A stretch of 64,000 bases of DNA. It comes from Candidatus Iainarchaeum sp. (GTDB lineage Archaea; Iainarchaeota; Iainarchaeia; Iainarchaeales; JAZDFD01). Both the position numbers and the translations under genes were made by a program. A model generated the notes under the pieces. The model made no database searches and had not been told where the DNA came from. It saw only the letters and a program-made list of their open reading frames with translations. The stretch covers positions 30,122-94,121 of the forward strand of contig JAZDFD010000001.1 in the NCBI GenBank assembly GCA_043808155.1, written 5' to 3'. This document shows, one piece after another, positions 1 through 64,000 of this stretch (positions are counted from its first letter, which is position 1; each line of letters begins with the position of its first letter).

Positions 1-7
1 AAAAGAA

Positions 8-394
8 TTGAAAGGGCGACATCGAAAAAAAATAAAAACAACAGGTGTTGTTTTAAGAAAAACATCCGGGGAAACCTATGGTGGTGTTGACCGTTTAATT
101 GAAGGGGATATTAACCAAATAAATCCACGTGAAAAATACGATTTAATATTTTCAAATGCAGGCGCTACATTTTATACACGACTTAAAACCACTGCATTTG
201 AACGTGTGATTAGTTGGTTAAAACCAGACGGACGAGCAATACTTGAAATGGGCCACATGTCTGAAGATACACTAAATGAATTGAAAACACTTCTTATGCA
301 GAATGGAATCAAAAATTATGAACTTCGAAAAGACACTGCAGTAGGTGGAATTATTCTTGATTTTATTAAACCAGTACCCAAACTCCCAAAATAA
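8..394 (+). CDS. Class I SAM-dependent methyltransferase, C-terminal part (probably truncated by the window edge)
   Basis: 'IEGDI..INPREKYDLIFSNAG' and 'ISWLKPDGRAILE' match post-motif-I methyltransferase strands. Confidence 0.6.
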   Translation: MKGRHRKKIKTTGVVLRKTSGETYGGVDRLIEGDINQINPREKYDLIFSNAGATFYTRLKTTAFERVISWLKPDGRAILEMGHMSEDTLNELKTLLMQNGIKNYELRKDTAVGGIILDFIKPVPKLPK

Positions 395-440
395 TTCTTC
401 TTTAGCAACTAATTAATATAACTTAAAACATTATTTCAGC

Positions 441-1358
441 ATGGAAACTCTGGTTATTGCTCTTGGCGGAAATGCACTCATTAAACATCACCAAATTGGA
501 AATTATAAACAGCAACTTGAGAATGTTAAGGAAACTTCAAAACAGATTGCAAAGCTGATTAAGAAAGGTTATTGCGTTATTTTGACTCATGGAAATGGCC
601 CCCAGGTTGGGAACCTGCAGATTCAGATGATAGCTGCGTCTGAAAAAGTTCCTGCAATGCCACTTGATGTGGATGTTGCAATGACGCAGGCGCAGATTGG
701 TTACATGCTTCAGCAGAGTTTAAGGAATGAAATTCCTGCTGAGAAAGTTGCAACAATTGTTACTGAAATTGTTGTTGATAAAAATGATTCTGCTTTCAGA
801 AAACCAACAAAACCAATTGGACCTTATTACAAAAGCAAAAGCGAACTGAAAAAAGCAAAAATAAAAAATTTCATTTATGTGAAAGGGAAAGGCTACAGAA
901 AAATTGTTGCATCTCCAAAACCAAAAAAAATAATTCAGTTAGAGAGTGTGAAGAAACTCTCTGAAAAGAAACGGGTTGTGATTTGCTGCGGCGGGGGGGG
1001 GATTCCTGTTGTGAAAAAAGGAAATGATTTTTTTGGCGTTGAGGCAGTAATTGATAAGGACAGAACTGCTTCATTGCTTGCAAAGGAACTGAAAGCGAAA
1101 ACACTTGTGATTTTAACTGATGTTGAATTTGTTTATCTGAATTTTGGAAAAAAGAATCAGAAAAAATTAAGGAATGTGAAATTAAAAGAAATGAAAAACT
1201 ATCTGAAGGAAGGGCATTTTTCAGAAGGTTCAATGAAACCAAAAATAGAATCTGCAATTGAATTTATTGAAAACAGCGGGAAGGAAGTAATAATAACTTC
1301 TTTGAACAAACTGCTTTCAGCAAGGAATGGTAAAACAGGTACGCGCGTGATAAAATGA
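441..1358 (+). CDS. arcC: Carbamate kinase
   Basis: VIALGGNA, THGNGPQVG, KPTKPIGP, GGGGIPV, VEAVIDKD and GSMKPK motifs. Confidence 0.97.
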   Translation: METLVIALGGNALIKHHQIGNYKQQLENVKETSKQIAKLIKKGYCVILTHGNGPQVGNLQIQMIAASEKVPAMPLDVDVAMTQAQIGYMLQQSLRNEIPAEKVATIVTEIVVDKNDSAFRKPTKPIGPYYKSKSELKKAKIKNFIYVKGKGYRKIVASPKPKKIIQLESVKKLSEKKRVVICCGGGGIPVVKKGNDFFGVEAVIDKDRTASLLAKELKAKTLVILTDVEFVYLNFGKKNQKKLRNVKLKEMKNYLKEGHFSEGSMKPKIESAIEFIENSGKEVIITSLNKLLSARNGKTGTRVIK

Positions 1359-2296
1359 ACACATTAAAAGGACGGGATTTTTTAACACTGCAGGATTTTT
1401 CTAAAAAGGAAATTGCGAAAATGTTAGACAGAGCAGAAAATCTAAAATCAAGATATGCACGCGGCGGAGGCGCTAAAAAACTCCTGAAGGGAAAAACACT
1501 TGCAATGCTTTTTATGAAACCCTCAACTCGAACACGGGTTTCATTTGAAACAGGAATGTATCAGCTGGGAGGGCATGCAATTTTTTTGAATAAAGACCAT
1601 ACGCAAATTGGAAGGGGCGAGAGTGTTAAGGACACGGCGCTGGTGCTTTCACGATATGTTGATGGCGTAATGGCAAGAGTTTATGAGCACGAGTATTTGA
1701 AAGAGTTTGCAAAATGGTCTAGCGTCCCTGTGATTAATGGGCTTAGCAATTTTTTACACCCCTGTCAGGCTTTAAGTGATCTTTTTACAATACAGGAAAC
1801 TGTTGGAAAATTAAAGGGAGTTAATGTTTCCTATGTCGGAGAAGCAAATAATGTGTCAAATTCATTAATGATTGGCTGTTCAAAAATGAGTGTTGATTTT
1901 ACAATTTATTCTCCAAAGCAATTTCCTGTGAATGAAACAATTTTGAAATATGCAAGAAAAAATGCGGAAGAATCTGGCGCTGAAATTTTAGTAAAAACAA
2001 AAATAGATGCAACGCTTGAAAACTCAAAATTCATTTATACTGATACATGGGAATCAATGCACCAAAGATTTGATAAAAAAGAACTTGAAAGAATAATGGC
2101 ACCATTCCAAGTTAATGAATGCATGATGAAGACTCTGAAAAAAAGAAGAAAAATGTTTTATTTCATGCACGATCTCCCTGCACACAGAGGACATGAAATT
2201 ACTTCAGAAGTAATGGATTCAAAATATTCAATAATTTTCAGACAGGCCGAAAACAGACTGCATGCACAGAAAGCATTAATGAGTTTAATTCTTTAA
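1355..2296 (+). CDS. argF: Ornithine carbamoyltransferase
   Basis: STRTRVSFE, HPCQ, HDLP and QAENRLH motifs; overlaps the arcC stop (operon). Confidence 0.95.
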   Translation: MNTLKGRDFLTLQDFSKKEIAKMLDRAENLKSRYARGGGAKKLLKGKTLAMLFMKPSTRTRVSFETGMYQLGGHAIFLNKDHTQIGRGESVKDTALVLSRYVDGVMARVYEHEYLKEFAKWSSVPVINGLSNFLHPCQALSDLFTIQETVGKLKGVNVSYVGEANNVSNSLMIGCSKMSVDFTIYSPKQFPVNETILKYARKNAEESGAEILVKTKIDATLENSKFIYTDTWESMHQRFDKKELERIMAPFQVNECMMKTLKKRRKMFYFMHDLPAHRGHEITSEVMDSKYSIIFRQAENRLHAQKALMSLIL

Positions 2297-2692
2297 TCAC
2301 TGACCAGTGATTTTAATATAAAAATTTCTTAATCTCGGACCATCGAATTCACAAAAGAAAATGCTCTGCCAGGTTCCCAAAATTAGATTTGATTCGTGAA
2401 TGGGAATTGTTACAGAGTTTCCAATAAGTGAAGATTTGATATGCGCATCTGAGTTTCCTTCTGAATGTAAATAATTTTCATCTTTAGGAATTAGCATTTC
2501 AAGTTTTCTGCTTATGTCAAGAACAACAGCAGGATCTGCACCTTCATTAATTGTAATGCCTGCAGTTGTGTGCGGTATGTAAACTGTGCAAAAACCATTT
2601 TTAACATCTGATTCGGAAATTGCTCTCTGCACATCTTTTGTAACATCTATAAAATCTGTTCTTTCACGCGTGCTTAATGTTATTTTTTTCAT
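2297..2692 (-). CDS. yjbQ: YjbQ/UPF0047 family protein
   Basis: PHTTAGITINE, NSDAHIK and GTWQ..FFCEFDGPR motifs. Confidence 0.93.
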   Translation of the reverse strand: MKKITLSTRERTDFIDVTKDVQRAISESDVKNGFCTVYIPHTTAGITINEGADPAVVLDISRKLEMLIPKDENYLHSEGNSDAHIKSSLIGNSVTIPIHESNLILGTWQSIFFCEFDGPRLRNFYIKITGQ

Positions 2693-2725
2693 ATAGTCAC
2701 ATGCCTGTTCAATTCACAAATAAAT

Positions 2726-4018
2726 TCAAGGATATAATCTGTTCATTGTTCTTGGATAAGGAATTACATCTTTTATGTGTTCTAATTTGCATAACCATGT
2801 TGTTAATCTTTCAATACCCAAACCAAAACCTGAGTGTTGTATTCCGCCGAATCGTCTCAAATCAACATACCATTGATATGGTTTTGGATCAATATTCTGA
2901 GATTTCATTCTGCTTAAAATTTCATCCATATTCCAGCATCTTTCACCTGAACCAATTATTTCACCATATCCTTCAGGTGCTAGAATATCATTACATAAAA
3001 GATACTTTGGATTTTCAGGATCAGGTCTGTGATAAAATGGTTTTAGTTTTGCAGGATAATGAGTTACGATAATCGGTGTTTTGAAATCTTTAGTAATTTC
3101 ACGCTCTTCTTTTTCTCCTAAATCTGACCCGTGTTTTAACTTTGGAAATTTCTTTTGAGCTTCTTTCAGAATCTCATCATAAGTATATCTTGGCCATTTC
3201 TTAGTTATGGTGGGTTCTAAATCCTTTGGGTTTCTGCCTAATGCTTTGAGCTCTTTTTCATTATTTTCAATAACTTTTTTTGCCATGAATTTAACCATCA
3301 TCTCCTCAAAATCAAGCAGTTCAGATAGCCCCATCCATGCAAATTCACCCTCTGCATGCCAGAATTCTGTCACGTGACGGCGCGTTCTGCTTTTTTCTGC
3401 TCTGAAGGACGGAGCGATAGTATAAACATCTCCATGGGAGAAAATAAAGGTTTCAAGATAGAATTGGGAACTCTGAGTAAGATATGCTTTTTTGCCGAAA
3501 TATGGCACTTCAAAGAGTGTTGAACCACCCTCCACAGCACCAGTGACAAACATCGGACCCTGAACTTCAAGTACATTTCTTTCTTTCATAAACTCCCTGA
3601 AAGCCTCAAGAACTGTTGCTTTTACTTTCAAAGCATCAGTCATTTTTGAGGAGCGCATCCAGAGATGTCTTACATCTAAAATAAATGCTTCACTTAAATC
3701 TCTCTGGATTGGAAATTCATCTGCTAAAGAAATTATTTCAATATCATCTGCAACTAATTCAAAACCATTTGGCGCTCGTTTATCTTCTTTCAAAGTTCCT
3801 GAAAGTGAAACACTGGATTCAATTGTTGATTCTTCTGCTTTTTCCCAGATTTCATTTTTTAAATCAGGTTTTGCAAAAACACATTGCATTTCATTTGTTG
3901 TATCTCGGAGAAGAATGAAAATTTTCTCTCCAAACGCACGTTTTCTTTTAACCCATCCACGTAATTTGAACTTTCCTTTTTTCTTTTTTAAAGCTTGGTT
4001 GATTGTTGTAAATTCCAT
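2726..4018 (-). CDS. asnS: Asparagine--tRNA ligase
   Basis: OB fold; YLTQSSQFYLE; FRAEKSRTRRH; GFGLGIER. Confidence 0.93.
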   Translation of the reverse strand: MEFTTINQALKKKKGKFKLRGWVKRKRAFGEKIFILLRDTTNEMQCVFAKPDLKNEIWEKAEESTIESSVSLSGTLKEDKRAPNGFELVADDIEIISLADEFPIQRDLSEAFILDVRHLWMRSSKMTDALKVKATVLEAFREFMKERNVLEVQGPMFVTGAVEGGSTLFEVPYFGKKAYLTQSSQFYLETFIFSHGDVYTIAPSFRAEKSRTRRHVTEFWHAEGEFAWMGLSELLDFEEMMVKFMAKKVIENNEKELKALGRNPKDLEPTITKKWPRYTYDEILKEAQKKFPKLKHGSDLGEKEEREITKDFKTPIIVTHYPAKLKPFYHRPDPENPKYLLCNDILAPEGYGEIIGSGERCWNMDEILSRMKSQNIDPKPYQWYVDLRRFGGIQHSGFGLGIERLTTWLCKLEHIKDVIPYPRTMNRLYP

Positions 4019-4026
4019 AATCTCAC

Positions 4027-5343
4027 TTAAGGTAAAATTCTTTCAGTATCTCTTGGGAAGAGAACAACCTCTCTTATGTTTTCAATATTAAGTAATGTTT
4101 TTGTTATTCTTTCAATTCCAATTGCAAAACCGCCGTGCGGTGGAACACCATATTTGAAAAATTTAGTAAACCATTCTAAACTTTTTTCTGACATTCCTGA
4201 TGCATGCAACTGTGAAATGATTTTATCGTATCTGTGTTCACGCTGACCCCCAGAACTTAATTCAGTGCCTCTGAAATTTAAGTCTACGCTTCTTGCGTAA
4301 TCTGGTTCATCATCAACACGCATTACATAAAATGGTTTTATTGCAGAGGGGAATCTGTTGAAGAAATAAAATTCTGATTTGTGTTTTTTCTGCACATATT
4401 CCCAGAAAATATTATTTGCTTCTGCATCTAAGTCTTCGCCTCTTTTAATTTTGCATCCTTCTTTTTCTAAAATATTGTAAATTTCAGGAAATCTGAATTC
4501 AGGAAATGGTTTTGTGGGAACGTTTACTTTCACACCAAGTAATTCTAATTCTGCTTTGCAGTCTTTGTTTACTTTTGTCATTGCAGAAATAATCAAATCT
4601 TCCTGAAGTCTTATTGTGTCAGTTTCATCATTGAGGAACGCCATTTCTGCGGCAACAACTCTGTGTTCTGAGAGATGCTGAGTTGTGTGTGATTTTTCAG
4701 CTCTCCAGCATGGGCCAATATCAAATACTTTTTCAATTCCTGATGCAATTGATAATTGTCTGTGCAACTGCGGGTCCTGTCTTAAGAATACTTTTTTATC
4801 ATTGTGATAATTTACTGAAAAAACTTCTGAACCAGATTCAGAAGGTGCACCCATTAAACAGGGAGTGAATACTTGTGTGAAATCTTGTTTTAGGAGTTCG
4901 TCTCTCATTCCTTCAAGAAGTTTTGATTCAATCTTTATTATTGCCTGGTTTTCAGGAGTTCGTAAATCAATACATCTCCAGTCTAATCTGCTGGGCAATT
5001 CTGACTTTATTTTTCCGCTGATGTCAAGAGGTACGGGTGTTTCAGCACGTGCTAGTAATTCAACTTTTGAGGGGATTAATTCAACTCCGTTTGGGGCTTG
5101 TTTTTCTGCTTTCAATTCTCCAGTGATTATTACTACGCTTTCTTTTGTCAGATTGTTCAATTCTGAGAAAAGTTCTTCAGATACATTTGCTTTGTGAGCA
5201 GTGACTTGTACATAACCAGTTTTGTCCCTTATTTTCACAAACTTCAGTTTCCCAAAATCACGGATTTCAAAGACCCATCCCGCGATAGTTGCCTTTTTTC
5301 CGGCTAATTTCTTGTTTAATTCGTTTGCGTATAGTCTTTTCAC
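4027..5343 (-). CDS. aspS: Aspartate--tRNA ligase (archaeal type)
   Basis: OB fold; ELSSGGQREH; PPHGGFAIGIER; LFPRD. Confidence 0.9.
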   Translation of the reverse strand: MKRLYANELNKKLAGKKATIAGWVFEIRDFGKLKFVKIRDKTGYVQVTAHKANVSEELFSELNNLTKESVVIITGELKAEKQAPNGVELIPSKVELLARAETPVPLDISGKIKSELPSRLDWRCIDLRTPENQAIIKIESKLLEGMRDELLKQDFTQVFTPCLMGAPSESGSEVFSVNYHNDKKVFLRQDPQLHRQLSIASGIEKVFDIGPCWRAEKSHTTQHLSEHRVVAAEMAFLNDETDTIRLQEDLIISAMTKVNKDCKAELELLGVKVNVPTKPFPEFRFPEIYNILEKEGCKIKRGEDLDAEANNIFWEYVQKKHKSEFYFFNRFPSAIKPFYVMRVDDEPDYARSVDLNFRGTELSSGGQREHRYDKIISQLHASGMSEKSLEWFTKFFKYGVPPHGGFAIGIERITKTLLNIENIREVVLFPRDTERILP

Positions 5344-5400
5344 GAAAATTCCCCTTTATTATATATACAAGAGGTTTTTATAAAGTGTTTTGGGGATTTT

Positions 5401-6396
5401 TCAGAATTCCCCAATTGTTTTCTGCCCTGCGTCTACAAGGGCGCGTGCAGGGATTTTGAGTCTTCTCTGTACGTAAGCAGCAAATTCTTTGTCATAGCCG
5501 TGCATTGTAAGAACTAATTTTGGGTTTGATTCCTTTACATATTGCATAAGTTGACTGAAATCAGCATGATCTGAAAGAGAAAATAATTTGTCATATGAAC
5601 TTCCCCTCTGCCAGCCAGTTGCGAATGCAGTGAAAATCTTTTTTCCTGTGGAATAGGAAAGTGACTGCGCAAGACCTTTCTTCACAAGTGAGGGGGGAAT
5701 GATGATCACATTGCTTTCTTTAAGGTTGTGATTTAATTTTATGTAATCACCCAAATGTACGCTGTGGTTTTCATAAATTTTATTTATTTCAAAAACCGAA
5801 TCATGAACTAAGGGTGCGATTCCTGCATATTCATTACAAACTGCAGTTAATTCCTGTGCTTTTCCAATCGAATAACCTGCGAGAAGAACAAGCCCCTGCT
5901 TTGCGTTTTGTTTTATCCATGTTCCCATTTCATTATAGGTTTCTTCCCGCTCAGGAAATTCAAAACAGGGAATTCCAAAAGTACATTCAATAACTAAAAT
6001 ATCAGAATCTAAAACCTCTCCGCGTTTCATGAAAAGTGAGTCCTGAAGTTTGAAATCAGAGGTGATTACAATTCGTTCTGATTTTTTATTGTTCTCAACC
6101 AGAATTTGCGATGAGCCTAAAATATGACCTGAGTTATGCATACTCAGGGAGCAGCCATTTATTGGGATTTTTTCACCAAAATCAGCTGTCTGGCAGTTCT
6201 CAATTGGACCATAACGCGCTTCAACTAAATCTTTAGTTGCGTGTGACATTAAATATTTTGATTTTTTGTTTAAAGCTACATGGTCAGAATGCGCATGGGT
6301 AATGAATGCGTTTTTTGCCTTTGTTCTTGCGGAAGTATCTACTGCAAGCTCAGAATCCCTGCCAATGTTAATACCTCTGTCGTGAAAAATCTCCAT
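5401..6396 (-). CDS. Metallo-beta-lactamase/beta-CASP-type exonuclease
   Basis: THAHSDH, GHILGS, ECTFG and SDHADF motifs. Confidence 0.85.
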   Translation of the reverse strand: MEIFHDRGINIGRDSELAVDTSARTKAKNAFITHAHSDHVALNKKSKYLMSHATKDLVEARYGPIENCQTADFGEKIPINGCSLSMHNSGHILGSSQILVENNKKSERIVITSDFKLQDSLFMKRGEVLDSDILVIECTFGIPCFEFPEREETYNEMGTWIKQNAKQGLVLLAGYSIGKAQELTAVCNEYAGIAPLVHDSVFEINKIYENHSVHLGDYIKLNHNLKESNVIIIPPSLVKKGLAQSLSYSTGKKIFTAFATGWQRGSSYDKLFSLSDHADFSQLMQYVKESNPKLVLTMHGYDKEFAAYVQRRLKIPARALVDAGQKTIGEF

Positions 6397-6519
6397 CTAA
6401 ACCACTAAAAAAATTAAAGCATTAATAATAAAACATTCAGAAATAAAAACCCAACGTCAGGAATATAAAGAACCTTGTGTTAATATTAGTGAAATCCTGG
6501 GAAGAGGCTTTGATTCCAA

Positions 6520-7638
6520 ATGTCAAACATAAATAACACATTTAACAAATTAATAAATTCTATTGATGACATAGACAAGGAACTACTTAAAACCCGCTGG
6601 AAAGACATGACAAGAAATCTTTTCGTTAACACTCTGGAAAATAGTGTTACGTCTCTTAAAGAAAGCCAAGCACTACTAAAAGAGCTTAATTCTCAGCTTA
6701 GTTCTTTGGATACAGATGCACCTTCACTTGCAGTGATACTTAATGAGTTTGAAAAAACAATTATTGTTTTAGAGAAGAATTTGAAATTAGAGAAAGGGAA
6801 AACGCACTCAGGAGATTCAGTTGTTAATATTACTTCAATTTCAGAAGTTCCTGAATTATATGCTTCATTAGAGCACAAAATACTTGAACTTCTTCTGAAA
6901 ACGCGCTATGTTTTGGAAGATGTGGATTTGTTTTTGAGAAAGGAACAAATCACACCTGTGGATGAAAAAGCAGGTGCAAAAAACCTTGTTGAAATTCTCA
7001 GAAAACGTGATGAGGAAATGCGTGAATTAAAAGACAATCTTGAGAAACTGAAAAAGAAAAGTTTCTTTGGCTACATTCATGAGGAAAGCCCTGCAGATAT
7101 TGAAAAGGAGGTTCATGAACTTGCAAAAAAACTAGAAATAAACCTTGAACAGATGAAAAATAATTATTCATCTTATGGCGACAGGCTTGAAAGCATGGCA
7201 CATAATTTTTCACTTCTGAAAGAAAAAATAAAAGCTGTTGAAGAAATGTTTGATCAGTTTTCAGAAAAAAGTGAAGAACTTACACGCATTCTGAAAAAGG
7301 AAAGAGATTATGCTAAAAAAATTGTTTTAGAAGCAGATGGTGAAACCGGCAGAGTAAGAAGAAGTTATACACAAGAACTCCTGGGTATGCAGAAGGAAAA
7401 AGTCAAAGTACGTGAAGATTCAGAACTGAAATACAGAAAACAGATTGATGAAATAAAAAAGGACATTTCTGAAAAAGACAAAATGCTTAAAGAATTTACA
7501 GACATGCTTTCCAGAAGAGAGCACAAAATAGATGAACTTGAAGAAAGGAATAAAGAATTGAGGCTTTTACTGAAAGCTGGAGAAACCCATGCAAAAGCCA
7601 AAAAGACGTTCAAACAGAAAGCAAAACACAAAGAATAA
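6520..7638 (+). CDS. Long coiled-coil hypothetical protein
   Basis: 372-aa E/K/L-rich heptad-like ORF. Confidence 0.7.
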   Translation: MSNINNTFNKLINSIDDIDKELLKTRWKDMTRNLFVNTLENSVTSLKESQALLKELNSQLSSLDTDAPSLAVILNEFEKTIIVLEKNLKLEKGKTHSGDSVVNITSISEVPELYASLEHKILELLLKTRYVLEDVDLFLRKEQITPVDEKAGAKNLVEILRKRDEEMRELKDNLEKLKKKSFFGYIHEESPADIEKEVHELAKKLEINLEQMKNNYSSYGDRLESMAHNFSLLKEKIKAVEEMFDQFSEKSEELTRILKKERDYAKKIVLEADGETGRVRRSYTQELLGMQKEKVKVREDSELKYRKQIDEIKKDISEKDKMLKEFTDMLSRREHKIDELEERNKELRLLLKAGETHAKAKKTFKQKAKHKE

Positions 7639-7670
7639 ATTACACAAAGTTCTAATTATTGCGTGATTTT

Positions 7671-9164
7671 ATGGGATTTGATGATTCACGATTTGATATG
7701 TATGATAATGTAGGTTCCAGAAATGAAGATTATGATGCAGAACCTAGCCAGATAGATGCTGTGAAGCAGTATTTGCCAAAAATTGTCATTGCTATTGTTG
7801 TTCTTGCAGTTGCATATTTTGCCTATGATTATTTTATTGGAAGCGTGACTGAAGTTAGTTTTGATATTGAAAATACAGAAGGCAACAAAATAAACAGCAC
7901 AATTTTAGTTTATGATTCTCAGAATAATGAAGCATATAACAGTTCTTCAGGTAATAAAGCAAATTTGAGATTTGGAGATTACACTTACGAAGTTACTGCA
8001 AACGGTTATAAACAAGAGATGGGTGATTTCACAATAAGTGCAAATAATAAATCTGTTAAAATTGAAATAGAAAAAGATATGGATATTGAATTTGGTGCTG
8101 TTTCCTTTGCAGGGGGTTTGAGTCTTACAAGTCCTTTGCAGGGAACTGTTGAACTCAAAAATAATGATTCTGAAACTCATGCAGTTGAGCTTGTTTTTGA
8201 AGGTGATTTTGATGAATATGATGTTATCATATTTCCTTCAACTGCATCTGTCCCTGGAAACGGGAACTCCATAGTTAATGTTACTGCAACTCCAAAAGAA
8301 GGGACTGAAATTAAAAAAAGCAGTGGTGATTCTAAAAAAGGAACTATAAGAGTCAAATATTTAAACAGTGAGAAAGCTATACACGAAGTTAATTTCAAAC
8401 TTTATAAAGAAACTGAGATTGATACTCCTTCTAAAGTTACACTTAGTGTGAAATATAATGATTCAGACAATAAAAATGTGAAAATAGAAAATGATAATGA
8501 TTTTGAAATAAAGAATGTTAAACTCGAACTTGATATTTTAGGTTCAACAATTAATGACACAGATGACATTTTAAGCTGGATTTCATTTCCTTATGGTTCG
8601 GAAATAGATTCAATCCCTGCAAAAGGAGAACATGAATTTAAAATTCAGATTGATACACCACTTGATGCAAAAAAAGAAGACATTGAAGCACAGATACGCG
8701 TAACATCAGCCTCAACAGATGAAACAATTACAATTGAACTCAGTATTAAAATTACTGATGAAGCTGAAACCGCACTTGAAGTTTCAATCAGTTCAAGCGC
8801 GCAAAATATTGAAATTGAATGGGACATAGAATCAGAGAAATTTGAAAAAGTTGAAAAATACAATCTTGAAATTGATAACAAAGGCGACGTAACTATTTCA
8901 GAGATTCAGATTTCTGTTAAAAACAATGCAGAATGCATTACTTCCTGGTTAAGTATTTTATCACCTGCTGTTGGCACTCTCACTGCAGGCGATGATACTG
9001 AAGTTCCAATCACAATTTCTGCACCAAACGCAGTTTATGGGAAAGAAGCAAATTCTATTTCATGTGAGTTTGAAATTTCATATGATGACCCCTTTGGTGG
9101 ACCGCGTATAAAACAGGCGGTTCCCCAAAACATCCAAATAACTGCAAACTGGGAGGATGTGTAA
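7671..9164 (+). CDS. Membrane-anchored acidic surface protein with Ig-like (PEGA/CARDB/NEW3-like) repeats
   Basis: One N-terminal TM helix followed by beta-rich D/E/T/S/N repeats ('IDNKGDVTISEI'). Confidence 0.65.
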   Translation: MGFDDSRFDMYDNVGSRNEDYDAEPSQIDAVKQYLPKIVIAIVVLAVAYFAYDYFIGSVTEVSFDIENTEGNKINSTILVYDSQNNEAYNSSSGNKANLRFGDYTYEVTANGYKQEMGDFTISANNKSVKIEIEKDMDIEFGAVSFAGGLSLTSPLQGTVELKNNDSETHAVELVFEGDFDEYDVIIFPSTASVPGNGNSIVNVTATPKEGTEIKKSSGDSKKGTIRVKYLNSEKAIHEVNFKLYKETEIDTPSKVTLSVKYNDSDNKNVKIENDNDFEIKNVKLELDILGSTINDTDDILSWISFPYGSEIDSIPAKGEHEFKIQIDTPLDAKKEDIEAQIRVTSASTDETITIELSIKITDEAETALEVSISSSAQNIEIEWDIESEKFEKVEKYNLEIDNKGDVTISEIQISVKNNAECITSWLSILSPAVGTLTAGDDTEVPITISAPNAVYGKEANSISCEFEISYDDPFGGPRIKQAVPQNIQITANWEDV

Positions 9165-9167
9165 ATA

Positions 9168-9614
9168 ATGACTATGACACATTCAGATTTGTTTGGCAAG
9201 AAAATAGTTATTAGGAGTTTTTTTGTTACGCCCTTGATTTTTTTATTTATTGTTTTAGTAATGAGTTCTAATCCCAGCTTTGGAAATATAAGCGACATAC
9301 AAAAAGCTGTGCTCCCATTTATTGCAATAACGTTTGCATTAGTGGGAATTATATCTAATGTTTTTGCTAGATTTACACTTGAGCAACAATTAAAAAATAC
9401 AGAACAGGATTTTCCAATACTACTAATAATGATGACTTTTTCAGAAATACCAGTAATTTTAGGTTTGATTCTTACAATACTGCTTGAAGAAATAATATAC
9501 TTCTTTGGATTTTTTGTTTTAACATATTTACTAATGTTATGGAATTTCGGTCTTGTAAAAAACTGGGAACAGAAGATGCAAGAAGACCAAGACCAAACGG
9601 GGATGTATGCATAG
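9168..9614 (+). CDS. Hypothetical membrane protein (~4 TM)
   Basis: Hydrophobic segments; starts 3 nt after the previous gene. Confidence 0.6.
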   Translation: MTMTHSDLFGKKIVIRSFFVTPLIFLFIVLVMSSNPSFGNISDIQKAVLPFIAITFALVGIISNVFARFTLEQQLKNTEQDFPILLIMMTFSEIPVILGLILTILLEEIIYFFGFFVLTYLLMLWNFGLVKNWEQKMQEDQDQTGMYA

Positions 9615-9766
9615 CCCCTGGGGATATTCACACACAGGGGACTCCATTCGCGATAATCCAACCAAACTTTACGAGAATAGTGAGATCACAACAACTTATC
9701 TGATGAGTAAAATAAACAAGTCTGCAAAGGAAATCCTTATATATCATTTGTATACCTATTTGATGT

Positions 9767-10033
9767 ATGAGCAATAAAATGATTAATTTGAGATTGGGCA
9801 ATCGTCTTATCCAAGAGATTGACAAAGCAGTAAAAGAAGAGCTTTACGAGAACAGAACTGAATTTATAAGAGCAATTTTAAGGGAAAAACTCAAAGAACG
9901 AAAAACAGAGAAATTAATCCAGAATTTGAAGAAAAGACAGGGCGAGGGAAAGCGATTGGGGATCAAAGACCCTTCAGAAGAAGAGTTCAGAAAAATCAGG
10001 GAAAATACATGGGATAAATTACATGAATCATAA
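9767..10033 (+). CDS. Ribbon-helix-helix (CopG/Arc/MetJ) protein, antitoxin-like
   Basis: 'MINLRL....IQEIDKAVKEELYENRTEFIRAILRE' RHH pattern. Confidence 0.8.
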   Translation: MSNKMINLRLGNRLIQEIDKAVKEELYENRTEFIRAILREKLKERKTEKLIQNLKKRQGEGKRLGIKDPSEEEFRKIRENTWDKLHES

Positions 10034-10456
10034 TTCTTCAGGAAGAAAAGATTTTGTAATGTGATTGAGTTTCTCAAAATGCTTATCTCTAGAAACGACA
10101 ATTGCACCATAATCTCTTGCAAGTACTGCGCACAAAGAATCTGTTTTAGGAATGTTGAATTTCTTGGAAATTTTCCTAGCTTCTTCAACTTGCGTATCAG
10201 AAGAATCAATAAATTCAATTTTCTTCGCATTCAGCAATTCTTTAAACACGGTATTTTGCAGATGTGATTCATTACAATTCAATATGTTTTTAATTTCAAA
10301 AACAACGTCCTTTGGAATAATCAGAAAATATTTACAACTTACTGCGTTATTGAAAAACTGAAATGCGAATTCGCCAAGCGGTTTAATTGAATCTTTTCTA
10401 TCAAAATAATAATCAAGAAAAATATTTGAATCCACAAAGACTCTCTCAGCAACCAT
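10028..10456 (-). CDS. PIN-domain (VapC-like) nuclease
   Basis: FVDSNIF, D..CAVLA and VSRDKHF motifs. Confidence 0.88.
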   Translation of the reverse strand: MVAERVFVDSNIFLDYYFDRKDSIKPLGEFAFQFFNNAVSCKYFLIIPKDVVFEIKNILNCNESHLQNTVFKELLNAKKIEFIDSSDTQVEEARKISKKFNIPKTDSLCAVLARDYGAIVVSRDKHFEKLNHITKSFLPEEL

Positions 10457-10523
10457 AAAAAAATATTTGTTTTTACATTTAAAAATAGATTAGCAAGAGC
10501 TCATTTCCGGTGAACTTAAAAAA

Positions 10524-10595
10524 AGCCCCTGGGGAGATTCGAACTCCCGATCCCTTGTTTACGAAACAAGTGCTTTACCACTAAGCCACAGAGGC
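10524..10595 (-). tRNA. tRNA-Thr(CGT)
   Basis: Cloverleaf: GCCTCTG/CAGGGGC acceptor, CTTGT-TTCGTAA-ACAAG anticodon arm, GGGAG-TTCGAAT-CTCCC T arm, U73. Confidence 0.95.
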
Positions 10596-10645
10596 GCGCT
10601 TGATGACGATAATATCTTTGTCAATAAAAATAATTATATATTACC

Positions 10646-10701
10646 GTGGGATTGAACAAAGTGAAATCCCACATATATTCGCACTCGCCGGGCGCGACGG
10701 C
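10646..10701. repeat. Hairpin + 22-nt motif repeat, copy 1
   Basis: GTGGGATT..AATCCCAC hairpin followed by CGCACTCGCCGGGCGCGACGGC. Confidence 0.75.
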
Positions 10702-10704
10702 GAA

Positions 10705-12204
10705 TTAAAGCGTTTTGTATTCTGCTTTTCCAATTTTTAATTTCCAGAGAGTTTCAGGGAGTTCCTGAATTTTGATTCTTTTCTGTTCCATTGAGTCACG
10801 CTCACGTAAGGTAACAGTTCCTTTCTCTAAAGTATCATAATCTAAAGTAATTGCATAGGGAGTTCCAATTTCATCAGCACGCGCGTATCTTTTGCCTATG
10901 CTCCCTTTGTCATCGAAGAAAGCATCAAACTCAAAGTCAGAGAGTTCTTTGTAAAGGCTTTCTGCTTTTTCTTTTAACCCGTCTTTTTTCACTAATGGGA
11001 AAACAGCAACAAAGAAAGGTGCAACTCTTGCAGGGAGTTTCAAATATGTTCTTTCTTCAGGTCCTCGCTTTTCTTTTCTGAAGCCATGGTCTAAAACAAC
11101 ATATAATGTTCTGTCAATTCCTGCTGAAAGTTCAAAAACATGCGGGATGAATTTTTTTCCGTCTTCATTTACTGAAAGATCTTTTTTGCTTTCTTTTGAA
11201 TGGGATTTTAAATCATAATCTGTTCTGTAATTGCATGCCATTAATTCAATCCAACCCAAATCAGTTTCAACTTCAAAATCCCAGGTTTCTTTTGCATAAA
11301 ATGCTCTTGCTTCTTTTGCCAGTTCTCTGAAACGCATTGCTTTTACTGGGATGCCATATTTTTCAAACAACTGCTGAACCCTTGTAATATAATAAGCAAC
11401 TAATTTTCCTGAAACAATTTTTTTAGAAACTGCGTCTTTGCAGGAGATTGGATTCATTTTTTTCCCGATAAGCATTAAATTGATTTTGTAATTTTCAACG
11501 TCATCAAAATTTTCAACTTCATTTATTTTATCAGGATTGAAGAAAATCTCTGCTTCGAATTGTCCGATTTCACGTTCTCTGATTAAACTCTGCCTTGGAG
11601 ATATTTCATTTCTGAATGAAGTTCCTGCCTGTGCAATCCCAAAAGGCAAATTCAGGCGCATTGTTTTGTAAAGTCTGCTAAAATCCAAAAAAATACTCTG
11701 GCAGGTTTCAGGTCTCAAATAACATGGGTTTTGTCCTGTTGCACCAATTTCAGTTTTCATCATCATATTGAAGCGTTTGACTTTTCCTAATACGCCTTTG
11801 CATTTTGTACATTTGATATTGTTCTTTTCAATAAGTTCTGTGAACTTTTCATCAGCCATGCTTTCAGGGAGCGATTCTTTTGTTTTTTCTTCAATCAGTT
11901 TATCTGCTCTGAAGTGTGAATGGCATTTTAAGCACTGAACAATAGGGTCATCGAAATTCTCTAAATGACCCGAAGCTTTGAAAACTGCTTCAGGCATAAT
12001 CTGAGCTCCGTAAATTTCAAGCATATTTTCTTTCTGCACTAATTCTTTTCTCCAGAGTTCAATTATTTTTCGTCTCAGAGATTCTCCTACTGGTCCGAAG
12101 TCCCAAAAACCAGAAGGTGCATTTGGATAAATGTCTGCTGACGGATAGAAAATTGATCTCCTCAAAGCTAAATTTACGATTTCTTCTTGTGGCATTGTTC
12201 TCAC
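10705..12204 (-). CDS. glyS: Glycine--tRNA ligase (alpha2, archaeal/eukaryal type)
   Basis: YLRPETCQ, FRNEISPR, GSIGKRYAR.DEIG motifs. Confidence 0.95.
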   Translation of the reverse strand: MRTMPQEEIVNLALRRSIFYPSADIYPNAPSGFWDFGPVGESLRRKIIELWRKELVQKENMLEIYGAQIMPEAVFKASGHLENFDDPIVQCLKCHSHFRADKLIEEKTKESLPESMADEKFTELIEKNNIKCTKCKGVLGKVKRFNMMMKTEIGATGQNPCYLRPETCQSIFLDFSRLYKTMRLNLPFGIAQAGTSFRNEISPRQSLIREREIGQFEAEIFFNPDKINEVENFDDVENYKINLMLIGKKMNPISCKDAVSKKIVSGKLVAYYITRVQQLFEKYGIPVKAMRFRELAKEARAFYAKETWDFEVETDLGWIELMACNYRTDYDLKSHSKESKKDLSVNEDGKKFIPHVFELSAGIDRTLYVVLDHGFRKEKRGPEERTYLKLPARVAPFFVAVFPLVKKDGLKEKAESLYKELSDFEFDAFFDDKGSIGKRYARADEIGTPYAITLDYDTLEKGTVTLRERDSMEQKRIKIQELPETLWKLKIGKAEYKTL

Positions 12205-12378
12205 TTCTAAATATCAACTCAAAAAGAATTTATAAATATGTTTATGCCAAATTTTTTTCAAAAAAATACTTTTAAATACTAGTTAGGACTTTCTTTAAAT
12301 TAAGATATAGTAGAGTGCAATGATGGCTTGCATAGTTTAGCATTTCTGATTATGTCAAAAACTAGGGGGGTTTGACCC

Positions 12379-12444
12379 ATGGTGAAGAAAAAACCTGCTG
12401 CAAAAAAAGTAAAGAAGAAAGCAGTAAAGAAAAAGAAGAAATAA
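12379..12444 (+). CDS. 21-aa lysine-rich micropeptide MVKKKPAAKKVKKKAVKKKKK
   Basis: ATG preceded by GGGGGG RBS; followed by a hairpin and T-run; below the ORF-track cutoff. Confidence 0.55.
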   Translation: MVKKKPAAKKVKKKAVKKKKK

Positions 12445-12628
12445 GCATGTATGATTATACATTTGATAATAGGGGCATTTTTGCCTCTCTCTTATTTTTT
12501 TGAAATCAGGAAATTATTCAAATAATCTGTTTTTAAATATTAGTGTTTTTCGAGGACAGGGGTTCATTTTTATGCTTTTTGACACGCGAGTATCTTGCTC
12601 AAAAATATATGTTTTGGGGGGACTTGAA

Positions 12629-12703
12629 ATGAAATGCTTTTTAGAAAATGATCTCTACATGTCGGATGATGATGAAGAATACAGCGATGAAGAAGATTAT
12701 TAA
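12629..12703 (+). CDS. 24-aa acidic micropeptide MKCFLENDLYMSDDDEEYSDEEDY
   Basis: ATG preceded by GGGGGG RBS; followed by T-rich tract. Confidence 0.45.
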   Translation: MKCFLENDLYMSDDDEEYSDEEDY

Positions 12704-12787
12704 GATGCAGATGAATGATTGCTCTGAAAATCTTTGCCCTATTTCTTTTTTTATTTTTTATTATTTTAGCAGTTTATTGTTTGCGGG

Positions 12788-13327
12788 TTAGGCATTCTTT
12801 AAATAGACGACTAAATTCCTTGTCAGAGTTTTAACTGAAGAAACATGTCGGGACATTTCTTTGTTTAATTGTGGGTCCAAAAATGGACTTATAATTAAAA
12901 TTGAAAATGAAACTGAAACTATGTGCAGTAAAGTGAATGGAATCTGCATTATCAAAGTCACAATAAATGGCTGATTAAACATAAATGAACTCATTATCGG
13001 GCCAGTTATAAAATCAAATATTAATACTGCAACTGCTCCCGAGCCAAGAAATAATTTCATAGTAGATTCTTTGTTTTTAAGGAAAAAATGGAAAAGCATT
13101 ATTACTGCAGAATATGTGAGGCTTGTTACCAACGTCCACAACCCCAAATGACCTGTAATTATATCAAAAGAAAACATTACTGCAAACGCAAACAACGCAC
13201 CTTTCCACCATGGTTCGTTTTTTGCAGCAGGAAGTGCAAATCCCATTATCGGATCTGAATTAGGGAAAATTCTGAAAAATCTGTAAAAATTTGTTAAAAT
13301 CGCACCAAATAAATATTTGAATTTCAT
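12788..13327 (-). CDS. Integral membrane protein, ECF S-component-like
   Basis: ~5-6 TM helices; N-terminal 'R..PN..P' motif. Confidence 0.55.
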   Translation of the reverse strand: MKFKYLFGAILTNFYRFFRIFPNSDPIMGFALPAAKNEPWWKGALFAFAVMFSFDIITGHLGLWTLVTSLTYSAVIMLFHFFLKNKESTMKLFLGSGAVAVLIFDFITGPIMSSFMFNQPFIVTLIMQIPFTLLHIVSVSFSILIISPFLDPQLNKEMSRHVSSVKTLTRNLVVYLKNA

Positions 13328-13385
13328 TTAATCACACCACATATATATCTGAAAAGACTTTATAAAAGTGTCTTTAATATAATAT

Positions 13386-14417
13386 ATGGATATTATGCCA
13401 ACAACAAACTTGGAAAGACTCCGAAAACAGCTTATTTCTAAGGCTAAAAAACAGATATCGGAAAAGTATTCAGGAGATGACATTCACATAATCAGAGCAG
13501 TGAATGTTCTTGAAGACCTTGATTTTATTTTTAATTTACTGAGTGAACATGCACGTGAATGGTATTCAGTGCATTTCCCTGAACTTAATTCACTTGTGAA
13601 AGATAATGAAACCTATCTGAAAATGATAAATGATTTGGGAACACGAGAAAATTTTACAGAATCAAAAATTGAACAGTATGCAAAAGAAAAAAATATTTCA
13701 AAAATTGCAGAAAAAGCAAAATCCGGAATGGGTTCTGAAATCGGAGAAAAAGAAATGGGAGAAATTAATTCATTAGTGAAAAATGCACTTTCTCTGAAAA
13801 AGGAAAGAAATGCACTTTCTGCATTTATCGAAAAAGAGACTGCTACTTTAATGCCGAACTTTTCAGAACTTGCAGGTCCGATTTTAAGTGCAAAACTTCT
13901 TAATGAAGCAGGAAGTTTCAAAAAACTTGCAATGATGCCAAGTTCCACAATGCAATTATTGGGAGCGGAGAAAGCACTTTTCAGACATATTAAATCAGGT
14001 GCACGCCCTCCAAAATACGGACACTTATTTCAGCATCCTCTTGTAAAACAAATGACACCCTGGCAGAAGGGTGCTACTGCAAGAACTATTGCAGGAAAAT
14101 TAAGTATGGCAATTAAGGAAGATTATTTTGGAGATAAGAAAATTGCAGAGGATTTGAAAAAAGATCTTGAAGTAAGACTTAAGGAAATTTCAGAAACTCA
14201 CAAGAAAAAAGAACCAAAAGAAGGCTCCAGAACAGATTCACAAACATATTCAAAGCCAAGAAGCTATTCAGATAACTCAGGACCCCGACCATATTCAAAA
14301 CCAAAACAATATTCAAAACCAAGAACATATTCAAATAAATCAGGTGCTAAACCATTCAAAACTCAGGGAAATAAATTTCGTAAACCATTCAAAAAGAAAA
14401 ATACATTCGGAGCATAG
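13386..14417 (+). CDS. nop5: C/D box RNP protein Nop5 (Nop56/58)
   Basis: REWYSVHFPEL, QLLGAEKALF and PPKYG motifs. Confidence 0.95.
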   Translation: MDIMPTTNLERLRKQLISKAKKQISEKYSGDDIHIIRAVNVLEDLDFIFNLLSEHAREWYSVHFPELNSLVKDNETYLKMINDLGTRENFTESKIEQYAKEKNISKIAEKAKSGMGSEIGEKEMGEINSLVKNALSLKKERNALSAFIEKETATLMPNFSELAGPILSAKLLNEAGSFKKLAMMPSSTMQLLGAEKALFRHIKSGARPPKYGHLFQHPLVKQMTPWQKGATARTIAGKLSMAIKEDYFGDKKIAEDLKKDLEVRLKEISETHKKKEPKEGSRTDSQTYSKPRSYSDNSGPRPYSKPKQYSKPRTYSNKSGAKPFKTQGNKFRKPFKKKNTFGA

Positions 14418-14425
14418 GTGTTTTT

Positions 14426-15088
14426 TTGAAGGAGATTTTCCCTGGAATTTATCTTATCAATGGGAAGTTGGCTACTTTAAACTCAGTTCCCGGAAATAAA
14501 GTTTATGGTGAACAGTTAGTTTCAGTTAAAGATCAGGAATTTCGTATTTGGGACCCCTACAGATCAAAATTAGCAGCTGCGATTAAAAAAAATCTAAAAA
14601 CTGTCCCTTTGAAAAAAGATTTCAAAGTTTTATATTTGGGGAGTGCAGAAGGTACAACTGTTTCTCATGTTGCTGAGAGTGTTGGTGATAAAGGGCTGGT
14701 TTTTGGTGTTGAGTTTAGTGAAAGAACTATGAGGAAATTTATTGACATCTGTGAATCGCGTTCAAATATAATTCCGATTTTAGCAGATGCTAACAAACCA
14801 GACTCATATTCGGAATATTTAGAAGGTCAGGGCATTGATTTGCTTTATCAGGATATTGCACAGAAAAATCAGGCAGAAATTTTCAATAAAAATGCAAAAA
14901 TGTTTCTGAAAAAAGGCTCTTTTGGAATGATTGCAATCAAAGCGCGTTCCATAAGCCAGAAAAAAAATATAAAAGAAATATTTGACACAGAGATTGCTGA
15001 AATTGAAAAAGAATTTAAAATAATTGAAAGTGTTCCTTTAGCTCCATTTGAGAAAGAACATTTATTTGTTGTTTGCCAAAAAAAGTAA
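14426..15088 (+). CDS. flpA: Fibrillarin-like rRNA/tRNA 2'-O-methyltransferase
   Basis: WDPYRSKLAAA, VLYLGSAEGTTVSH and YQDIAQ motifs; follows nop5. Confidence 0.95.
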   Translation: MKEIFPGIYLINGKLATLNSVPGNKVYGEQLVSVKDQEFRIWDPYRSKLAAAIKKNLKTVPLKKDFKVLYLGSAEGTTVSHVAESVGDKGLVFGVEFSERTMRKFIDICESRSNIIPILADANKPDSYSEYLEGQGIDLLYQDIAQKNQAEIFNKNAKMFLKKGSFGMIAIKARSISQKKNIKEIFDTEIAEIEKEFKIIESVPLAPFEKEHLFVVCQKK

Positions 15089-15110
15089 GATTTTTAAATT
15101 AGTGATTATA

Positions 15111-15677
15111 ATGATTTCAGAAGTTAGAAGAAAATTTATTCACATTGGAATTGGCTCTGTCTTTGTACTGATGGTTTTCTTTTTAGGAACTATTAATTCA
15201 TTAATGATTTTATTTCCAATTTATATTATTGGTCTAATTAGTTCATTTTTGATTTTAAAGGGAGTTAGAATTCCATTTGCTCATGCCTTACTTGATGATG
15301 TGCAAAGAACAGATGAAAAGCATCTCCCGGGAAAAGGAGCGCTTTATTTTTTCCTTGGTGCAAATTTAGTTTTAGCTTTATTTTGGTGGAATCAGTTATT
15401 TGTTTTAGCAGCTCTTTGTACTGTTGTTTTCGGAGATGGTTTTGCAACAATGGTTGGAATTAAGTTTGGTAAACACACATTAATTAGCGGAAAAAGTGTT
15501 GAAGGAACTCTTGCATGCATTATTGCGTGTGTAATTTTTCTTCATGTTTTATTTCCGTTCAGTATTTACAGAATTGGATTTACTGCATTTGTTGCAACTG
15601 CAGTTGAACTTCTTCCATTAAATGACAATTTAGGGATGCCATTAGCAACAGCAGCAACATTATTATTGTTAATTTAA
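15111..15677 (+). CDS. Dolichol/phytol kinase (SEC59/DGK1/VTE5) family membrane protein
   Basis: RRKFIH, GDGFA..VG..FG, GKSVEG and DNL..P motifs. Confidence 0.85.
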   Translation: MISEVRRKFIHIGIGSVFVLMVFFLGTINSLMILFPIYIIGLISSFLILKGVRIPFAHALLDDVQRTDEKHLPGKGALYFFLGANLVLALFWWNQLFVLAALCTVVFGDGFATMVGIKFGKHTLISGKSVEGTLACIIACVIFLHVLFPFSIYRIGFTAFVATAVELLPLNDNLGMPLATAATLLLLI

Positions 15678-15696
15678 GATAAAGTATGTGATGTCA

Positions 15697-15737
15697 GTGC
15701 CACTTTAGTGGCACCCGTACTAGCCGGACGTGACGGC
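15697..15737. repeat. Hairpin + 22-nt motif repeat, copy 2
   Basis: GTGCCACT-TT-AGTGGCAC then CGTACTAGCCGGACGTGACGGC; ends 2 nt before tRNA-Arg. Confidence 0.85.
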
Positions 15738-15739
15738 GT

Positions 15740-15880
15740 GGGCCTGTGGCGCAACGGATAGCGCAGCTGCCTCCTAACGGACAGATCCGTTAACGATCTG
15801 TATGTGCGGGGTTTTCAACCCCGCGATAATAATACGTGGGAGCGAGCAGAAGGTTGAGAGTTCGATTCTCTCCGGGCCCG
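15740..15880 (+). tRNA. tRNA-Arg(CCT) with 68-nt intron at 37/38 (15777-15844)
   Basis: GGGCCTG/CGGGCCC-G acceptor, GCGC D stem, CT-CCT-A|intron|A; BHB central helix CTCC/GGAG; GAGAG-TTCGATT-CTCTC T arm. Confidence 0.9.
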
Positions 15881-15912
15881 ATATTCATTTTTTGTAATTT
15901 TAGAAATATTAC

Positions 15913-15965
15913 TGCACTGTTGTGCAAAACAATAGTGCACATATCGCACTAGCCGGGCGTTCGGC
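15913..15965. repeat. Hairpin + motif repeat, copy 3
   Basis: TGCACTGTTGT..ACAATAGTGCA hairpin then CGCACTAGCCGGGCGTTCGGC. Confidence 0.75.
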
Positions 15966-15966
15966 T

Positions 15967-15986
15967 TTCGATTCTCTCCGGGCCCG
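15967..15986 (+). repeat. 20-nt direct repeat of the tRNA-Arg 3' end (att-like)
   Basis: TTCGATTCTCTCCGGGCCCG is identical to 15861-15880. Confidence 0.9.
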
Positions 15987-16141
15987 CCTTTTTAAAAAAA
16001 GGCAGGTTGCAACTTAAACCAATGAGGTTTAAGTGCACACTGAAACCAAAGTTTCAGTTGTGCCAAAAAGGCAAATCCTTTGGGATTTGCACATCTATTT
16101 TTTCAAAACAACTTTTATTAACAACCGAGCCCAAGCGAGAT

Positions 16142-16183
16142 GTGCCACTGCAAGTGGCACTCGTACTAGCCGGACGTGACGGC
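16142..16183. repeat. Hairpin + 22-nt motif repeat, copy 4
   Basis: GTGCCACT-GCA-AGTGGCAC then CGTACTAGCCGGACGTGACGGC (motif identical to copy 2). Confidence 0.85.
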
Positions 16184-16254
16184 TTAAGCAAATAACGTCC
16201 TGGCAATGTACGATTGACGTAAACCTTAAAAACTAGTTTTTACATATAAATTGT

Positions 16255-16965
16255 ATGGATAAACTGCCCTCAACTATTGCAGGTGAGATCTGCCTTTCAA
16301 AAGAACCAGGAAGTTCAATGAAAAAATGGCGAGAGATCTTTGGAATTTCTCAGACTGAATTAGCGGAATTTTTAAAAGTTTCATCTTCAACAATTTCAGA
16401 TTATGAAGGGGGAAGAAGAAAAAGTCCTGGTATTAATGTTGTCAGCAGATTTGTTGAAGCATTAATCAGAATGGATAAAAACAAAGGTGGTCCGATAATA
16501 AAACAGTTAGAAAAAGATTTCAAACCAAAAGAAGATGCATTTGATACACATGAATTTTATGCTGCAATGCCGTCAGATAAATTCATAAAAAAATTAGAAG
16601 CAACTTGTGTTGCAAATCCTTCAAAATTAAAAAATTCACAAATTTACGGTTATACAATTGTTGATTCATTAAAAGTAATTTTAGATGTTCCTGTTCATGA
16701 GTATATGCAGATTTATGGTAAGACTCCTGAGCGTGCACTGATTTTCAAACACGTGGAAAATGGAAGAAGCCCTTTAATCGCAGTAAAAATTGGACGCTTT
16801 TCTACGGAAATGAAACCTGCAATGGTAATACTGCACGGGGATTTGAAACCTTCAAAAGTTGACCCCATTGCAATAAAAATTGCAGAATCAGAAAAAATCC
16901 CATTATTAGTTACCAGCAAACCAATAGGTGAAATAGTAGGGGTTTTTGAAAAATATGAAAGTTAA
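16255..16965 (+). CDS. XRE-HTH transcriptional regulator with DRTGG-like C-terminus (archaeal COG1709-like)
   Basis: 'IAGEI.LS..PG.SMKKWREIFGISQ.ELA..L.VS.STISDYEGGRRKSPG'. Confidence 0.85.
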   Translation: MDKLPSTIAGEICLSKEPGSSMKKWREIFGISQTELAEFLKVSSSTISDYEGGRRKSPGINVVSRFVEALIRMDKNKGGPIIKQLEKDFKPKEDAFDTHEFYAAMPSDKFIKKLEATCVANPSKLKNSQIYGYTIVDSLKVILDVPVHEYMQIYGKTPERALIFKHVENGRSPLIAVKIGRFSTEMKPAMVILHGDLKPSKVDPIAIKIAESEKIPLLVTSKPIGEIVGVFEKYES

Positions 16966-16970
16966 GCTGA

Positions 16971-17681
16971 TTAAATTCGAATACAGAAAGTAAATCTTTT
17001 TTTATCTTTTCCAAATTTGTCTCTACCTGTGGTTTTGTATGATACTGTTTGATCTGATTTGTATTTTGAGGCAAGGATTGATGAAATTTTTCTTGCTGCT
17101 TTTTTAGAGCCTATAAAAAAATCCAGCCCGTTTTTTGCTTCTTTTATAGCAATTGCTTCTGAAAGTGGATCTCTCTTTTTTTCAAAAAATAAAAGCTGCT
17201 GTATTTCTTTTTTTATTTTTTCGTTTTTAATTGCAGTTGGTTTTTCATCTTTAAATCTTATCTGGAGGATTGCTTCATGATAATATGATTGAACACGCAT
17301 GCATGGATCGCACATAACTTCTTTTGGGACTAAATGTGTTTCCTTTTCAATTGTGACTTCCTGATTCTGAACAAGACCTGTTAATACAACTGTTGCAATT
17401 GTTGTGTTGTCATCCATTGGTTCTAAATCAATTGAGATTCTTTCAGAACCCATTTCTTTTGTTTTGATATTTGATTTTACAAGATTTTCAATTAGTTCTG
17501 GTGTCTGCTCCTGCCATTTACCTCTGTAACGGATTTTGTTGCATACTTTGCAGTGTTCAATTTCTATTTTTTCAGGAATCTGAACAAGGTCGTGATCTTT
17601 CAAATAACAATCTGTACAGAAACTGCCAATAAAATGACCTTTGTTTGTTCCACATTTTGGACACATTCTTTCAAGAGGCAT
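16971..17681 (-). CDS. nmd3: NMD3 family ribosome biogenesis protein
   Basis: Four CxxC pairs; YHEAILQIR motif. Confidence 0.85.
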   Translation of the reverse strand: MPLERMCPKCGTNKGHFIGSFCTDCYLKDHDLVQIPEKIEIEHCKVCNKIRYRGKWQEQTPELIENLVKSNIKTKEMGSERISIDLEPMDDNTTIATVVLTGLVQNQEVTIEKETHLVPKEVMCDPCMRVQSYYHEAILQIRFKDEKPTAIKNEKIKKEIQQLLFFEKKRDPLSEAIAIKEAKNGLDFFIGSKKAARKISSILASKYKSDQTVSYKTTGRDKFGKDKKRFTFCIRI

Positions 17682-18485
17682 TTAAATCACTTTTCCCTTA
17701 GAACTGACTTTTTGAATCTCCATATATATTACAGGATTAAGAACGATTATGTATGTTGCTATCAAAGCAGTTAAAAATCTTGAAACTATGAATAAAAACA
17801 GAAATTCTGGTTTATCTGCGACTGCTGCAAGAACAAATGAAACAAAAGAAAGCAGAAGCTGGAAAATAGACGCTTTTGATATGTCTTTAAAATTTGATTT
17901 TGAAAGTGAAAAACTCTTTCCCAAAGTTCCAAAAACCCCTTTCTTTTCCAGCATTGAAACAGGATAAATCAGATAGAACATTATTGTTGTAATAAGCTCT
18001 GCAATAATCAGAAGAATTCCGGATAAAATAATTCCGACAATATCATTTGAAACTAATGAAAACGCCATCCACAAAATAAAAGGCATGCTTACTAACATGA
18101 AAATAAATAATGCAGTAAAAATTGACGGAATTACTATCAAGGATCTTGAAAAAGCAGATTTCACTGCATCAGTAAATGAAATTTTCTTTTTTTTATAAAA
18201 ATCATCAACCATTTTCGGATACATTGAATTTATGAATGTGTCAAGAAGCAATACAAACAATGAAAAAATAAATAAAGTCGACACAACAGGCAACATTTCT
18301 GCAGCATAAACTGCAGCTTGGCTTTGGTTTTCCGTAAATATAAACTCAGTTAATGAAACCAGTATGTCCATTGTAAGAAGCATCATTACGCCATAAACTG
18401 CAGCAATTAAAAATTTAGGCAGAAATAATTTCGGCTTCTTTTTCAGAAGATTGAAAGAATTTACAAGAGCATCAATAAAATGCAT
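17682..18485 (-). CDS. Multi-pass membrane protein
   Basis: ~6 hydrophobic helices. Confidence 0.65.
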   Translation of the reverse strand: MHFIDALVNSFNLLKKKPKLFLPKFLIAAVYGVMMLLTMDILVSLTEFIFTENQSQAAVYAAEMLPVVSTLFIFSLFVLLLDTFINSMYPKMVDDFYKKKKISFTDAVKSAFSRSLIVIPSIFTALFIFMLVSMPFILWMAFSLVSNDIVGIILSGILLIIAELITTIMFYLIYPVSMLEKKGVFGTLGKSFSLSKSNFKDISKASIFQLLLSFVSFVLAAVADKPEFLFLFIVSRFLTALIATYIIVLNPVIYMEIQKVSSKGKVI

Positions 18486-18490
18486 AATAA

Positions 18491-19762
18491 TCAGATTTCT
18501 AATGTTTTACCTAATTCAGGCATATGTGATGTAATTCCTGTGTCTTGTTCAATTTTATCTTTGAAAACAGCCATTGTATCTTTATCGCCGTGAACAAGAA
18601 TTATTTTTTCAGGAGACCATTTTTTTATTGTTTTAAGCATATCAGTTTGTGATGCATGAGCTGAAAAATCAAACTTTCTTAACTGTGCATTTACTTTGTA
18701 AATATTATCATCAATTGTGATTTTACCAGTATCCATCAATAGTCTTCCGGGAGTTCCTTCAACCTGATAACCTGTGAGAAGTAACTTATTCTTGGGGTTA
18801 TCTGCTAAATATTTTAGATAATGTAACATAGGCCCTCCTTGGAGCATGCCTGCTGAGGACACAATGACACATGGTTCCTTCAATGCTTTTTTTCTTTTAA
18901 ATGGTTTATCAACCCAGATGACTTTTTCTAATGCTTTTCTCAGAGTGGCTTCGTCTTTTAAATAAGTTGAGTGTTCTAAAAAGATTCTGGACGCTTTTTG
19001 CCCCATCCCGTCAAAATAAATTGGCACATCAATTTTGTACTCATAAAGAATATCAATAATTTCCTGGCATCTGCTTACTGCAAAAGCAGGAATCATAACC
19101 CAGCCTCCATTTTCAAGTCCTTCCTTTATTTCTTCAATAAATGTTTTTTCAACTAATTCACGCGGAGGGTGATCTCTGTCACCATAAGTTGATTCAATTA
19201 TCAGAGTATCAACTTCGCCAACATCTAAATCAGCTGCATTAAAAAGTCGTGTTTCAATTGGCTGGAAATCGCCAGTGTAAAGAATGCTTTTTTCTTTGAT
19301 TGTTAATTTAGATAATGCAGAACCGGGGATATGTCCTGCATCAAAAAGTTCCAAATTTGCATTTTCAGTAATATTGAGATTTCTTCTGTACATAATTGGC
19401 ATAATAAATCGGTCAGCTTTTTTTACTGCATCTTTAGTAAATAAGGGTCTTTCTTTTTCATGTTCTGCAATTTTTATAGTGTCATACCATAAAAGTCTTG
19501 AAATGTCAAGTGTTGGTGGTGTCATATATGTAATAAAATTAGAATCTAAGAAAAGTTCAGGTAAAGCACCAGAATGGTCAAGGTGAGCATGACTTATGAT
19601 TACAGCATCTAAATTTGTACCTATATCAAGAGGATACTCTGGTTTTTCGTTTGTTAATTTTATTCCTCTGTCAAAAAGGAATTTCTCACCAGTATCAATC
19701 AAAAAAGAGCTTCTTCCAACTTCTCTGCAGGCTCCAAGACCCTTAAATGTTATTTTTCTCAT
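18491..19762 (-). CDS. beta-CASP ribonuclease (aCPSF2-like)
   Basis: GACREVGRS, SHAHLDHSG, AGHIPGS, ESTYG and FSAHA motifs; no KH domains. Confidence 0.9.
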   Translation of the reverse strand: MRKITFKGLGACREVGRSSFLIDTGEKFLFDRGIKLTNEKPEYPLDIGTNLDAVIISHAHLDHSGALPELFLDSNFITYMTPPTLDISRLLWYDTIKIAEHEKERPLFTKDAVKKADRFIMPIMYRRNLNITENANLELFDAGHIPGSALSKLTIKEKSILYTGDFQPIETRLFNAADLDVGEVDTLIIESTYGDRDHPPRELVEKTFIEEIKEGLENGGWVMIPAFAVSRCQEIIDILYEYKIDVPIYFDGMGQKASRIFLEHSTYLKDEATLRKALEKVIWVDKPFKRKKALKEPCVIVSSAGMLQGGPMLHYLKYLADNPKNKLLLTGYQVEGTPGRLLMDTGKITIDDNIYKVNAQLRKFDFSAHASQTDMLKTIKKWSPEKIILVHGDKDTMAVFKDKIEQDTGITSHMPELGKTLEI

Positions 19763-19844
19763 TAAAAATCACTATTTTATGAATTAAACTCAAACAACTT
19801 AATAAATGTGCTTGAAAAATAGACGGTTAGAGGAATTAAGCAAA

Positions 19845-20084
19845 TTATTCCCCGTCATCTGCACCGTCATCTGAAGTTTCAGCATGTGTTTGTACGGCTT
19901 TATTAAGATCTTTAACAAGAACATCAGCATCAATACCGTGTGCAATTGCACCCTGTTCTAAATTTTCAAATCTTGCAGCTGCACAGCCAACGCAATGTAA
20001 ACCATGCCTCATAAAAACTTCTACTGTTTCTGGAAATTTTGAAACAATGTCCATAATTGACATTTCTTTTGTTATTACACCCAT
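19845..20084 (-). CDS. DUF1858 domain (hybrid-cluster-associated redox disulfide) protein
   Basis: 'GLHCVGC.AA.FE.LEQGA.AHG'. Confidence 0.88.
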   Translation of the reverse strand: MGVITKEMSIMDIVSKFPETVEVFMRHGLHCVGCAAARFENLEQGAIAHGIDADVLVKDLNKAVQTHAETSDDGADDGE

Positions 20085-20098
20085 CTTTTCACCATCCC

Positions 20099-20281
20099 CT
20101 ATTTTACAACAATTGCTTTTGCAGGACAGCTCACTTCACATGCTCTGCACTGAATGCATTCATCTGGTTTTTTTACAACTGATTTAGCGCCTTCTTTTTC
20201 AAAAACACCGACTGGACAAACATCTATACATGTTCCGCAACCAGTACATTTAGTAGAATCTATATATGGTCTTTCTGCCAC
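20099..20281 (-). CDS. 2x[4Fe-4S] ferredoxin
   Basis: Two CxxCxxCxxxCP motifs. Confidence 0.93.
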   Translation of the reverse strand: MAERPYIDSTKCTGCGTCIDVCPVGVFEKEGAKSVVKKPDECIQCRACEVSCPAKAIVVK

Positions 20282-20383
20282 AGAATCTCACCTCACAATA
20301 GAATATAATCTTTAAAGAGGGAGGTTTTAAAAGTTAACTAATCGTGATTTTTGGCTTATTTTGCCTAATAATACTCCTTCCCT

Positions 20384-21412
20384 CTAACGCCATTGTACCG
20401 GCAGTTTAGGCGGGTTTTTCAGGAGTTCCACGAGAACTTCAATTGCATCCTCAATATCCTGAGTATGTGCAATACTTATTGTTGAATGGAGGTTTCTTAT
20501 TGCTACACTTAGAGTTGCAGTTGGCACTCCTCCGCGTGTCATTGAAATATTCATTGCGTCTGTTGTTCCGAAATTACTTACTTCTAGCTGAAGAGGGATA
20601 TCTCTTTTCTTTGCTGCTGCTTTTAACATTTCAACAACTTTTTTATTTGAAATCATTCGTTCATCTTTTATTGAAATACATGGTCCTTTTCCAATTTCTT
20701 TTGTTATGTAATCTGCACTTGAACAGTCATTTGCATTTGTTGCATCAACTGCGACTGCCCAGTTGGGATTTATTTCATATGCAGAAGCTTTAGCTCCAAA
20801 AAGCCCCACTTCTTCCTGTGCAGTAAAAACATAATATACTTCATTCTTAACTTTTTTAACGCGCTTTGCCAATTCAATAAGAACGTAACATCCAATTCTG
20901 TCATCAAGTGCTTTTCCGCAGATTATATTTTGGTTCCCCAAATAGGATGGTTTTTCATCAGGAGACATGTAATTTCCTGGTTCAATACCTAATTTTATAA
21001 GCTGTGTCTGAGTAAGTCCTGTGTCAACAAACAAATCACTTATAATTGGAAGATTCTCAATTTCATGGCTGTCGTTTAATTCCTTGGTTGTGATTACTCC
21101 CAAAATTGTTCCTTTGTTTGTAGGGATTCTGACTTTTTGGCCGACTAAAAGCAGAGGTTCTATTCCTCCGACAGTTGAAAATCTCATTTTCCCGTTTTTC
21201 ATTATGTCTTTTACCATTAAACCTATTTCATCCATGTGTGCTGCAAGCATTATTCTGGGTTTTGTTCCTCTCTGTTTTGCAACAAGATTACCTAGTTTGT
21301 CAATTTTTACTTCATCAACATATTTTTTTATTTCTTTTTCAATTATTGTGCGTACTTCATCTTCATCCCCACTTACACCGTGAGCATCCATTAATTTCAT
21401 CAAAAGTTCCAT
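20384..21412 (-). CDS. M42 family (TET) aminopeptidase
   Basis: AAHMDEIG, KALDDRIG and QEEVGL motifs. Confidence 0.93.
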   Translation of the reverse strand: MELLMKLMDAHGVSGDEDEVRTIIEKEIKKYVDEVKIDKLGNLVAKQRGTKPRIMLAAHMDEIGLMVKDIMKNGKMRFSTVGGIEPLLLVGQKVRIPTNKGTILGVITTKELNDSHEIENLPIISDLFVDTGLTQTQLIKLGIEPGNYMSPDEKPSYLGNQNIICGKALDDRIGCYVLIELAKRVKKVKNEVYYVFTAQEEVGLFGAKASAYEINPNWAVAVDATNANDCSSADYITKEIGKGPCISIKDERMISNKKVVEMLKAAAKKRDIPLQLEVSNFGTTDAMNISMTRGGVPTATLSVAIRNLHSTISIAHTQDIEDAIEVLVELLKNPPKLPVQWR

Positions 21413-21452
21413 TTTATCACCCGATTCAAAATAATATGTGTTTCTCCTTTAT

Positions 21453-22745
21453 TTAGTTTTTGGAAAGGAGGGATTTTTCAAAGATTTTCAAACCTCTATC
21501 CGCCTGTTCTTTTGTGATTATCAAGGGCGGGGCAAATCTTATTACGCTTTCACCCGCTGGAAGAAGCAAAAGACCGTTGTCATATGCCCTGCACAGAATT
21601 CTGCTTCTTTCTTCTTTGTCTGTTTTTTTGCTTTTTTTGTCTTTTACAATCTCCACTCCGATCATTAATCCTAATCCGCGTACATCTCCAATACACTCGT
21701 GTTCTTCTTTCAGTTCATTTAATTCTTTAATCATATATTTTCCTATTTTTTCAGCATTCTTTCCGAGTTTTTTCTTCGTCATGTAATTTAGTGTTGCAAG
21801 TCCACCTGCGCATGCAAGAAGGTTTCCTCCGAATGTGTTTGCATGTGAGCCTGGTTTCCAGTTCATTACTTTTCTGTTTGCAATTGTAACTCCTAAAGGT
21901 ACGCCCCCGCCAACTGCTTTGCTCAAAGCAACTATGTCTGCAGTTACATTGAAATGTTCCATTGCTAAAAATTTTCCTGTTCTGAAAGCTCCGCTTTGCA
22001 CTTCGTCGGAGCATAAAAGTGTGTTATATTCATTGCAAAGTTTTCTCAGTCCCTGAATGAATTTCTTTGGAGGTACAATATACCCTCCTTCCCCCTGCAC
22101 TGGCTCAACAAAAACTGAAGCAAGATTATTTTTCACTGAACGCATTTTCTTTTCCATTGCTTCCAAACATTCATATGAACAATCACCAAAAGCTTTTCCA
22201 AATTTACATCTGTAACAGTATGCAAAAGGGGTATGCTTAACAGGAAGAAATGGCGCAAATCTTTCTCTCTGCACTTTTTGTGAATTTGTCATTGACAATG
22301 AACCCATAGTTCTACCATGAAATGCTTTTTCAAATGCAATTGTCCATTTTTTATTTGTGTGCCATCTTGCACATTTGTAAGCTGCTTCAACCGCTTCAGT
22401 TCCTGAATTGGACAGAAAACCTGTGTTGTATTTTTTTGAAGTTAGTGTAAAAAGAGTTTCAAGAAATGTCACTGGAAGTTCAGCATAAAAATCTGCGAAT
22501 CCTACGTGCATTCCCTTTGTGATTTGTTTTTTCACTGCACTAAGCACTTCGGGATTTGCATGCCCAACATTTGAAACAGCAATGCTTGCACAAAAATCTA
22601 AATATTTGTTATTATCCGCATCCCAGATATACATGCCTTTTGCATGGTCAAAAACCATTTCGTATTCACGCGTAAGGGAGGGGCTTGTAACTTTCTTATC
22701 ACGTGCCCTTATTTGCTTTGATTTTGCATTTCTCTTCGATTTCAT
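21453..22745 (-). CDS. Class III PLP aminotransferase (ornithine/acetylornithine aminotransferase family)
   Basis: NSGTEAVE, FHGRT, EPVQGEGG, DEVQSG and TFGGN motifs. Confidence 0.9.
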   Translation of the reverse strand: MKSKRNAKSKQIRARDKKVTSPSLTREYEMVFDHAKGMYIWDADNNKYLDFCASIAVSNVGHANPEVLSAVKKQITKGMHVGFADFYAELPVTFLETLFTLTSKKYNTGFLSNSGTEAVEAAYKCARWHTNKKWTIAFEKAFHGRTMGSLSMTNSQKVQRERFAPFLPVKHTPFAYCYRCKFGKAFGDCSYECLEAMEKKMRSVKNNLASVFVEPVQGEGGYIVPPKKFIQGLRKLCNEYNTLLCSDEVQSGAFRTGKFLAMEHFNVTADIVALSKAVGGGVPLGVTIANRKVMNWKPGSHANTFGGNLLACAGGLATLNYMTKKKLGKNAEKIGKYMIKELNELKEEHECIGDVRGLGLMIGVEIVKDKKSKKTDKEERSRILCRAYDNGLLLLPAGESVIRFAPPLIITKEQADRGLKIFEKSLLSKN

Positions 22746-22770
22746 CGCAAGTATTAGGTATTTGAGTTAT

Positions 22771-23271
22771 TTATTTCTTTCCGTATTTATTTTTTGAGTT
22801 AATTCCTGATTTCATTCTAACAATATTTGTTGTTTCATCAAACTCTAAAAGAATTGGGCATTTACCTAAAATATCTGGAACACTATGGCGAATATTCTGC
22901 CACTGTTCAGTGCCTCTTCCAGCAATTTCAATAATTAAAGAATCTGCTTTTTTTACTAATTTATTAGTGCGTTCTTGCAATTCACTAATAAATTTGCGCG
23001 TACTTAACTGACGTTTTATATCACTTGGGTGATAATGAGAGTGTAACTGTTTTGTGGCATAGATTGAGCCATACAACAAATTGTTGAATATTTGAGTATG
23101 TAAATCAGATGGCGAATATAAATATTTATTTTGGAACGCATTAACAGTTACATGCCGATGTATGTCTTGTGCTGTGGCGCCTTCCTTCTCTAAAACCGGA
23201 TGTCTAATACAGGCATCAATGATTTTAGTATGATCAAATGGTTTACGTTGTACGGGTTTTTTTACAGGCAT
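22771..23271 (-). CDS. Hypothetical protein with basic/Pro-rich N-terminus
   Basis: Open frame of ~166 aa; no recognisable motif. Confidence 0.5.
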   Translation of the reverse strand: MPVKKPVQRKPFDHTKIIDACIRHPVLEKEGATAQDIHRHVTVNAFQNKYLYSPSDLHTQIFNNLLYGSIYATKQLHSHYHPSDIKRQLSTRKFISELQERTNKLVKKADSLIIEIAGRGTEQWQNIRHSVPDILGKCPILLEFDETTNIVRMKSGINSKNKYGKK

Positions 23272-23351
23272 TATAGGATAAAGATGCATCTTATTTTTAT
23301 GCCTTTTCTAAATAACCAATGAGATTATATATTTGATGAATTTAAATTATA

Positions 23352-23861
23352 ATGATGAAAATGCTTAAAGAATTCAAAAACAAAAAACCGAAAATACACG
23401 CAAGTGCTTTTGTTGCAGAAAATGCTTCAGTTATTGGAAATGTTGAAATTTCCGAAAATTCAAGCATATGGTTTGGCGCAGTTGTTCGGGGGGATTTAAA
23501 TTCCATTAAAATTGGTGCCAGAACTAATGTTCAGGACAATGCTGTTCTTCACGTGAGTGAACAAAACTCTCTCGAAATTGGTGACGATGTTACAATCGGT
23601 CATTCTGCAATTGTGCACGGCTGTAAAATTGGAAATAATTGTCTTATTGGAATGGGTGCAGTAATTTTAAGCGGCGCAGTGATTGGAGACAATTGTGTTG
23701 TTGGTGCTGGTTCTGTTGTTACTGAAAACTATGAAGTTCCTTCAGGAAGCGTTGTTTTGGGTGTACCCGGAAAAGTAAAAAGAAAGATTTCTGAAGTGAT
23801 GCTTGACGACATTAAAAGAAATGTTTCTGAGTATGTTGAATTAAAAGAAAAATATAAATGA
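23352..23861 (+). CDS. Gamma carbonic anhydrase family (hexapeptide repeat) protein
   Basis: RGD, TNVQD and GH.AIVHGC motifs. Confidence 0.92.
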   Translation: MMKMLKEFKNKKPKIHASAFVAENASVIGNVEISENSSIWFGAVVRGDLNSIKIGARTNVQDNAVLHVSEQNSLEIGDDVTIGHSAIVHGCKIGNNCLIGMGAVILSGAVIGDNCVVGAGSVVTENYEVPSGSVVLGVPGKVKRKISEVMLDDIKRNVSEYVELKEKYK

Positions 23862-23923
23862 ACAAAGGAAATTAAAAGAAAAAGAAGAATCAGAAAATGA
23901 AAAAAGAAAACATTATAAAAGAA

Positions 23924-25165
23924 TCAGAGCTGCATTTTTTCTTTTACTGCTTCAGCAACTCTTCCTATTGCTAAAATGTATGCTGCCTGTCTTGTGGTAC
24001 ATCGGTATTTTTCTCTTATCTTAAAAATGTCTTCGAATGATTTTTCCATAATTTCCTTAAGTTTTGAATTTACTTCTTTCAGTTCCCAATATTTGTCGTC
24101 CATATTTTGTTTCCATTCGAAATAAGAGACAGTAACTCCGCCTGCGTTTGTTAAAATGTCTGGAACTATGAGAACATTCTTTTTTCTGAGGATTTTATCT
24201 GCGTCAGGAGTTGTTGGTCCGTTTGCAAGTTCCATAATCAGCTTTGCTTTTATGTTATTTGCATTTTCTTTTGTGATTTGGTTTTCGAGTGCTGCAGGAA
24301 CTAAAATATCAACATCTAACTCCAAAAGTTCGGAGTTTGAAATGTCTTTGCAACCTGCAAATCCTTTTACTGAACCGGTTTTTGTTTTATGTTCAAAAAC
24401 TTTTGTTGGCTCTAAACCTTTTTCACAGTAAATCCCGCCTTTGGAATCAGAAACTGCAACAACTTGAAAACCCATTTCAGTAATTAATTCTGCAAAAACA
24501 TGTCCTGCATTTCCATAACCCTGAATTGCAACTGTCTTTCTTTTTGAATTAACTTTTGAAACTGCTGCATCAAGAATGAATGCGGCTCCTTGTGCTGTTG
24601 CCTTGTCTCTTCCTTTGGAACCACCCTGTTCAACAGGTTTTCCGGTAATTACGCCTAGTGATTTTGGATCGTGAGTTATTTTTTCGTATTCATCACGCAT
24701 CCAGTTCATTATTTTTGCATTTGTGTAAACATCTGGTGCAGGAACATCTTTCATCGGACCCACGATGTCTGCAACTTTTCGCATGTATTCTCTGCTTAAG
24801 TTTTCTAATTCAGTTTCAGAAAGTTCTTTAGGATTTACAATTACTCCGCCTTTTCCCCCGCCCAATGGAAGGTCTGTTACTGCGCATTTGAAAGTCATCC
24901 ACATTGAAAGTGCCTTAACTTCATCAAGTGAAACATTCGGGTGATATCTTATTCCGCCTTTAGCTGGGCCTCTTGCATGCGAATGCTGACAGCGGAAACC
25001 TTTGAAGATTTTTATTTCACCAGTGTCCATCTTCACAGGCAAATAAACTGTAAGAACTCTTTCAGGTTCTCTGAGAATTTTTGCAATGTTTGAATCAAGC
25101 TTCATTAATTCAGCTGCTTCATCAAACTGCTTCTGTGCGCTTTCAAAAGGATTTACATTAGACAT
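23924..25165 (-). CDS. gdhA: Glutamate dehydrogenase
   Basis: KGGIRYHP, GGGKGG, DVPAPD, GYGNAG and NAGGV.VSYFEW motifs. Confidence 0.95.
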   Translation of the reverse strand: MSNVNPFESAQKQFDEAAELMKLDSNIAKILREPERVLTVYLPVKMDTGEIKIFKGFRCQHSHARGPAKGGIRYHPNVSLDEVKALSMWMTFKCAVTDLPLGGGKGGVIVNPKELSETELENLSREYMRKVADIVGPMKDVPAPDVYTNAKIMNWMRDEYEKITHDPKSLGVITGKPVEQGGSKGRDKATAQGAAFILDAAVSKVNSKRKTVAIQGYGNAGHVFAELITEMGFQVVAVSDSKGGIYCEKGLEPTKVFEHKTKTGSVKGFAGCKDISNSELLELDVDILVPAALENQITKENANNIKAKLIMELANGPTTPDADKILRKKNVLIVPDILTNAGGVTVSYFEWKQNMDDKYWELKEVNSKLKEIMEKSFEDIFKIREKYRCTTRQAAYILAIGRVAEAVKEKMQL

Positions 25166-25317
25166 TTAATCACTCCTCACAATTACTGCAACTTTTTGCA
25201 GGTCACCAATTATTATGGAATACATGCAGAGGAATAAATAGGTTTCGTTTGTGTTAAGATGATATACATAATTAATGAATCAGAATAATAAAATAAAGAA
25301 TTAGAAATGAAGATTAT

Positions 25318-25512
25318 TTACTCTTCAGTTACCATAATGCATGAAACAGGACAACTGCTTTCTGCTTCTTTGTTGCAACCAACATCATCTAATTTTGTCT
25401 TTTTGGGAGCAGATTTACCATCGCTTTTTATTTCCCAATTTTCTTCACAAACTGCTGCGCATGCACCGCAACCAATGCAGGCATCTCTGTCGTGTTTTAT
25501 AATAAAAGCCAA
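25318..25512 (-). CDS. Single-cluster ferredoxin
   Basis: CIGCGAC...CP pattern. Confidence 0.85.
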   Translation of the reverse strand: MAFIIKHDRDACIGCGACAAVCEENWEIKSDGKSAPKKTKLDDVGCNKEAESSCPVSCIMVTEE

Positions 25513-25553
25513 TATTACACCTCGTGAAAATATATTTTAATTCACTTAAAAAA

Positions 25554-25787
25554 TTATAATCCAAGAGCTTCATCAATTGCGTCTCTGTTAAAACCAACAA
25601 TTATTTTGCCATCAATGTCTAAAACTGGTACTCCGCTTTGTCCTGACTTTGACATCATTTCCTTTGCTTTTTCGTGGTCCTGTGAAACATCAATATCTTC
25701 GAATTCCACACCTTTTTCTTTCAGATAGTCCTTTACCATATGACAGTAGGGACAGGTTTGTGTTGAATAAACAATTACATTTGCCAT
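25554..25787 (-). CDS. Glutaredoxin-like (YruB/NrdH-redoxin)
   Basis: CPYC, GVPV and IVGF motifs. Confidence 0.9.
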   Translation of the reverse strand: MANVIVYSTQTCPYCHMVKDYLKEKGVEFEDIDVSQDHEKAKEMMSKSGQSGVPVLDIDGKIIVGFNRDAIDEALGL

Positions 25788-25864
25788 TTGCATACCCCCC
25801 TATACTGTCTATTTTGGGGAAGTGTTAAAAAGGTTTTGCGAAAATGAATTAATAGTGATTTTTT

Positions 25865-26620
25865 ATGAGTAATAAGAAGAAGAAAACCAAAGAAAATAAT
25901 GATAGTATCTCTGAAGAAATAAAAGAAACAGAATTGCGGGAAGCATCTGAAGACATTTCAGAAGTATATCAGAAAAAATCTGAAGATGACGCCTCAAAAG
26001 AAAATAAAGCAACTGAAACAGACGAAACACAAGTAGCAGAAAAAGAAACAACTGAAATTCCAAAAAGCAGAATTTCACAGAAAACAATTATGGCTCTTGG
26101 AGTTGTAGTTATTTTTGCAGTTGTCGGAATAATTTTTTTCTTTTCAATTGAATTACCGCCAACAGGTCAGATTGTAATGACTGGTCTTGACAATGTGGAT
26201 GCCGGAGAAATAACAACTTTTTCAGCATATGAAATGGACACATGCACTGATAACGGAAAACCAACTGTGATTCAGTTTTCAATTTCAACTTGCCCACATT
26301 GTGTATGGGCAGAAGATGCATTCAAGGCGGCAGTAAAACCATATGTTGCAGAAGGAAAAATCTCAGCTTATCTTTGGAATTTAGATACTGGTGACAATCT
26401 CTTAACAGAAATAATTGAAACCAAAGATGAAATTCCAAGAAAACATCTGCAGATTTTCTCACACTTTGATACTCAGCAACAGGTTCCGTTCTTTGTAATT
26501 GGCTGCAGATATTACAGATTGGGAACAGCCTATGAAATAGAAAACAACAAAGAAAAAGAAGTTGCAGAGATGAAAGCAGTTATTGAACAAATGTTAAAAG
26601 AGTTTGAAGAAGGGAAATAA
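25865..26620 (+). CDS. Membrane-anchored thioredoxin-fold protein
   Basis: Acidic N-tail, one TM helix, CPHC and cis-Pro 'VPFF'. Confidence 0.75.
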   Translation: MSNKKKKTKENNDSISEEIKETELREASEDISEVYQKKSEDDASKENKATETDETQVAEKETTEIPKSRISQKTIMALGVVVIFAVVGIIFFFSIELPPTGQIVMTGLDNVDAGEITTFSAYEMDTCTDNGKPTVIQFSISTCPHCVWAEDAFKAAVKPYVAEGKISAYLWNLDTGDNLLTEIIETKDEIPRKHLQIFSHFDTQQQVPFFVIGCRYYRLGTAYEIENNKEKEVAEMKAVIEQMLKEFEEGK

Positions 26621-26699
26621 ACTTCTTCTAATTTCTATTTTTTATAATTCTGTTTTTGTCTGTTATTTTTATTATCCTGTTTTGACCTGTTATTTTTTA

Positions 26700-27056
26700 T
26701 TATCCTATTTTTATCAGTTCGCAATTTTCATCTAATTCTATAAAATATTCTGCGTTGTTTTCTCTGAATGCTGAACATTGATTTTCCGGAAGATTATCAA
26801 TTTCTGTTCGCGGGTTGTGTGCAATGTCACATACGTAATTTGGCATCTCCTGAATAGGATTTCCAATGCATGGACCGGCGCTTAAATCTCCGCCATCTGA
26901 AATTTTAAGTTCACACAAATCCCTGCACATTTTTACTGCAGCATCCTGTGTTGAAAGTTTTTCCACTGTAGGATAATTGAAAAAATCAGTAAACAGCAAC
27001 AGTGAAAATAAAATAAGCACAGCAGCAATAATGAGAACAATTATCGATTTTTTCAT
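26700..27056 (-). CDS. Exported Cys-rich hypothetical protein
   Basis: N-terminal signal/TM; several Cys; 'GPCI' and 'CDIAH.PR'. Confidence 0.65.
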   Translation of the reverse strand: MKKSIIVLIIAAVLILFSLLLFTDFFNYPTVEKLSTQDAAVKMCRDLCELKISDGGDLSAGPCIGNPIQEMPNYVCDIAHNPRTEIDNLPENQCSAFRENNAEYFIELDENCELIKIG

Positions 27057-27131
27057 ACTACAAATAGAGCCGAAAACAATAAAAAAAGAAAAAGAGAAAA
27101 TCCCTTTCGGGATTTTAACCACAGATTTTAA

Positions 27132-28208
27132 TTAACCGCAAGTTGCGTCTGTTCCTGTGCCTTCTTCATATCCAAAGCCAGCGGATGGCGATACAGAAGA
27201 TAATTCAAGAGTGCATTCTTCTGGCTGTTCATTGAATGCTCCGCAGATTGTTTGCAGTAAACTTGCAGAAGTTCTTGCACTGTTTACAGTTGTTCCATTA
27301 ACAACTAAAGTCGGGCTTCCACCAACACCATACTCGGTATTCTTTTCTGCATCAATTCCAAATAAAGGATATTTTCCGCTCAGGTATTTTGTTGTGTCAA
27401 GATAATTTGCAGTTATTTGGAATTCATTATCTGCGTCTAAAACACATGTTTCCATTGCTGCAGTGTCTATTTCTGCTTCTGCTAAACAGGTGTCAGTCTC
27501 TCCTGCTTTAAGGAAACATTTCAGGTATGGCAAATATTTGTCATTTTGTTCTTCTTCAATACAGTACTGTTTTAATTCTTCCTGCATTTCAGTAAGACCG
27601 TGCATTGTATAGTAGACAAATCTCATTTCGAAATCTATTTTGTCACCAAGTGTTTCCACAACTGGAATTAGTCCTTTTTCCATTTGTGTTCCGTATGGGC
27701 AATGTGACATAACAAATAATTCGACTGTGGGTTTATCAGATTTCTGTAATTCGACTACTGGTTCTGGTTCAGATGCTGGCTGTTCCAAAGCAACAGCAGT
27801 ATCTAAAACACTTCCCAAAAGAATTCTGTCTCCGGTTTCGGTTACATAAACAGTTCCTGGTTGTGTTTGTCCATCCAAAGTTACATCAATAGTTACTGCA
27901 TAAAGACTGTCTCCAGCGGATTCAATATTGGTTACTGTTGCAGTTGCACCATCGGGGATTAAATTTGTATTTACATAATCCAAAACTTTTGTGCTAAGCG
28001 TTCCTGTGTTCATACTTGTATTAACTGTATTATCCCCAATTACAACTTCTGCAGTTGAATGGGGAAACCAAACTGAGCCCATAACAAGCCCTGCTGCAAG
28101 AACTAAAACTGCGCCGATAATTGCAAACTCAAGCTTTATGTGTTTCGGCACTTCAAAGGATGAAGGCTTTTCCGAAACTTTCTTTTCTTTTGTTTCTTTT
28201 TCTGTCAT
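27132..28208 (-). CDS. Membrane-anchored DsbA/GILT-like thioredoxin-fold protein
   Basis: 'VELFVMSHCPYG' and 'YGVGGSPTLVVNG'; N-terminal TM. Confidence 0.75.
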   Translation of the reverse strand: MTEKETKEKKVSEKPSSFEVPKHIKLEFAIIGAVLVLAAGLVMGSVWFPHSTAEVVIGDNTVNTSMNTGTLSTKVLDYVNTNLIPDGATATVTNIESAGDSLYAVTIDVTLDGQTQPGTVYVTETGDRILLGSVLDTAVALEQPASEPEPVVELQKSDKPTVELFVMSHCPYGTQMEKGLIPVVETLGDKIDFEMRFVYYTMHGLTEMQEELKQYCIEEEQNDKYLPYLKCFLKAGETDTCLAEAEIDTAAMETCVLDADNEFQITANYLDTTKYLSGKYPLFGIDAEKNTEYGVGGSPTLVVNGTTVNSARTSASLLQTICGAFNEQPEECTLELSSVSPSAGFGYEEGTGTDATCG

Positions 28209-28241
28209 CGTATACCCTCCTCAATTAAGATGATTATAATT

Positions 28242-28763
28242 TTATAATTTATACACATAATTCTTAAGAGAATTGTTTATAAAATTCCCTGTTGAGTGAT
28301 TTGCTTCACAATTCTGGTCTGTGCATTCACAGGCACCAGTGCAACCCACGCCCTCAACATAATCGCATGTTGTGCCGTCACTGCATATTTCAAGACTGCA
28401 TTGTTCCTCTGTTAAAATATCTTCATAAATGCAGTATTCACTTGAATTTTCTCCGTTGCAGTTTCCGTAAGTTACGTAATTGTAAACACCCCATATTCCA
28501 AAAATTAAACTTAAAATTAAACTCAGAGTTAGTGCCCATGAAATTAATTCAAAGTGTTTGTGCACAAATTTTCCTGCTGCAGGACTTCTTTTAAGCAATC
28601 CTGTTGAGATTTTCATTTTCATTTTTTGATCAAAAGCACTTTCACATTTTCTCAGAGTTACTCTTCTAAAAACGCAGTCAAATGCTTCCTTTGCGAGTTC
28701 TCTGTGGGAAGCTGAAAATATTCCCAAAACTGCAAAAACGAATAATGCAACAAAACAAATCAT
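28242..28763 (-). CDS. Cys-rich membrane protein
   Basis: Two TM helices; C-terminal Cys cluster. Confidence 0.6.
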   Translation of the reverse strand: MICFVALFVFAVLGIFSASHRELAKEAFDCVFRRVTLRKCESAFDQKMKMKISTGLLKRSPAAGKFVHKHFELISWALTLSLILSLIFGIWGVYNYVTYGNCNGENSSEYCIYEDILTEEQCSLEICSDGTTCDYVEGVGCTGACECTDQNCEANHSTGNFINNSLKNYVYKL

Positions 28764-28861
28764 AATATCACTAATTTTTAATTAAGTATTCATTAATTCA
28801 TTAATGAAGCTAATTTAAATCTTACTCATTGATTAGGGGAAATACTGTTTCTTAAAAGAAG

Positions 28862-29344
28862 CTAGTTTTTAGGATTTTGTTCTAGGGTTTTTTGAATTTT
28901 ATTGTGGACTCCCGTCCATTCAACAATAAGTTCATCAATTACCTGTCTTGCTGCTATTGCTCTGTGATCAGCATGCACATTCACAATCACCCCAGACGTG
29001 CTCAGGGGAACTCCGGGAAGAGGAGACATTGGTCGTATGTGCGAAGTTTGATCAAATTCTTTCTTTTTTTCCTCCAGCTGTAAAAGGAGTTTGTCTATTT
29101 GCTCAACGAAATGCTCACCATTTTTTTGTATCATGGGGTCTGCTTCCTTGCAAAAATAAATAAGGTCATCTACAGACACCTTGTTACCTGTCTTTGTAGG
29201 AATAGTTCCAAAATCCTTTCTGATTGTATCTCGTACTTCTGCATGAATTTTTTGAGATTCTGTTAGTCTTAGCGGTCTTTGTCTTTTCGGTTCTGGTGAA
29301 GATTTTCTTTTGAAAGGATTTCTAAATGTGAATCTTTTAAACAT
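28862..29344 (-). CDS. Hypothetical protein with basic N-terminus
   Basis: 160-aa ORF. Confidence 0.5.
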   Translation of the reverse strand: MFKRFTFRNPFKRKSSPEPKRQRPLRLTESQKIHAEVRDTIRKDFGTIPTKTGNKVSVDDLIYFCKEADPMIQKNGEHFVEQIDKLLLQLEEKKKEFDQTSHIRPMSPLPGVPLSTSGVIVNVHADHRAIAARQVIDELIVEWTGVHNKIQKTLEQNPKN

Positions 29345-29413
29345 CTAATTATTTATATGCTACAAAAGATTTTAATCTGAGTTGTGACCTTCAGAAAGTT
29401 TAATATACAAAAA

Positions 29414-30052
29414 ATGCCTAATACTGAGATGCCAGTATTAGATGTTTTTGAATCCCAAAATTTACTTAAAAAATACGGAATTCCTGTTGTTAAAAGTGAT
29501 TTGTGTAAAAATGAAGCTTCTTTGACTTCTGCTTTGAAAACAACTAGATTTCCTTTAGCAATGAAGGTTGTTTCCTCTGCCATATCGCATAAAACAGAGG
29601 CTCAGGGCGTAAAATTAGGGGTTTCCTCAGCCTTAGAAGCTAAAAAAGCCTTTAATCAGCTCAAAAAACTCAGGGGATTTGAGGGCGCTCTGGTTCAGGA
29701 AATGCTTTCTGGTACTGAGATTATTATTGGTGGAAAACGCGACGCTACTTTTGGACCAACTGTGCTCTTTGGTTTGGGCGGTATTTTCGTTGAGGTTATG
29801 AAGGATGTTTCCCTGCGCGTTTGCCCTATTAGTTCCCGTGATGCTGCTGAAATGATTTCTGAAATTAAGGGTTATAAATTACTCACTGGTTTCCGCGGTT
29901 CTGAACCTGTGAAACTTTCTGCAATTAATGATTGTTTACTGAAGACTTCCAAAATGATGCTTCAGGAGGAACAAATCAAAGAACTTGATATTAACCCCTT
30001 ATTTGCTGATTCTAAAGGTGTGAAAGCAGTGGATGCGCGTGTAGTAATTTAA
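29414..30052 (+). CDS. acdB: ADP-forming acetyl/acyl-CoA synthetase beta subunit (ATP-grasp)
   Basis: ISHKT, FGP.VLFGLGGIFVE and ELDINPL..VDAR motifs. Confidence 0.9.
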   Translation: MPNTEMPVLDVFESQNLLKKYGIPVVKSDLCKNEASLTSALKTTRFPLAMKVVSSAISHKTEAQGVKLGVSSALEAKKAFNQLKKLRGFEGALVQEMLSGTEIIIGGKRDATFGPTVLFGLGGIFVEVMKDVSLRVCPISSRDAAEMISEIKGYKLLTGFRGSEPVKLSAINDCLLKTSKMMLQEEQIKELDINPLFADSKGVKAVDARVVI

Positions 30053-30160
30053 TGATTTACGAACATGCAAGAACCATTTATTGTTCTTTTAGAATTTGAA
30101 AAAGTTGGAACCTCAACAAAATTATTTGAAGCTAAATGTTATGCGAATTGATAAAATGTT

Positions 30161-30222
30161 CAGGCAATGATGAGATTAACACCTCTCTGAAATGGCGGAT
30201 GATGTACTCCCCCTTCAGACTG
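30161..30222 (+). ncRNA. Candidate C/D box sRNA
   Basis: C box ATGATGA at 30167, 13-nt guide, D' CTGA, C' ATGATGT, degenerate D box CAGA. Confidence 0.35.
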
Positions 30223-30348
30223 TTATTACTCATACTTTTTTAAACATTTTTGAGTAATAAAACCTACAAGCTAAGTATCATTACTTTTTCACTATAAAAC
30301 ACAAAGCTTAAATAATGCTTAGCACATAAGTATTGTAGTGATTTTATA

Positions 30349-30630
30349 GTGGAGATTTTTTGGACAAAACATGCGCTGGAAAGGTTTATGGAAAGAGCCT
30401 TGCTTTATGGTTTGGAAAGAATAGAAGTTGAGGAAATAATCAAAAAACAACTAGTAAGAATTAGAAAAGGTTTTGACAAAAAGTACAAAAAGGACTGCTT
30501 TGAAACCATTGGGGTGGTTGCGAACAAATTTTTCACTGTCCAAAAAGCGGAAGACAAAAAGAGCATAATTGTGATAACACTGTGGGAATCAAACAAAAAG
30601 GAGGTTGAATTATGGTTATCAAAAAAATAA
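30349..30630 (+). CDS. DUF4258/BrnT-like toxin
   Basis: 'FWTKHALERFMER' and 'IIVITLW'. Confidence 0.75.
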   Translation: MEIFWTKHALERFMERALLYGLERIEVEEIIKKQLVRIRKGFDKKYKKDCFETIGVVANKFFTVQKAEDKKSIIVITLWESNKKEVELWLSKK

Positions 30631-30947
30631 TAAAGTGTCCGGTATGCGAAGGCGAAGCAACTCTTTCAAATGAAAGCATAGAATTATTTAAGGGATTGAT
30701 TAAGTTAAAGAACAACCCAATATACAAATGTAGCTCATGCAAAGAAAAGTTCGCAACAGGGAAAATAGTTGACAAGAGTCTGCAGGAAGCAAGAAAAGAA
30801 TTCAGTTTTGCACGGAAATTGATTTCAACAGGCGGAAGCCTTGCAATAACCATCCCGCCAGACCTGGCAAGATTCTATAAGCTGAAAAAAGGAGAAACCA
30901 TCGATTTGGTGCCTGCAGGAGAACATCTACTGAAAGTAAAACTTTAA
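30612..30947 (+). CDS. YgiT-type zinc finger + AbrB/MazE antitoxin
   Basis: CPVC..CSSC plus 'GGSLAITIPPD..R..KLKKG'. Confidence 0.8.
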   Translation: MVIKKIIKCPVCEGEATLSNESIELFKGLIKLKNNPIYKCSSCKEKFATGKIVDKSLQEARKEFSFARKLISTGGSLAITIPPDLARFYKLKKGETIDLVPAGEHLLKVKL

Positions 30948-30997
30948 GGTTTTCTTTTTAAACTATAAATTTAATCAGTTAACACTATACCTTACAA

Positions 30998-31053
30998 TAG
31001 GCAATGATGATGTGAAAACCAATTTGAGCAGATAAAACAGGCTATTATTGAGG
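30998..31053 (+). ncRNA. Candidate C/D box sRNA
   Basis: ATGATGA at 31004, TTGA at 31024 and 31048, with archaeal-type spacing. Confidence 0.25.
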
Positions 31054-31119
31054 GTAAGAAAGAGCTGATTTTACAGTAAATTTGCGATATATTTAAATAC
31101 TTTAATCATATAAACTTAT

Positions 31120-31404
31120 ATGATAACTATGGATTCGAGAACAACTGTTTTGCATTACCCGAGGCTGGATACTGTGCTAATGATAGAGGATGCCATAAAG
31201 AACGCAAAAGATTATCCTAAAAGAACAGAGCTTTGGAAAAAACTGCCAAAGAAAGTAATGTACCAAACCTACAAAATAGTGGTTGACTATCTGATTGATT
31301 CAAGAAAAGTAATGCTTACCAAAGACGACAAGCTTGTCTGGATTTTCGCAGACAACGAAAAACTCAAAAAACTAATCGAAGAGAGCGTGCCAGCAAATGC
31401 GTGA
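31120..31404 (+). CDS. Small wHTH-like protein, putative antitoxin
   Basis: 'HYPRLDTVLMIE...LWKKLPKKVMYQT...DYL'; overlaps the downstream toxin start. Confidence 0.65.
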   Translation: MITMDSRTTVLHYPRLDTVLMIEDAIKNAKDYPKRTELWKKLPKKVMYQTYKIVVDYLIDSRKVMLTKDDKLVWIFADNEKLKKLIEESVPANA

Positions 31405-31739
31405 AATAAAGTATTCGGCAGAGTTTAACAAAGACTATGTAAAACTAAGGAAAAGAGCAGACAATGGAAACTCTGAAGCACAATACCTGCTTGACTTAAT
31501 CAGCAAGGCAACTGCCAAGCTTGCTGAAAATCCTGAGGCAGGCAAAAAAAATTCCAAGAAAACTCTGGCCAAAAGAATATGTGCAAAAATACGGAGTGAA
31601 TAATTTATGGAAATACAACCTTGACTCAAACTGGCGACTCATTTACACAGTGACAGGCAACCAAGTGGACTTGTTCCTAATCTACTTGGAATATATGGAT
31701 CACAAAAAATACAACAGAAAATTCGGCTACAAAGGTTAA
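31397..31739 (+). pseudogene. RelE/ParE-like toxin interrupted by a +1 frameshift in an A8 tract (31544-31551)
   Basis: Removing one A joins ...NPEAGKK to IPRKLWPKEY...WRLIYTV...DHKKYNRKFGY into a single ~113-aa toxin. Confidence 0.75.
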
Positions 31740-31916
31740 GTGCAATTTAACATCAAGATTAGCATTTCATTAATTTTCATGTTACAACAAAATTACCAAA
31801 TCAGTAACATTCGTGTAGCAATCGCTATTTATAAAAAACTTTTTCTCTTTATAAAGAATTGAGTGGAATTGCTTCCCTTTTAGAAACGCTTTTAAACAGA
31901 CCAATTGTATAAACTT

Positions 31917-32345
31917 ATGATGAACAAAAAATTATGTTATGGAATCTTAGCAGCCTGTGTTTTAGCTATTGTGATGATTGGCCTATTTATGTTGAACCCT
32001 CTTTTGGATGTAGAAGACGATCCATTTGGTGTGCCGCCAAAAGGAACTTCGCCTAATTGTGGTCCTGAAGATAGATACAAATTTGATGTAGCGATTAATT
32101 CAAAAAATGATTTCATAAACTTCATAAAAAACAATGAAATAAATCAATGGGTAAGATTAGATAATTTTAGAGATGAACAAGAAGGTAACATCAATTGGGA
32201 TGACGTTTTAACTGCGATTAAAATTGAAAAAGTTGTTAGTAGAACTGTTTATGTTCTTGACTATAATCCGCAATTTTGTTCAGGATTTACTTTAAAAATG
32301 ACTAATGATGGCCACATTTCCGTGTATGGTTGTTGTGGGATATAA
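31917..32345 (+). CDS. Exported hypothetical protein
   Basis: N-terminal TM; ends in GCCGI. Confidence 0.6.
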   Translation: MMNKKLCYGILAACVLAIVMIGLFMLNPLLDVEDDPFGVPPKGTSPNCGPEDRYKFDVAINSKNDFINFIKNNEINQWVRLDNFRDEQEGNINWDDVLTAIKIEKVVSRTVYVLDYNPQFCSGFTLKMTNDGHISVYGCCGI

Positions 32346-32599
32346 AAAATCATTAAAAATATAGCACACATTGTGACTTTTTCAAGCAAATTTTTTCTTT
32401 AATCCACAATTAATTCGTATGAAAGCCCTGCTAACCGGAAGCTTTGACCATATTCTTTTAGTAGTAGCAACGCCCCCCCCTCCCATATTTCAGGCGACGA
32501 TGATGTTATTGCCCTAATTGCAATAGGCATAACTTAAAAATATTCAAAAATCAACTTTTTAGTTGATTTTTTTTCAACCGCAGGTATATTAACACTCGA

Positions 32600-32737
32600 G
32601 ACAGGGATATAACTGACAAACCCGAACTTGTTCGCCGGTGAGTCCCGATGCACTCCTTCGGGAGTGCATCACCCGTCTAAAAAAAGACAAAGAGAGTTGG
32701 TCGCAGGGAAATTTTCAGGAGCTCCTTTTTTTCTGCG
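32600..32737. other. GC-rich structured intergenic element
   Basis: Perfect 10-bp stem GATGCACTCC-TTCG-GGAGTGCATC (32647-32670) plus flanking small hairpins. Confidence 0.55.
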
Positions 32738-33589
32738 CTATTTGAAATAAGTCATGAATTTTTTCCTTAAAACTTCGGCCATTTGTTGGTTTTTTGTGAT
32801 TTTTACCATTATGTCTACTTTTCGTGATGCAAATTTTTTTCTTGTGAACTCTGAAAACAAATCGGTTAGATTAGAATTTTTTTGATAGAATTGATCGATT
32901 ACTTTCTTTGATTCTTCTGAATATTCAAAGACAAGTATGGAATCACCATGAACAATAATCTCATTGTCAAATTCATCAAAGTTCACACCTAGTTTTACTC
33001 CACCCCATCCATTTTTTAAGAATTCTTTTGATGCCCATTTATCAAAAGGGAAATTATATCGCGTAACCATATACGAAAGTGGATTTTTTTTTATTACACT
33101 TCTCAGAATTAACATGTCACCGAACTTAAAATTTAAAGGCCACCAAACATGCCTTGTAATTCCAAGTGGTCCAGAGGGTGTCGAACCAATAAAAACTTGT
33201 TTTGCCAATAAATCTGCAATTGTTATAACAACATTCGAATAATCGTCAAATCTCCATTCAATTGATCCTTCGAAATTTGGATCTAGCGTATATTTTTTCT
33301 GTGAATTTGAATAAACATTCTCAATTCTGTCAATAAATCGTCTCTGGTTTGAAATCCATAATTTATGTAATTGGTAGGTTTTACCCTCTTTTAATATGAC
33401 ATTCATAGCTTCAAGTTCGGTTAATTTTTTATGCACGGCTTGGTAAGAAATGTCTTTGTCACATCTCTTAATAATTAAATTGTAAATTTCTTTAGCACTT
33501 AATGGCCATTTTTCAGAAAGCACAAAAATAATTGCTTCCTCAGTAGAAGCTTTCTTTGGATTCATTTTTAAAATTTCAAAATATGACAT
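32738..33589 (-). CDS. wHTH regulator with TrmB-like effector domain, paralog 3
   Basis: 'STEEAIIFVLSEKWPLSAKEIY...SYQAVHKKL.ELE'. Confidence 0.75.
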   Translation of the reverse strand: MSYFEILKMNPKKASTEEAIIFVLSEKWPLSAKEIYNLIIKRCDKDISYQAVHKKLTELEAMNVILKEGKTYQLHKLWISNQRRFIDRIENVYSNSQKKYTLDPNFEGSIEWRFDDYSNVVITIADLLAKQVFIGSTPSGPLGITRHVWWPLNFKFGDMLILRSVIKKNPLSYMVTRYNFPFDKWASKEFLKNGWGGVKLGVNFDEFDNEIIVHGDSILVFEYSEESKKVIDQFYQKNSNLTDLFSEFTRKKFASRKVDIMVKITKNQQMAEVLRKKFMTYFK

Positions 33590-33590
33590 T

Positions 33591-34448
33591 TTATTTCTCC
33601 TTGAAATAAGGCAAAACTTGTTGCCTAACAATACCTGCTAACTCAGGATCTTTGATTAATTCAACTTTGATGCTTGCTTTTCGATTTCTAAAATTATCTA
33701 ATGCATAATATTTGAACAAAGAACTTAGATTATGAATTTTAGAATATATTTCATCCATAAATTTTTTGGTTTCTTCTGAAAAAGTGACTTTTGTAATTGT
33801 GTCACCGAAAGCACCAATGTCGGACTTAGAACAATCCAATTCCGAAATACCGCATTTGCTCTTAAAGCCCGCTCTACAATATTGGTCGGAAATCCATTTA
33901 TCAAAAGGCGTGTCTTGTTTGAATATAGAATATATGCCGCCAGGATGCACTTGGACCATGCGTACTAATAATTGAAAATCCATGAAATTAAATTTTAAAA
34001 GCCACCAACCATGATCAAAAGTCCCAACACCCATTTCCGGCCCATTACCAATCAGTATTTTTTTAGTATAAAGTGAACCCATTGTTGTTGAAAATAAACT
34101 TAAATCATTAAACTTCATAGTTACAGTTCCTTCAAAATCAGGACTAACATCGTATTTGCCTTCTGACTCCGCGTATTTGTTATTTAGACTTTCAAAAAAT
34201 TCTTTTCTATTAAAAAGCCATGTTTTACTAAGAGAATAATCTTTTCCATTTTTTTCAACAATGTTTTCATCTTCCAATTCATTCAACGCTTTGTGGATAG
34301 CTTGGTATGAAACATTCAGCCCGTAAGTTTTCAAAACTCGAGAATATATTTCCTTAGCAGAAAGCGGCCATTCATTTCCTAAAATTAGAATGGCGTTGTC
34401 TTTTGTTGAGGACGGTTTTGAATAAAGAGGTGAATTTAACGAATTCAT
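33591..34448 (-). CDS. wHTH regulator with TrmB-like effector domain, paralog 2
   Basis: 'STKDNAILILGNEWPLSAKEIY...SYQAIHKALNELE'. Confidence 0.75.
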   Translation of the reverse strand: MNSLNSPLYSKPSSTKDNAILILGNEWPLSAKEIYSRVLKTYGLNVSYQAIHKALNELEDENIVEKNGKDYSLSKTWLFNRKEFFESLNNKYAESEGKYDVSPDFEGTVTMKFNDLSLFSTTMGSLYTKKILIGNGPEMGVGTFDHGWWLLKFNFMDFQLLVRMVQVHPGGIYSIFKQDTPFDKWISDQYCRAGFKSKCGISELDCSKSDIGAFGDTITKVTFSEETKKFMDEIYSKIHNLSSLFKYYALDNFRNRKASIKVELIKDPELAGIVRQQVLPYFKEK

Positions 34449-35281
34449 TTTTTCGTCTCCTTGAAATACTCCAAAGTTTCTTGCCTTAACTGTTCGGCTA
34501 AATGTTTGTCTCTAATAACATGGATTGTTATTCTTGCAGGTTTCATAAAAACTTTTTCAAATAATTCACCAGTGTCAAGTTCAGAAATGTCTTTAACACT
34601 TGAAAATATTGTGTCTAATTCTTTTTTTATGTGCAAAGGATAAAACACCTGAATAACATGATCGCCAATTATTGCTAAATCAATGGTATTTGCAACATCA
34701 ACGCCCATTTTTTCATTTGCACCTCTTTTTGTAAAATAATCAACACACCACTTGTCTACAACTGTAGACCCACGAGTTAAATCATATAATTCAGTTTCAT
34801 CACAAACTTTTTTCAGATTTTGATATTTGTCATTATTCAAAAACAATGGAATCCATGCATGATTCCAATGCAAACACAAAACAGGTTTTTCTTTTGGTTC
34901 CCCAACTATTTTTGTTACAACTTCTAAAAGCATCATGTCAGTTTCATACAATGAATTTGTGATTATTGTTTTTGGTTCCAAAAACTCTGAAGAGTTATAT
35001 TTTTTTCGGAGAATGCCCTTAGCAAAAGATTCAATTTCATCCGCCCATTGATAATTTAATGCATATTCGCCATTGGCTTTCAATAATACGTTTTGACTTT
35101 CTAGTTCACTTAAAGCCTTATAAACCGCCTGAGATGTTAAAGTACCATTAAACTGTTTAGAAAGCCGTGATTTGATATCTTTGGCTGAAAGTTGGGATTC
35201 ATCACTAAGGATACTTATTATGTAATCTTTAGTCCCTTTCCCCTGTGAGCCTAAATGGGGCACGACTAGATTTATTGTCAT
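34445..35281 (-). CDS. wHTH regulator with TrmB-like effector domain, paralog 1
   Basis: 'GTKDYIISILSDESQLSAKDIK...TSQAVYKALSELE'. Confidence 0.75.
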   Translation of the reverse strand: MTINLVVPHLGSQGKGTKDYIISILSDESQLSAKDIKSRLSKQFNGTLTSQAVYKALSELESQNVLLKANGEYALNYQWADEIESFAKGILRKKYNSSEFLEPKTIITNSLYETDMMLLEVVTKIVGEPKEKPVLCLHWNHAWIPLFLNNDKYQNLKKVCDETELYDLTRGSTVVDKWCVDYFTKRGANEKMGVDVANTIDLAIIGDHVIQVFYPLHIKKELDTIFSSVKDISELDTGELFEKVFMKPARITIHVIRDKHLAEQLRQETLEYFKETKK

Positions 35282-35350
35282 AGTATTAGAATATGTGGTG
35301 AATAATTCTTAAAAAGCAAGTATTTGATTAGAAATTTCAAAAATATTAAC

Positions 35351-36625
35351 TTATTTGCCAAAACTGGCTAAACCAATTGTTTCATTAAGGCATTTAAGAA
35401 GATTCTCTTCAGGAACGTATATCTCGCTTGCACAACAGTAAACGCCTAAAAATGGGGAGTTGCCAAGTGCCTCTCTTAAATACTGCCTCTCCACATCTAT
35501 TTTTTCCATCATTGCCATAACTCTTGGCACTGGACTGAATATAATAGTAAAATCGGGAGTTATTTCTTCTGCTACAGTTACTGCAATATCTTTAGCAGCT
35601 TTTAATATGTCCTCTCCTTTTCCCCGGCAGAGGTAAAGTGTTTTTTCTTCTACGTTTCTGGCAAAAAGAATCGCATCTCCGATAACACACAGGGGTGTGA
35701 CCAGCCAGTAATTTCCCTTATCGTCCTTTTCTGCAGGAATTTCATATATTGTCATAAGCACGGGGTTTGTTTTCCATTGATTTTCGAGTTCGGCAGGAAT
35801 TCCATAAACCTCTTTTAAGCCCTCCCATGCGGGTTTGCCATTTATTTCAAAGGCAAGGCTACCACTCGCTTTTGTTATTTCCATTTTTTTTCCGGTTGGT
35901 TTTAGCCCATGCTTGTACAATGTCCTACTTTTGACATTTGAAGAGATAAGCAAGAACACAACTGAATCACTATACACATTGTTGTTTAAAAACTGAAAAT
36001 TTCTTGTACCCTTAAAATCGTCAAATGCCCCACCACCAAAGATTGGAATTTTACCCTTACTTTCATCAACCATTCCTTGCAGCACCTCTTCATATTTGGC
36101 AGGTCCTGTGCCCTTCATTGCCATAAACTTTGAAAGTGCGGGAAACATGGCTTTGCTTATGCCCATTTTCATCATGCTTTTCATTCCTGGAATGTCAGGA
36201 AACTTCATACCAGAAGGGAATGCAATCCCGTATTTATCTTTATATTTGCTATCTTTTAGTTGCTCTATAGCCATCTTGACTGCTTGTCTTCCTGCATTTA
36301 CAGGGTTGGTTCTTGAACCACCACCGACACCAACTCCAACATCCAAGTCGCCGAAAATGCACATTACCCCAACCCCCCTAGCATAAACTCTTTCAGGGGT
36401 TAACACTGCTGCTCCAGTACATCCCACCACAGGGGCATCAATAATTTTCTTGATTTCCGTCAGCATCTTCTTCAGGTTTTTTTCATAATGAATAGTAGAA
36501 AAAACAATTGCTACTTTTGGGTTTTGTTCATTTCCAAGACTTTTTGTTGCTGCTTCTCTACCAGCCTCAACTGCATCTAAGTTATCAGACGTTCCCACAA
36601 TTGCATTAAGTTTGAAGTTGGCCAT
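35351..36625 (-). CDS. FIST N/C domain sensory protein
   Basis: 'AGREAA', 'VVGCTGAA', 'IPIFGGGA.DD', 'EINGKPA' and C-terminal 'NET'. Confidence 0.85.
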   Translation of the reverse strand: MANFKLNAIVGTSDNLDAVEAGREAATKSLGNEQNPKVAIVFSTIHYEKNLKKMLTEIKKIIDAPVVGCTGAAVLTPERVYARGVGVMCIFGDLDVGVGVGGGSRTNPVNAGRQAVKMAIEQLKDSKYKDKYGIAFPSGMKFPDIPGMKSMMKMGISKAMFPALSKFMAMKGTGPAKYEEVLQGMVDESKGKIPIFGGGAFDDFKGTRNFQFLNNNVYSDSVVFLLISSNVKSRTLYKHGLKPTGKKMEITKASGSLAFEINGKPAWEGLKEVYGIPAELENQWKTNPVLMTIYEIPAEKDDKGNYWLVTPLCVIGDAILFARNVEEKTLYLCRGKGEDILKAAKDIAVTVAEEITPDFTIIFSPVPRVMAMMEKIDVERQYLREALGNSPFLGVYCCASEIYVPEENLLKCLNETIGLASFGK

Positions 36626-36848
36626 AATGAGTCACCTAGACAGTTTATAAAAGCAATTCATATAATGCACTGAACTACTATATTAACATTTCACCTGCAA
36701 TGTCTATTTTTCATTTGTCAGCTAAAAACTAGTTTCTGCCCAACGCTTTGGAGGCATACATAATTTTTGGATAAAAAAGAGAATAACAAATATTAAAAAG
36801 ATTGATTGAGTAAGAAATAGATTATATAACCAAAAAGAATGATAAGAA

Positions 36849-38186
36849 ATGTTGGATGTTGAAAACATAAGAAGGCATTTTCCAGCAATACAATCTGGCA
36901 GAATAGCAACAAATAATGCTTCAACTACCCAAATACCAGACAAACTGCTTAGCTTACAAAAGGAAATAGCGTTAACATACGAAAACGTACACAGAGGACA
37001 TTCTTCAGCATCAATTAAAACCACTAGCTTATTTGAAAACGCCTATAAAGTAATAGCTAACTTTATTGGAGCGGAATCCTGGAGAAATGTAGTAATCTGT
37101 AGGGGTGCCACAGAAGCAATAAACAAAGTCATGTATTCCCTGATGACCGAATTTAAAGATGGCGACAATTTAGTTACAACTTACCTTGAGCATAACTCTA
37201 ATTATGTTCCATGGTACGGCTTAACAAAAGAAATATTACCGCGATTCGGTATCAATGTCGAATGCAGGCTCGCTAAATTTGACAAGGAAAGCGGAGAGCT
37301 AGATCTCGAACACATGGCTGAACTTGTAGATAAAAGAACAAAAATTGTGTGTTGTACTGGTGCATCAAACTTTCTTGGAACAAAACCACCTATAAACAAA
37401 ATAAGAAAAATTGCCAATGATAGTGGATACAAACAGCCGAATGGAATAAACCGTTCATATATGCTAATAGACGGTGCACAGCTGGTGCCAAATACTTATT
37501 TGGACGTTGTAAAAGAAGACATAGACTTTCTAGCTTGGTCTTTTCATAAAATGCTTGCGCCTTTTGGTATCGGGGCGTTGTACGCCAAAAAGGAAATCTT
37601 GGAAAGCATGAGGTGCTTTCAATACGGAGGGGATATGATCGCTGATGGGCAAGTAAGCCCAGAACACGTTGGCTACAATGAACTGCCATGGAAATTCACA
37701 GCTGGTACTCCGAACATACTGGGCACCATAGTTGCTGGCGAAGCCACAGAATTCTTGGTTGATGTAGTACTTGGCAGAGTGGGAGAGAAAAAATATGGAG
37801 ACATTACTCACCCTACTACAAAAAGAAGTGATATTAAAAAGGTCATGTACGCTGTAGAGCATCACGAACAAAAACTTACTCAATACCTTATCGATAAACT
37901 AACAGCTATTCCTGAAATTACACTTTACGGTCCGAAAAATGCGGAGAGAAAAACACCCTGCATATCTTTTAATGCAGAAGGCAAAACAGCATTCCAAATA
38001 GCAGAGGAATTGAATAAGAGAAATATTGAATCAAGAGCCGGATGCCACTGTGCAACTTTAGCGCATTTTTTTTATGAGCTCGACCCGCCTGCAAGCTGTA
38101 GAATAAGTCCCTACATATATAACACAATGAACGAAATGAAGTATGTTGTGGATGCAATAGAAGATATAGTGCGCACGCCTAGCTGA
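36849..38186 (+). CDS. SufS-like (group II) cysteine desulfurase, aminotransferase class V
   Basis: NNASTTQ, EHNSN, DGAQ, SFHKML, AGTPN and RAGCHCA motifs. Confidence 0.88.
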   Translation: MLDVENIRRHFPAIQSGRIATNNASTTQIPDKLLSLQKEIALTYENVHRGHSSASIKTTSLFENAYKVIANFIGAESWRNVVICRGATEAINKVMYSLMTEFKDGDNLVTTYLEHNSNYVPWYGLTKEILPRFGINVECRLAKFDKESGELDLEHMAELVDKRTKIVCCTGASNFLGTKPPINKIRKIANDSGYKQPNGINRSYMLIDGAQLVPNTYLDVVKEDIDFLAWSFHKMLAPFGIGALYAKKEILESMRCFQYGGDMIADGQVSPEHVGYNELPWKFTAGTPNILGTIVAGEATEFLVDVVLGRVGEKKYGDITHPTTKRSDIKKVMYAVEHHEQKLTQYLIDKLTAIPEITLYGPKNAERKTPCISFNAEGKTAFQIAEELNKRNIESRAGCHCATLAHFFYELDPPASCRISPYIYNTMNEMKYVVDAIEDIVRTPS

Positions 38187-38541
38187 TGATTTTTTTTATT
38201 TTCCTTTTTGTATTTTCTATTTCTAAATTTAGTAAACCTCTGTTTGCAAGTTCGGGGATTACTACAATCAAACTATTATTTCGGCTTATCGGCTCTGTAA
38301 TTACTACATACTTACCTATCTCGAAAGTAGCCCTAGTATTCCCATAATCATAAAATTGGTCAATCAAATCAAATAATCGGTCAGTTGTCTTTACTAGAAG
38401 AACCCATAAATCAACATTTTTCACTTTAATCTTAGAAGGGACAATTCCTTCCAACCCTTTCTTAGCGACCATGCAAGCTAATACATCATCTAGTTTAAGT
38501 AAATCATTTAATACTTTAAGTATTTCTTCTCTTTTTGTCAC
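38179..38541 (-). CDS. Roadblock/LC7-like small protein
   Basis: 'L..L.K...V.ACMV..KGL.GI' and C-terminal 'N.GLL.LEIE'; directly downstream of the KaiC-like gene. Confidence 0.6.
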   Translation of the reverse strand: MTKREEILKVLNDLLKLDDVLACMVAKKGLEGIVPSKIKVKNVDLWVLLVKTTDRLFDLIDQFYDYGNTRATFEIGKYVVITEPISRNNSLIVVIPELANRGLLNLEIENTKRKIKKIIS

Positions 38542-38598
38542 TCAAAATACCGCCAGTTAACAATTTTTAATTATTAATTTATAAATTAAGTTATAAAA

Positions 38599-39363
38599 TT
38601 ATAAGTCAATTTCCTTTTCCTTAATTTCAATTCCTTTTGTAGTCATGTCATAGGCAAGAGAACCTTTTTCATGATCGCTATAACGCATTTTTCTTATCCT
38701 CAAAATTCTAAATGCTGATGCCCCTGCACTCATATAATTCAAAACAATAACCCCATCAGCAATAAACTCAGTAGTCTGATCTGCACTCAAGTAATGTGAT
38801 TCCTCTGGCAATTCAGAAGTAAGCAAAACAGTAGCCCGGAATAATTTTAATTTCCCGATTAATCTGTAGAGCATTGCTTTGGATAATGTTTTTTCGGTGT
38901 TGGGAAATGGGGAAACTGTGTCTGCTACTTGGATTAGAGAGAATGCAGAGTTGCCTTTCATTCCCGAAATTAGAAGTGAATCTGTTAATGTTGTTAATGA
39001 ATCAATAACCATTCTTGATGGTTCAAAGGAAGTGTAAGCATCATAAATTCTTTGTAATGCATTTTCTGCTTTTGTTACTTCAATATATTCAATTCTGAGA
39101 AGATTTTTTCTGATAAGGTCTTCCAAATCCCAGCCATATGCTGAGGCTTGTTTGTTAAGTTCTTCTTCGGATTGTTCTGTGCTGACGTAAAGGCCTCGTT
39201 CTCCGAACATTTTTGCTCCGTTGTAGAGGTACTGCATGCCAAGTGTACTTTTTCCTGTACCTGCTCCCCCTGAAACTAAAACAAGGTTGCCTTGAGGAAT
39301 GCCCCCATTAAGTGCTTTGTCAAGTCCTTCAATTCCTGTTTTTACACGTTCAATGTCTGTCAT
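38599..39363 (-). CDS. Single-domain KaiC/RAD55-like ATPase
   Basis: 'RVKTGIEGLD..L.GGIP', GGAGTGKS, VIDSLT, 'EFIADGVI.L' and 'R.LRI.KMR'. Confidence 0.9.
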   Translation of the reverse strand: MTDIERVKTGIEGLDKALNGGIPQGNLVLVSGGAGTGKSTLGMQYLYNGAKMFGERGLYVSTEQSEEELNKQASAYGWDLEDLIRKNLLRIEYIEVTKAENALQRIYDAYTSFEPSRMVIDSLTTLTDSLLISGMKGNSAFSLIQVADTVSPFPNTEKTLSKAMLYRLIGKLKLFRATVLLTSELPEESHYLSADQTTEFIADGVIVLNYMSAGASAFRILRIRKMRYSDHEKGSLAYDMTTKGIEIKEKEIDL

Positions 39364-39474
39364 TCTACCGTCACCCCTCAGAAATGCATATAATAAACGC
39401 TTTGTGTTATTTAAGCTTTTTCGTGTTGATAGGGGGGAGATATTTTAATAACTTAAGGAAATGAATTATACTGC

Positions 39475-39864
39475 ATGAGAAAAAGAATTGACGAAGCAAA
39501 AAAAGAACTTGAACGTACAGACGCTCACAAAATGTTGGCAAAAACAGTTAGTGATCATTTTGTTAGTTCAGAAGGTTTGAGATACGGGGTAATTGATGCC
39601 ATAAAGAAAATAGCTCCGAAAATTGAACATGATGAAATCAAAACACAGGCAGTTATTGAGAATTTTAAGAAACTGCTAATTGATGAATGTAAAATAGGGC
39701 CGACAAACGACAAATTCTTAATAACTAAAGAAGTGGGATGGTTAATTAAAAATCTAAAATCAATAAAGGAACCATCATCGGAAATAGAAAAACGTATTCT
39801 TCACGGGCTTATTGGAAGTTTAGAAAGTGATTTTAACAGTGCTAAAGCGGAACAAAAAAAATAA
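39475..39864 (+). CDS. Hypothetical protein
   Basis: 129-aa helical ORF. Confidence 0.5.
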   Translation: MRKRIDEAKKELERTDAHKMLAKTVSDHFVSSEGLRYGVIDAIKKIAPKIEHDEIKTQAVIENFKKLLIDECKIGPTNDKFLITKEVGWLIKNLKSIKEPSSEIEKRILHGLIGSLESDFNSAKAEQKK

Positions 39865-39868
39865 ATAG

Positions 39869-40435
39869 CTAAAGTCTAGAACCTAATTGATCTTTTACTT
39901 CTTCTAATGAGAAATCAAAATCACTTCTTGATTTTATTATGAATTCACAGGAGTTGTGATTCATTGCAGCACATTTCGTTTCAACGCAGTCAACTTCTAA
40001 GTTGAATAGTTTTGAGAAAAAACCTGCGAGAAGGCCGCGCATGAAATGGTCTACGGGTTTGTTGGTTTTCCATCTTAAAGCAGAAGCAAATGGTGAATTT
40101 TCAAGTGACACAATTGCGCGTTTTTCTTTAACATCAAAATTTATTTTTTCTATTTTGCCCCAGCCAGAGGCAGTGAAAAAATTAGTGAAAATGGAAACTG
40201 CTTTTTCATTTTCAACTCTGAAATCTAAACCTAATTGTTTCAGAAGATTGTTTTTAGTGGATTCTTTTATTGCGTAATAAATTTTTGTGTTTAATTCAGA
40301 ATCATTTTGCGCAACCAATGAAACTAAAATATCTGTTGGGGAAATTACGAACGGTGTGTTTACTAAATAGAAATTATTATGTTTGTATGTAAGTGCGTTC
40401 GCAAAAATAAATCTATCGAAGAACGTATTCAGCAT
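39869..40435 (-). CDS. V4R domain protein
   Basis: 'SGWG', 'DHFMRG.LAG' and 'CVETKC.A....CEF'. Confidence 0.85.
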   Translation of the reverse strand: MLNTFFDRFIFANALTYKHNNFYLVNTPFVISPTDILVSLVAQNDSELNTKIYYAIKESTKNNLLKQLGLDFRVENEKAVSIFTNFFTASGWGKIEKINFDVKEKRAIVSLENSPFASALRWKTNKPVDHFMRGLLAGFFSKLFNLEVDCVETKCAAMNHNSCEFIIKSRSDFDFSLEEVKDQLGSRL

Positions 40436-40453
40436 GAGTTAATCACCTAAAAC

Positions 40454-40666
40454 TTAGCGGTAATAACCTAAAGTTTTTAGTTCAGTTTTGGGTTTTGTTT
40501 TTGGTTGTGTTTCTGGTGTTTGGGTTCCGATTAGTTCGTACTGCTTTCCTAATTCAAGCAGTCCCGCTCTTATTGCTTCAGATTTTGTTTTGTAATATCC
40601 TTTCTGGATTAGTGCAATTAACACATCTTCTGGCACGCCTTTGAGTCTTATTAGTATTTCAGCCAT
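40454..40666 (-). CDS. Ribbon-helix-helix regulator
   Basis: 'LIQKGYYKTKSEAIRAG'. Confidence 0.75.
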   Translation of the reverse strand: MAEILIRLKGVPEDVLIALIQKGYYKTKSEAIRAGLLELGKQYELIGTQTPETQPKTKPKTELKTLGYYR

Positions 40667-40791
40667 AAAATCAATAGTATGTATTTCAAAGTGATATATA
40701 AATGTTATACAAATAGTGAAAATATGGGAAAATGTTATTTACTGATAAGGTATATCATTTTGATATCTTTATGAAATCTTATGGTAAAATT

Positions 40792-41496
40792 TTAGAATGC
40801 ATAATGCCCTGAAAGGATTAACATTGTGAAACTTATAATAAACCCCAAAAGGAAGAAGAAGATGTTTCCTGTTCTGCCATGGGGGAGTGCATCTCTTACG
40901 ACAATGTAAAGCATTGCACCAACAACAAATGAAAGAATCATCAGGTAATTCACATGTTCAAGGTTCAGGAAATACGCAACTAAAACACCAAATAACGGAG
41001 CTGCCGCAAGGAAAATTGTTATGCTTCTTTTGTTTTTTAGATGTTCACCCAAATGTGTGAATGAAAGTGAAGATGATATTGTGTGTAAAAGCAAAGGTAT
41101 GAAAACAAATGAGCTTAGAAATATGTTTCCTTCCCTGAAAATCAGGAAGAGAAGAACACCAACAATAAAGTGGTCTGCGAAAAAACCTAAAATGTGTAAT
41201 ATTGAAAGATCATGCAAAAGATGCTTTTTGTTAGTGACATGCTGGTAAATGTATTTTTCAAGCACATGGAAAATCACAAAACCCATAAGCATCAAGAGAA
41301 AAATTCGGTTTCCGGCAACAGGAAGGCCTTCAAAAAGTTCAGGGAAGAGGAACAGGAAGATATAGGTTATAAACAATCCTGCGGAAAATGAAGTTAATTT
41401 TACGTGATGTATGTGGACGGTACTTGAATATGTTTCTGAGAACCAGCTTGTGATACTCAGAGCAATTGCCAACACAAGAGGAATAAATAAATCCAT
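40792..41496 (-). CDS. ZIP-like metal transporter
   Basis: ~8 TM helices; 'SFSAG', 'LFPE', His residues in TM and 'GAMLYIVVRD.LP'. Confidence 0.65.
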   Translation of the reverse strand: MDLFIPLVLAIALSITSWFSETYSSTVHIHHVKLTSFSAGLFITYIFLFLFPELFEGLPVAGNRIFLLMLMGFVIFHVLEKYIYQHVTNKKHLLHDLSILHILGFFADHFIVGVLLFLIFREGNIFLSSFVFIPLLLHTISSSLSFTHLGEHLKNKRSITIFLAAAPLFGVLVAYFLNLEHVNYLMILSFVVGAMLYIVVRDALPHGRTGNIFFFLLGFIISFTMLILSGHYAF

Positions 41497-41547
41497 GAAA
41501 ATAGTAGGTAAAGGTGCTTTAAATCCTTTTCTGAACATATTGCTATT

Positions 41548-42507
41548 ATGCAAAATACTGTAACTTTTGATTTGCACACGCACCTTAACGAGAAAAAAAT
41601 AAATCCTGTTGATTATTGGAATGCTGTAAAATTAAAAGGTCTGGATGCAGTGGCAATAACAGAACATGCACAATTTGAACCAGAAGACGCATACTTGAAA
41701 CTTGCGGAAGAACAACCACAAAATATTGCACTTATTCCGGGGATTGAATTAAACACAAACATGGGACATGTTGTTGCATATGGGAAAGACAGAAAAATTT
41801 ACGAAATTGATGAATATTTAGAATGGAATCTGAAGATTGATACTGCAATTGAAATTGCAAAAGAAAAAGAAATTTTATTAAGTGTTGTGCATCCCTGGAG
41901 TCTGTCATATGACAGTGCAGCATATATTTATGGTGAAAGAAAACTAAGGAAAATTATTAGGGAACATGGACTTGGTGTTGAAATTTACAATGGGATGATT
42001 GGGCAACTGAGTAATTTCATTTATGATACTAACTGGATAAAGAAACCAATGAACTTCTTTGAATTCATTGAAAAAAACAGAATTACAAAAAAAATGCGTC
42101 TGAGCAAAATAGGGGCAAAACTGAAAGATAAATTAAATGAAAAAGGAGAGGAAGTTCTGCAGAGATGTGCAAACGCAATAGAATTAGGAAGTGTAGCAAG
42201 TTTTGTTACTGCAGGAAGTGATGCACATTTTCCAGAAAGAATTGGTTCGGGAATTATAAAAATGAAATGGGTAAATAAGACACTTAATCCGGAAAATGTT
42301 TTGCAGAGCCTGAGAAAAAAGAGTGATGTTGTCTGGTTTGGGCCTTATGTAAAAGAGAATGAGAACGGCGAATTTGAAAAATTAGATATTTCTTTAACAA
42401 GAACAGAAGTAATTCAGGGAGTTAAATACGCGGGAAAGAGATTCTTAATTGACACCCCAATCAAAAAAGTAAGAAAAATCAGGGATAAAGACTCCTTTCA
42501 AAGCTGA
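41548..42507 (+). CDS. PHP domain phosphoesterase
   Basis: DLHTH, ITEH, GH, VHP and GSDAH motifs. Confidence 0.88.
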   Translation: MQNTVTFDLHTHLNEKKINPVDYWNAVKLKGLDAVAITEHAQFEPEDAYLKLAEEQPQNIALIPGIELNTNMGHVVAYGKDRKIYEIDEYLEWNLKIDTAIEIAKEKEILLSVVHPWSLSYDSAAYIYGERKLRKIIREHGLGVEIYNGMIGQLSNFIYDTNWIKKPMNFFEFIEKNRITKKMRLSKIGAKLKDKLNEKGEEVLQRCANAIELGSVASFVTAGSDAHFPERIGSGIIKMKWVNKTLNPENVLQSLRKKSDVVWFGPYVKENENGEFEKLDISLTRTEVIQGVKYAGKRFLIDTPIKKVRKIRDKDSFQS

Positions 42508-42539
42508 ACTTTATATACTATTTTGTTGTTATTTAAAGT

Positions 42540-42950
42540 ATGAAATATGCAGTAAACACAGATACGCCTTTAAGAAAGATTCCTCCTGAAACGCAGGAAA
42601 TTCATTTAGTAAGGCCTATTAAAAAAGAAAAACTATCTCAGCTTCTGAAACAATGTACTGCATTAAGAACTATTTATCTGAGCAAAAGCTGCGATTCACG
42701 ACTTCCTGAAAAAACACGGGAACTCATTAAAGAAAGGGGAATTGAACTTGTGAGAGAAGACAGCAGAGGACGCGCTATTAATATGGATTTGAAAAAACTT
42801 TTGAATATTGTTGAAATGGTTAAGGATGGGCGTTCGTTGCGTGAAATAGAATCAGTGTCAGGAATTCCAAAAAGTACTGTTCATTATATTGTAAAATATG
42901 CTGAAAGAACTAAATTGAGAGACGGGAGACAGATAATTTATCTTAAGTAG
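42540..42950 (+). CDS. DUF1699-like protein with C-terminal HTH
   Basis: 'EIHL.RP' N-terminal domain; 'SLREI...GIPKSTVHY'. Confidence 0.65.
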   Translation: MKYAVNTDTPLRKIPPETQEIHLVRPIKKEKLSQLLKQCTALRTIYLSKSCDSRLPEKTRELIKERGIELVREDSRGRAINMDLKKLLNIVEMVKDGRSLREIESVSGIPKSTVHYIVKYAERTKLRDGRQIIYLK

Positions 42951-42961
42951 GAGTTGATTGT

Positions 42962-44287
42962 ATGAAGAAGAATACAATTATTTTGGGAGCAGCTGGAAAA
43001 GATTTCCATGTATTTAATGTTTATTATCGTGATAATCCCGAGTATAATGTAGTTTGCTTTACTGCAACGCAAATCCCAGATATAGTTGGTAGAACATATC
43101 CGAAAGAACTTTCAGGAAAATTATATCCTAAAGGAATTCCAATTTACGATGAGATAGATCTTGAAAAACTTATAAAAAAATTTAAAGTACGAGAAGTTGT
43201 ATTTGCTTATTCTGATGTTAAGCACGAACAGGTAATGCATCTTGCTTCAAAAGCAAATGCTGCAGGTTCTGATTTCAAATTAATTGGTGCAGAAAACATG
43301 ATGATTAAATCCAAAAAACCCGTAATTGCAATATGCGCAGTTCGAACTGGAGTTGGAAAATCTCAAACCACAAGAAGAGTTGCTGAAATTCTGAAAAGAA
43401 TGGGCAAAAAGGTAGCAGTAATAAGACATCCTATGCCCTATGGAAATTTGAAAATGCAAATTGTTCAGGAATTTGTTACTTATGAAGATCTGACAAAACA
43501 TAAATGTACGATTGAGGAAAGGGAAGAATACGAGCCGCACATTGAAATGGGGAATTTGTTATACGCGGGTGTTGATTATGGTGAAATTTTAAAAGTAGCA
43601 GAGAAAAAAGCAGATGTTCTTTTGTGGGATGGTGGGAATAATGATCTTCCATTTTATACGCCTGATTTGCACATTACATTAGTAGACCCCCACAGGCCAG
43701 AAGATGAATTAGTTTATTATCCAGGTGAAGTTAATCTCAGAATGGCAAATATAATTATCATAAACAAAGAAGGTACTGCAAAAAAAGAGGGAATTGCTAC
43801 TGTTTTAAAGAATTCAAAAAAAGCAAACCCCAAGGCAAAAATTGTTCACGCAGATTCACCAGTAACATTTGATGGGACAATTAATCTTAGAGGTAAAAAA
43901 GTTTTAGTTGTTGAGGATGGTCCCACATTAACACATGGGGGAATGACATATGGTGCGGGATTTATTGCTGCAAAAAAAGCAGGTGCGGAAATTGTAAAAC
44001 CAAGAAAATATGCAGTTGAAAGCATTAAACAAACTTATGAAAAATATCCCCACATGGAAGATATTCTTCCTGCAATGGGATACTCCAAAAAACAGCTTTC
44101 AGATTTAGAAAAAACCATAAACAAAGTTCCTGCAGATTATGTTGTTATTGGGACTCCAATTGATTTAAGGAAAATTGTGAGAATGAACAAACCTGCAGTT
44201 AGAGTGAGATACTCTTTGAAAGAAAAGGGAAAAGAATTTGAAAATGCAGTGAAAGCAATTGGGAAGAAAACTTTTAAGAAAAAATGA
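42962..44287 (+). CDS. COG2403 P-loop protein (cDPG-synthetase-like; probable arginine synthetase ArcE)
   Basis: 'GAAG.DFH.FN', 'TATQIP', 'RTGVGKSQT', 'RHPMPYG', 'TIEEREEYE', 'WDGGNND' and 'VEDGPT.THG'. Confidence 0.8.
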   Translation: MKKNTIILGAAGKDFHVFNVYYRDNPEYNVVCFTATQIPDIVGRTYPKELSGKLYPKGIPIYDEIDLEKLIKKFKVREVVFAYSDVKHEQVMHLASKANAAGSDFKLIGAENMMIKSKKPVIAICAVRTGVGKSQTTRRVAEILKRMGKKVAVIRHPMPYGNLKMQIVQEFVTYEDLTKHKCTIEEREEYEPHIEMGNLLYAGVDYGEILKVAEKKADVLLWDGGNNDLPFYTPDLHITLVDPHRPEDELVYYPGEVNLRMANIIIINKEGTAKKEGIATVLKNSKKANPKAKIVHADSPVTFDGTINLRGKKVLVVEDGPTLTHGGMTYGAGFIAAKKAGAEIVKPRKYAVESIKQTYEKYPHMEDILPAMGYSKKQLSDLEKTINKVPADYVVIGTPIDLRKIVRMNKPAVRVRYSLKEKGKEFENAVKAIGKKTFKKK

Positions 44288-44321
44288 TTTTACATTAGCG
44301 ATAATTGTGAGGGAACTAGAT

Positions 44322-45026
44322 ATGAAATTTAAAATAGATTCGAAGATTTTTGAACAGTTTCCCGGATTGAATATAGGATATGTTATTGCAAAAAATTTAG
44401 ATAATTCCGGAAGAGTTGAAGAAATTCAAAAACAGATTAGAGAACAGGAAAACTTAATAAAAGAAAAATATGACAGAGAAACATTATCACAGAATGAAAA
44501 AATTGATGTATGGCGAAAAGCGTATTCTTCATTTGGAGGAAAACCGAAAAAGAATAAATCGTCTGTTGAAAATTTGTACAGGCTGACTTTAGAAGGAGTT
44601 GAGCTAAGACACATAAATAAGCTTGTGGATATTTACAATTTTATTTCATTAAAACACATGCTCCCAGTTGGCGGAGAGGATGCAGATAAAATTAATGGGG
44701 ATATATTGCTAACTTTTGCTCAAGAAAATGAAGCACCGGTTTTGTTATTAGGAGAGAAAGAACCAAGACCTCCAAAACAGGGCGAAATTATTTACAAAGA
44801 TGACCTATCTGCGATTTGCAGAAGATGGAACTGGCGTGAAGCAGACAGAACAAAACTTACAGAAGATACAAAGAACTGTATTTTGGTTATTGAGGGTCTT
44901 CCGCCTGTTACAAAAGAAGATGTTGAAAAAGCCACAAAAGAAATGACAGAGTTAGTAAAAAATATGTGTGGCGGAGATATAGGTTATGTTGTACTTAATA
45001 AGAAGAAAAGCGAGGTGCTTATTTGA
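44322..45026 (+). CDS. B3/B4 domain (PheRS-beta-like, trans-editing) protein
   Basis: 'SSVE.L', 'IN.LVDIYN.IS' and 'CRRWNWRE'. Confidence 0.88.
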   Translation: MKFKIDSKIFEQFPGLNIGYVIAKNLDNSGRVEEIQKQIREQENLIKEKYDRETLSQNEKIDVWRKAYSSFGGKPKKNKSSVENLYRLTLEGVELRHINKLVDIYNFISLKHMLPVGGEDADKINGDILLTFAQENEAPVLLLGEKEPRPPKQGEIIYKDDLSAICRRWNWREADRTKLTEDTKNCILVIEGLPPVTKEDVEKATKEMTELVKNMCGGDIGYVVLNKKKSEVLI

Positions 45027-45237
45027 GCAGTACGAACAATTGGGAAGAAAGCATAACTCATCTTTCTTCTTTTACGAATTTGCATGCAGGACAGAGCCAG
45101 GTTCGGTATACACTGGTTCCGTGAACACGGGGTACGCCTTCTGGCATCATTTCTTTGTTACAACTCGGACATTTCATGGGACTAATAAAGAGGGCAAAGA
45201 ATTATATTAACTTTTGGACAAATTGCATGTGATTGAG

Positions 45238-45903
45238 ATGTTTAAAGCTGTACTTTTTGATTTGGATAATACACTTATTGATTTTATGAAAATGAAACAC
45301 AGATGCAGTGAAGCTGCAGTTTCAGCAATGATTGAGGCAGGTCTCCCCTTGAAAGAGGATGTAGCATTGAAAAAACTTTTTGATATGTATGAAGAATACG
45401 GGATTGAAGATCAGAAAATATTCGATAATTTTTTAAAAAAGGAACTTGGAAAAATAGATTATAAAATTCTTGCAGCAGGGATTGTAGCGTACAGACGAAT
45501 TAAGGATGGGCAACTAACTACTTACCCGCATGTAAGAAAAACACTTATTGAATTAAAAACAAAGGGACTGAAATTAGGGATTGTTTCAGATGCTCCGGTA
45601 ATGCAGGGCTGGCTGAGGTTAGCTGCTCTTGATTTAGTTGATTTTTTTGATGTTGTTGTTACATTAGATGACACTGGACAGGCAAAACCGCATAAAATGC
45701 CATTTGAAAAAGCAATTAGTGTTCTGAACTTGAAGCCAGAGGATATTCTTTTTGTGGGAGATAATCCCAAAAGAGACATTCTTGGCGCTAAACAAGTCGG
45801 AATGAAAACCGCGCTTGCAAAATACGGGCAGGTTTTCAAAACAAAGGAAAAAGCAGATTATACTCTGAAAAAAATCACAGATATTTTAGAGGTGGTTAAA
45901 TAA
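45238..45903 (+). CDS. HAD-superfamily hydrolase (TIGR02253-like)
   Basis: FDLDNTL, KP and FVGDN..RDI motifs. Confidence 0.9.
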   Translation: MFKAVLFDLDNTLIDFMKMKHRCSEAAVSAMIEAGLPLKEDVALKKLFDMYEEYGIEDQKIFDNFLKKELGKIDYKILAAGIVAYRRIKDGQLTTYPHVRKTLIELKTKGLKLGIVSDAPVMQGWLRLAALDLVDFFDVVVTLDDTGQAKPHKMPFEKAISVLNLKPEDILFVGDNPKRDILGAKQVGMKTALAKYGQVFKTKEKADYTLKKITDILEVVK

Positions 45904-46142
45904 TGGGTTGGATGCACCTTTTTGGCAGTTTCAGAAGAACGTATTTAGTGATTTTTACATTTCTTTTAGTAGTTTATGTCGTAATTTCATTCAGAGACTG
46001 GCAGTCTGATTTTATTACCTGGTTTTTTAGAACAAATAATTGGGGAATGCTGATTTTTATTTCATTACTGGGTTTTGCAATAGTAACAATTCTTACAAAA
46101 TTATTGCAGTGGGAAGTTAGAACCCAGACAAGAAGACGTTAA
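45903..46142 (+). CDS. Small 2-TM membrane protein
   Basis: Translationally coupled (TAATG); two hydrophobic helices. Confidence 0.6.
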   Translation: MGWMHLFGSFRRTYLVIFTFLLVVYVVISFRDWQSDFITWFFRTNNWGMLIFISLLGFAIVTILTKLLQWEVRTQTRRR

Positions 46143-46165
46143 TTCTCAGACAAGAAGATGATTCT

Positions 46166-47167
46166 TTAATCGTATTCTTTTATTGAAGCAGACGTGTTTT
46201 TTGTTTGCATGAATTTGGTTGTAAGTGACAGACATTCAGAGAATGCATCTTCCAGTGTGTCTGCACAACCATTAAATGCTGAAGCACCTGGGTGACCTCC
46301 GCCTTCACCTTTAAATTTGCTTCCAAGCGGAATGAAAATATGTTTTGCTAAATCAAAACCTGTTTCTTTGATGAACTTGTTATTTGCGCGTCCTGAAATT
46401 TTTACTTTTCCTTTTTCGCAGTCACCTGCAAATGCGATGTCAGCACCTAATTTTACTAATGCCATTGCAGCATCAGATTCATATGCACCAATATCCGAAG
46501 TTACAACAATGTAATCTGAAATTTTGTAAATTCTTACACGTTTTGCTGCCTTTAATTTTGCAATTTTTAATGCAGGATCAACTTTAAGTTGGAATAAGGA
46601 AACTATTTCATAAAATGATTTATTGGATTTTTTAAGCATCTCATACATTATCAAAAAAACCTTAGAATCTGCAACTAAAAAATGAGCAGTGTCAGTAATG
46701 AGACCTGCAGCAATAAAAACACACATTTCTTTTGTTAATGTTATTTTTTGCTTTTTGAAAAGATCGTAAATAATTTCTGTTGTGGAAGCTGCTTTTGGAT
46801 TAATTATTGACCCTTTGGAAAAAGTCATTGTTTTATCAGATTCTTCGTGGTGATCAAACACATAAATTGGTTTATTGTAATTCATAACTGAATTTTTTAA
46901 CGTACCAAGCATCTCATAGCTGTTTAAATCTACAATAATAAGCGCATCAGACTTTGAAACATCGGGATTTATTTCAAAGCGTGTATTAGTATTCTCTGCA
47001 AGTGCTTTTGCATTTAAATTTATGTGGTCGGGAATTCCAATCACGGAATTTTTGCCTAAAAACAGAGAAAGATTAGCAGCAGATGCAAATGCATCTACAT
47101 CTGCGCCCGCATGCGCTAAAATAAGTACTTTTTTACCACGTAATGTAGAAAGCTTCAAAAACACCAC
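46166..47167 (-). CDS. DHH/DHHA1 phosphoesterase
   Basis: H..AD.DA, FDHH and GGGH motifs. Confidence 0.9.
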   Translation of the reverse strand: MVFLKLSTLRGKKVLILAHAGADVDAFASAANLSLFLGKNSVIGIPDHINLNAKALAENTNTRFEINPDVSKSDALIIVDLNSYEMLGTLKNSVMNYNKPIYVFDHHEESDKTMTFSKGSIINPKAASTTEIIYDLFKKQKITLTKEMCVFIAAGLITDTAHFLVADSKVFLIMYEMLKKSNKSFYEIVSLFQLKVDPALKIAKLKAAKRVRIYKISDYIVVTSDIGAYESDAAMALVKLGADIAFAGDCEKGKVKISGRANNKFIKETGFDLAKHIFIPLGSKFKGEGGGHPGASAFNGCADTLEDAFSECLSLTTKFMQTKNTSASIKEYD

Positions 47168-47173
47168 TCAGAA

Positions 47174-47563
47174 TTATTTCTTCTTTTCTTTCTTTTCTGA
47201 TTTTTCTGTTTCCGAAACTTCAGCTGCATCCCCGGCAGAGAATGCTGGTTTTCCTTCAATTTCCCTTCGTAATTTGTTGAGCTTACTTACCAATGAATCT
47301 TCCTGTTTCTGCAGAGTTTTGATTCTCAAATCAGTTGATTCTTTGGTTTCTTTAAGCTCCTTTTTCACATCTGTTACAGTCGCCTGAATCAAAATGTTAC
47401 CTACGGCTTTGTAAACTTTCTTTTCCGAAGTTTTTTCAAGCTCATCAAGTGCATTTTTCAGTGCTGATGCCTGAAACTGAAGCTGTTGTTTCTGTGATGA
47501 AATTGAAATTAAATTATTTCTGTTTCTTTCAAATTCCATTATGTCTTGTTGTTTTGGCTCCAT
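47174..47563 (-). CDS. pfdB: Prefoldin beta subunit
   Basis: 'VYKAVGNILI' between coiled coils; superoperon context. Confidence 0.92.
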   Translation of the reverse strand: MEPKQQDIMEFERNRNNLISISSQKQQLQFQASALKNALDELEKTSEKKVYKAVGNILIQATVTDVKKELKETKESTDLRIKTLQKQEDSLVSKLNKLRREIEGKPAFSAGDAAEVSETEKSEKKEKKK

Positions 47564-47811
47564 TAGAAGACCTCCAATAATCTTTTCGAAAGCATAATCG
47601 GCTTAAGAAGAGTGTTGAATGACGCTCTTAATGCTGTCAAATCCTTTGCTTTAATAGTTATGGAAAGCATATCTTTTTTAAGTCTTACATTGGTTTCAGA
47701 TCTCTGAATTTTTCCAGAAGTCATATCTGGAGAAATAACTTCTAAAATTTGTTTGGGAATTTCTTCATCTTCAAAGAAAAGCTTTAATTCAAAATCATAA
47801 ATGTAAGTCAT
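47563..47811 (-). CDS. pcc1: KEOPS complex subunit Pcc1
   Basis: 'I.AKDLTALRASFNT'; context. Confidence 0.85.
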   Translation of the reverse strand: MTYIYDFELKLFFEDEEIPKQILEVISPDMTSGKIQRSETNVRLKKDMLSITIKAKDLTALRASFNTLLKPIMLSKRLLEVF

Positions 47812-48101
47812 TTCAATCCCATTTTTTCAAGTTCTGAAATTAAATTTTCTGAGAAAGGTATTTTTTTGAAATCATGCCAATCGGTTTCTGTGATTTCAAT
47901 AATTTTCAGGAAGCTTATTTTGTTATGCTCTTCTTCCACAATTCCCAAAAATTTAAATCCCTTATAACGTGCCTCGTCAATTATTTTTTCAATAGGTTTC
48001 TGAGCTCTGTGTAAAAACTCAGAATTTTGTAAAGTTTTTGCCAGTTCTTTGGCAAAAAAAACTGTGTCATGACCTGAATTACGCGAAGTAGTAAAATACA
48101 C
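47808..48101 (-). CDS. Short Brix-domain ribosome biogenesis protein
   Basis: 'TTSR.S...T..FAKELA'; context between rpoP and pcc1. Confidence 0.7.
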   Translation of the reverse strand: MYFTTSRNSGHDTVFFAKELAKTLQNSEFLHRAQKPIEKIIDEARYKGFKFLGIVEEEHNKISFLKIIEITETDWHDFKKIPFSENLISELEKMGLK

Positions 48102-48113
48102 TCGATCACTTAC

Positions 48114-48245
48114 TTATCTGGCAATAACATCCTTTACAATAGGGTCTCTTATTTTGTAAAGAACTTTAGATGCGCATTTAGGGCATCGGATTATTCCTTC
48201 GGAAAGTGTGTCACATTTTTCCCCGCAGTTACTGCATCTGTACAT
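48114..48245 (-). CDS. rpoP: DNA-directed RNA polymerase subunit P (Rpo12)
   Basis: Translated by hand: MYRCSNCGEKCDTLSEGIIRCPKCASKVLYKIRDPIVKDVIAR; follows rpl37ae. Confidence 0.9.
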   Translation of the reverse strand: MYRCSNCGEKCDTLSEGIIRCPKCASKVLYKIRDPIVKDVIAR

Positions 48246-48760
48246 TAATTATCAGTCTCCTTATCTTCTTTTTTCTTTACCGGTTTCTTTTCTTTTTTCG
48301 CTGGTTTTTCTGCCGTCTCAGATTTTTTCGGTTTGTGTTCTTTTTTTGTTTCCTTTTTTGTTTCCTTTTTTGTTTCTTTTTTTGTGTCCTTTTTTATTTC
48401 CTTTTTTGTGTCCTTTTTTGTGTCCTTTTTAGGTTCGTCTTCAGTGTCTTCCAATGTGTCTTCTTTTGTACTTATAAGTTCAGCAAGATTTGGAAGGAAC
48501 CTTTTCTGGGAAACCATTTTTTTTACTATTGCGCCTGTCATTGTTATGGGGATATATGCTCCGCCTGTGAATTCAGCATTGCATTTTGTGCAATAATAAA
48601 TTCCTGCAGCTTTTCTTTTGATTGTTTGTGCACCGCATTTTGGACAGATGTGCTTTGCATTCTGTTTTGCTTCTATTTTTTTCACAATATTTTTAACACC
48701 ACGGCCATATCTTGCACCAAAACGACCTGTGCTTTTTACTTTCTTTGTTTTGTTTCCCAT
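48245..48760 (-). CDS. rpl37ae: 50S ribosomal protein L37Ae (eL43) with long charged C-terminal extension
   Basis: GRFGARYG, CPKC..CTKC and FTGGAY motifs. Confidence 0.92.
   Translation of the reverse strand: MGNKTKKVKSTGRFGARYGRGVKNIVKKIEAKQNAKHICPKCGAQTIKRKAAGIYYCTKCNAEFTGGAYIPITMTGAIVKKMVSQKRFLPNLAELISTKEDTLEDTEDEPKKDTKKDTKKEIKKDTKKETKKETKKETKKEHKPKKSETAEKPAKKEKKPVKKKEDKETDN
48335..48430 (-). repeat. Eight 12-nt tandem repeats encoding KK(D/E)x within rpl37ae
   Basis: KKDT KKDT KKEI KKDT KKET KKET KKET KKEH. Confidence 0.85.
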
Positions 48761-48766
48761 TTTTAA

Positions 48767-49552
48767 TCACCGTTGTAACAGTTTCCTTATGTCTTTTCCT
48801 TTTTTAATTGTCATTTCTACAATATCATCTAGTTCTTTTGCAGTGAAATAACCATTTTTACCTTTCTGGCAAGCAGTTAGAATGTCATTTTCAATTGATG
48901 CCAATGAAAATCTTGCAGTTGATGCCACATCTTCCTCGCTTGTTGCATCAATAAGTATTTTACTTCCAATTTTTGAAGAAGTGCACAATACAGGAATGTT
49001 TGCTAATTTTAATTTTCCTACATATTCGCCTTTGACAACTGCGCCGTCTTCAAACTTCGGCATTTTTGCATTAAGGTATGATGACACAAGTGCAATTGAA
49101 CTTGCATCAAAAAGATTTCCTGCATCATTTATTACATAAATGTCACCGAAAGCAATCCATACTTTTTCGCCTTCAGTTATACAAAGCTTTTTGAAATCAA
49201 TTGATTTGCTTTCACGTATACCGCGGTCTACGACTCTTGCTAATTCAATTGCGTCTTCTCTTGGCGGGCCTGATTCAAAATAAGGTGACCCCATTGGTAA
49301 GAGTTCTGCACCAATTGAAATTGTTCCTTCATCAGGAGTGTCAGGGTATGGGTCCCCAGGAACTAGTTTAACTCCTGCGATAATTTCTGTCTCCCCAAGT
49401 TTTACCCATGCAGAACCTTCGGCATTTTCACTTATATCTTTTTTTATTGAAATGCTCCGGTATTCATCAAGTTTTCTGCCGTCGAGTCTTTTTCCTTCCT
49501 GCATTAGCTGAATTACTTGCTCTGATTTGAGCGTTGTTAAAATGTTATTCAT
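48767..49552 (-). CDS. rrp42: Exosome subunit Rrp42
   Basis: RLDGR, AEGSA and ELARVVDRGIRES motifs. Confidence 0.93.
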   Translation of the reverse strand: MNNILTTLKSEQVIQLMQEGKRLDGRKLDEYRSISIKKDISENAEGSAWVKLGETEIIAGVKLVPGDPYPDTPDEGTISIGAELLPMGSPYFESGPPREDAIELARVVDRGIRESKSIDFKKLCITEGEKVWIAFGDIYVINDAGNLFDASSIALVSSYLNAKMPKFEDGAVVKGEYVGKLKLANIPVLCTSSKIGSKILIDATSEEDVASTARFSLASIENDILTACQKGKNGYFTAKELDDIVEMTIKKGKDIRKLLQR

Positions 49553-50310
49553 TTTATCACCTTCTCTGTTTCTGCAGGAATTTCTTTTTCCGCATCTGCG
49601 TATCTTTTTCTTAAAGCATCTTTCTGAATTTCCCAGACTTTTTTACATGCTTCGATTCCTTTTTTTGTTGCTTTTTTAAGTTCGTCTTTTGTAAACAAAC
49701 CATCCATCTGCATAAGAACTATTTCTTCGTTCTTTGGCATTATTGCCATTGGAATATCAACTGCATCTGGTGCGTCTTCTTCATCTTTGTTTAAATCAAC
49801 AAGGATGTGCCCCCCAGCTTTTCCAACTCCGCATGAAGAAACCATATCTCTCATTGGAATTCCTGCATCAACTAATGCAACAGATGCTGCTGTTAAAGCT
49901 GCAGCTCTTGTACCTGCATTGCTGTCAAGAATTTCTACGCTTACTTCAATTGAGCAATTTGGAAATCTTTCAGTAAAAATTGCAGCTTCTAAAGCATCTG
50001 CTGAAACTTTTGAAATCTCAATTTCACGTCTTGCTGGTCTTGGGTTCTTTCTGTCTGGAACTGAGAAAGTTGCCATTCTGTAAATGTAATCAACTTTTGC
50101 TCTGTATGGGTTTTGTGTGTGTTTTGGAAGTGCTTCCTTTGGTCCGAAAACACCAACTAAAACTTTGTTCTGGCCCCATTCCAAATATGCAGAACCATCT
50201 GCTCTTTCAAGTACGCCAGCTTCGATTGTTATAGGTCTTATATCGTCAATGCCTCTTCCGTCTAATCTTTTTCCATTTTTAACATATTCTGAAAGTTTGT
50301 GCTGTGTCAT
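49549..50310 (-). CDS. rrp41: Exosome subunit Rrp41
   Basis: ADGSAY.EWG, RREIEIS and AGTR motifs. Confidence 0.93.
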   Translation of the reverse strand: MTQHKLSEYVKNGKRLDGRGIDDIRPITIEAGVLERADGSAYLEWGQNKVLVGVFGPKEALPKHTQNPYRAKVDYIYRMATFSVPDRKNPRPARREIEISKVSADALEAAIFTERFPNCSIEVSVEILDSNAGTRAAALTAASVALVDAGIPMRDMVSSCGVGKAGGHILVDLNKDEEDAPDAVDIPMAIMPKNEEIVLMQMDGLFTKDELKKATKKGIEACKKVWEIQKDALRKRYADAEKEIPAETEKVIK

Positions 50311-50990
50311 TATGCCACCCTCTCGTCATTTTTTTCGTCATTCTCAATATTTTTCATGTTTGTTTTTTCACTTATTTGAGCACTTTGATTTGTTTTCATG
50401 AATTCTTCCATTTTGTTTGTAAGATTTCCAAGATGTGCTTCACTTTCTATTTTTTGTATTGCATCTTTTAGAAGTTTTAAGTTTCCGTTCTTTGCCCATA
50501 CTCGTCCGTTTCTTCCTATAAGCAAAGACGAATTTGTTCCGCTTTTCAAAACATTAAGCATTGAACCGTTTTTCCCAATTAAGCGCGGGACTTTTACAGG
50601 GCTTACTTCTACAATTTCTCCGCCGTAAAAAACTCTTATATCTGAAATGCTTGCTTCATTTACTTCATTTACAGAGTCAACTTTTGCAGAAATTATTGCG
50701 CCTGTTTTCAGAGTTTCTCTTATATCGCGCTTGCTCATATATGAGCTGTAAATTGAGTTTATGTCAACTTCATAAACAGAATGCTTTTCACTTTTTACTA
50801 TGCCTACAATCAAATCACCTGCAGTGGGAATATATCTTCCCTGCAGTGGGATGACTGATGCAGTTGCTGATTCAGTATCCATAATGCCTAAACAGTCAGA
50901 ATAAATCTTTCCATTTTCAACAAATACGTGAATACCTAATCTTTTTCGTTCTTCAGTGACTAGGTCACCTGGTATCACAATTTTTTTCAT
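50310..50990 (-). CDS. rrp4: Exosome RNA-binding subunit Rrp4
   Basis: S1 + KH domains (VPRLIGKNGSM, G.NG.VW). Confidence 0.92.
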   Translation of the reverse strand: MKKIVIPGDLVTEERKRLGIHVFVENGKIYSDCLGIMDTESATASVIPLQGRYIPTAGDLIVGIVKSEKHSVYEVDINSIYSSYMSKRDIRETLKTGAIISAKVDSVNEVNEASISDIRVFYGGEIVEVSPVKVPRLIGKNGSMLNVLKSGTNSSLLIGRNGRVWAKNGNLKLLKDAIQKIESEAHLGNLTNKMEEFMKTNQSAQISEKTNMKNIENDEKNDERVA

Positions 50991-51018
50991 ATTTTTCACC
51001 TTATTCAAATTATAAACA

Positions 51019-51726
51019 TTAAAATTTTTCATGTTCTTTCAATAACTTTGTTTCCATATCTCCATGGGTCAGAGTATTGAGCTCATTTAATAAATCATTT
51101 TTCAATCCCGAAGGAAGTTCGACCATTGCAAGTAATGAACCGTCACTTTTCCATTCCTCCTTTTTTACACTGTATTTGTGAAGAATGTTTGATGCTTTGC
51201 CTGCAAATCTCGCAGGTATTTTTAATGCAACTTTCTGCTTCTCAAAAGAGATTGGAATTAATTTTTTAATTTCATCAATTATTTTTGGGAGTTGTTCCTG
51301 TGGTGTTTTCATTGGGTCAATGTGAATTTTTGCTTCTTCAAGTGCGTTTTCAATTCTCTGGGGAGGGTGTGGCGTATTAGTCTGAGGATTGAATGCGTTT
51401 GTTACAATGAACTGGATTATTTCTTTTCTTTTTACTTCCCGCATTTCCTTTCTTTGCTCAGTTGTTAACTGCAGTTCCCCTTCCTGAATTATTTTTTTTG
51501 CTACTGCTTCAACATCAGTTGTTTCAAAAACTTTCTTTACGTTTTCGTCTGAAGCTACATCTCCTTTTGATGCATCCTTGAAAATACTGTCAATGACCAA
51601 CATTTCATTGAAGTTTATTTCATTTCCTTTTTTCAGTTCCATGGCTAGCCTTGGATCAACAAGGATTTCGAATTTCAGCCCATCTTTTTCATAGCGAGCT
51701 GTTACAGAATCTTCTACTTTTACCAT
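51019..51726 (-). CDS. Ribosome maturation factor SBDS/Sdo1
   Basis: FEILVDP, QLTTEQR and PHPPQRIENA motifs. Confidence 0.93.
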   Translation of the reverse strand: MVKVEDSVTARYEKDGLKFEILVDPRLAMELKKGNEINFNEMLVIDSIFKDASKGDVASDENVKKVFETTDVEAVAKKIIQEGELQLTTEQRKEMREVKRKEIIQFIVTNAFNPQTNTPHPPQRIENALEEAKIHIDPMKTPQEQLPKIIDEIKKLIPISFEKQKVALKIPARFAGKASNILHKYSVKKEEWKSDGSLLAMVELPSGLKNDLLNELNTLTHGDMETKLLKEHEKF

Positions 51727-51750
51727 TGTGAACAACCTTACATAGGTTAA

Positions 51751-52488
51751 TTATTTTTTATTTACATTCCCTAAAACAGATTTTAGCTTCTGTTTGCTAA
51801 TTGATGTATAAATATTTCCTTTTTCAATATAAGCGAAATCTAAGTTATCGAATGACAATTTTTCTTTGTCCCCTAATCCTTTTTTTATTGCATCTACAAT
51901 CAATTCAATACTGTCATCAAAAGACATATTGTCTTTGTAGTGTTTTTCGAAAAATTCCATTGCTTCTTTTTTTCCTTTACCAATTGCAACTGCTTTGTAT
52001 TCTGCTAAAGCACCTGATGGTTCTGTTTCAAATAATCTTATTCCTGAATCATCTATTCCCCCGAGAATAAATGCAACACCGAAAGGTCTCATTCCCGCAT
52101 ACTGAGTGAATAATTGTTTAACACCTGAAACATATTTTACTAATGTTTCAACCTGAATTTTTTCTTCGTAATACATATGATTTTCTTGTGCTTCTTTTCT
52201 TGCCATTTGTACAAGTCTTCGTGCATCGCCAACTAAGCCTGCTGAAATTGCACCAATGTGCTTGTCAACTTTGAAGAGTTTTTCAATGCTGTCAGCAAGG
52301 ATTAATTTTGATCCAACGCGTTTATCGCAGCCAAAAACAATTCCGTCCTTATAGATTATTGCAGCTCCGAGAGTACCCTGTTCAACAATTTTTGAAGCAT
52401 ATTCAACCTGATAGAGTCTTCCGTCAGGACTGAACATTGTTGCAACCCTGTCATAGGCCCCGCCTGTTGCATTTCTTGGAGAATACAT
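51751..52488 (-). CDS. psmA: Proteasome alpha subunit
   Basis: YDR..TMFSPDGRLYQVEYA and RPFG motifs. Confidence 0.95.
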   Translation of the reverse strand: MYSPRNATGGAYDRVATMFSPDGRLYQVEYASKIVEQGTLGAAIIYKDGIVFGCDKRVGSKLILADSIEKLFKVDKHIGAISAGLVGDARRLVQMARKEAQENHMYYEEKIQVETLVKYVSGVKQLFTQYAGMRPFGVAFILGGIDDSGIRLFETEPSGALAEYKAVAIGKGKKEAMEFFEKHYKDNMSFDDSIELIVDAIKKGLGDKEKLSFDNLDFAYIEKGNIYTSISKQKLKSVLGNVNKK

Positions 52489-52563
52489 AAAATCCCTAAA
52501 TAAGTGTTTTCTATTTATCTATTAATAAATTATATTTGTCCAACAGAAGGTTTTAAAAGGTTC

Positions 52564-52905
52564 TTATGATGTTTTCAGTTTTTTCAATGAGCCTGAGACT
52601 CTCAAAATTTTAGGTGTCACAGCACATCCATCAACACTTTTCATGAAAAGAACTGCGGTTTTTGCTTTTTCAACTTCAGTATGGGCACATCTGAGAATTC
52701 CTTTTCCATTGTGAAAATCCACAAACCAGAATTTAATTTCTGCAGTTCCCAGTGAACCATACAAATCAATGAAGCAATTCCACAGTGCTTTTGAGACGGA
52801 GGATTTTGAGGGTTTCTTTTCAGAATCTAATTCAAAGTAAACATATCTTTTCTTTCCGCGCATTGAAAGCGGGATTGGTTTGGTTTTTTTCTTAATGTTT
52901 GCCAT
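52564..52905 (-). CDS. rnp2: RNase P protein Pop5 (Rnp2)
   Basis: 'R.KKRY', 'GILRC' and 'VSGSLKK'. Confidence 0.88.
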   Translation of the reverse strand: MANIKKKTKPIPLSMRGKKRYVYFELDSEKKPSKSSVSKALWNCFIDLYGSLGTAEIKFWFVDFHNGKGILRCAHTEVEKAKTAVLFMKSVDGCAVTPKILRVSGSLKKLKTS

Positions 52906-52946
52906 TTTAATCACATTTTAGTTAATCACATTCACGTTTTTTTAAT

Positions 52947-53498
52947 TCACTCGTTTTTAAGTTCATCTAGTTCTCTTGAAATTTTCAGATTTTTGAAAAT
53001 TTCATCTTCTAATTCTTTTACTTTTGGTTCTGCCTGAATTATAGTCTGTAGGACTTTCTCATTTATATTCCCGTATCTTTTTTTCAGATACTGAAAACGC
53101 TCATCTAATGACACAATTTTATCATGCATAACTCTTTTGTCAGAATAATAAACAATTTTTTCTTCAATTGTATCAAATGGTTTTTCGTTTAAAATTGTGT
53201 TGAGGTGATGCTTTCGTACACAGGCTGCAATCTCTGCGGAGATTCCCTCTTCCAGAAGAATTTGTTCTGAAATTGTACCGTGATTGCTGTTATCATTTAA
53301 TGTTCTGTGTTTATCAATATCATGTAATAATGAAGCATCATTTACTAATCCAAGATTTACATGTGTGCCTGATTCCTGCAGTTTTCGTGAGAGATACATT
53401 GCGACTTCATTAACTTTCAGGGAGTGATCCATTATATTCTGGGGAACTCCGTGTTTTTCCAGCAGTGCAAGGCAGGTTTTCATTTTTTCAATGCTCAT
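52947..53498 (-). CDS. HD (HDIG) domain protein
   Basis: HS..V, LLHDIDK, HG, KHH and EEKIVYYSD motifs. Confidence 0.88.
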   Translation of the reverse strand: MSIEKMKTCLALLEKHGVPQNIMDHSLKVNEVAMYLSRKLQESGTHVNLGLVNDASLLHDIDKHRTLNDNSNHGTISEQILLEEGISAEIAACVRKHHLNTILNEKPFDTIEEKIVYYSDKRVMHDKIVSLDERFQYLKKRYGNINEKVLQTIIQAEPKVKELEDEIFKNLKISRELDELKNE

Positions 53499-54124
53499 TC
53501 TTTCACCTGGATTATTTTTTCTGGAAGTGTTGTTGTGAATCGCACACCTTGCAATTCAGTAAATCCAAATAATGTTGCAAATGCACTGAAATTTTGCACA
53601 CATCTCAATTCATTTGTATTGTTTGCTGCACTAAAGAAAAGTGCATTTACTTTGAATTTTTTCATTATTTTTGTTGCAAAAATATAATTTTTGAAAAGCA
53701 TTGCACGCTCTTTTGGAAATGCATTGAGGAATTGGGAGAACGGAAAAATCACTGCTGTGTTTCTTTCCCCCAGCAATCTTGCAACACCAGTGTCAAATGC
53801 AAATTTATCAGTAGTGCATGGCTGAATCAGGAAATCGACTTTTTTCTGCGCTGCTGCGAAACCATTTGTTTCAGGAGTTCCACCACGCACTGCAATAAAG
53901 TCTGCGTTTTGGAAAACCTTCAAATCATTTGCGTTTGGTTTTTCAATAATATGGCAGATTTTAAAACTAAGTTTTGATTTTTCAGATTTGATTTTCTCTC
54001 GGAGTTTTGAAATCTCTTCTTTGGATTTGAAATTTTTTGCAATTATATAAGTATCTGTTTCAGTAAATTCTGAAGCTTCTTCAAGTGCTTTCAGATCCTC
54101 ATAAAAAACTAAATCTATGTTCAT
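53495..54124 (-). CDS. rnp3: RNase P protein Rpp30 (Rnp3)
   Basis: 'AVRGG...N..AA...VDFL' and 'S.A....ELR'; context. Confidence 0.8.
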   Translation of the reverse strand: MNIDLVFYEDLKALEEASEFTETDTYIIAKNFKSKEEISKLREKIKSEKSKLSFKICHIIEKPNANDLKVFQNADFIAVRGGTPETNGFAAAQKKVDFLIQPCTTDKFAFDTGVARLLGERNTAVIFPFSQFLNAFPKERAMLFKNYIFATKIMKKFKVNALFFSAANNTNELRCVQNFSAFATLFGFTELQGVRFTTTLPEKIIQVKE

Positions 54125-54525
54125 TATTTTCTTTCCAAAATGCCTGATTTTTCTATTCTTGTCTTAAATTGCCATATAGCAGAATTGTAAACATTCCCAA
54201 CTCTTGACAAACTAGTACTTCCTGTTCTAGTTGCTTTTTTGTATACGTCGCTTTGCCAGATTTCTTTAAATGTTTTTTTTCTAGCTGCGCGTTCATAAAG
54301 AACAACTATCTGGAGTGGTGTAAGCCCTTCGAGTGCAGTTCTTACAGCGTTTATTCTTTCTTCACGACGTTTTAAATCAACTGGTATTAAGCCTTCCCTT
54401 GCAAGAGCTTCAAAAAGAAGTTCTTCTGGGTTTCTTTTTGTTTTTTTACTTTGAGTTTTAACTTCTTTTTTAATTCTATTTTGCATTGTCTCTATTGAAA
54501 CTATTCTCGGTTTCTTAACTGCCAT
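54124..54525 (-). CDS. Hypothetical protein with sigma-70 region-4-like HTH
   Basis: 'ALEGLTPLQ..VL.....KTFKEI....SLSRV..VYNSAI'. Confidence 0.5.
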   Translation of the reverse strand: MAVKKPRIVSIETMQNRIKKEVKTQSKKTKRNPEELLFEALAREGLIPVDLKRREERINAVRTALEGLTPLQIVVLYERAARKKTFKEIWQSDVYKKATRTGSTSLSRVGNVYNSAIWQFKTRIEKSGILERK

Positions 54526-54599
54526 TTAATCACTCCGTAAATTTTGTTATACTAGTAATAAGCTCTGAAGTTAATAAAAAAGTAGGGAATTCACAGAGT

Positions 54600-55205
54600 T
54601 TACTTTGTTCTGCGTTTATTAGCTCTTTGTGATGGTCTTACTTTTTCTGCACCTTTTCCTTTTTTGCGCATTCCTCTTCCTTTCTTTCCTGCTGAAGTCA
54701 TTCCTCTTGAGGTTCTTCCTGTCTGAGTTTTTTCGCAAATCCAATTCAAATCTTTGTCGCTCTTTATTTCAGGTGCGTGTGGATTTGCTAAAATAACTTC
54801 ATAATATTGGTTCTGACCATCCATTCCAATATAATAAGAACTTAAAACTTCTAAACTCGGGAATTTTTCAGAAACTCTTCTTTCAGCAATTGATCTGATG
54901 CTGATTTTTCTTGTTAGTTTTACTGTCCCCATTCTCTTTGGTCTTCTTCCTGCTCTTGGTCTTGTGTGCATTCCTGAACCTTTTCTGATTCTGATTCTTG
55001 CAACAATGACTCCTTTCTTAGCTTTATAACCAAGTGTTCTTGCCCTTGCGATATTCGTTGGTTTTTCTATTCTTACAACAGCTAATGGTTCCTTTCTGAA
55101 TTCAATTAATCTGGTTTGCTGGATTGATTTGTAGTCGTATGACTCATCTTTTGTGCCTTTGAATTCCTTCTGAAAGGTCTTTTGAATGTGTTTTATTGCA
55201 CCCAT
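54600..55205 (-). CDS. rpl15e: 50S ribosomal protein L15e
   Basis: 'PT..ARAR.LGYKAK.G', 'RPKRMG' and 'RGMTSAGKK.RG'. Confidence 0.95.
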   Translation of the reverse strand: MGAIKHIQKTFQKEFKGTKDESYDYKSIQQTRLIEFRKEPLAVVRIEKPTNIARARTLGYKAKKGVIVARIRIRKGSGMHTRPRAGRRPKRMGTVKLTRKISIRSIAERRVSEKFPSLEVLSSYYIGMDGQNQYYEVILANPHAPEIKSDKDLNWICEKTQTGRTSRGMTSAGKKGRGMRKKGKGAEKVRPSQRANKRRTK

Positions 55206-55276
55206 AAATTCACCCCTAAGGGATAATTAGATTTAATATAAGGGGTAACGAAGGCTTTATAAAGTTTGCATCAGAC

Positions 55277-55747
55277 TCAGTCCAACCACTCGTCTTCTTC
55301 TTTCATTTTCTCAGCGCAGGCACTCATAACAATTTTCTTTTTTTCAGGGTCTAATTTTGAAACAGTGCGAAGAATATCTGAGTTTATAAGAGTGAAGATA
55401 TCATCAGGAATAGAAACAATATATTCTCTAATTGAATCTTCAGGAAGATTTCTAAGATAAAGATTCGCAAGCTCGGCATGATACTGTCTTTCAAAAGATT
55501 CGATGTTTATGATTACCTTTGGAACGTCTTCTGGTTTTAAAGGATGCATTGATTGTATTTTCGAATCATATTTCATAAGTCCGCTTAAGGGAGTAAGTTT
55601 TTGAAGATATTTTCTTGTAATTAAAGTTACTGCTTTTTGCATATCTATTCCAGTTACTCTTGCAGGCCATTTTTCATGCTCTGTATAAAAATGATGCTCA
55701 TGGCCTATTCTGTGACTTCCAATTTTTTCATATCTTTTGTGAGGCAT
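55277..55747 (-). CDS. Hypothetical protein
   Basis: 156-aa ORF with an RBS-like GGTGA upstream. Confidence 0.5.
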   Translation of the reverse strand: MPHKRYEKIGSHRIGHEHHFYTEHEKWPARVTGIDMQKAVTLITRKYLQKLTPLSGLMKYDSKIQSMHPLKPEDVPKVIINIESFERQYHAELANLYLRNLPEDSIREYIVSIPDDIFTLINSDILRTVSKLDPEKKKIVMSACAEKMKEEDEWLD

Positions 55748-55807
55748 TTGTTCACCAGAAATATTGCGAATGCTAACAATAATAAGTTATCGGAGAATGA
55801 TTTTTCT

Positions 55808-56743
55808 ATGACCTCTGAAAAATGCGATAAATGCTCAAAGAAGGCAGTGATTAATTTAGCTTATGGGTCGCACAGATTTTGTGCTGAGCATTTTAATGAA
55901 TTTTTTGAGAAACGTGTACGTAAGACAATTAGAAAACACAGACTTATAAAAAGCGGTGAGAAAATTGCGATTGGTGTTTCCGGTGGAAAAGATTCAATGG
56001 TTGCACTTCACATGCTGAATAAGAGCCTAAAGAAAGGGAATGAAATTACCGCAATAATGGTTGACGAGGGAATTCCAAAGTACAGAGATGTTGCAATTAA
56101 ACTTGCAGTTGAAGAATGTGGGAAAATAGGTGTGGCGTATGAAAAAGTTTCATTTGAGGAATTATATGGTTTAACTAATATTGAAATTATGAAAAAAATT
56201 TCAAAGGATAAATCACTGGGTTCAAGCTGTGCATTTTGCGGTGTTTTAAGAAGAGATGCTCTGAATAAAACTGCATTAAAAATTGGCGCGGATAAAATCG
56301 CAACAGGTCATAATTTAGATGATGAAACCCAGAGCATTTTAATGAACTTCTTTGATAACGACTGGAAACGGATGTCAAGATTGGGTGCAATTTCATCTTT
56401 CAAAAAAACAAAAGAATTTGTTCCAAGAATTAAACCATTATATGAAACTCCCGAAGAAGAAATAATTCTTTATGCAGAAATGAATGGAATCAATTATTAC
56501 AAAGGCCAGTGTTGTCCTTTCAGATGGATGGCCAAAAGAAATGAATTCCGAAACATGCTCGATACTTTTGAAAGTAAATTTCCCGGAACTAAATATTCCG
56601 TTCTTCAGAGTTTTGAAACTATTAAACCAAACATTCAAAATTTAAATAAAAATAGTGAATTAAAAAAATGCAAAAAATGTGGAAACCCTTCTTCTTCCGA
56701 TGTATGTCAGGTCTGCAAACAGATTGAGAAAATAAAAAATTGA
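55808..56743 (+). CDS. tRNA 2-thiolation protein TtuA/Ncs6 (TIGR00269-like)
   Basis: Zn fingers at both ends; SGGKDS, CAFCGVLRR and ATGHNLDDE motifs. Confidence 0.9.
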   Translation: MTSEKCDKCSKKAVINLAYGSHRFCAEHFNEFFEKRVRKTIRKHRLIKSGEKIAIGVSGGKDSMVALHMLNKSLKKGNEITAIMVDEGIPKYRDVAIKLAVEECGKIGVAYEKVSFEELYGLTNIEIMKKISKDKSLGSSCAFCGVLRRDALNKTALKIGADKIATGHNLDDETQSILMNFFDNDWKRMSRLGAISSFKKTKEFVPRIKPLYETPEEEIILYAEMNGINYYKGQCCPFRWMAKRNEFRNMLDTFESKFPGTKYSVLQSFETIKPNIQNLNKNSELKKCKKCGNPSSSDVCQVCKQIEKIKN

Positions 56744-56757
56744 AAATAATGGTGACA

Positions 56758-56866
56758 ATGCCATAGCGAACTCAAGTGAGCGTACCCGATTTCTGCTTTA
56801 GCAGAAATGGGCGCATTTCAGCAGAGCTGAAATAGCGTGGCATCCGTACCCGCCGGACGTGACGGC
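56758..56866. repeat. Hairpin + 22-nt motif repeat, copy 5 (expanded, branched)
   Basis: ATGCCA...TGGCAT stem enclosing three internal hairpins, then CGTACCCGCCGGACGTGACGGC; 4 nt from the tRNA-Val 3' end. Confidence 0.8.
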
Positions 56867-56870
56867 GTAA

Positions 56871-56943
56871 TGGGCCCGGTGAGATTCGAACTCACGACTC
56901 CCACCATGTCAAGGTGATGTCATAGCCACTAGACCACGAGCCC
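56871..56943 (-). tRNA. tRNA-Val(GAC)
   Basis: GGGCTCG/CGGGCCC-A acceptor; TCACC-TTGACAT-GGTGG anticodon arm; GTGAG-TTCGAAT-CTCAC T arm. Confidence 0.95.
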
Positions 56944-57147
56944 ATACTTTAGTAAATTATCCCATATTTATTAAAAAGTATATTAATGCGCTATTGCTAA
57001 CGCTTTTAAGTTAATCTGAACAAAGCAAACCCATAGCAAGTGCTGCTGAAAGCGCACTCAAGTTCGAGAATTGAGCCTCGTGAGCATATGGGTTCCAGCT
57101 CAAGGATGTAGCCTTGGGAAAGTATTTTAAAATAAGTGAAAAGTGGA

Positions 57148-57285
57148 TTAATCACATAATTTTATATGCGGGGAAGGTGTTAATTTTTTTCTTTGAATTA
57201 TTATTTGCATTCCAAGAATCCATATCTTTGCACCTACAAATCCAAGCATAAAGCCAAGCAGGAGTACACCTAAATCTATACTCAT
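57148..57285 (-). CDS. Putative 45-aa single-TM protein
   Basis: MSIDLGVLLLGFMLGFVGAKIWILGMQIIIQRKK...; GAAGGTG RBS. Confidence 0.35.
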   Translation of the reverse strand: MSIDLGVLLLGFMLGFVGAKIWILGMQIIIQRKKLTPSPHIKLCD

Positions 57286-57541
57286 CTAAACACCTTCACA
57301 ACTATACTATTTAGTGACACTGACATTTATAAACATTTGTTATAAAATTTGAAGAAATACGAAAAAAAGTAATTTTCAGCCATATTTTATAACACTTAGG
57401 TGTGATTTATTAGAATTAAAAGTGATTTTTATAACGTATTTCATTAGAAAAAATAGGTAATATCCTAATAAAAGCGACTTGAAACAGCATTTTTTCCCGA
57501 ATATGGTCACTTTTTTAAAACAATTATCTAAAATATGTAAT

Positions 57542-58504
57542 ATGAGCCGAAAATTCACGAATACCGCGCTTCTTGAAATCGCAGATAAACTAAAATATTT
57601 AGGTGTTATGAGCAAGATTGATTACAGTGAAATTTCAAAAAACACAGAAATTCGGCAAAAAATATTAAAATCTGCAATTGAGGAAATGGCTAAACGAGAA
57701 CTTGCAAAAATTTCAGTTTCAATTAATTTCAAAAAACTGCCTGTGATTTTAGCAAGGATTGCAATTAAAAGTAAAAAAGCGCAATATAACGAAAAAATAT
57801 TTGAAATTATAAAATCACTGCCTTATCTTAGTAGTGCAGCATATGTTACAGGTATGGGTTATTCACATATTATGTCACTTGTTGTGCCTGATTTTGATAC
57901 TTTATGTAAATTAGTTAATGAAAATGCAAAAAAGTTGGAAGGTCTTATTGAAAACACCAATACAATGGTAGTTAGGGATTATGTTTTACTTGAAAACTAC
58001 AAATACACAAAAGAAAAAACAGAAAAAGTGGAACTTGATAAAAATGATTGGAAAATTTTATATGCATTAAGAGAAAATGCTACAAATTCATTATCCGCAT
58101 TAAGTAAAAGTGTTGGATTGCAGGCGCCTTCAATACATAGGAGAATAAAAAGGTTAAAAAAAGAAGGAGTCATCAATGGATATTACTGTAACAGATTTGT
58201 ATCAAAAAAACCAAGTGAATTTACACAAGTTGGTTGTTTTGTGGCAATAAGACACAATGGAGCAGAAAAAGACTGGGAAAAAATTATAACAAAAATAATG
58301 AATAATAAAACCTGCTGGAAAACACATGTTGTTCTTGTTTTTGGGGAATTCGATATTTCGTTTAATTTGTGGGCAGATTCTCCAAACCTAATTAGGGAAT
58401 TTATAAATGATCTTGTTTCAGAAAACGAAAATATTCTTGGAATTGATTCTTCAATGATATTGGATTATTATAAAGGAAATTTTACAAAATCATTTGCAAA
58501 GTGA
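57542..58504 (+). CDS. Double Lrp/AsnC-type regulator (two HTH-RAM units), paralog A
   Basis: 'LDKNDWKILYALRENA..SLSALSKSVGL..PSIHRRIKRLKKEGVI.GY' and 'GEFD'. Confidence 0.8.
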   Translation: MSRKFTNTALLEIADKLKYLGVMSKIDYSEISKNTEIRQKILKSAIEEMAKRELAKISVSINFKKLPVILARIAIKSKKAQYNEKIFEIIKSLPYLSSAAYVTGMGYSHIMSLVVPDFDTLCKLVNENAKKLEGLIENTNTMVVRDYVLLENYKYTKEKTEKVELDKNDWKILYALRENATNSLSALSKSVGLQAPSIHRRIKRLKKEGVINGYYCNRFVSKKPSEFTQVGCFVAIRHNGAEKDWEKIITKIMNNKTCWKTHVVLVFGEFDISFNLWADSPNLIREFINDLVSENENILGIDSSMILDYYKGNFTKSFAK

Positions 58505-58508
58505 TATT

Positions 58509-59462
58509 ATGTCAAATAAACAAAAACGAATACTTGAATTCTCGAAAAAAATGACTAATTCGGGAGTTCTGGAAAGCCCAACAATAAAACACATTTCAGA
58601 AAGACTTAATCTCTCTCCGAAACAAACTGCTATAAAAATTAAAGAAATGTATGATTCAGGATTCGGAAAAATTTCTGTTGCATTGAATTATAATAAACTT
58701 CCACTTACAATGGCAGAAATTGCAATAAAAAGTTCAAATCCAGCACATCATGATTATATTTTTGATTTTCTCAAAAATACAAAATATGTTGAAGACATTG
58801 TTAAGGTTTCAAGCCAAGAAATAACTTTTGTTGTTAGTGTTAAAGTTCCTTCACTTGAAAGTCTTAATGAGGTGAATCTTGAAATAATGAATGGGCTTTC
58901 AGACAAATATGCAAAAATAGTAACCATGATTATTACAAATTACATATATGATGAAGAAACACTATTTGAAACTAAAACAAACACAGTAGAGCTTGATAAA
59001 ATGGATTGGAAAATAATAAGCCTTCTGAAAATAAATGCAATGATGACGTTGAGGGAAATGTCTGAAAAAACAGGTTTGAGAGAACCTACAATTCACAGAA
59101 GAATAAAATTACTAAAAGACAAGGGTATAATTTTAGGTTATATCTGTAGCAGGAACTGGGAAAACATTCCCCATAAATTAGCATCAATGTGTTCTTTACT
59201 TTTCGTAAGATTGACTTTGGGAAGAGCAATAGAGAAAGAATTTATAAAAAACATTCTCGAAAGCAAAAATGCTAAACTGTCATTTGCATTTTTATATTTA
59301 GGAGCTTGGGATGTGATGATGGGTGTCAAAACAGAGGATATCGTGGCATTGGATATGTTTATAGACGAGGAAGTGTCAAAAAAAGAATATATTTTAGATG
59401 TAAAAGTATGCCCTATATTGGAGGCAGAAGTGCGGGATGTTTTTGCGGATTTTGCAGAATAA
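58509..59462 (+). CDS. Double Lrp/AsnC-type regulator, paralog B
   Basis: 'LDKMDWKIISLLK.NA..TLREMSEKTGL.EPTIHRRIK.LK..GII.GY' and 'GAWD'. Confidence 0.8.
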   Translation: MSNKQKRILEFSKKMTNSGVLESPTIKHISERLNLSPKQTAIKIKEMYDSGFGKISVALNYNKLPLTMAEIAIKSSNPAHHDYIFDFLKNTKYVEDIVKVSSQEITFVVSVKVPSLESLNEVNLEIMNGLSDKYAKIVTMIITNYIYDEETLFETKTNTVELDKMDWKIISLLKINAMMTLREMSEKTGLREPTIHRRIKLLKDKGIILGYICSRNWENIPHKLASMCSLLFVRLTLGRAIEKEFIKNILESKNAKLSFAFLYLGAWDVMMGVKTEDIVALDMFIDEEVSKKEYILDVKVCPILEAEVRDVFADFAE

Positions 59463-59463
59463 T

Positions 59464-61113
59464 TTATTTCTTTTTTGCTTTCTTCTCAGATTTTTTTTGG
59501 GATACTTTGTCTAGTGCAAATCCCATTTCTTCAGCAAATGTTTTTTCAAAGTCATCAAGTTCTGCCATTTTCTGATCTATTTTCTTTATACGTAAATTAA
59601 TTTGTTTTTCAACATTTTTGCTTTGTTCATTCAGAGCATTAATTGAGTTATTGAATTTACCAACATTGTTTTCAATTACTTTTACAAACTGCTGTTTGAA
59701 AAGTTCCAAATCCTTCATTGCAATTTTAAAAGAGTCAGGATCAATTTCAGAAAGTAACTCTTCTTTGAAGGAATCAAGCTCATCTAATTTATCAGAAACA
59801 ATTTTTTCATAATCAGTTTTGTGTTCTTGCATTGCCTGATCAATTTTGTATTCTGCTAATTCTTTAAGACCTTTTAATTTTCCTTCTTTCTCGTCTAATT
59901 TTTCCTGTGCAGATTTATCGAACGCTTTTAGTTTTGATTCTACCCGTGAATCAAGACCTTTGAAAACAATTTTTTGTTCTTCTGCTAATCGTTTTGAAAT
60001 TTCTTCGAATGTATCAAGTTGTTTGTTTATTCTTTCCGGGTTTACTTTGTCTCTTAAGATACGCAGAGCCTGCATTTCAACATCAATTTCTGCTTTTATC
60101 TGCTCGGTTTTTTCAAGTGCAAGCTGATCTATTTTATCATTTGCATCCTTTACAACACCTTCGGCAATATTTGATTCTAATTCTAAAGTTCTTGAAACTC
60201 TTTCATCAATTTCCTGCATTTTGGATGTTGCATTTTCTAAAAATTCCTGAGCATCACTTTTGTTTCGTATCATGTCAGCAGTTAAATCCTGAACTAATTT
60301 TTGTTTTGTGTTTTGTAAATCAGACATTTTAGATTCAATTTCATTAAAAGTTGCTTTGTATTGTGCTTCTTTCCTTTCCAATTCATGCATATTATTTCTT
60401 ACAGACTCATTGAGAGTTTTCATCTCACGTATTTTTGTATCTATAATTTCTGTGATTTCTCCGACTTTTGAATCTAATTTTGAATTTACCCTATCAGCCA
60501 TAAGTTTTTGCTGGGATTCGAAAATTAATTTTTCCTGCATTAATCCTTTATCAACAGACGCTTTTATTTTCGCATCTAAAATAGCATCTATTTCTTCCCT
60601 TAATTTTTTCATTTCATGTACTTTCTGATCAACAGTAACAAGGATTCCTTTTTCCCAAAGTTTATTTAGATTCACAGATCTGTGAACAATTACTTGTGGT
60701 GCTTGCACATGCGGAACTGGTTTTGGTTTTTGAACAGATTTTGGTACGGATTTATGAATTGTTTTTTCTGTTTTTTTCTTTGGTTTTGGATCTTCTTCCA
60801 AATCATCCAAACCCGCAACTATTTCCTCTGTGTTTTCCATTGCCTCTTCCTCTGAAATTTCATTTTCAGCTGCAATGTCTTTGCTTGCTTCTGCTAAATT
60901 TATTGCAACATCGCGCATTACTTTTCCCGAATCTTTTTCGATTTCTTCCTGCTCTTTCTTTTTAACGGGAATTCCTTTTGCTTCTGAAATTAAATCATTT
61001 GCTTCGCTTTCAGAAACTCCGATTTCTTTCAGATTGAGAAGTATCTCTTCATCCAAAACATTCAGGGCAATCAGTTTCTTTATTGAATCCAGAATTACAC
61101 TTTTCTTATTCAT
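59464..61113 (-). CDS. Long coiled-coil hypothetical protein
   Basis: 549 aa, E/K-rich heptads. Confidence 0.7.
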   Translation of the reverse strand: MNKKSVILDSIKKLIALNVLDEEILLNLKEIGVSESEANDLISEAKGIPVKKKEQEEIEKDSGKVMRDVAINLAEASKDIAAENEISEEEAMENTEEIVAGLDDLEEDPKPKKKTEKTIHKSVPKSVQKPKPVPHVQAPQVIVHRSVNLNKLWEKGILVTVDQKVHEMKKLREEIDAILDAKIKASVDKGLMQEKLIFESQQKLMADRVNSKLDSKVGEITEIIDTKIREMKTLNESVRNNMHELERKEAQYKATFNEIESKMSDLQNTKQKLVQDLTADMIRNKSDAQEFLENATSKMQEIDERVSRTLELESNIAEGVVKDANDKIDQLALEKTEQIKAEIDVEMQALRILRDKVNPERINKQLDTFEEISKRLAEEQKIVFKGLDSRVESKLKAFDKSAQEKLDEKEGKLKGLKELAEYKIDQAMQEHKTDYEKIVSDKLDELDSFKEELLSEIDPDSFKIAMKDLELFKQQFVKVIENNVGKFNNSINALNEQSKNVEKQINLRIKKIDQKMAELDDFEKTFAEEMGFALDKVSQKKSEKKAKKK

Positions 61114-61225
61114 GTCGCAAATAGAAGGAAATAAGAATATAAAAAACTAACGAGTCCGGAGTTTTGTCTGGTAAAATGGCAGAAAAAGAAAAACATTATT
61201 AAACTGTGGAGAACATATTTTTAAC

Positions 61226-61738
61226 ATGGCAGGACCATCAAAACGCACAAATCTTAGAACAGCAAAACCAAAACCCCAACGTCCAAAGGATAGTAAAATT
61301 AACCCGCTATATCTTCTTGATGGATTTAGAGAATCCAGTTTCCAACGCGAAGAACTTAAGAAACAAGCCCAAACTAAACCTGCAGGTGCCTTCAGAAAAA
61401 AATCTATTGAACTTATCGGATTAGAGCCTGACGTAAGAAGAGTAGCTAAAAAATACCATGAACTAAGGTTATTGTTGCTTGAGGAAATTTTAGAAAATGA
61501 AAATGTGCCCTCAGATAAATTAGCTGAGCATTTATATTCAGTATATCCTATTTTACGTACTGAAGCAAGAATAAACGAACCTTCAATTTCACAAAACATG
61601 GGAAAAAACATAATTAGCAAGCTGAATAGAATTAATGTTAGAATAAGTAATTTATCAACACCAGGAACAGAAATAGAACGCAGGAAATTAATAGATAAAA
61701 TTAATGAACTAATTCCTTTGATAAAAGAAATGCACTGA
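61226..61738 (+). CDS. Hypothetical protein with basic/Pro-rich N-terminus
   Basis: 170-aa ORF. Confidence 0.5.
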   Translation: MAGPSKRTNLRTAKPKPQRPKDSKINPLYLLDGFRESSFQREELKKQAQTKPAGAFRKKSIELIGLEPDVRRVAKKYHELRLLLLEEILENENVPSDKLAEHLYSVYPILRTEARINEPSISQNMGKNIISKLNRINVRISNLSTPGTEIERRKLIDKINELIPLIKEMH

Positions 61739-61852
61739 TTTTATGAGACAATCAGGATTTGAATCATAGTCTAATTTATGAATGAACAGTTCATTCTTTT
61801 TGACAGATTATATTATCACAATAATATTTACAAAAGATGAAATTTAATTTTA

Positions 61853-61880
61853 TGGGCCCTACGGGATTTGAACCCGTGAC
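61853..61880 (-). pseudogene. 3' half (positions 46-73) of an interrupted tRNA
   Basis: GTC-ACGGG-TTCAAAT-CCCGT-AGGGCCC-A; acceptor strand complements 62846-62852. Confidence 0.85.
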
Positions 61881-61909
61881 AAAAATAAAAGCTTGGGGCA
61901 CTTGCCCAA
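61881..61909 (-). terminator. Hairpin + T-run downstream of the nested tRNA-Ala
   Basis: TTGGGC-AAGT-GCCCCAA followed by TTTTATTTTT. Confidence 0.5.
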
Positions 61910-61910
61910 A

Positions 61911-62002
61911 TGGACTCTGCGGGAATCGAACCCGCCGTCTCACGATCTTTGTCAAATTAAATTTGTTGCCAACCGTGCGTGTTACCGCTACACCAAGAGC
62001 CC
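61911..62002 (-). tRNA. tRNA-Ala(GGC) with 20-nt intron at 37/38 (61947-61966), nested inside the interrupted tRNA
   Basis: GGGCTCT/AGAGTCC-A with G3:U70; CACGG-TTGGCA|intron|A-TCGTG; GCGGG-TTCGATT-CCCGC; relaxed BHB. Confidence 0.88.
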
Positions 62003-62761
62003 GACTCTTTTCCTTTTATATGGTTTTACTAGTTGTAGAAACGGTTTTACTGACCTTTTCCAAAGATAAATATGATAAATATCTTTAAAACCCGAACGTA
62101 TTATTACACGAAGACTGCAAATTATATCAAAACCATCTAAAATTTCTTTGATTTGGTACGCTAGTTTTTTTGATGTAGTACAATAAACTATTTTTATATT
62201 TCCATCAGCAGCCCTACAAACAGTGCCATCTGTGTCTAAAAAACCCCTTAAAAAACCTATCAGAAACCCCTCAGAAAAATTTAATTTTTTTAATCCGACA
62301 GTACAATGTTTAATTTTCGGATCATATTCTAAATAATTTTTAAAATGATTAGAAATTTTTTTTGAATTTGTTCTTAATCTAAATCTCTCCCGTGACTCAC
62401 TTAGCAAATTAAATTTCTTATTAAAATATTTCCCAAATAGATCTTTTACATAATAAACATAATCAGTTTTTCCAAAATGAACATTAACTTCATAGTGGCC
62501 TCTTTTTGTATCATGATATTGGCTACCATCACCAGCAAATATACCTACAATTTCACCTTCCAATCCAGAATAATTCAAATCAAATTCAGGTTCAAAATAT
62601 GTTCTCCCTCTTAATTTTCTAAAATAATAATATATTGTTGTTTTTGGCAACCCAGTTTCTTTTGCAATTTTGTTCAGTGAACTTCCGTCTTTAATTAATT
62701 GAAGCATTTTTGTTTTTGCTTCTTCGGGAATCCTAGATAAACTAAATGACTCTCTCAGCAT
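61988..62761 (-). CDS. Free-standing HTH + double-motif LAGLIDADG homing endonuclease
   Basis: N-terminal HTH 'SLNKIAKETGLPKTTIYY'; motifs IVGIFAGDG and FLRGFLDTDG; no intein splice blocks. Confidence 0.9.
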   Translation of the reverse strand: MLRESFSLSRIPEEAKTKMLQLIKDGSSLNKIAKETGLPKTTIYYYFRKLRGRTYFEPEFDLNYSGLEGEIVGIFAGDGSQYHDTKRGHYEVNVHFGKTDYVYYVKDLFGKYFNKKFNLLSESRERFRLRTNSKKISNHFKNYLEYDPKIKHCTVGLKKLNFSEGFLIGFLRGFLDTDGTVCRAADGNIKIVYCTTSKKLAYQIKEILDGFDIICSLRVIIRSGFKDIYHIYLWKRSVKPFLQLVKPYKRKRVGLLV

Positions 62762-62820
62762 AATAAAATTTGCAATTTTCTTATTTTTAAAGAACTTGTA
62801 AGAGTAGATTTCCAGTGAAC

Positions 62821-62852
62821 AAAGAGCGATCTACCAGCTGATCTAAGGGCCC
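62821..62852 (-). pseudogene. 5' half (positions 1-32) of an interrupted tRNA
   Basis: GGGCCCT-TA-GATC-AGCTGGTA-GATC-G-CTCTT-T. Confidence 0.85.
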
Positions 62853-62877
62853 ATAGCTAAATAAGACTGAGAAAAGC

Positions 62878-62891
62878 TATTAAAACTTTTA
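62878..62891 (-). promoter_or_regulatory. BRE/TATA promoter of the interrupted tRNA
   Basis: AAAAAG-TTTTAATA, with the TATA 26-33 nt upstream of G1 (62852). Confidence 0.55.
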
Positions 62892-62899
62892 GAATCAGT

Positions 62900-63118
62900 T
62901 TAAGGAGAAATGAAAACTACGTTGTCTCCGCGTAAGAGGATTTTTCCGTATTTTGTTTTTATTTCGCCGTCTTTTAATTCGGCAGCATTTTCAAGAACAA
63001 CATTCATGTGAACATCGAATGCTTTCAAAGTTCCGCGTACGTGCAAATCGTATTTCAGAACAACTAAAACTTCTTTTCCAATGCTTTCGTTCAAAAGATC
63101 GAATGGTCTGCTTGTCAT
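62900..63118 (-). CDS. Sm-like (LSm/SmAP) protein
   Basis: 'RP.D.L', 'GTL.AFD.HMN.VL' and 'RGDNV'. Confidence 0.93.
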   Translation of the reverse strand: MTSRPFDLLNESIGKEVLVVLKYDLHVRGTLKAFDVHMNVVLENAAELKDGEIKTKYGKILLRGDNVVFISP

Positions 63119-63134
63119 AAAATCACTTTTAGAA

Positions 63135-63923
63135 TCATTTCTTTTTTCTAAACAACTTGTTTAACAGTCTTGTTATAAAGCTTTCTTTCTTTGGCTGCTC
63201 AAACTGAATTGAAAGTCCTGCTAACTTTGCAGCTGACCTGTGAATTGCACCTGACGCAGGTGCTTCTGGTCTGCGAACAATTACAGGAGAAACTTTTTCC
63301 TGCATGAATGATTTTCTTACTTCGTCATCATAAGGAATTTTTCCGTAAATTGGAAGTTCCAGCATTTTCATAATGTCTTCGCTTGAAACTTCACCTTTTT
63401 CATCTCTTATGAAATTAACAATAACTCCGATTGGTTTTGTGTTTAATCTTTGTGCAACAATTTTTGTTTTTAAAACATCTGCAATGGATGGTGAATCAGG
63501 CATTGTAACTAACAACACTTCCTCACATGCACTTAATGCTGAGAGAACATTTTTTTCAATTCCTGCTGCAGCATCTAATAAAACAAAATCATAATCTCCA
63601 GCAACTGATTTTATTACTGACGCTAATCTTTCAGAATCCACTCTTCGATAAGATTCCAAACTTAATCCTGAAGGAATAAAATGCACGCCCTGAGGACCAT
63701 CGTAAATTGCATCTCTTACTGAGCTTTCGCCTAAAAGAACATCATGCAGTGTGATGGGGGAACTTTGCATTCCCAAAAGAAGTGAAAGATTTGCCATTGC
63801 AACATCAGCATCCACTAAAAGAACTTTCTTTCCGCGCATTGCTAATGCAATGCCTAAGTTTGCAGTAATAGTGGTTTTTCCGACTCCGCCTTTTCCAGAT
63901 GCGATTGTTATTATTCTGACCAT
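63135..63923 (-). CDS. minD: MinD family ATPase (archaeal)
   Basis: SGKGGVGKT, DAD..MANL and a C-terminal amphipathic helix. Confidence 0.9.
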   Translation of the reverse strand: MVRIITIASGKGGVGKTTITANLGIALAMRGKKVLLVDADVAMANLSLLLGMQSSPITLHDVLLGESSVRDAIYDGPQGVHFIPSGLSLESYRRVDSERLASVIKSVAGDYDFVLLDAAAGIEKNVLSALSACEEVLLVTMPDSPSIADVLKTKIVAQRLNTKPIGVIVNFIRDEKGEVSSEDIMKMLELPIYGKIPYDDEVRKSFMQEKVSPVIVRRPEAPASGAIHRSAAKLAGLSIQFEQPKKESFITRLLNKLFRKKK

Positions 63924-64000
63924 TTTAATCATCAAAATGCGTTCTTATACATTCCCGTATATTCTCACAATATTCTCATACAATAAAGTCTTAATAGATT

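Follow-up and report, generated by a model that had tools for sequence, protein, structure and literature searches.

In the 64,000-nt stretch of DNA analysed here (the window), the sequence reads as two pieces of a tRNA-Ala-like gene with a cassette between them, all on the minus strand and downstream of minD and lsm. We assign a probability of about 0.78 to the reading that a selfish cassette of ~940 bp, made up of a free-standing homing endonuclease gene (HEG) and a replacement tRNA, was inserted into the anticodon arm of a resident tRNA-Ala(GGC) gene. The cassette would have taken the place of tRNA positions about 30-45, leaving positions 1-29 and about 46-73 as non-functional remnants, and would consist of its own promoter block, a free-standing HTH-LAGLIDADG HEG, an intron-bearing tRNA-Ala(GGC) and a terminator. 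The cell's only tRNA-Ala(GGC) would now be supplied by the inner gene.

Organization of the locus

All features of the locus lie on the minus strand. A minD/ParA-type ATPase gene (63135..63935), which matches the Pfam CbiA/ParA families, provides conserved context, and minD homologues are also found upstream of the HEG in the homologous loci L025 and L026. It is followed by the Sm-like gene lsm (62900..63118; Pfam LSM, 81.6 bits), a conserved upstream neighbour of tRNA-Ala(GGC) that gave tblastn matches in all 11 of the relatives' loci fetched. A TATA-like box read from the sequence at 62878..62885, -33 to -26 from the first tRNA base, is a putative promoter element of the original tRNA gene. 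The 5' tRNA-Ala remnant (62824..62852) comprises positions 1-29, which form the acceptor 5' strand, the D arm and the start of the anticodon stem.

The left edge of the cassette is a 22-nt motif of the TTCACYGGAAATCTACTCTTAC type (62798..62819), recognized by its genome-wide count relative to shuffles. A second TATA-like box, also read by eye, lies at 62782..62791, 20 nt before the ATG, and the endonuclease mRNA would be leaderless or have a short leader. The ORF for an HTH and double-motif LAGLIDADG endonuclease of 257 amino acids (61988..62761; Pfam HTH_7 and LAGLIDADG_3) is the only Pfam-matching ORF between the remnants. Its stop codon falls inside the inner tRNA gene, at bases 13-15 of this complete, intron-bearing tRNA-Ala(GGC) (61911..62002; Rfam, Aragorn). 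A hairpin (61907-61896) and a T-run (61890-61881), which together occupy 61881..61907, are the probable terminator of the cassette; both were read from the sequence, and the hairpin also appears in the cofold. The 3' tRNA-Ala remnant (61853..61880) then supplies the end of the variable loop, the T arm, the acceptor 3' strand and a discriminator A.

Much of this anatomy had been proposed in an earlier note on this DNA. Its 3' half at 61880-61853 is upheld by the sequence and the tRNA-Ala profile, and Pfam, Rfam and Aragorn agree with its account of an HTH-LAGLIDADG ORF, an intron-containing tRNA-Ala(GGC) and a hairpin with T-run on the same strand between the halves. The 5' half, placed at 62852-62821, is present behind a properly positioned TATA box, but the tRNA ends at 62824 and the three extra bases are not tRNA-like. 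The cassette has a promoter-like block of its own (62819-62798 and 62791-62782), so the proposal that it borrows the promoter of the tRNA can hold in part at most.

The outer tRNA pieces

The acceptor strands of the outer pieces pair at 7 of 7 positions (GGGCCCT/AGGGCCC), the perfect match that the earlier note had described, and neither the 4-bp D stem nor the 5-bp T stem is disrupted. An nhmmer profile of tRNA-Ala matches the 5' piece over profile positions 1-28 (E=0.071) and the 3' piece over positions 47-73 (E=0.0041). The 5' piece is identical at 27/29 positions to the syntenic intact tRNA-Ala(GGC) of the relative L002, and the 3' piece is identical to that gene at 20/24 positions and to the tRNA-Ala(TGC) of its own genome at 22/26. 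The remnants are also diverged copies of the ends of the inner tRNA (15/21 and 19/24 identical). Their acceptor stem has C5 with G68, whereas the inner tRNA has U5 with A68, and since these compensatory bases are common to both remnants, both derive from one gene. They look more like complementary halves of that older gene than like one repeated segment. The 3' remnant carries C70 instead of U70, one transition away from the U70 of the relative L008, whose acceptor stem is otherwise identical to that of the broken gene. Synteny and sequence settle the identity of the broken gene as Ala-type.

The anticodon arm is missing from the outer pieces. The gap is 16 nt and extends over positions about 30-45, not ~33-45 as first proposed, so that splicing the outer flanks together would give no complete tRNA. 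Cofolding of the junction regions yields no bulge-helix-bulge (BHB), only the acceptor helix and a spurious 4-bp contact, and complementary leader and trailer sequences of the split-tRNA type are likewise absent from the cofold, which shows the acceptor helix only. Within 61000-64000, Rfam finds no group I or II intron or other match at E<=1. The earlier claim that no BHB or group I structure joins the halves therefore stands, and the pieces, having no anticodon arm, BHB or group I intron to join them, are remnants, not exons. As specific candidates, a giant BHB intron or split tRNA was rejected on the missing anticodon arm and the junction helix that does not form, and a group I intron was rejected on the lack of an Rfam match at E<=1 over the same interval.

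The inner tRNA and the endonuclease

The inner tRNA scores 51.1 bits against the Rfam tRNA model and is called Ala(ggc) i(37,20) by Aragorn. Its minimum free energy fold is a cloverleaf with an extended anticodon helix (-31.1 kcal/mol), and it has the G3:U70 pair and the alanine anticodon GGC expected of tRNA-Ala, with a 20-nt intron at 37/38 (61965-61946). Three Ala tRNAs were found in the assembly, which is 88% complete: TGC, CGC and the inner GGC. The inner gene is the sole Ala(GGC) tRNA among them, in keeping with its suspected status as the only such gene of the genome.

The 257-aa protein matches Pfam LAGLIDADG_3 at 3.8e-12 and HTH_7 at 1.7e-5. Residues G77-D78-G79 and D176-x-D178-G179 are invariant across 40 homologues, and the Asp of both motifs is kept. 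The AF2 model (pLDDT 92.9, pTM 0.80) has I-DmoI as its top free-standing structural match in Foldseek (2vs8_K, E=1.2e-9, TM 0.80 on target), and the two analyses together give the pseudo-dimeric alpha-beta-beta-alpha-beta-beta-alpha fold with two acidic-ended motifs that characterizes single-chain LAGLIDADG enzymes. The LAGLIDADG fold of the putative endonuclease is complete, with both motifs present and the catalytic residues conserved. The ORF is free-standing and does not reside in a self-removing intron or intein, as no BHB and no group I/II match at E<=1 surrounds it.

Under the main reading, tRNA-Ala(GGC) alleles without the cassette would be cut by the enzyme within or close to the anticodon arm, repair would copy or capture the cassette, and both remnants could then be used as homology arms for further homing. 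The inner tRNA would escape cutting because its sequence differs and because the intron splits the region at 37/38. With the stop codon inside the tRNA, a single transcript would either be processed at the tRNA 5' end or be translated into full-length enzyme, but not both.

Filled and empty sites in related genomes

An intact tRNA-Ala(GGC) follows lsm, with no cassette, in 9 of 11 related lsm loci. It lies 53-647 nt from lsm and is co-directional in 6 of the nine and inverted in 3. The HEG was not found at any of these nine sites that hold the tRNA (9/9), and neither remnants nor traces of the endonuclease were detected in L002-L012 (nhmmer; tblastn at E<=1). The best protein match in 40 relatives is only 31% identical, so that the distribution is patchy and no orthologue is found there. 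The window, L025, L026 and L041 do carry the HEG at the lsm-tRNA-Ala site, which amounts to a presence/absence polymorphism at a conserved site. No empty-site allele was recovered from a close (same-species) relative. These loci, one of which has the tRNA that is 27/29 identical to the 5' piece, provide the intact, cassette-free tRNA that had been anticipated in relatives, and together with the anatomy they sustain the structural inference of a non-splicing cassette in the anticodon arm of a tRNA.

The nearest homologue, L025 (65% identical), occupies the same minD-lsm locus, where a 5' fragment of 15-18 nt from the same type of tRNA precedes the enzyme gene; its order is minD, lsm, 5' fragment, endonuclease gene and tRNA-Ala(GGC). 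Comparison of the tRNA sequences with those at the relatives' lsm loci suggests that the cassette may travel with a distinct tRNA type. The 5' fragments of the window and L025 are identical at 14/15 positions, whereas the proteins are only 65-76% identical. Such fragment identity is unexpected for neutral DNA left by one old event, and counts against the main reading.

Coupling of the enzyme family to tRNA genes

The family has 99 homologues at E<=1e-5, the closest being 64-69% identical; a metagenome scan gave 80 loci, with identities not exceeding 47%. Of 161 loci in DPANN archaea and candidate phyla radiation (CPR) bacteria, 133 have a tRNA or tRNA T-loop directly next to the 3' end of the ORF: the tRNA is co-directional in 91 and convergent in 42, and the other loci comprise 9 contig ends and 19 with none. 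The stop codon of the ORF usually falls within the first 10-20 bases of the adjoining tRNA throughout the family, so that the overlap is conserved. LAGLIDADG-tRNA units are widespread in DPANN genomes, where the earlier note had expected them, and tRNA pieces flank several of these units.

Enzyme clades track tRNA identity, namely Ala, Gly and, in CPR bacteria, Tyr. One clade of 44 rows (support 98) has 34 labelled tRNA-Ala, and another of 24 rows (support 99) is entirely tRNA-Tyr, the pairing seen in CPR bacteria. Mapping tRNA labels onto the enzyme tree requires 35 changes, versus a mean of 94 when labels are shuffled, and 0 of 200 shuffles reach 35.

Fragments of displaced tRNAs also flank other loci. 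Among 58 co-directional loci, four have a 5' fragment ahead of the enzyme gene by alignment (L042, 23/26 identical; L112, 20/26; L119, 18/18; L069, 19/24), and two more, in L106 and L025, were recognized by profile and by eye; the remaining 52/58 have no remnant. Beyond the enzyme gene, 3' fragments occur in 10 of 40 convergent loci. Remnants on both sides are seen in the window locus alone among the loci examined. Left junctions vary by locus, following tRNA position about 18, 26, 29, 31 or 43, a spread more readily explained by imprecise or independent insertions, or by later erosion, than by precise homing to one site.

A viral or plasmid carrier was considered and rejected: viral contigs gave 22 loci in which all long matches are <=28% identical, the matches above 28% being stretches of ~50 residues only. 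The viral contig scan gave no evidence that the family rides on known viruses. The full-text literature searched gave no account of a coupling between LAGLIDADG and tRNA genes in DPANN or CPR.

Other units and a shared motif in the same genome

Three more enzyme-tRNA units are present in this genome, with Arg-TCG, with Leu-TAG and a 3' remnant, and with Met and a 5' fragment. An intron is found in 4/4 of the enzyme-linked tRNAs of this genome versus 7/40 of the others (Fisher p=0.0024). Across the database loci, by contrast, 38/75 adjacent and 18/44 non-adjacent tRNAs have one (p=0.34), which is no enrichment; counts in both sets are rough because Aragorn misses tRNAs with multiple introns. 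Results are therefore mixed for the hypothesis that the intron gives the HEG-linked tRNA immunity.

Some tRNAs of this genome that lack an endonuclease gene (Glu, Arg-CCT, Gln, Asp, Gly-TCC and Thr) are likewise followed by 3' remnants, and therefore another mechanism may make tRNA remnants here. The 22-nt motif occurs at 12 sites in the genome versus 0-1 in 10 shuffles. It opens a 71-nt block that is 94% identical to C6:22333-22403, and at three sites it lies 4-10 nt from a tRNA end or remnant. The window also contains a PIN and ribbon-helix-helix cassette with the same motif, situated between tRNA-Thr(CGT) and a 16/17 repeat of the 3' end of that tRNA.

Assembly support

The locus is ~1.1 kb from the end of a metagenome-assembled contig. 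Its right junction is bridged with 0 differences by a 229-nt contig of another run (X2 record 9), which covers the flank, the 3' piece, the T-run and the end of the inner tRNA. The left junction is bridged by a 428-nt contig (X4 record 19) that is 97% alike, with 8 differences and 1 gap, and covers lsm, the 5' piece and the promoter block. No single independent record spans the whole cassette. The records compared were low-depth Logan contigs; no run covers certain parts of the cassette, a gap that counts neither for nor against the assembly.

Three side observations come from the same runs. A contig from an RNA library (X3 record 12) aligns to 62750-62838 with 4 differences but diverges beyond that stretch, and cannot show transcription here. 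A joint of 61935 to 63060 (X1) may represent a cassette-free relative, but with only 20 letters on the shorter side it is too weak to count. Sampled-word shares in the runs are all below 0.35, and no habitat claim is drawn from them.

Alternative explanations

The insertion could be real and the endonuclease a passenger, with a trans-acting integrase or recombinase acting at tRNA att sites, or illegitimate recombination, having placed the cassette much as the other small cassettes of this genome that have the same 22-nt boundary motif. The PIN and ribbon-helix-helix cassette beside tRNA-Thr(CGT), the closeness of the motif to tRNA ends and remnants at three sites, and the 3' remnants behind tRNAs that have no endonuclease gene all favour this explanation, and a layout of 5' fragment, element and intact tRNA is known for a recombinase element of Caldiarchaeum (PMC3293823). 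We nonetheless regard it as unlikely: neither the ORF list nor the Pfam search reveals an integrase or recombinase gene between the remnants, endonuclease clades follow tRNA identity across phyla, which is unexpected for a passenger, the ORF-tRNA overlap is conserved, and the outer pieces look more like complementary halves separated by 16 missing nt than like a simple att-type direct repeat.

WhiA is a domesticated, non-cutting regulator with a LAGLIDADG fold, and the protein could similarly be a DNA-binding regulator of the tRNA with which it is co-transcribed, the split tRNA being an unrelated old scar. The structural matches indeed include WhiA complexes (8dy9_I, E=2.1e-7), an HTH domain accompanies the LAGLIDADG fold, and the tight, conserved ORF-tRNA overlap could mean co-regulation. 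The invariant acidic residues of both LAGLIDADG motifs in 40 homologues, the patchy distribution with no orthologue in the 40 relatives searched, and displaced tRNA remnants exactly at the borders of enzyme genes make this improbable. Still harder to credit is a chimeric join of strain variants that is present in no cell. Proximity to a contig end and the lack of an independent record across the whole cassette would suit such an artefact, but contigs of other runs bridge both junctions, and the independent genome of L025 shows the same gene order, including the 5' fragment. We consider it highly implausible that the outer pieces are exons of a working tRNA, whether separated by a giant nested intron that is removed by splicing endonuclease or by self-splicing, or joined in trans as a split tRNA. 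Perfect acceptor pairing, intact D and T stems and a well-placed TATA box are what exons would have, but the joined pieces have neither an anticodon loop nor the 3' strand of the anticodon stem. The cofold and Rfam results already given also oppose this, C70 abolishes the G3:U70 alanine identity pair, and in a contig from a related strain the 5' acceptor strand is altered by two substitutions and one insertion.

Relationship to known systems

Homing endonucleases are thought to persist in self-splicing introns or inteins or, in phages, free-standing beside their targets. LAGLIDADG-bearing BHB and group I introns splice out, and the host gene survives. The predicted fold of the window enzyme is that of archaeal BHB-intron (I-DmoI type) and group I LAGLIDADG enzymes, which similarly target stable-RNA genes, but the window cassette has no BHB or group I structure, and function is kept by the replacement gene it carries. 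In one survey, all 39 archaeal group I introns found reside in rRNA genes (PMC6125680).

SegB of phage T4 is a free-standing homing endonuclease encoded in a tRNA gene cluster; it performs intronless homing, its recognition site includes a conserved motif of the tRNA T arm, and its gene is co-inherited with neighbouring tRNA genes at the cost of the competitor's tRNA region (PMC2330249). The endonuclease gene in the window is, like segB, free-standing between genes and beside a tRNA, with no intron or intein, but SegB, in the same source, is a phage enzyme of the GIY-YIG family encoded between intact tRNA genes (PMC2330249). The window enzyme, in contrast, is an HTH-LAGLIDADG protein of cellular DPANN/CPR chromosomes, its ORF overlaps one particular tRNA, and its unit sits inside the broken target gene.

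At a Caldiarchaeum tRNA-Thr locus, a 1.8 kb recombinase-encoding element is explained by att-site recombination; the reconstituted tRNA has an extra intron, and the authors propose that introns protect against further invasion (PMC3293823). Both loci have a tRNA 5' fragment, an element gene and an intact tRNA on one strand (PMC3293823). The window cassette differs in having no recombinase, with the LAGLIDADG endonuclease its only gene, and in supplying a whole tRNA while 16 nt of the target are lost. 'Fractured genes' are reported to have a free-standing endonuclease gene between the halves of a split-intein gene (PMC2677866). The window locus resembles them in that a homing-endonuclease gene separates two parts of a host gene, but fractured-gene halves function through protein trans-splicing (PMC2677866), whereas those in the window are non-functional and come with a complete extra copy.

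Implications

The locus suggests a third solution to the problem of persistence in cellular genomes, which is to disrupt an essential RNA gene while supplying a second copy of it. We tentatively propose, at somewhat less than even odds, that DPANN and CPR genomes hold an undescribed class of 'replacement homing' elements, in which a HEG is welded to a tRNA gene, or part of one, that replaces the destroyed copy, and in which the enzyme clades are tRNA-specialized, on Ala, Gly, Arg, Leu and Met, and on Tyr in CPR. The tRNA-Tyr pairing in CPR bacteria suggests that the strategy is general among ultra-small, episymbiotic microbes. If true, replacement homing would drive tRNA gene turnover, scatter tRNA halves and bring introns into tRNA genes, and would show concretely, at the DNA level, how archaeal tRNA genes could become disrupted and rich in introns. 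The 22-nt motif would then serve these and other selfish cassettes as a shared control or boundary element.

The origin of archaeal tRNA fragments, halves and non-canonical introns is a long-standing puzzle. If the enzyme is active, it would provide a testable DNA-level mechanism for all three and would account for swaps of tRNA gene type at a conserved locus. It would also represent a family of compact, apparently tRNA-gene-specific meganucleases for which natural 'filled' and 'empty' sites exist.

An endonuclease gene and a tRNA inside a tRNA-Ala gene

The source genome (1.08 Mb, 35% GC, 88% complete, 35 contigs) includes a 94-kb contig whose final 64 kb form the window. On the window's minus strand, minD (63935-63135) and lsm (63118-62900) precede a TATA-like box (62885-62878) and a 29-base piece corresponding to tRNA positions 1-29 (62852-62824). 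Four bases separate this 5' piece from a 22-nt motif (62819-62798), which is followed by a second TATA-like box (62791-62782), a 257-codon endonuclease ORF (62761-61988) and a complete tRNA-Ala(GGC) (62002-61911) that has a 20-nt intron after position 37 and overlaps the final 15 bases of the ORF. Beyond a hairpin and T-run (61907-61881) lies a 28-base 3' piece (61880-61853), consisting of the variable-loop end, T arm, acceptor 3' strand and discriminator. The acceptor strands of the two outer pieces pair perfectly, and the pieces have common bases that differ compensatorily from the inner tRNA; both are therefore parts of one older gene, whose positions ~30-45 are missing. The earlier note had described a tRNA gene split by a LAGLIDADG cassette carrying its own tRNA-Ala; both pieces, the ORF and the inner tRNA are present, and this structural interpretation is supported. 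We show that an intact endonuclease gene, together with a full-length tRNA, entered the anticodon arm of the resident tRNA-Ala(GGC) gene as a single unit; the resident gene is dead, and the carried tRNA-Ala(GGC) stays.

The locus is neither a chance resemblance nor an artefact. In a search over 80 loci, a tRNA-Ala profile detects both outer pieces (E=0.071 and E=0.0041), and the 5' piece is identical at 27 of 29 positions to the intact tRNA-Ala(GGC) after lsm in one relative (L002). The locus is close to the contig end, and no single record from other public runs spans the whole cassette. The right junction is spanned by a contig from another public run (229 nt, 0 differences), and lsm, the 5' piece and the promoter block by a 428-nt contig, also from another run, with 8 differences and 1 gap. 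Three of these changes are in the 5' piece, in its acceptor strand, and are what one would expect if this remnant is decaying. In an independent genome (locus L025), minD and lsm are likewise followed, in this order, by a 5' fragment, an endonuclease gene and a tRNA-Ala(GGC).

The outer pieces were also considered as exons and rejected as such: the joined RNA would have no anticodon loop, and cofolding of the junction regions yields the acceptor helix alone, with no bulge-helix-bulge (BHB). Rfam matches at E<=1 are limited to the inner tRNA itself and two weak ones attributable to chance; none is a group I intron. No Ala(GGC) gene other than this tRNA is detected in the 88%-complete assembly, where the Ala profile gives three full-length matches (TGC, CGC and GGC) and tRNA-Val as the next best.

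The empty site in relatives

We compared 11 lsm loci from genomes in the same order as the source. An intact tRNA-Ala(GGC) lies 53-647 nt from lsm in nine of them (six co-directional, three inverted); one of the other two lacks such a tRNA, and in the last the contig stops just past lsm. The window endonuclease is found at none of the 11 loci, and its best protein match among 40 relatives searched is 31% identical. An intact tRNA at a cassette-free site, as in the nine relatives, is the outcome that the earlier note had named as support for its model; the note had also proposed to check for a second Ala(GGC) gene, and the profile search detects none. The inverted genes (L004, L010 and L012; spacers 190-370 nt) hint that the site has been rearranged more than once.

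At the lsm site, tRNA-Ala(GGC) comes in two sequence types, told apart by the D arm. The outer remnants belong to the type whose D arm resembles other Ala isoacceptors, and the inner tRNA to the type with a different D arm, which is also found at L025, L026, L043 and in three cassette-free relatives. C70 of the broken gene differs from U70 of the relative L008 by a single transition, and the acceptor stems are otherwise alike.

The endonuclease family and its tRNA neighbours

The ORF product is a member of the LAGLIDADG family. According to Pfam, it combines a LAGLIDADG_3 domain with an HTH at the N terminus. Across 40 aligned homologues neither of the two LAGLIDADG motifs varies, nor do their aspartates, and the best free-standing structural match of its confident AlphaFold2 model (pLDDT 92.9) is the intron-encoded I-DmoI (E=1.2e-9, TM 0.80 on target).

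A large protein collection contains 99 homologues at E<=1e-5, with source names of DPANN archaea. Among 161 loci examined (79 from genomes, 80 from metagenomes and 2 of the source genome), 115 have a tRNA no more than 130 nt from the ORF 3' end according to Aragorn or the Ala profile (88 co-directional with the ORF, 27 convergent). A T-loop motif occurs within ~90 nt in 17 further loci, and one more was recognized by eye. The earlier note had proposed a search of DPANN genomes for LAGLIDADG-plus-tRNA units flanked by tRNA halves; in total, 133 of the 161 loci, from DPANN and candidate phyla radiation (CPR) genomes, have a tRNA beside the ORF 3' end (91 co-directional, 42 convergent), 9 are at a contig end and 19 have none.

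In a FastTree phylogeny with local supports of the proteins from 155 of these loci, proteins cluster by adjoining tRNA: tRNA labels change 35 times, versus a shuffled mean of 94, and 0 of 200 shuffles are as low, in a test that ignores that kin share labels. An Ala clade (44 entries, support 98) includes 34 labelled tRNA-Ala, and places the window sister to L025; the ORF stop codon in this clade is mostly on U8-A9-G10 of the tRNA or within its D loop. The tree also holds a Tyr clade (24 entries, support 99, all tRNA-Tyr(GTA), CPR bacteria), a tRNA-Gly(CCC) group, and a 20-entry clade (16 convergent) whose neighbours are mainly convergent multi-intron tRNA-Gly(TCC) genes. Because lsm is upstream of the endonuclease gene in only 3/159 database loci, the enzyme goes with the tRNA and not with the neighbourhood.

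The 24 Tyr-clade proteins (L078-L099 and L148-L182, CPR/Patescibacteria) are distant homologues, ~25-27% identical, encoded directly upstream of tRNA-Tyr(GTA); L084 and L091 have exact 14-15-nt repeats of the tRNA-Tyr 3' end ~165 nt downstream. Elsewhere in the family, L042, L106 and L119 have a common structured leader ~200 nt upstream of the endonuclease ATG, comprising a long hairpin and then a second hairpin that pairs a ribosome-binding-like word, GGAGGTG, immediately ahead of the start codon. These hairpins may limit endonuclease translation.

Displaced tRNA pieces at other loci

A significant same-strand tRNA 5' fragment is found upstream of the endonuclease gene in 4/58 co-directional loci (L042, L112, L119 and L069), and profile and eye add two more (L106 and L025). 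These six loci, together with 10/40 convergent loci that have a tRNA 3' fragment beyond the endonuclease gene (an eleventh match, of low complexity, was excluded), are the database loci with a displaced tRNA piece on one side. Of the loci seen, only the one in the window is flanked by a remnant on each side. The 5' fragments end after approximately position 18, 24, 26, 31 or 43, and the left junction is therefore not fixed. In L045, L048, L123, L125, L147 and similar convergent loci, the working gene, which is tRNA-Gly(TCC)-like, carries 25-30 extra nt between the 5' strand of its T stem and the T loop, and the displaced remnant across the endonuclease gene has an unbroken T arm.

Three more free-standing LAGLIDADG genes in the source genome touch intron-bearing tRNA genes (contigs C13:8585-9456, C6:22391-23441 and C6:33326-34173). 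The Arg-TCG unit has a 16-nt gene-tRNA overlap; the Leu-TAG unit has a 48-nt overlap and a 16/17 3' remnant 69-86 nt downstream of the tRNA; the Met unit is convergent, with a 3-nt gap and a 20-nt tRNA 5' fragment ~70 nt upstream of tRNA-Met. Similar 3' remnants also occur downstream of tRNAs without any endonuclease gene (C6:35293-35470; window ~15739-15990, tRNA-Arg CCT), which suggests frequent past tRNA gene replacement in this genome. These near-identical short remnants lie 46-107 nt past Glu-CTC (20/21), Arg-CCT (20/20), Gln (13/13), Asp (12/12) and Gly-TCC.

A putative promoter motif common to diverse cassettes

The 22-nt motif TTCACYGGAAATCTACTCTTAC (<=4 changes) has 12 sites in the source genome, versus 0-1 in shuffles, always directly upstream of a TATA-like box (window 62798-62819 and 10493-10514; contigs C4, C6, C13, C16, C23, C30, C32 and C34). 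Six sites precede LAGLIDADG-domain genes, five free-standing and one an intein in a Hel308-like helicase; others precede TnpB-like, Fic/DOC, PIN and, by eye alone, TBP-like genes. In several Woesearchaeota loci (L030, L031, L035, L040, L106, L112, L119, L048 and L055), the endonuclease gene comes after a related word, CACTGGACA.

A 71-nt promoter-plus-start-codon block (window 62749-62819) is 94% identical to C6:22333-22403, its counterpart in a second, otherwise unrelated LAGLIDADG cassette of the same genome, which suggests recent conversion between cassette promoters. In a contig of a related strain from another public run, this block is followed by different sequence.

In window 9613-10595, read on the minus strand, the motif promoter comes 10 nt after tRNA-Thr(CGT). 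It precedes an ORF for a PIN-domain protein (10456-10028), to which a ribbon-helix-helix ORF (9767-10033) is convergent, and last comes a 16/17 repeat of the tRNA 3' end (~9629-9613). Judged by sequence, the arrangement is that of a toxin-antitoxin-like cassette bordered by a repeat of a tRNA end.

Probable mechanism and known systems

In the most likely mechanism, the endonuclease would cut cassette-free alleles near the anticodon arm, and repair of the break would copy or capture the cassette. Remnants and flanks could then act as homology arms, allowing the filled allele to home into empty ones. The inner tRNA would be spared, owing to its different sequence and to the intron that interrupts it at 37/38. 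With the stop codon inside the tRNA, 5' processing of the tRNA and full-length translation from one transcript would be mutually exclusive, which would hold enzyme levels low.

Evidence against homing by the endonuclease includes the variation of junctions between loci and the absence of remnants at most of them. Introns are enriched on enzyme-linked tRNAs in the source genome (4/4 versus 7/40, p=0.0024), but not significantly across database loci (38/75 versus 18/44, p=0.34). Insertion at tRNA genes may also follow a second, endonuclease-independent route, since remnants occur past tRNAs without an endonuclease gene, including the PIN/ribbon-helix-helix cassette between tRNA-Thr and the repeat of its end. 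That the protein is instead domesticated and non-cutting, like WhiA, stays alive at low odds because this non-cutting regulator is among the structural matches, further down the list than I-DmoI.

The closest working analogue is phage T4 SegB, a GIY-YIG endonuclease whose free-standing gene lies among clustered tRNA genes; SegB recognizes the T-arm motif and promotes inheritance of the tRNA region to which it belongs (PMC2330249). The nearest architecture is the Caldiarchaeum tRNA-Thr locus, in which a 5' fragment is followed by an element of 1.8 kb that encodes a recombinase and then by an intact tRNA with one additional intron; this layout was attributed to integrase-type recombination (PMC3293823). 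Otherwise, LAGLIDADG enzymes in archaea are described from inteins and from rRNA-gene introns of the BHB and group I kinds (PMC6125680), and those of CPR bacteria are reported in rRNA insertions (PMC8172020, PMC11809585). No description of LAGLIDADG genes paired with tRNA genes in DPANN or CPR turned up in a full-text literature search. As read from its sequence, the window element differs from other free-standing homing elements in carrying a putative replacement for the gene it breaks.
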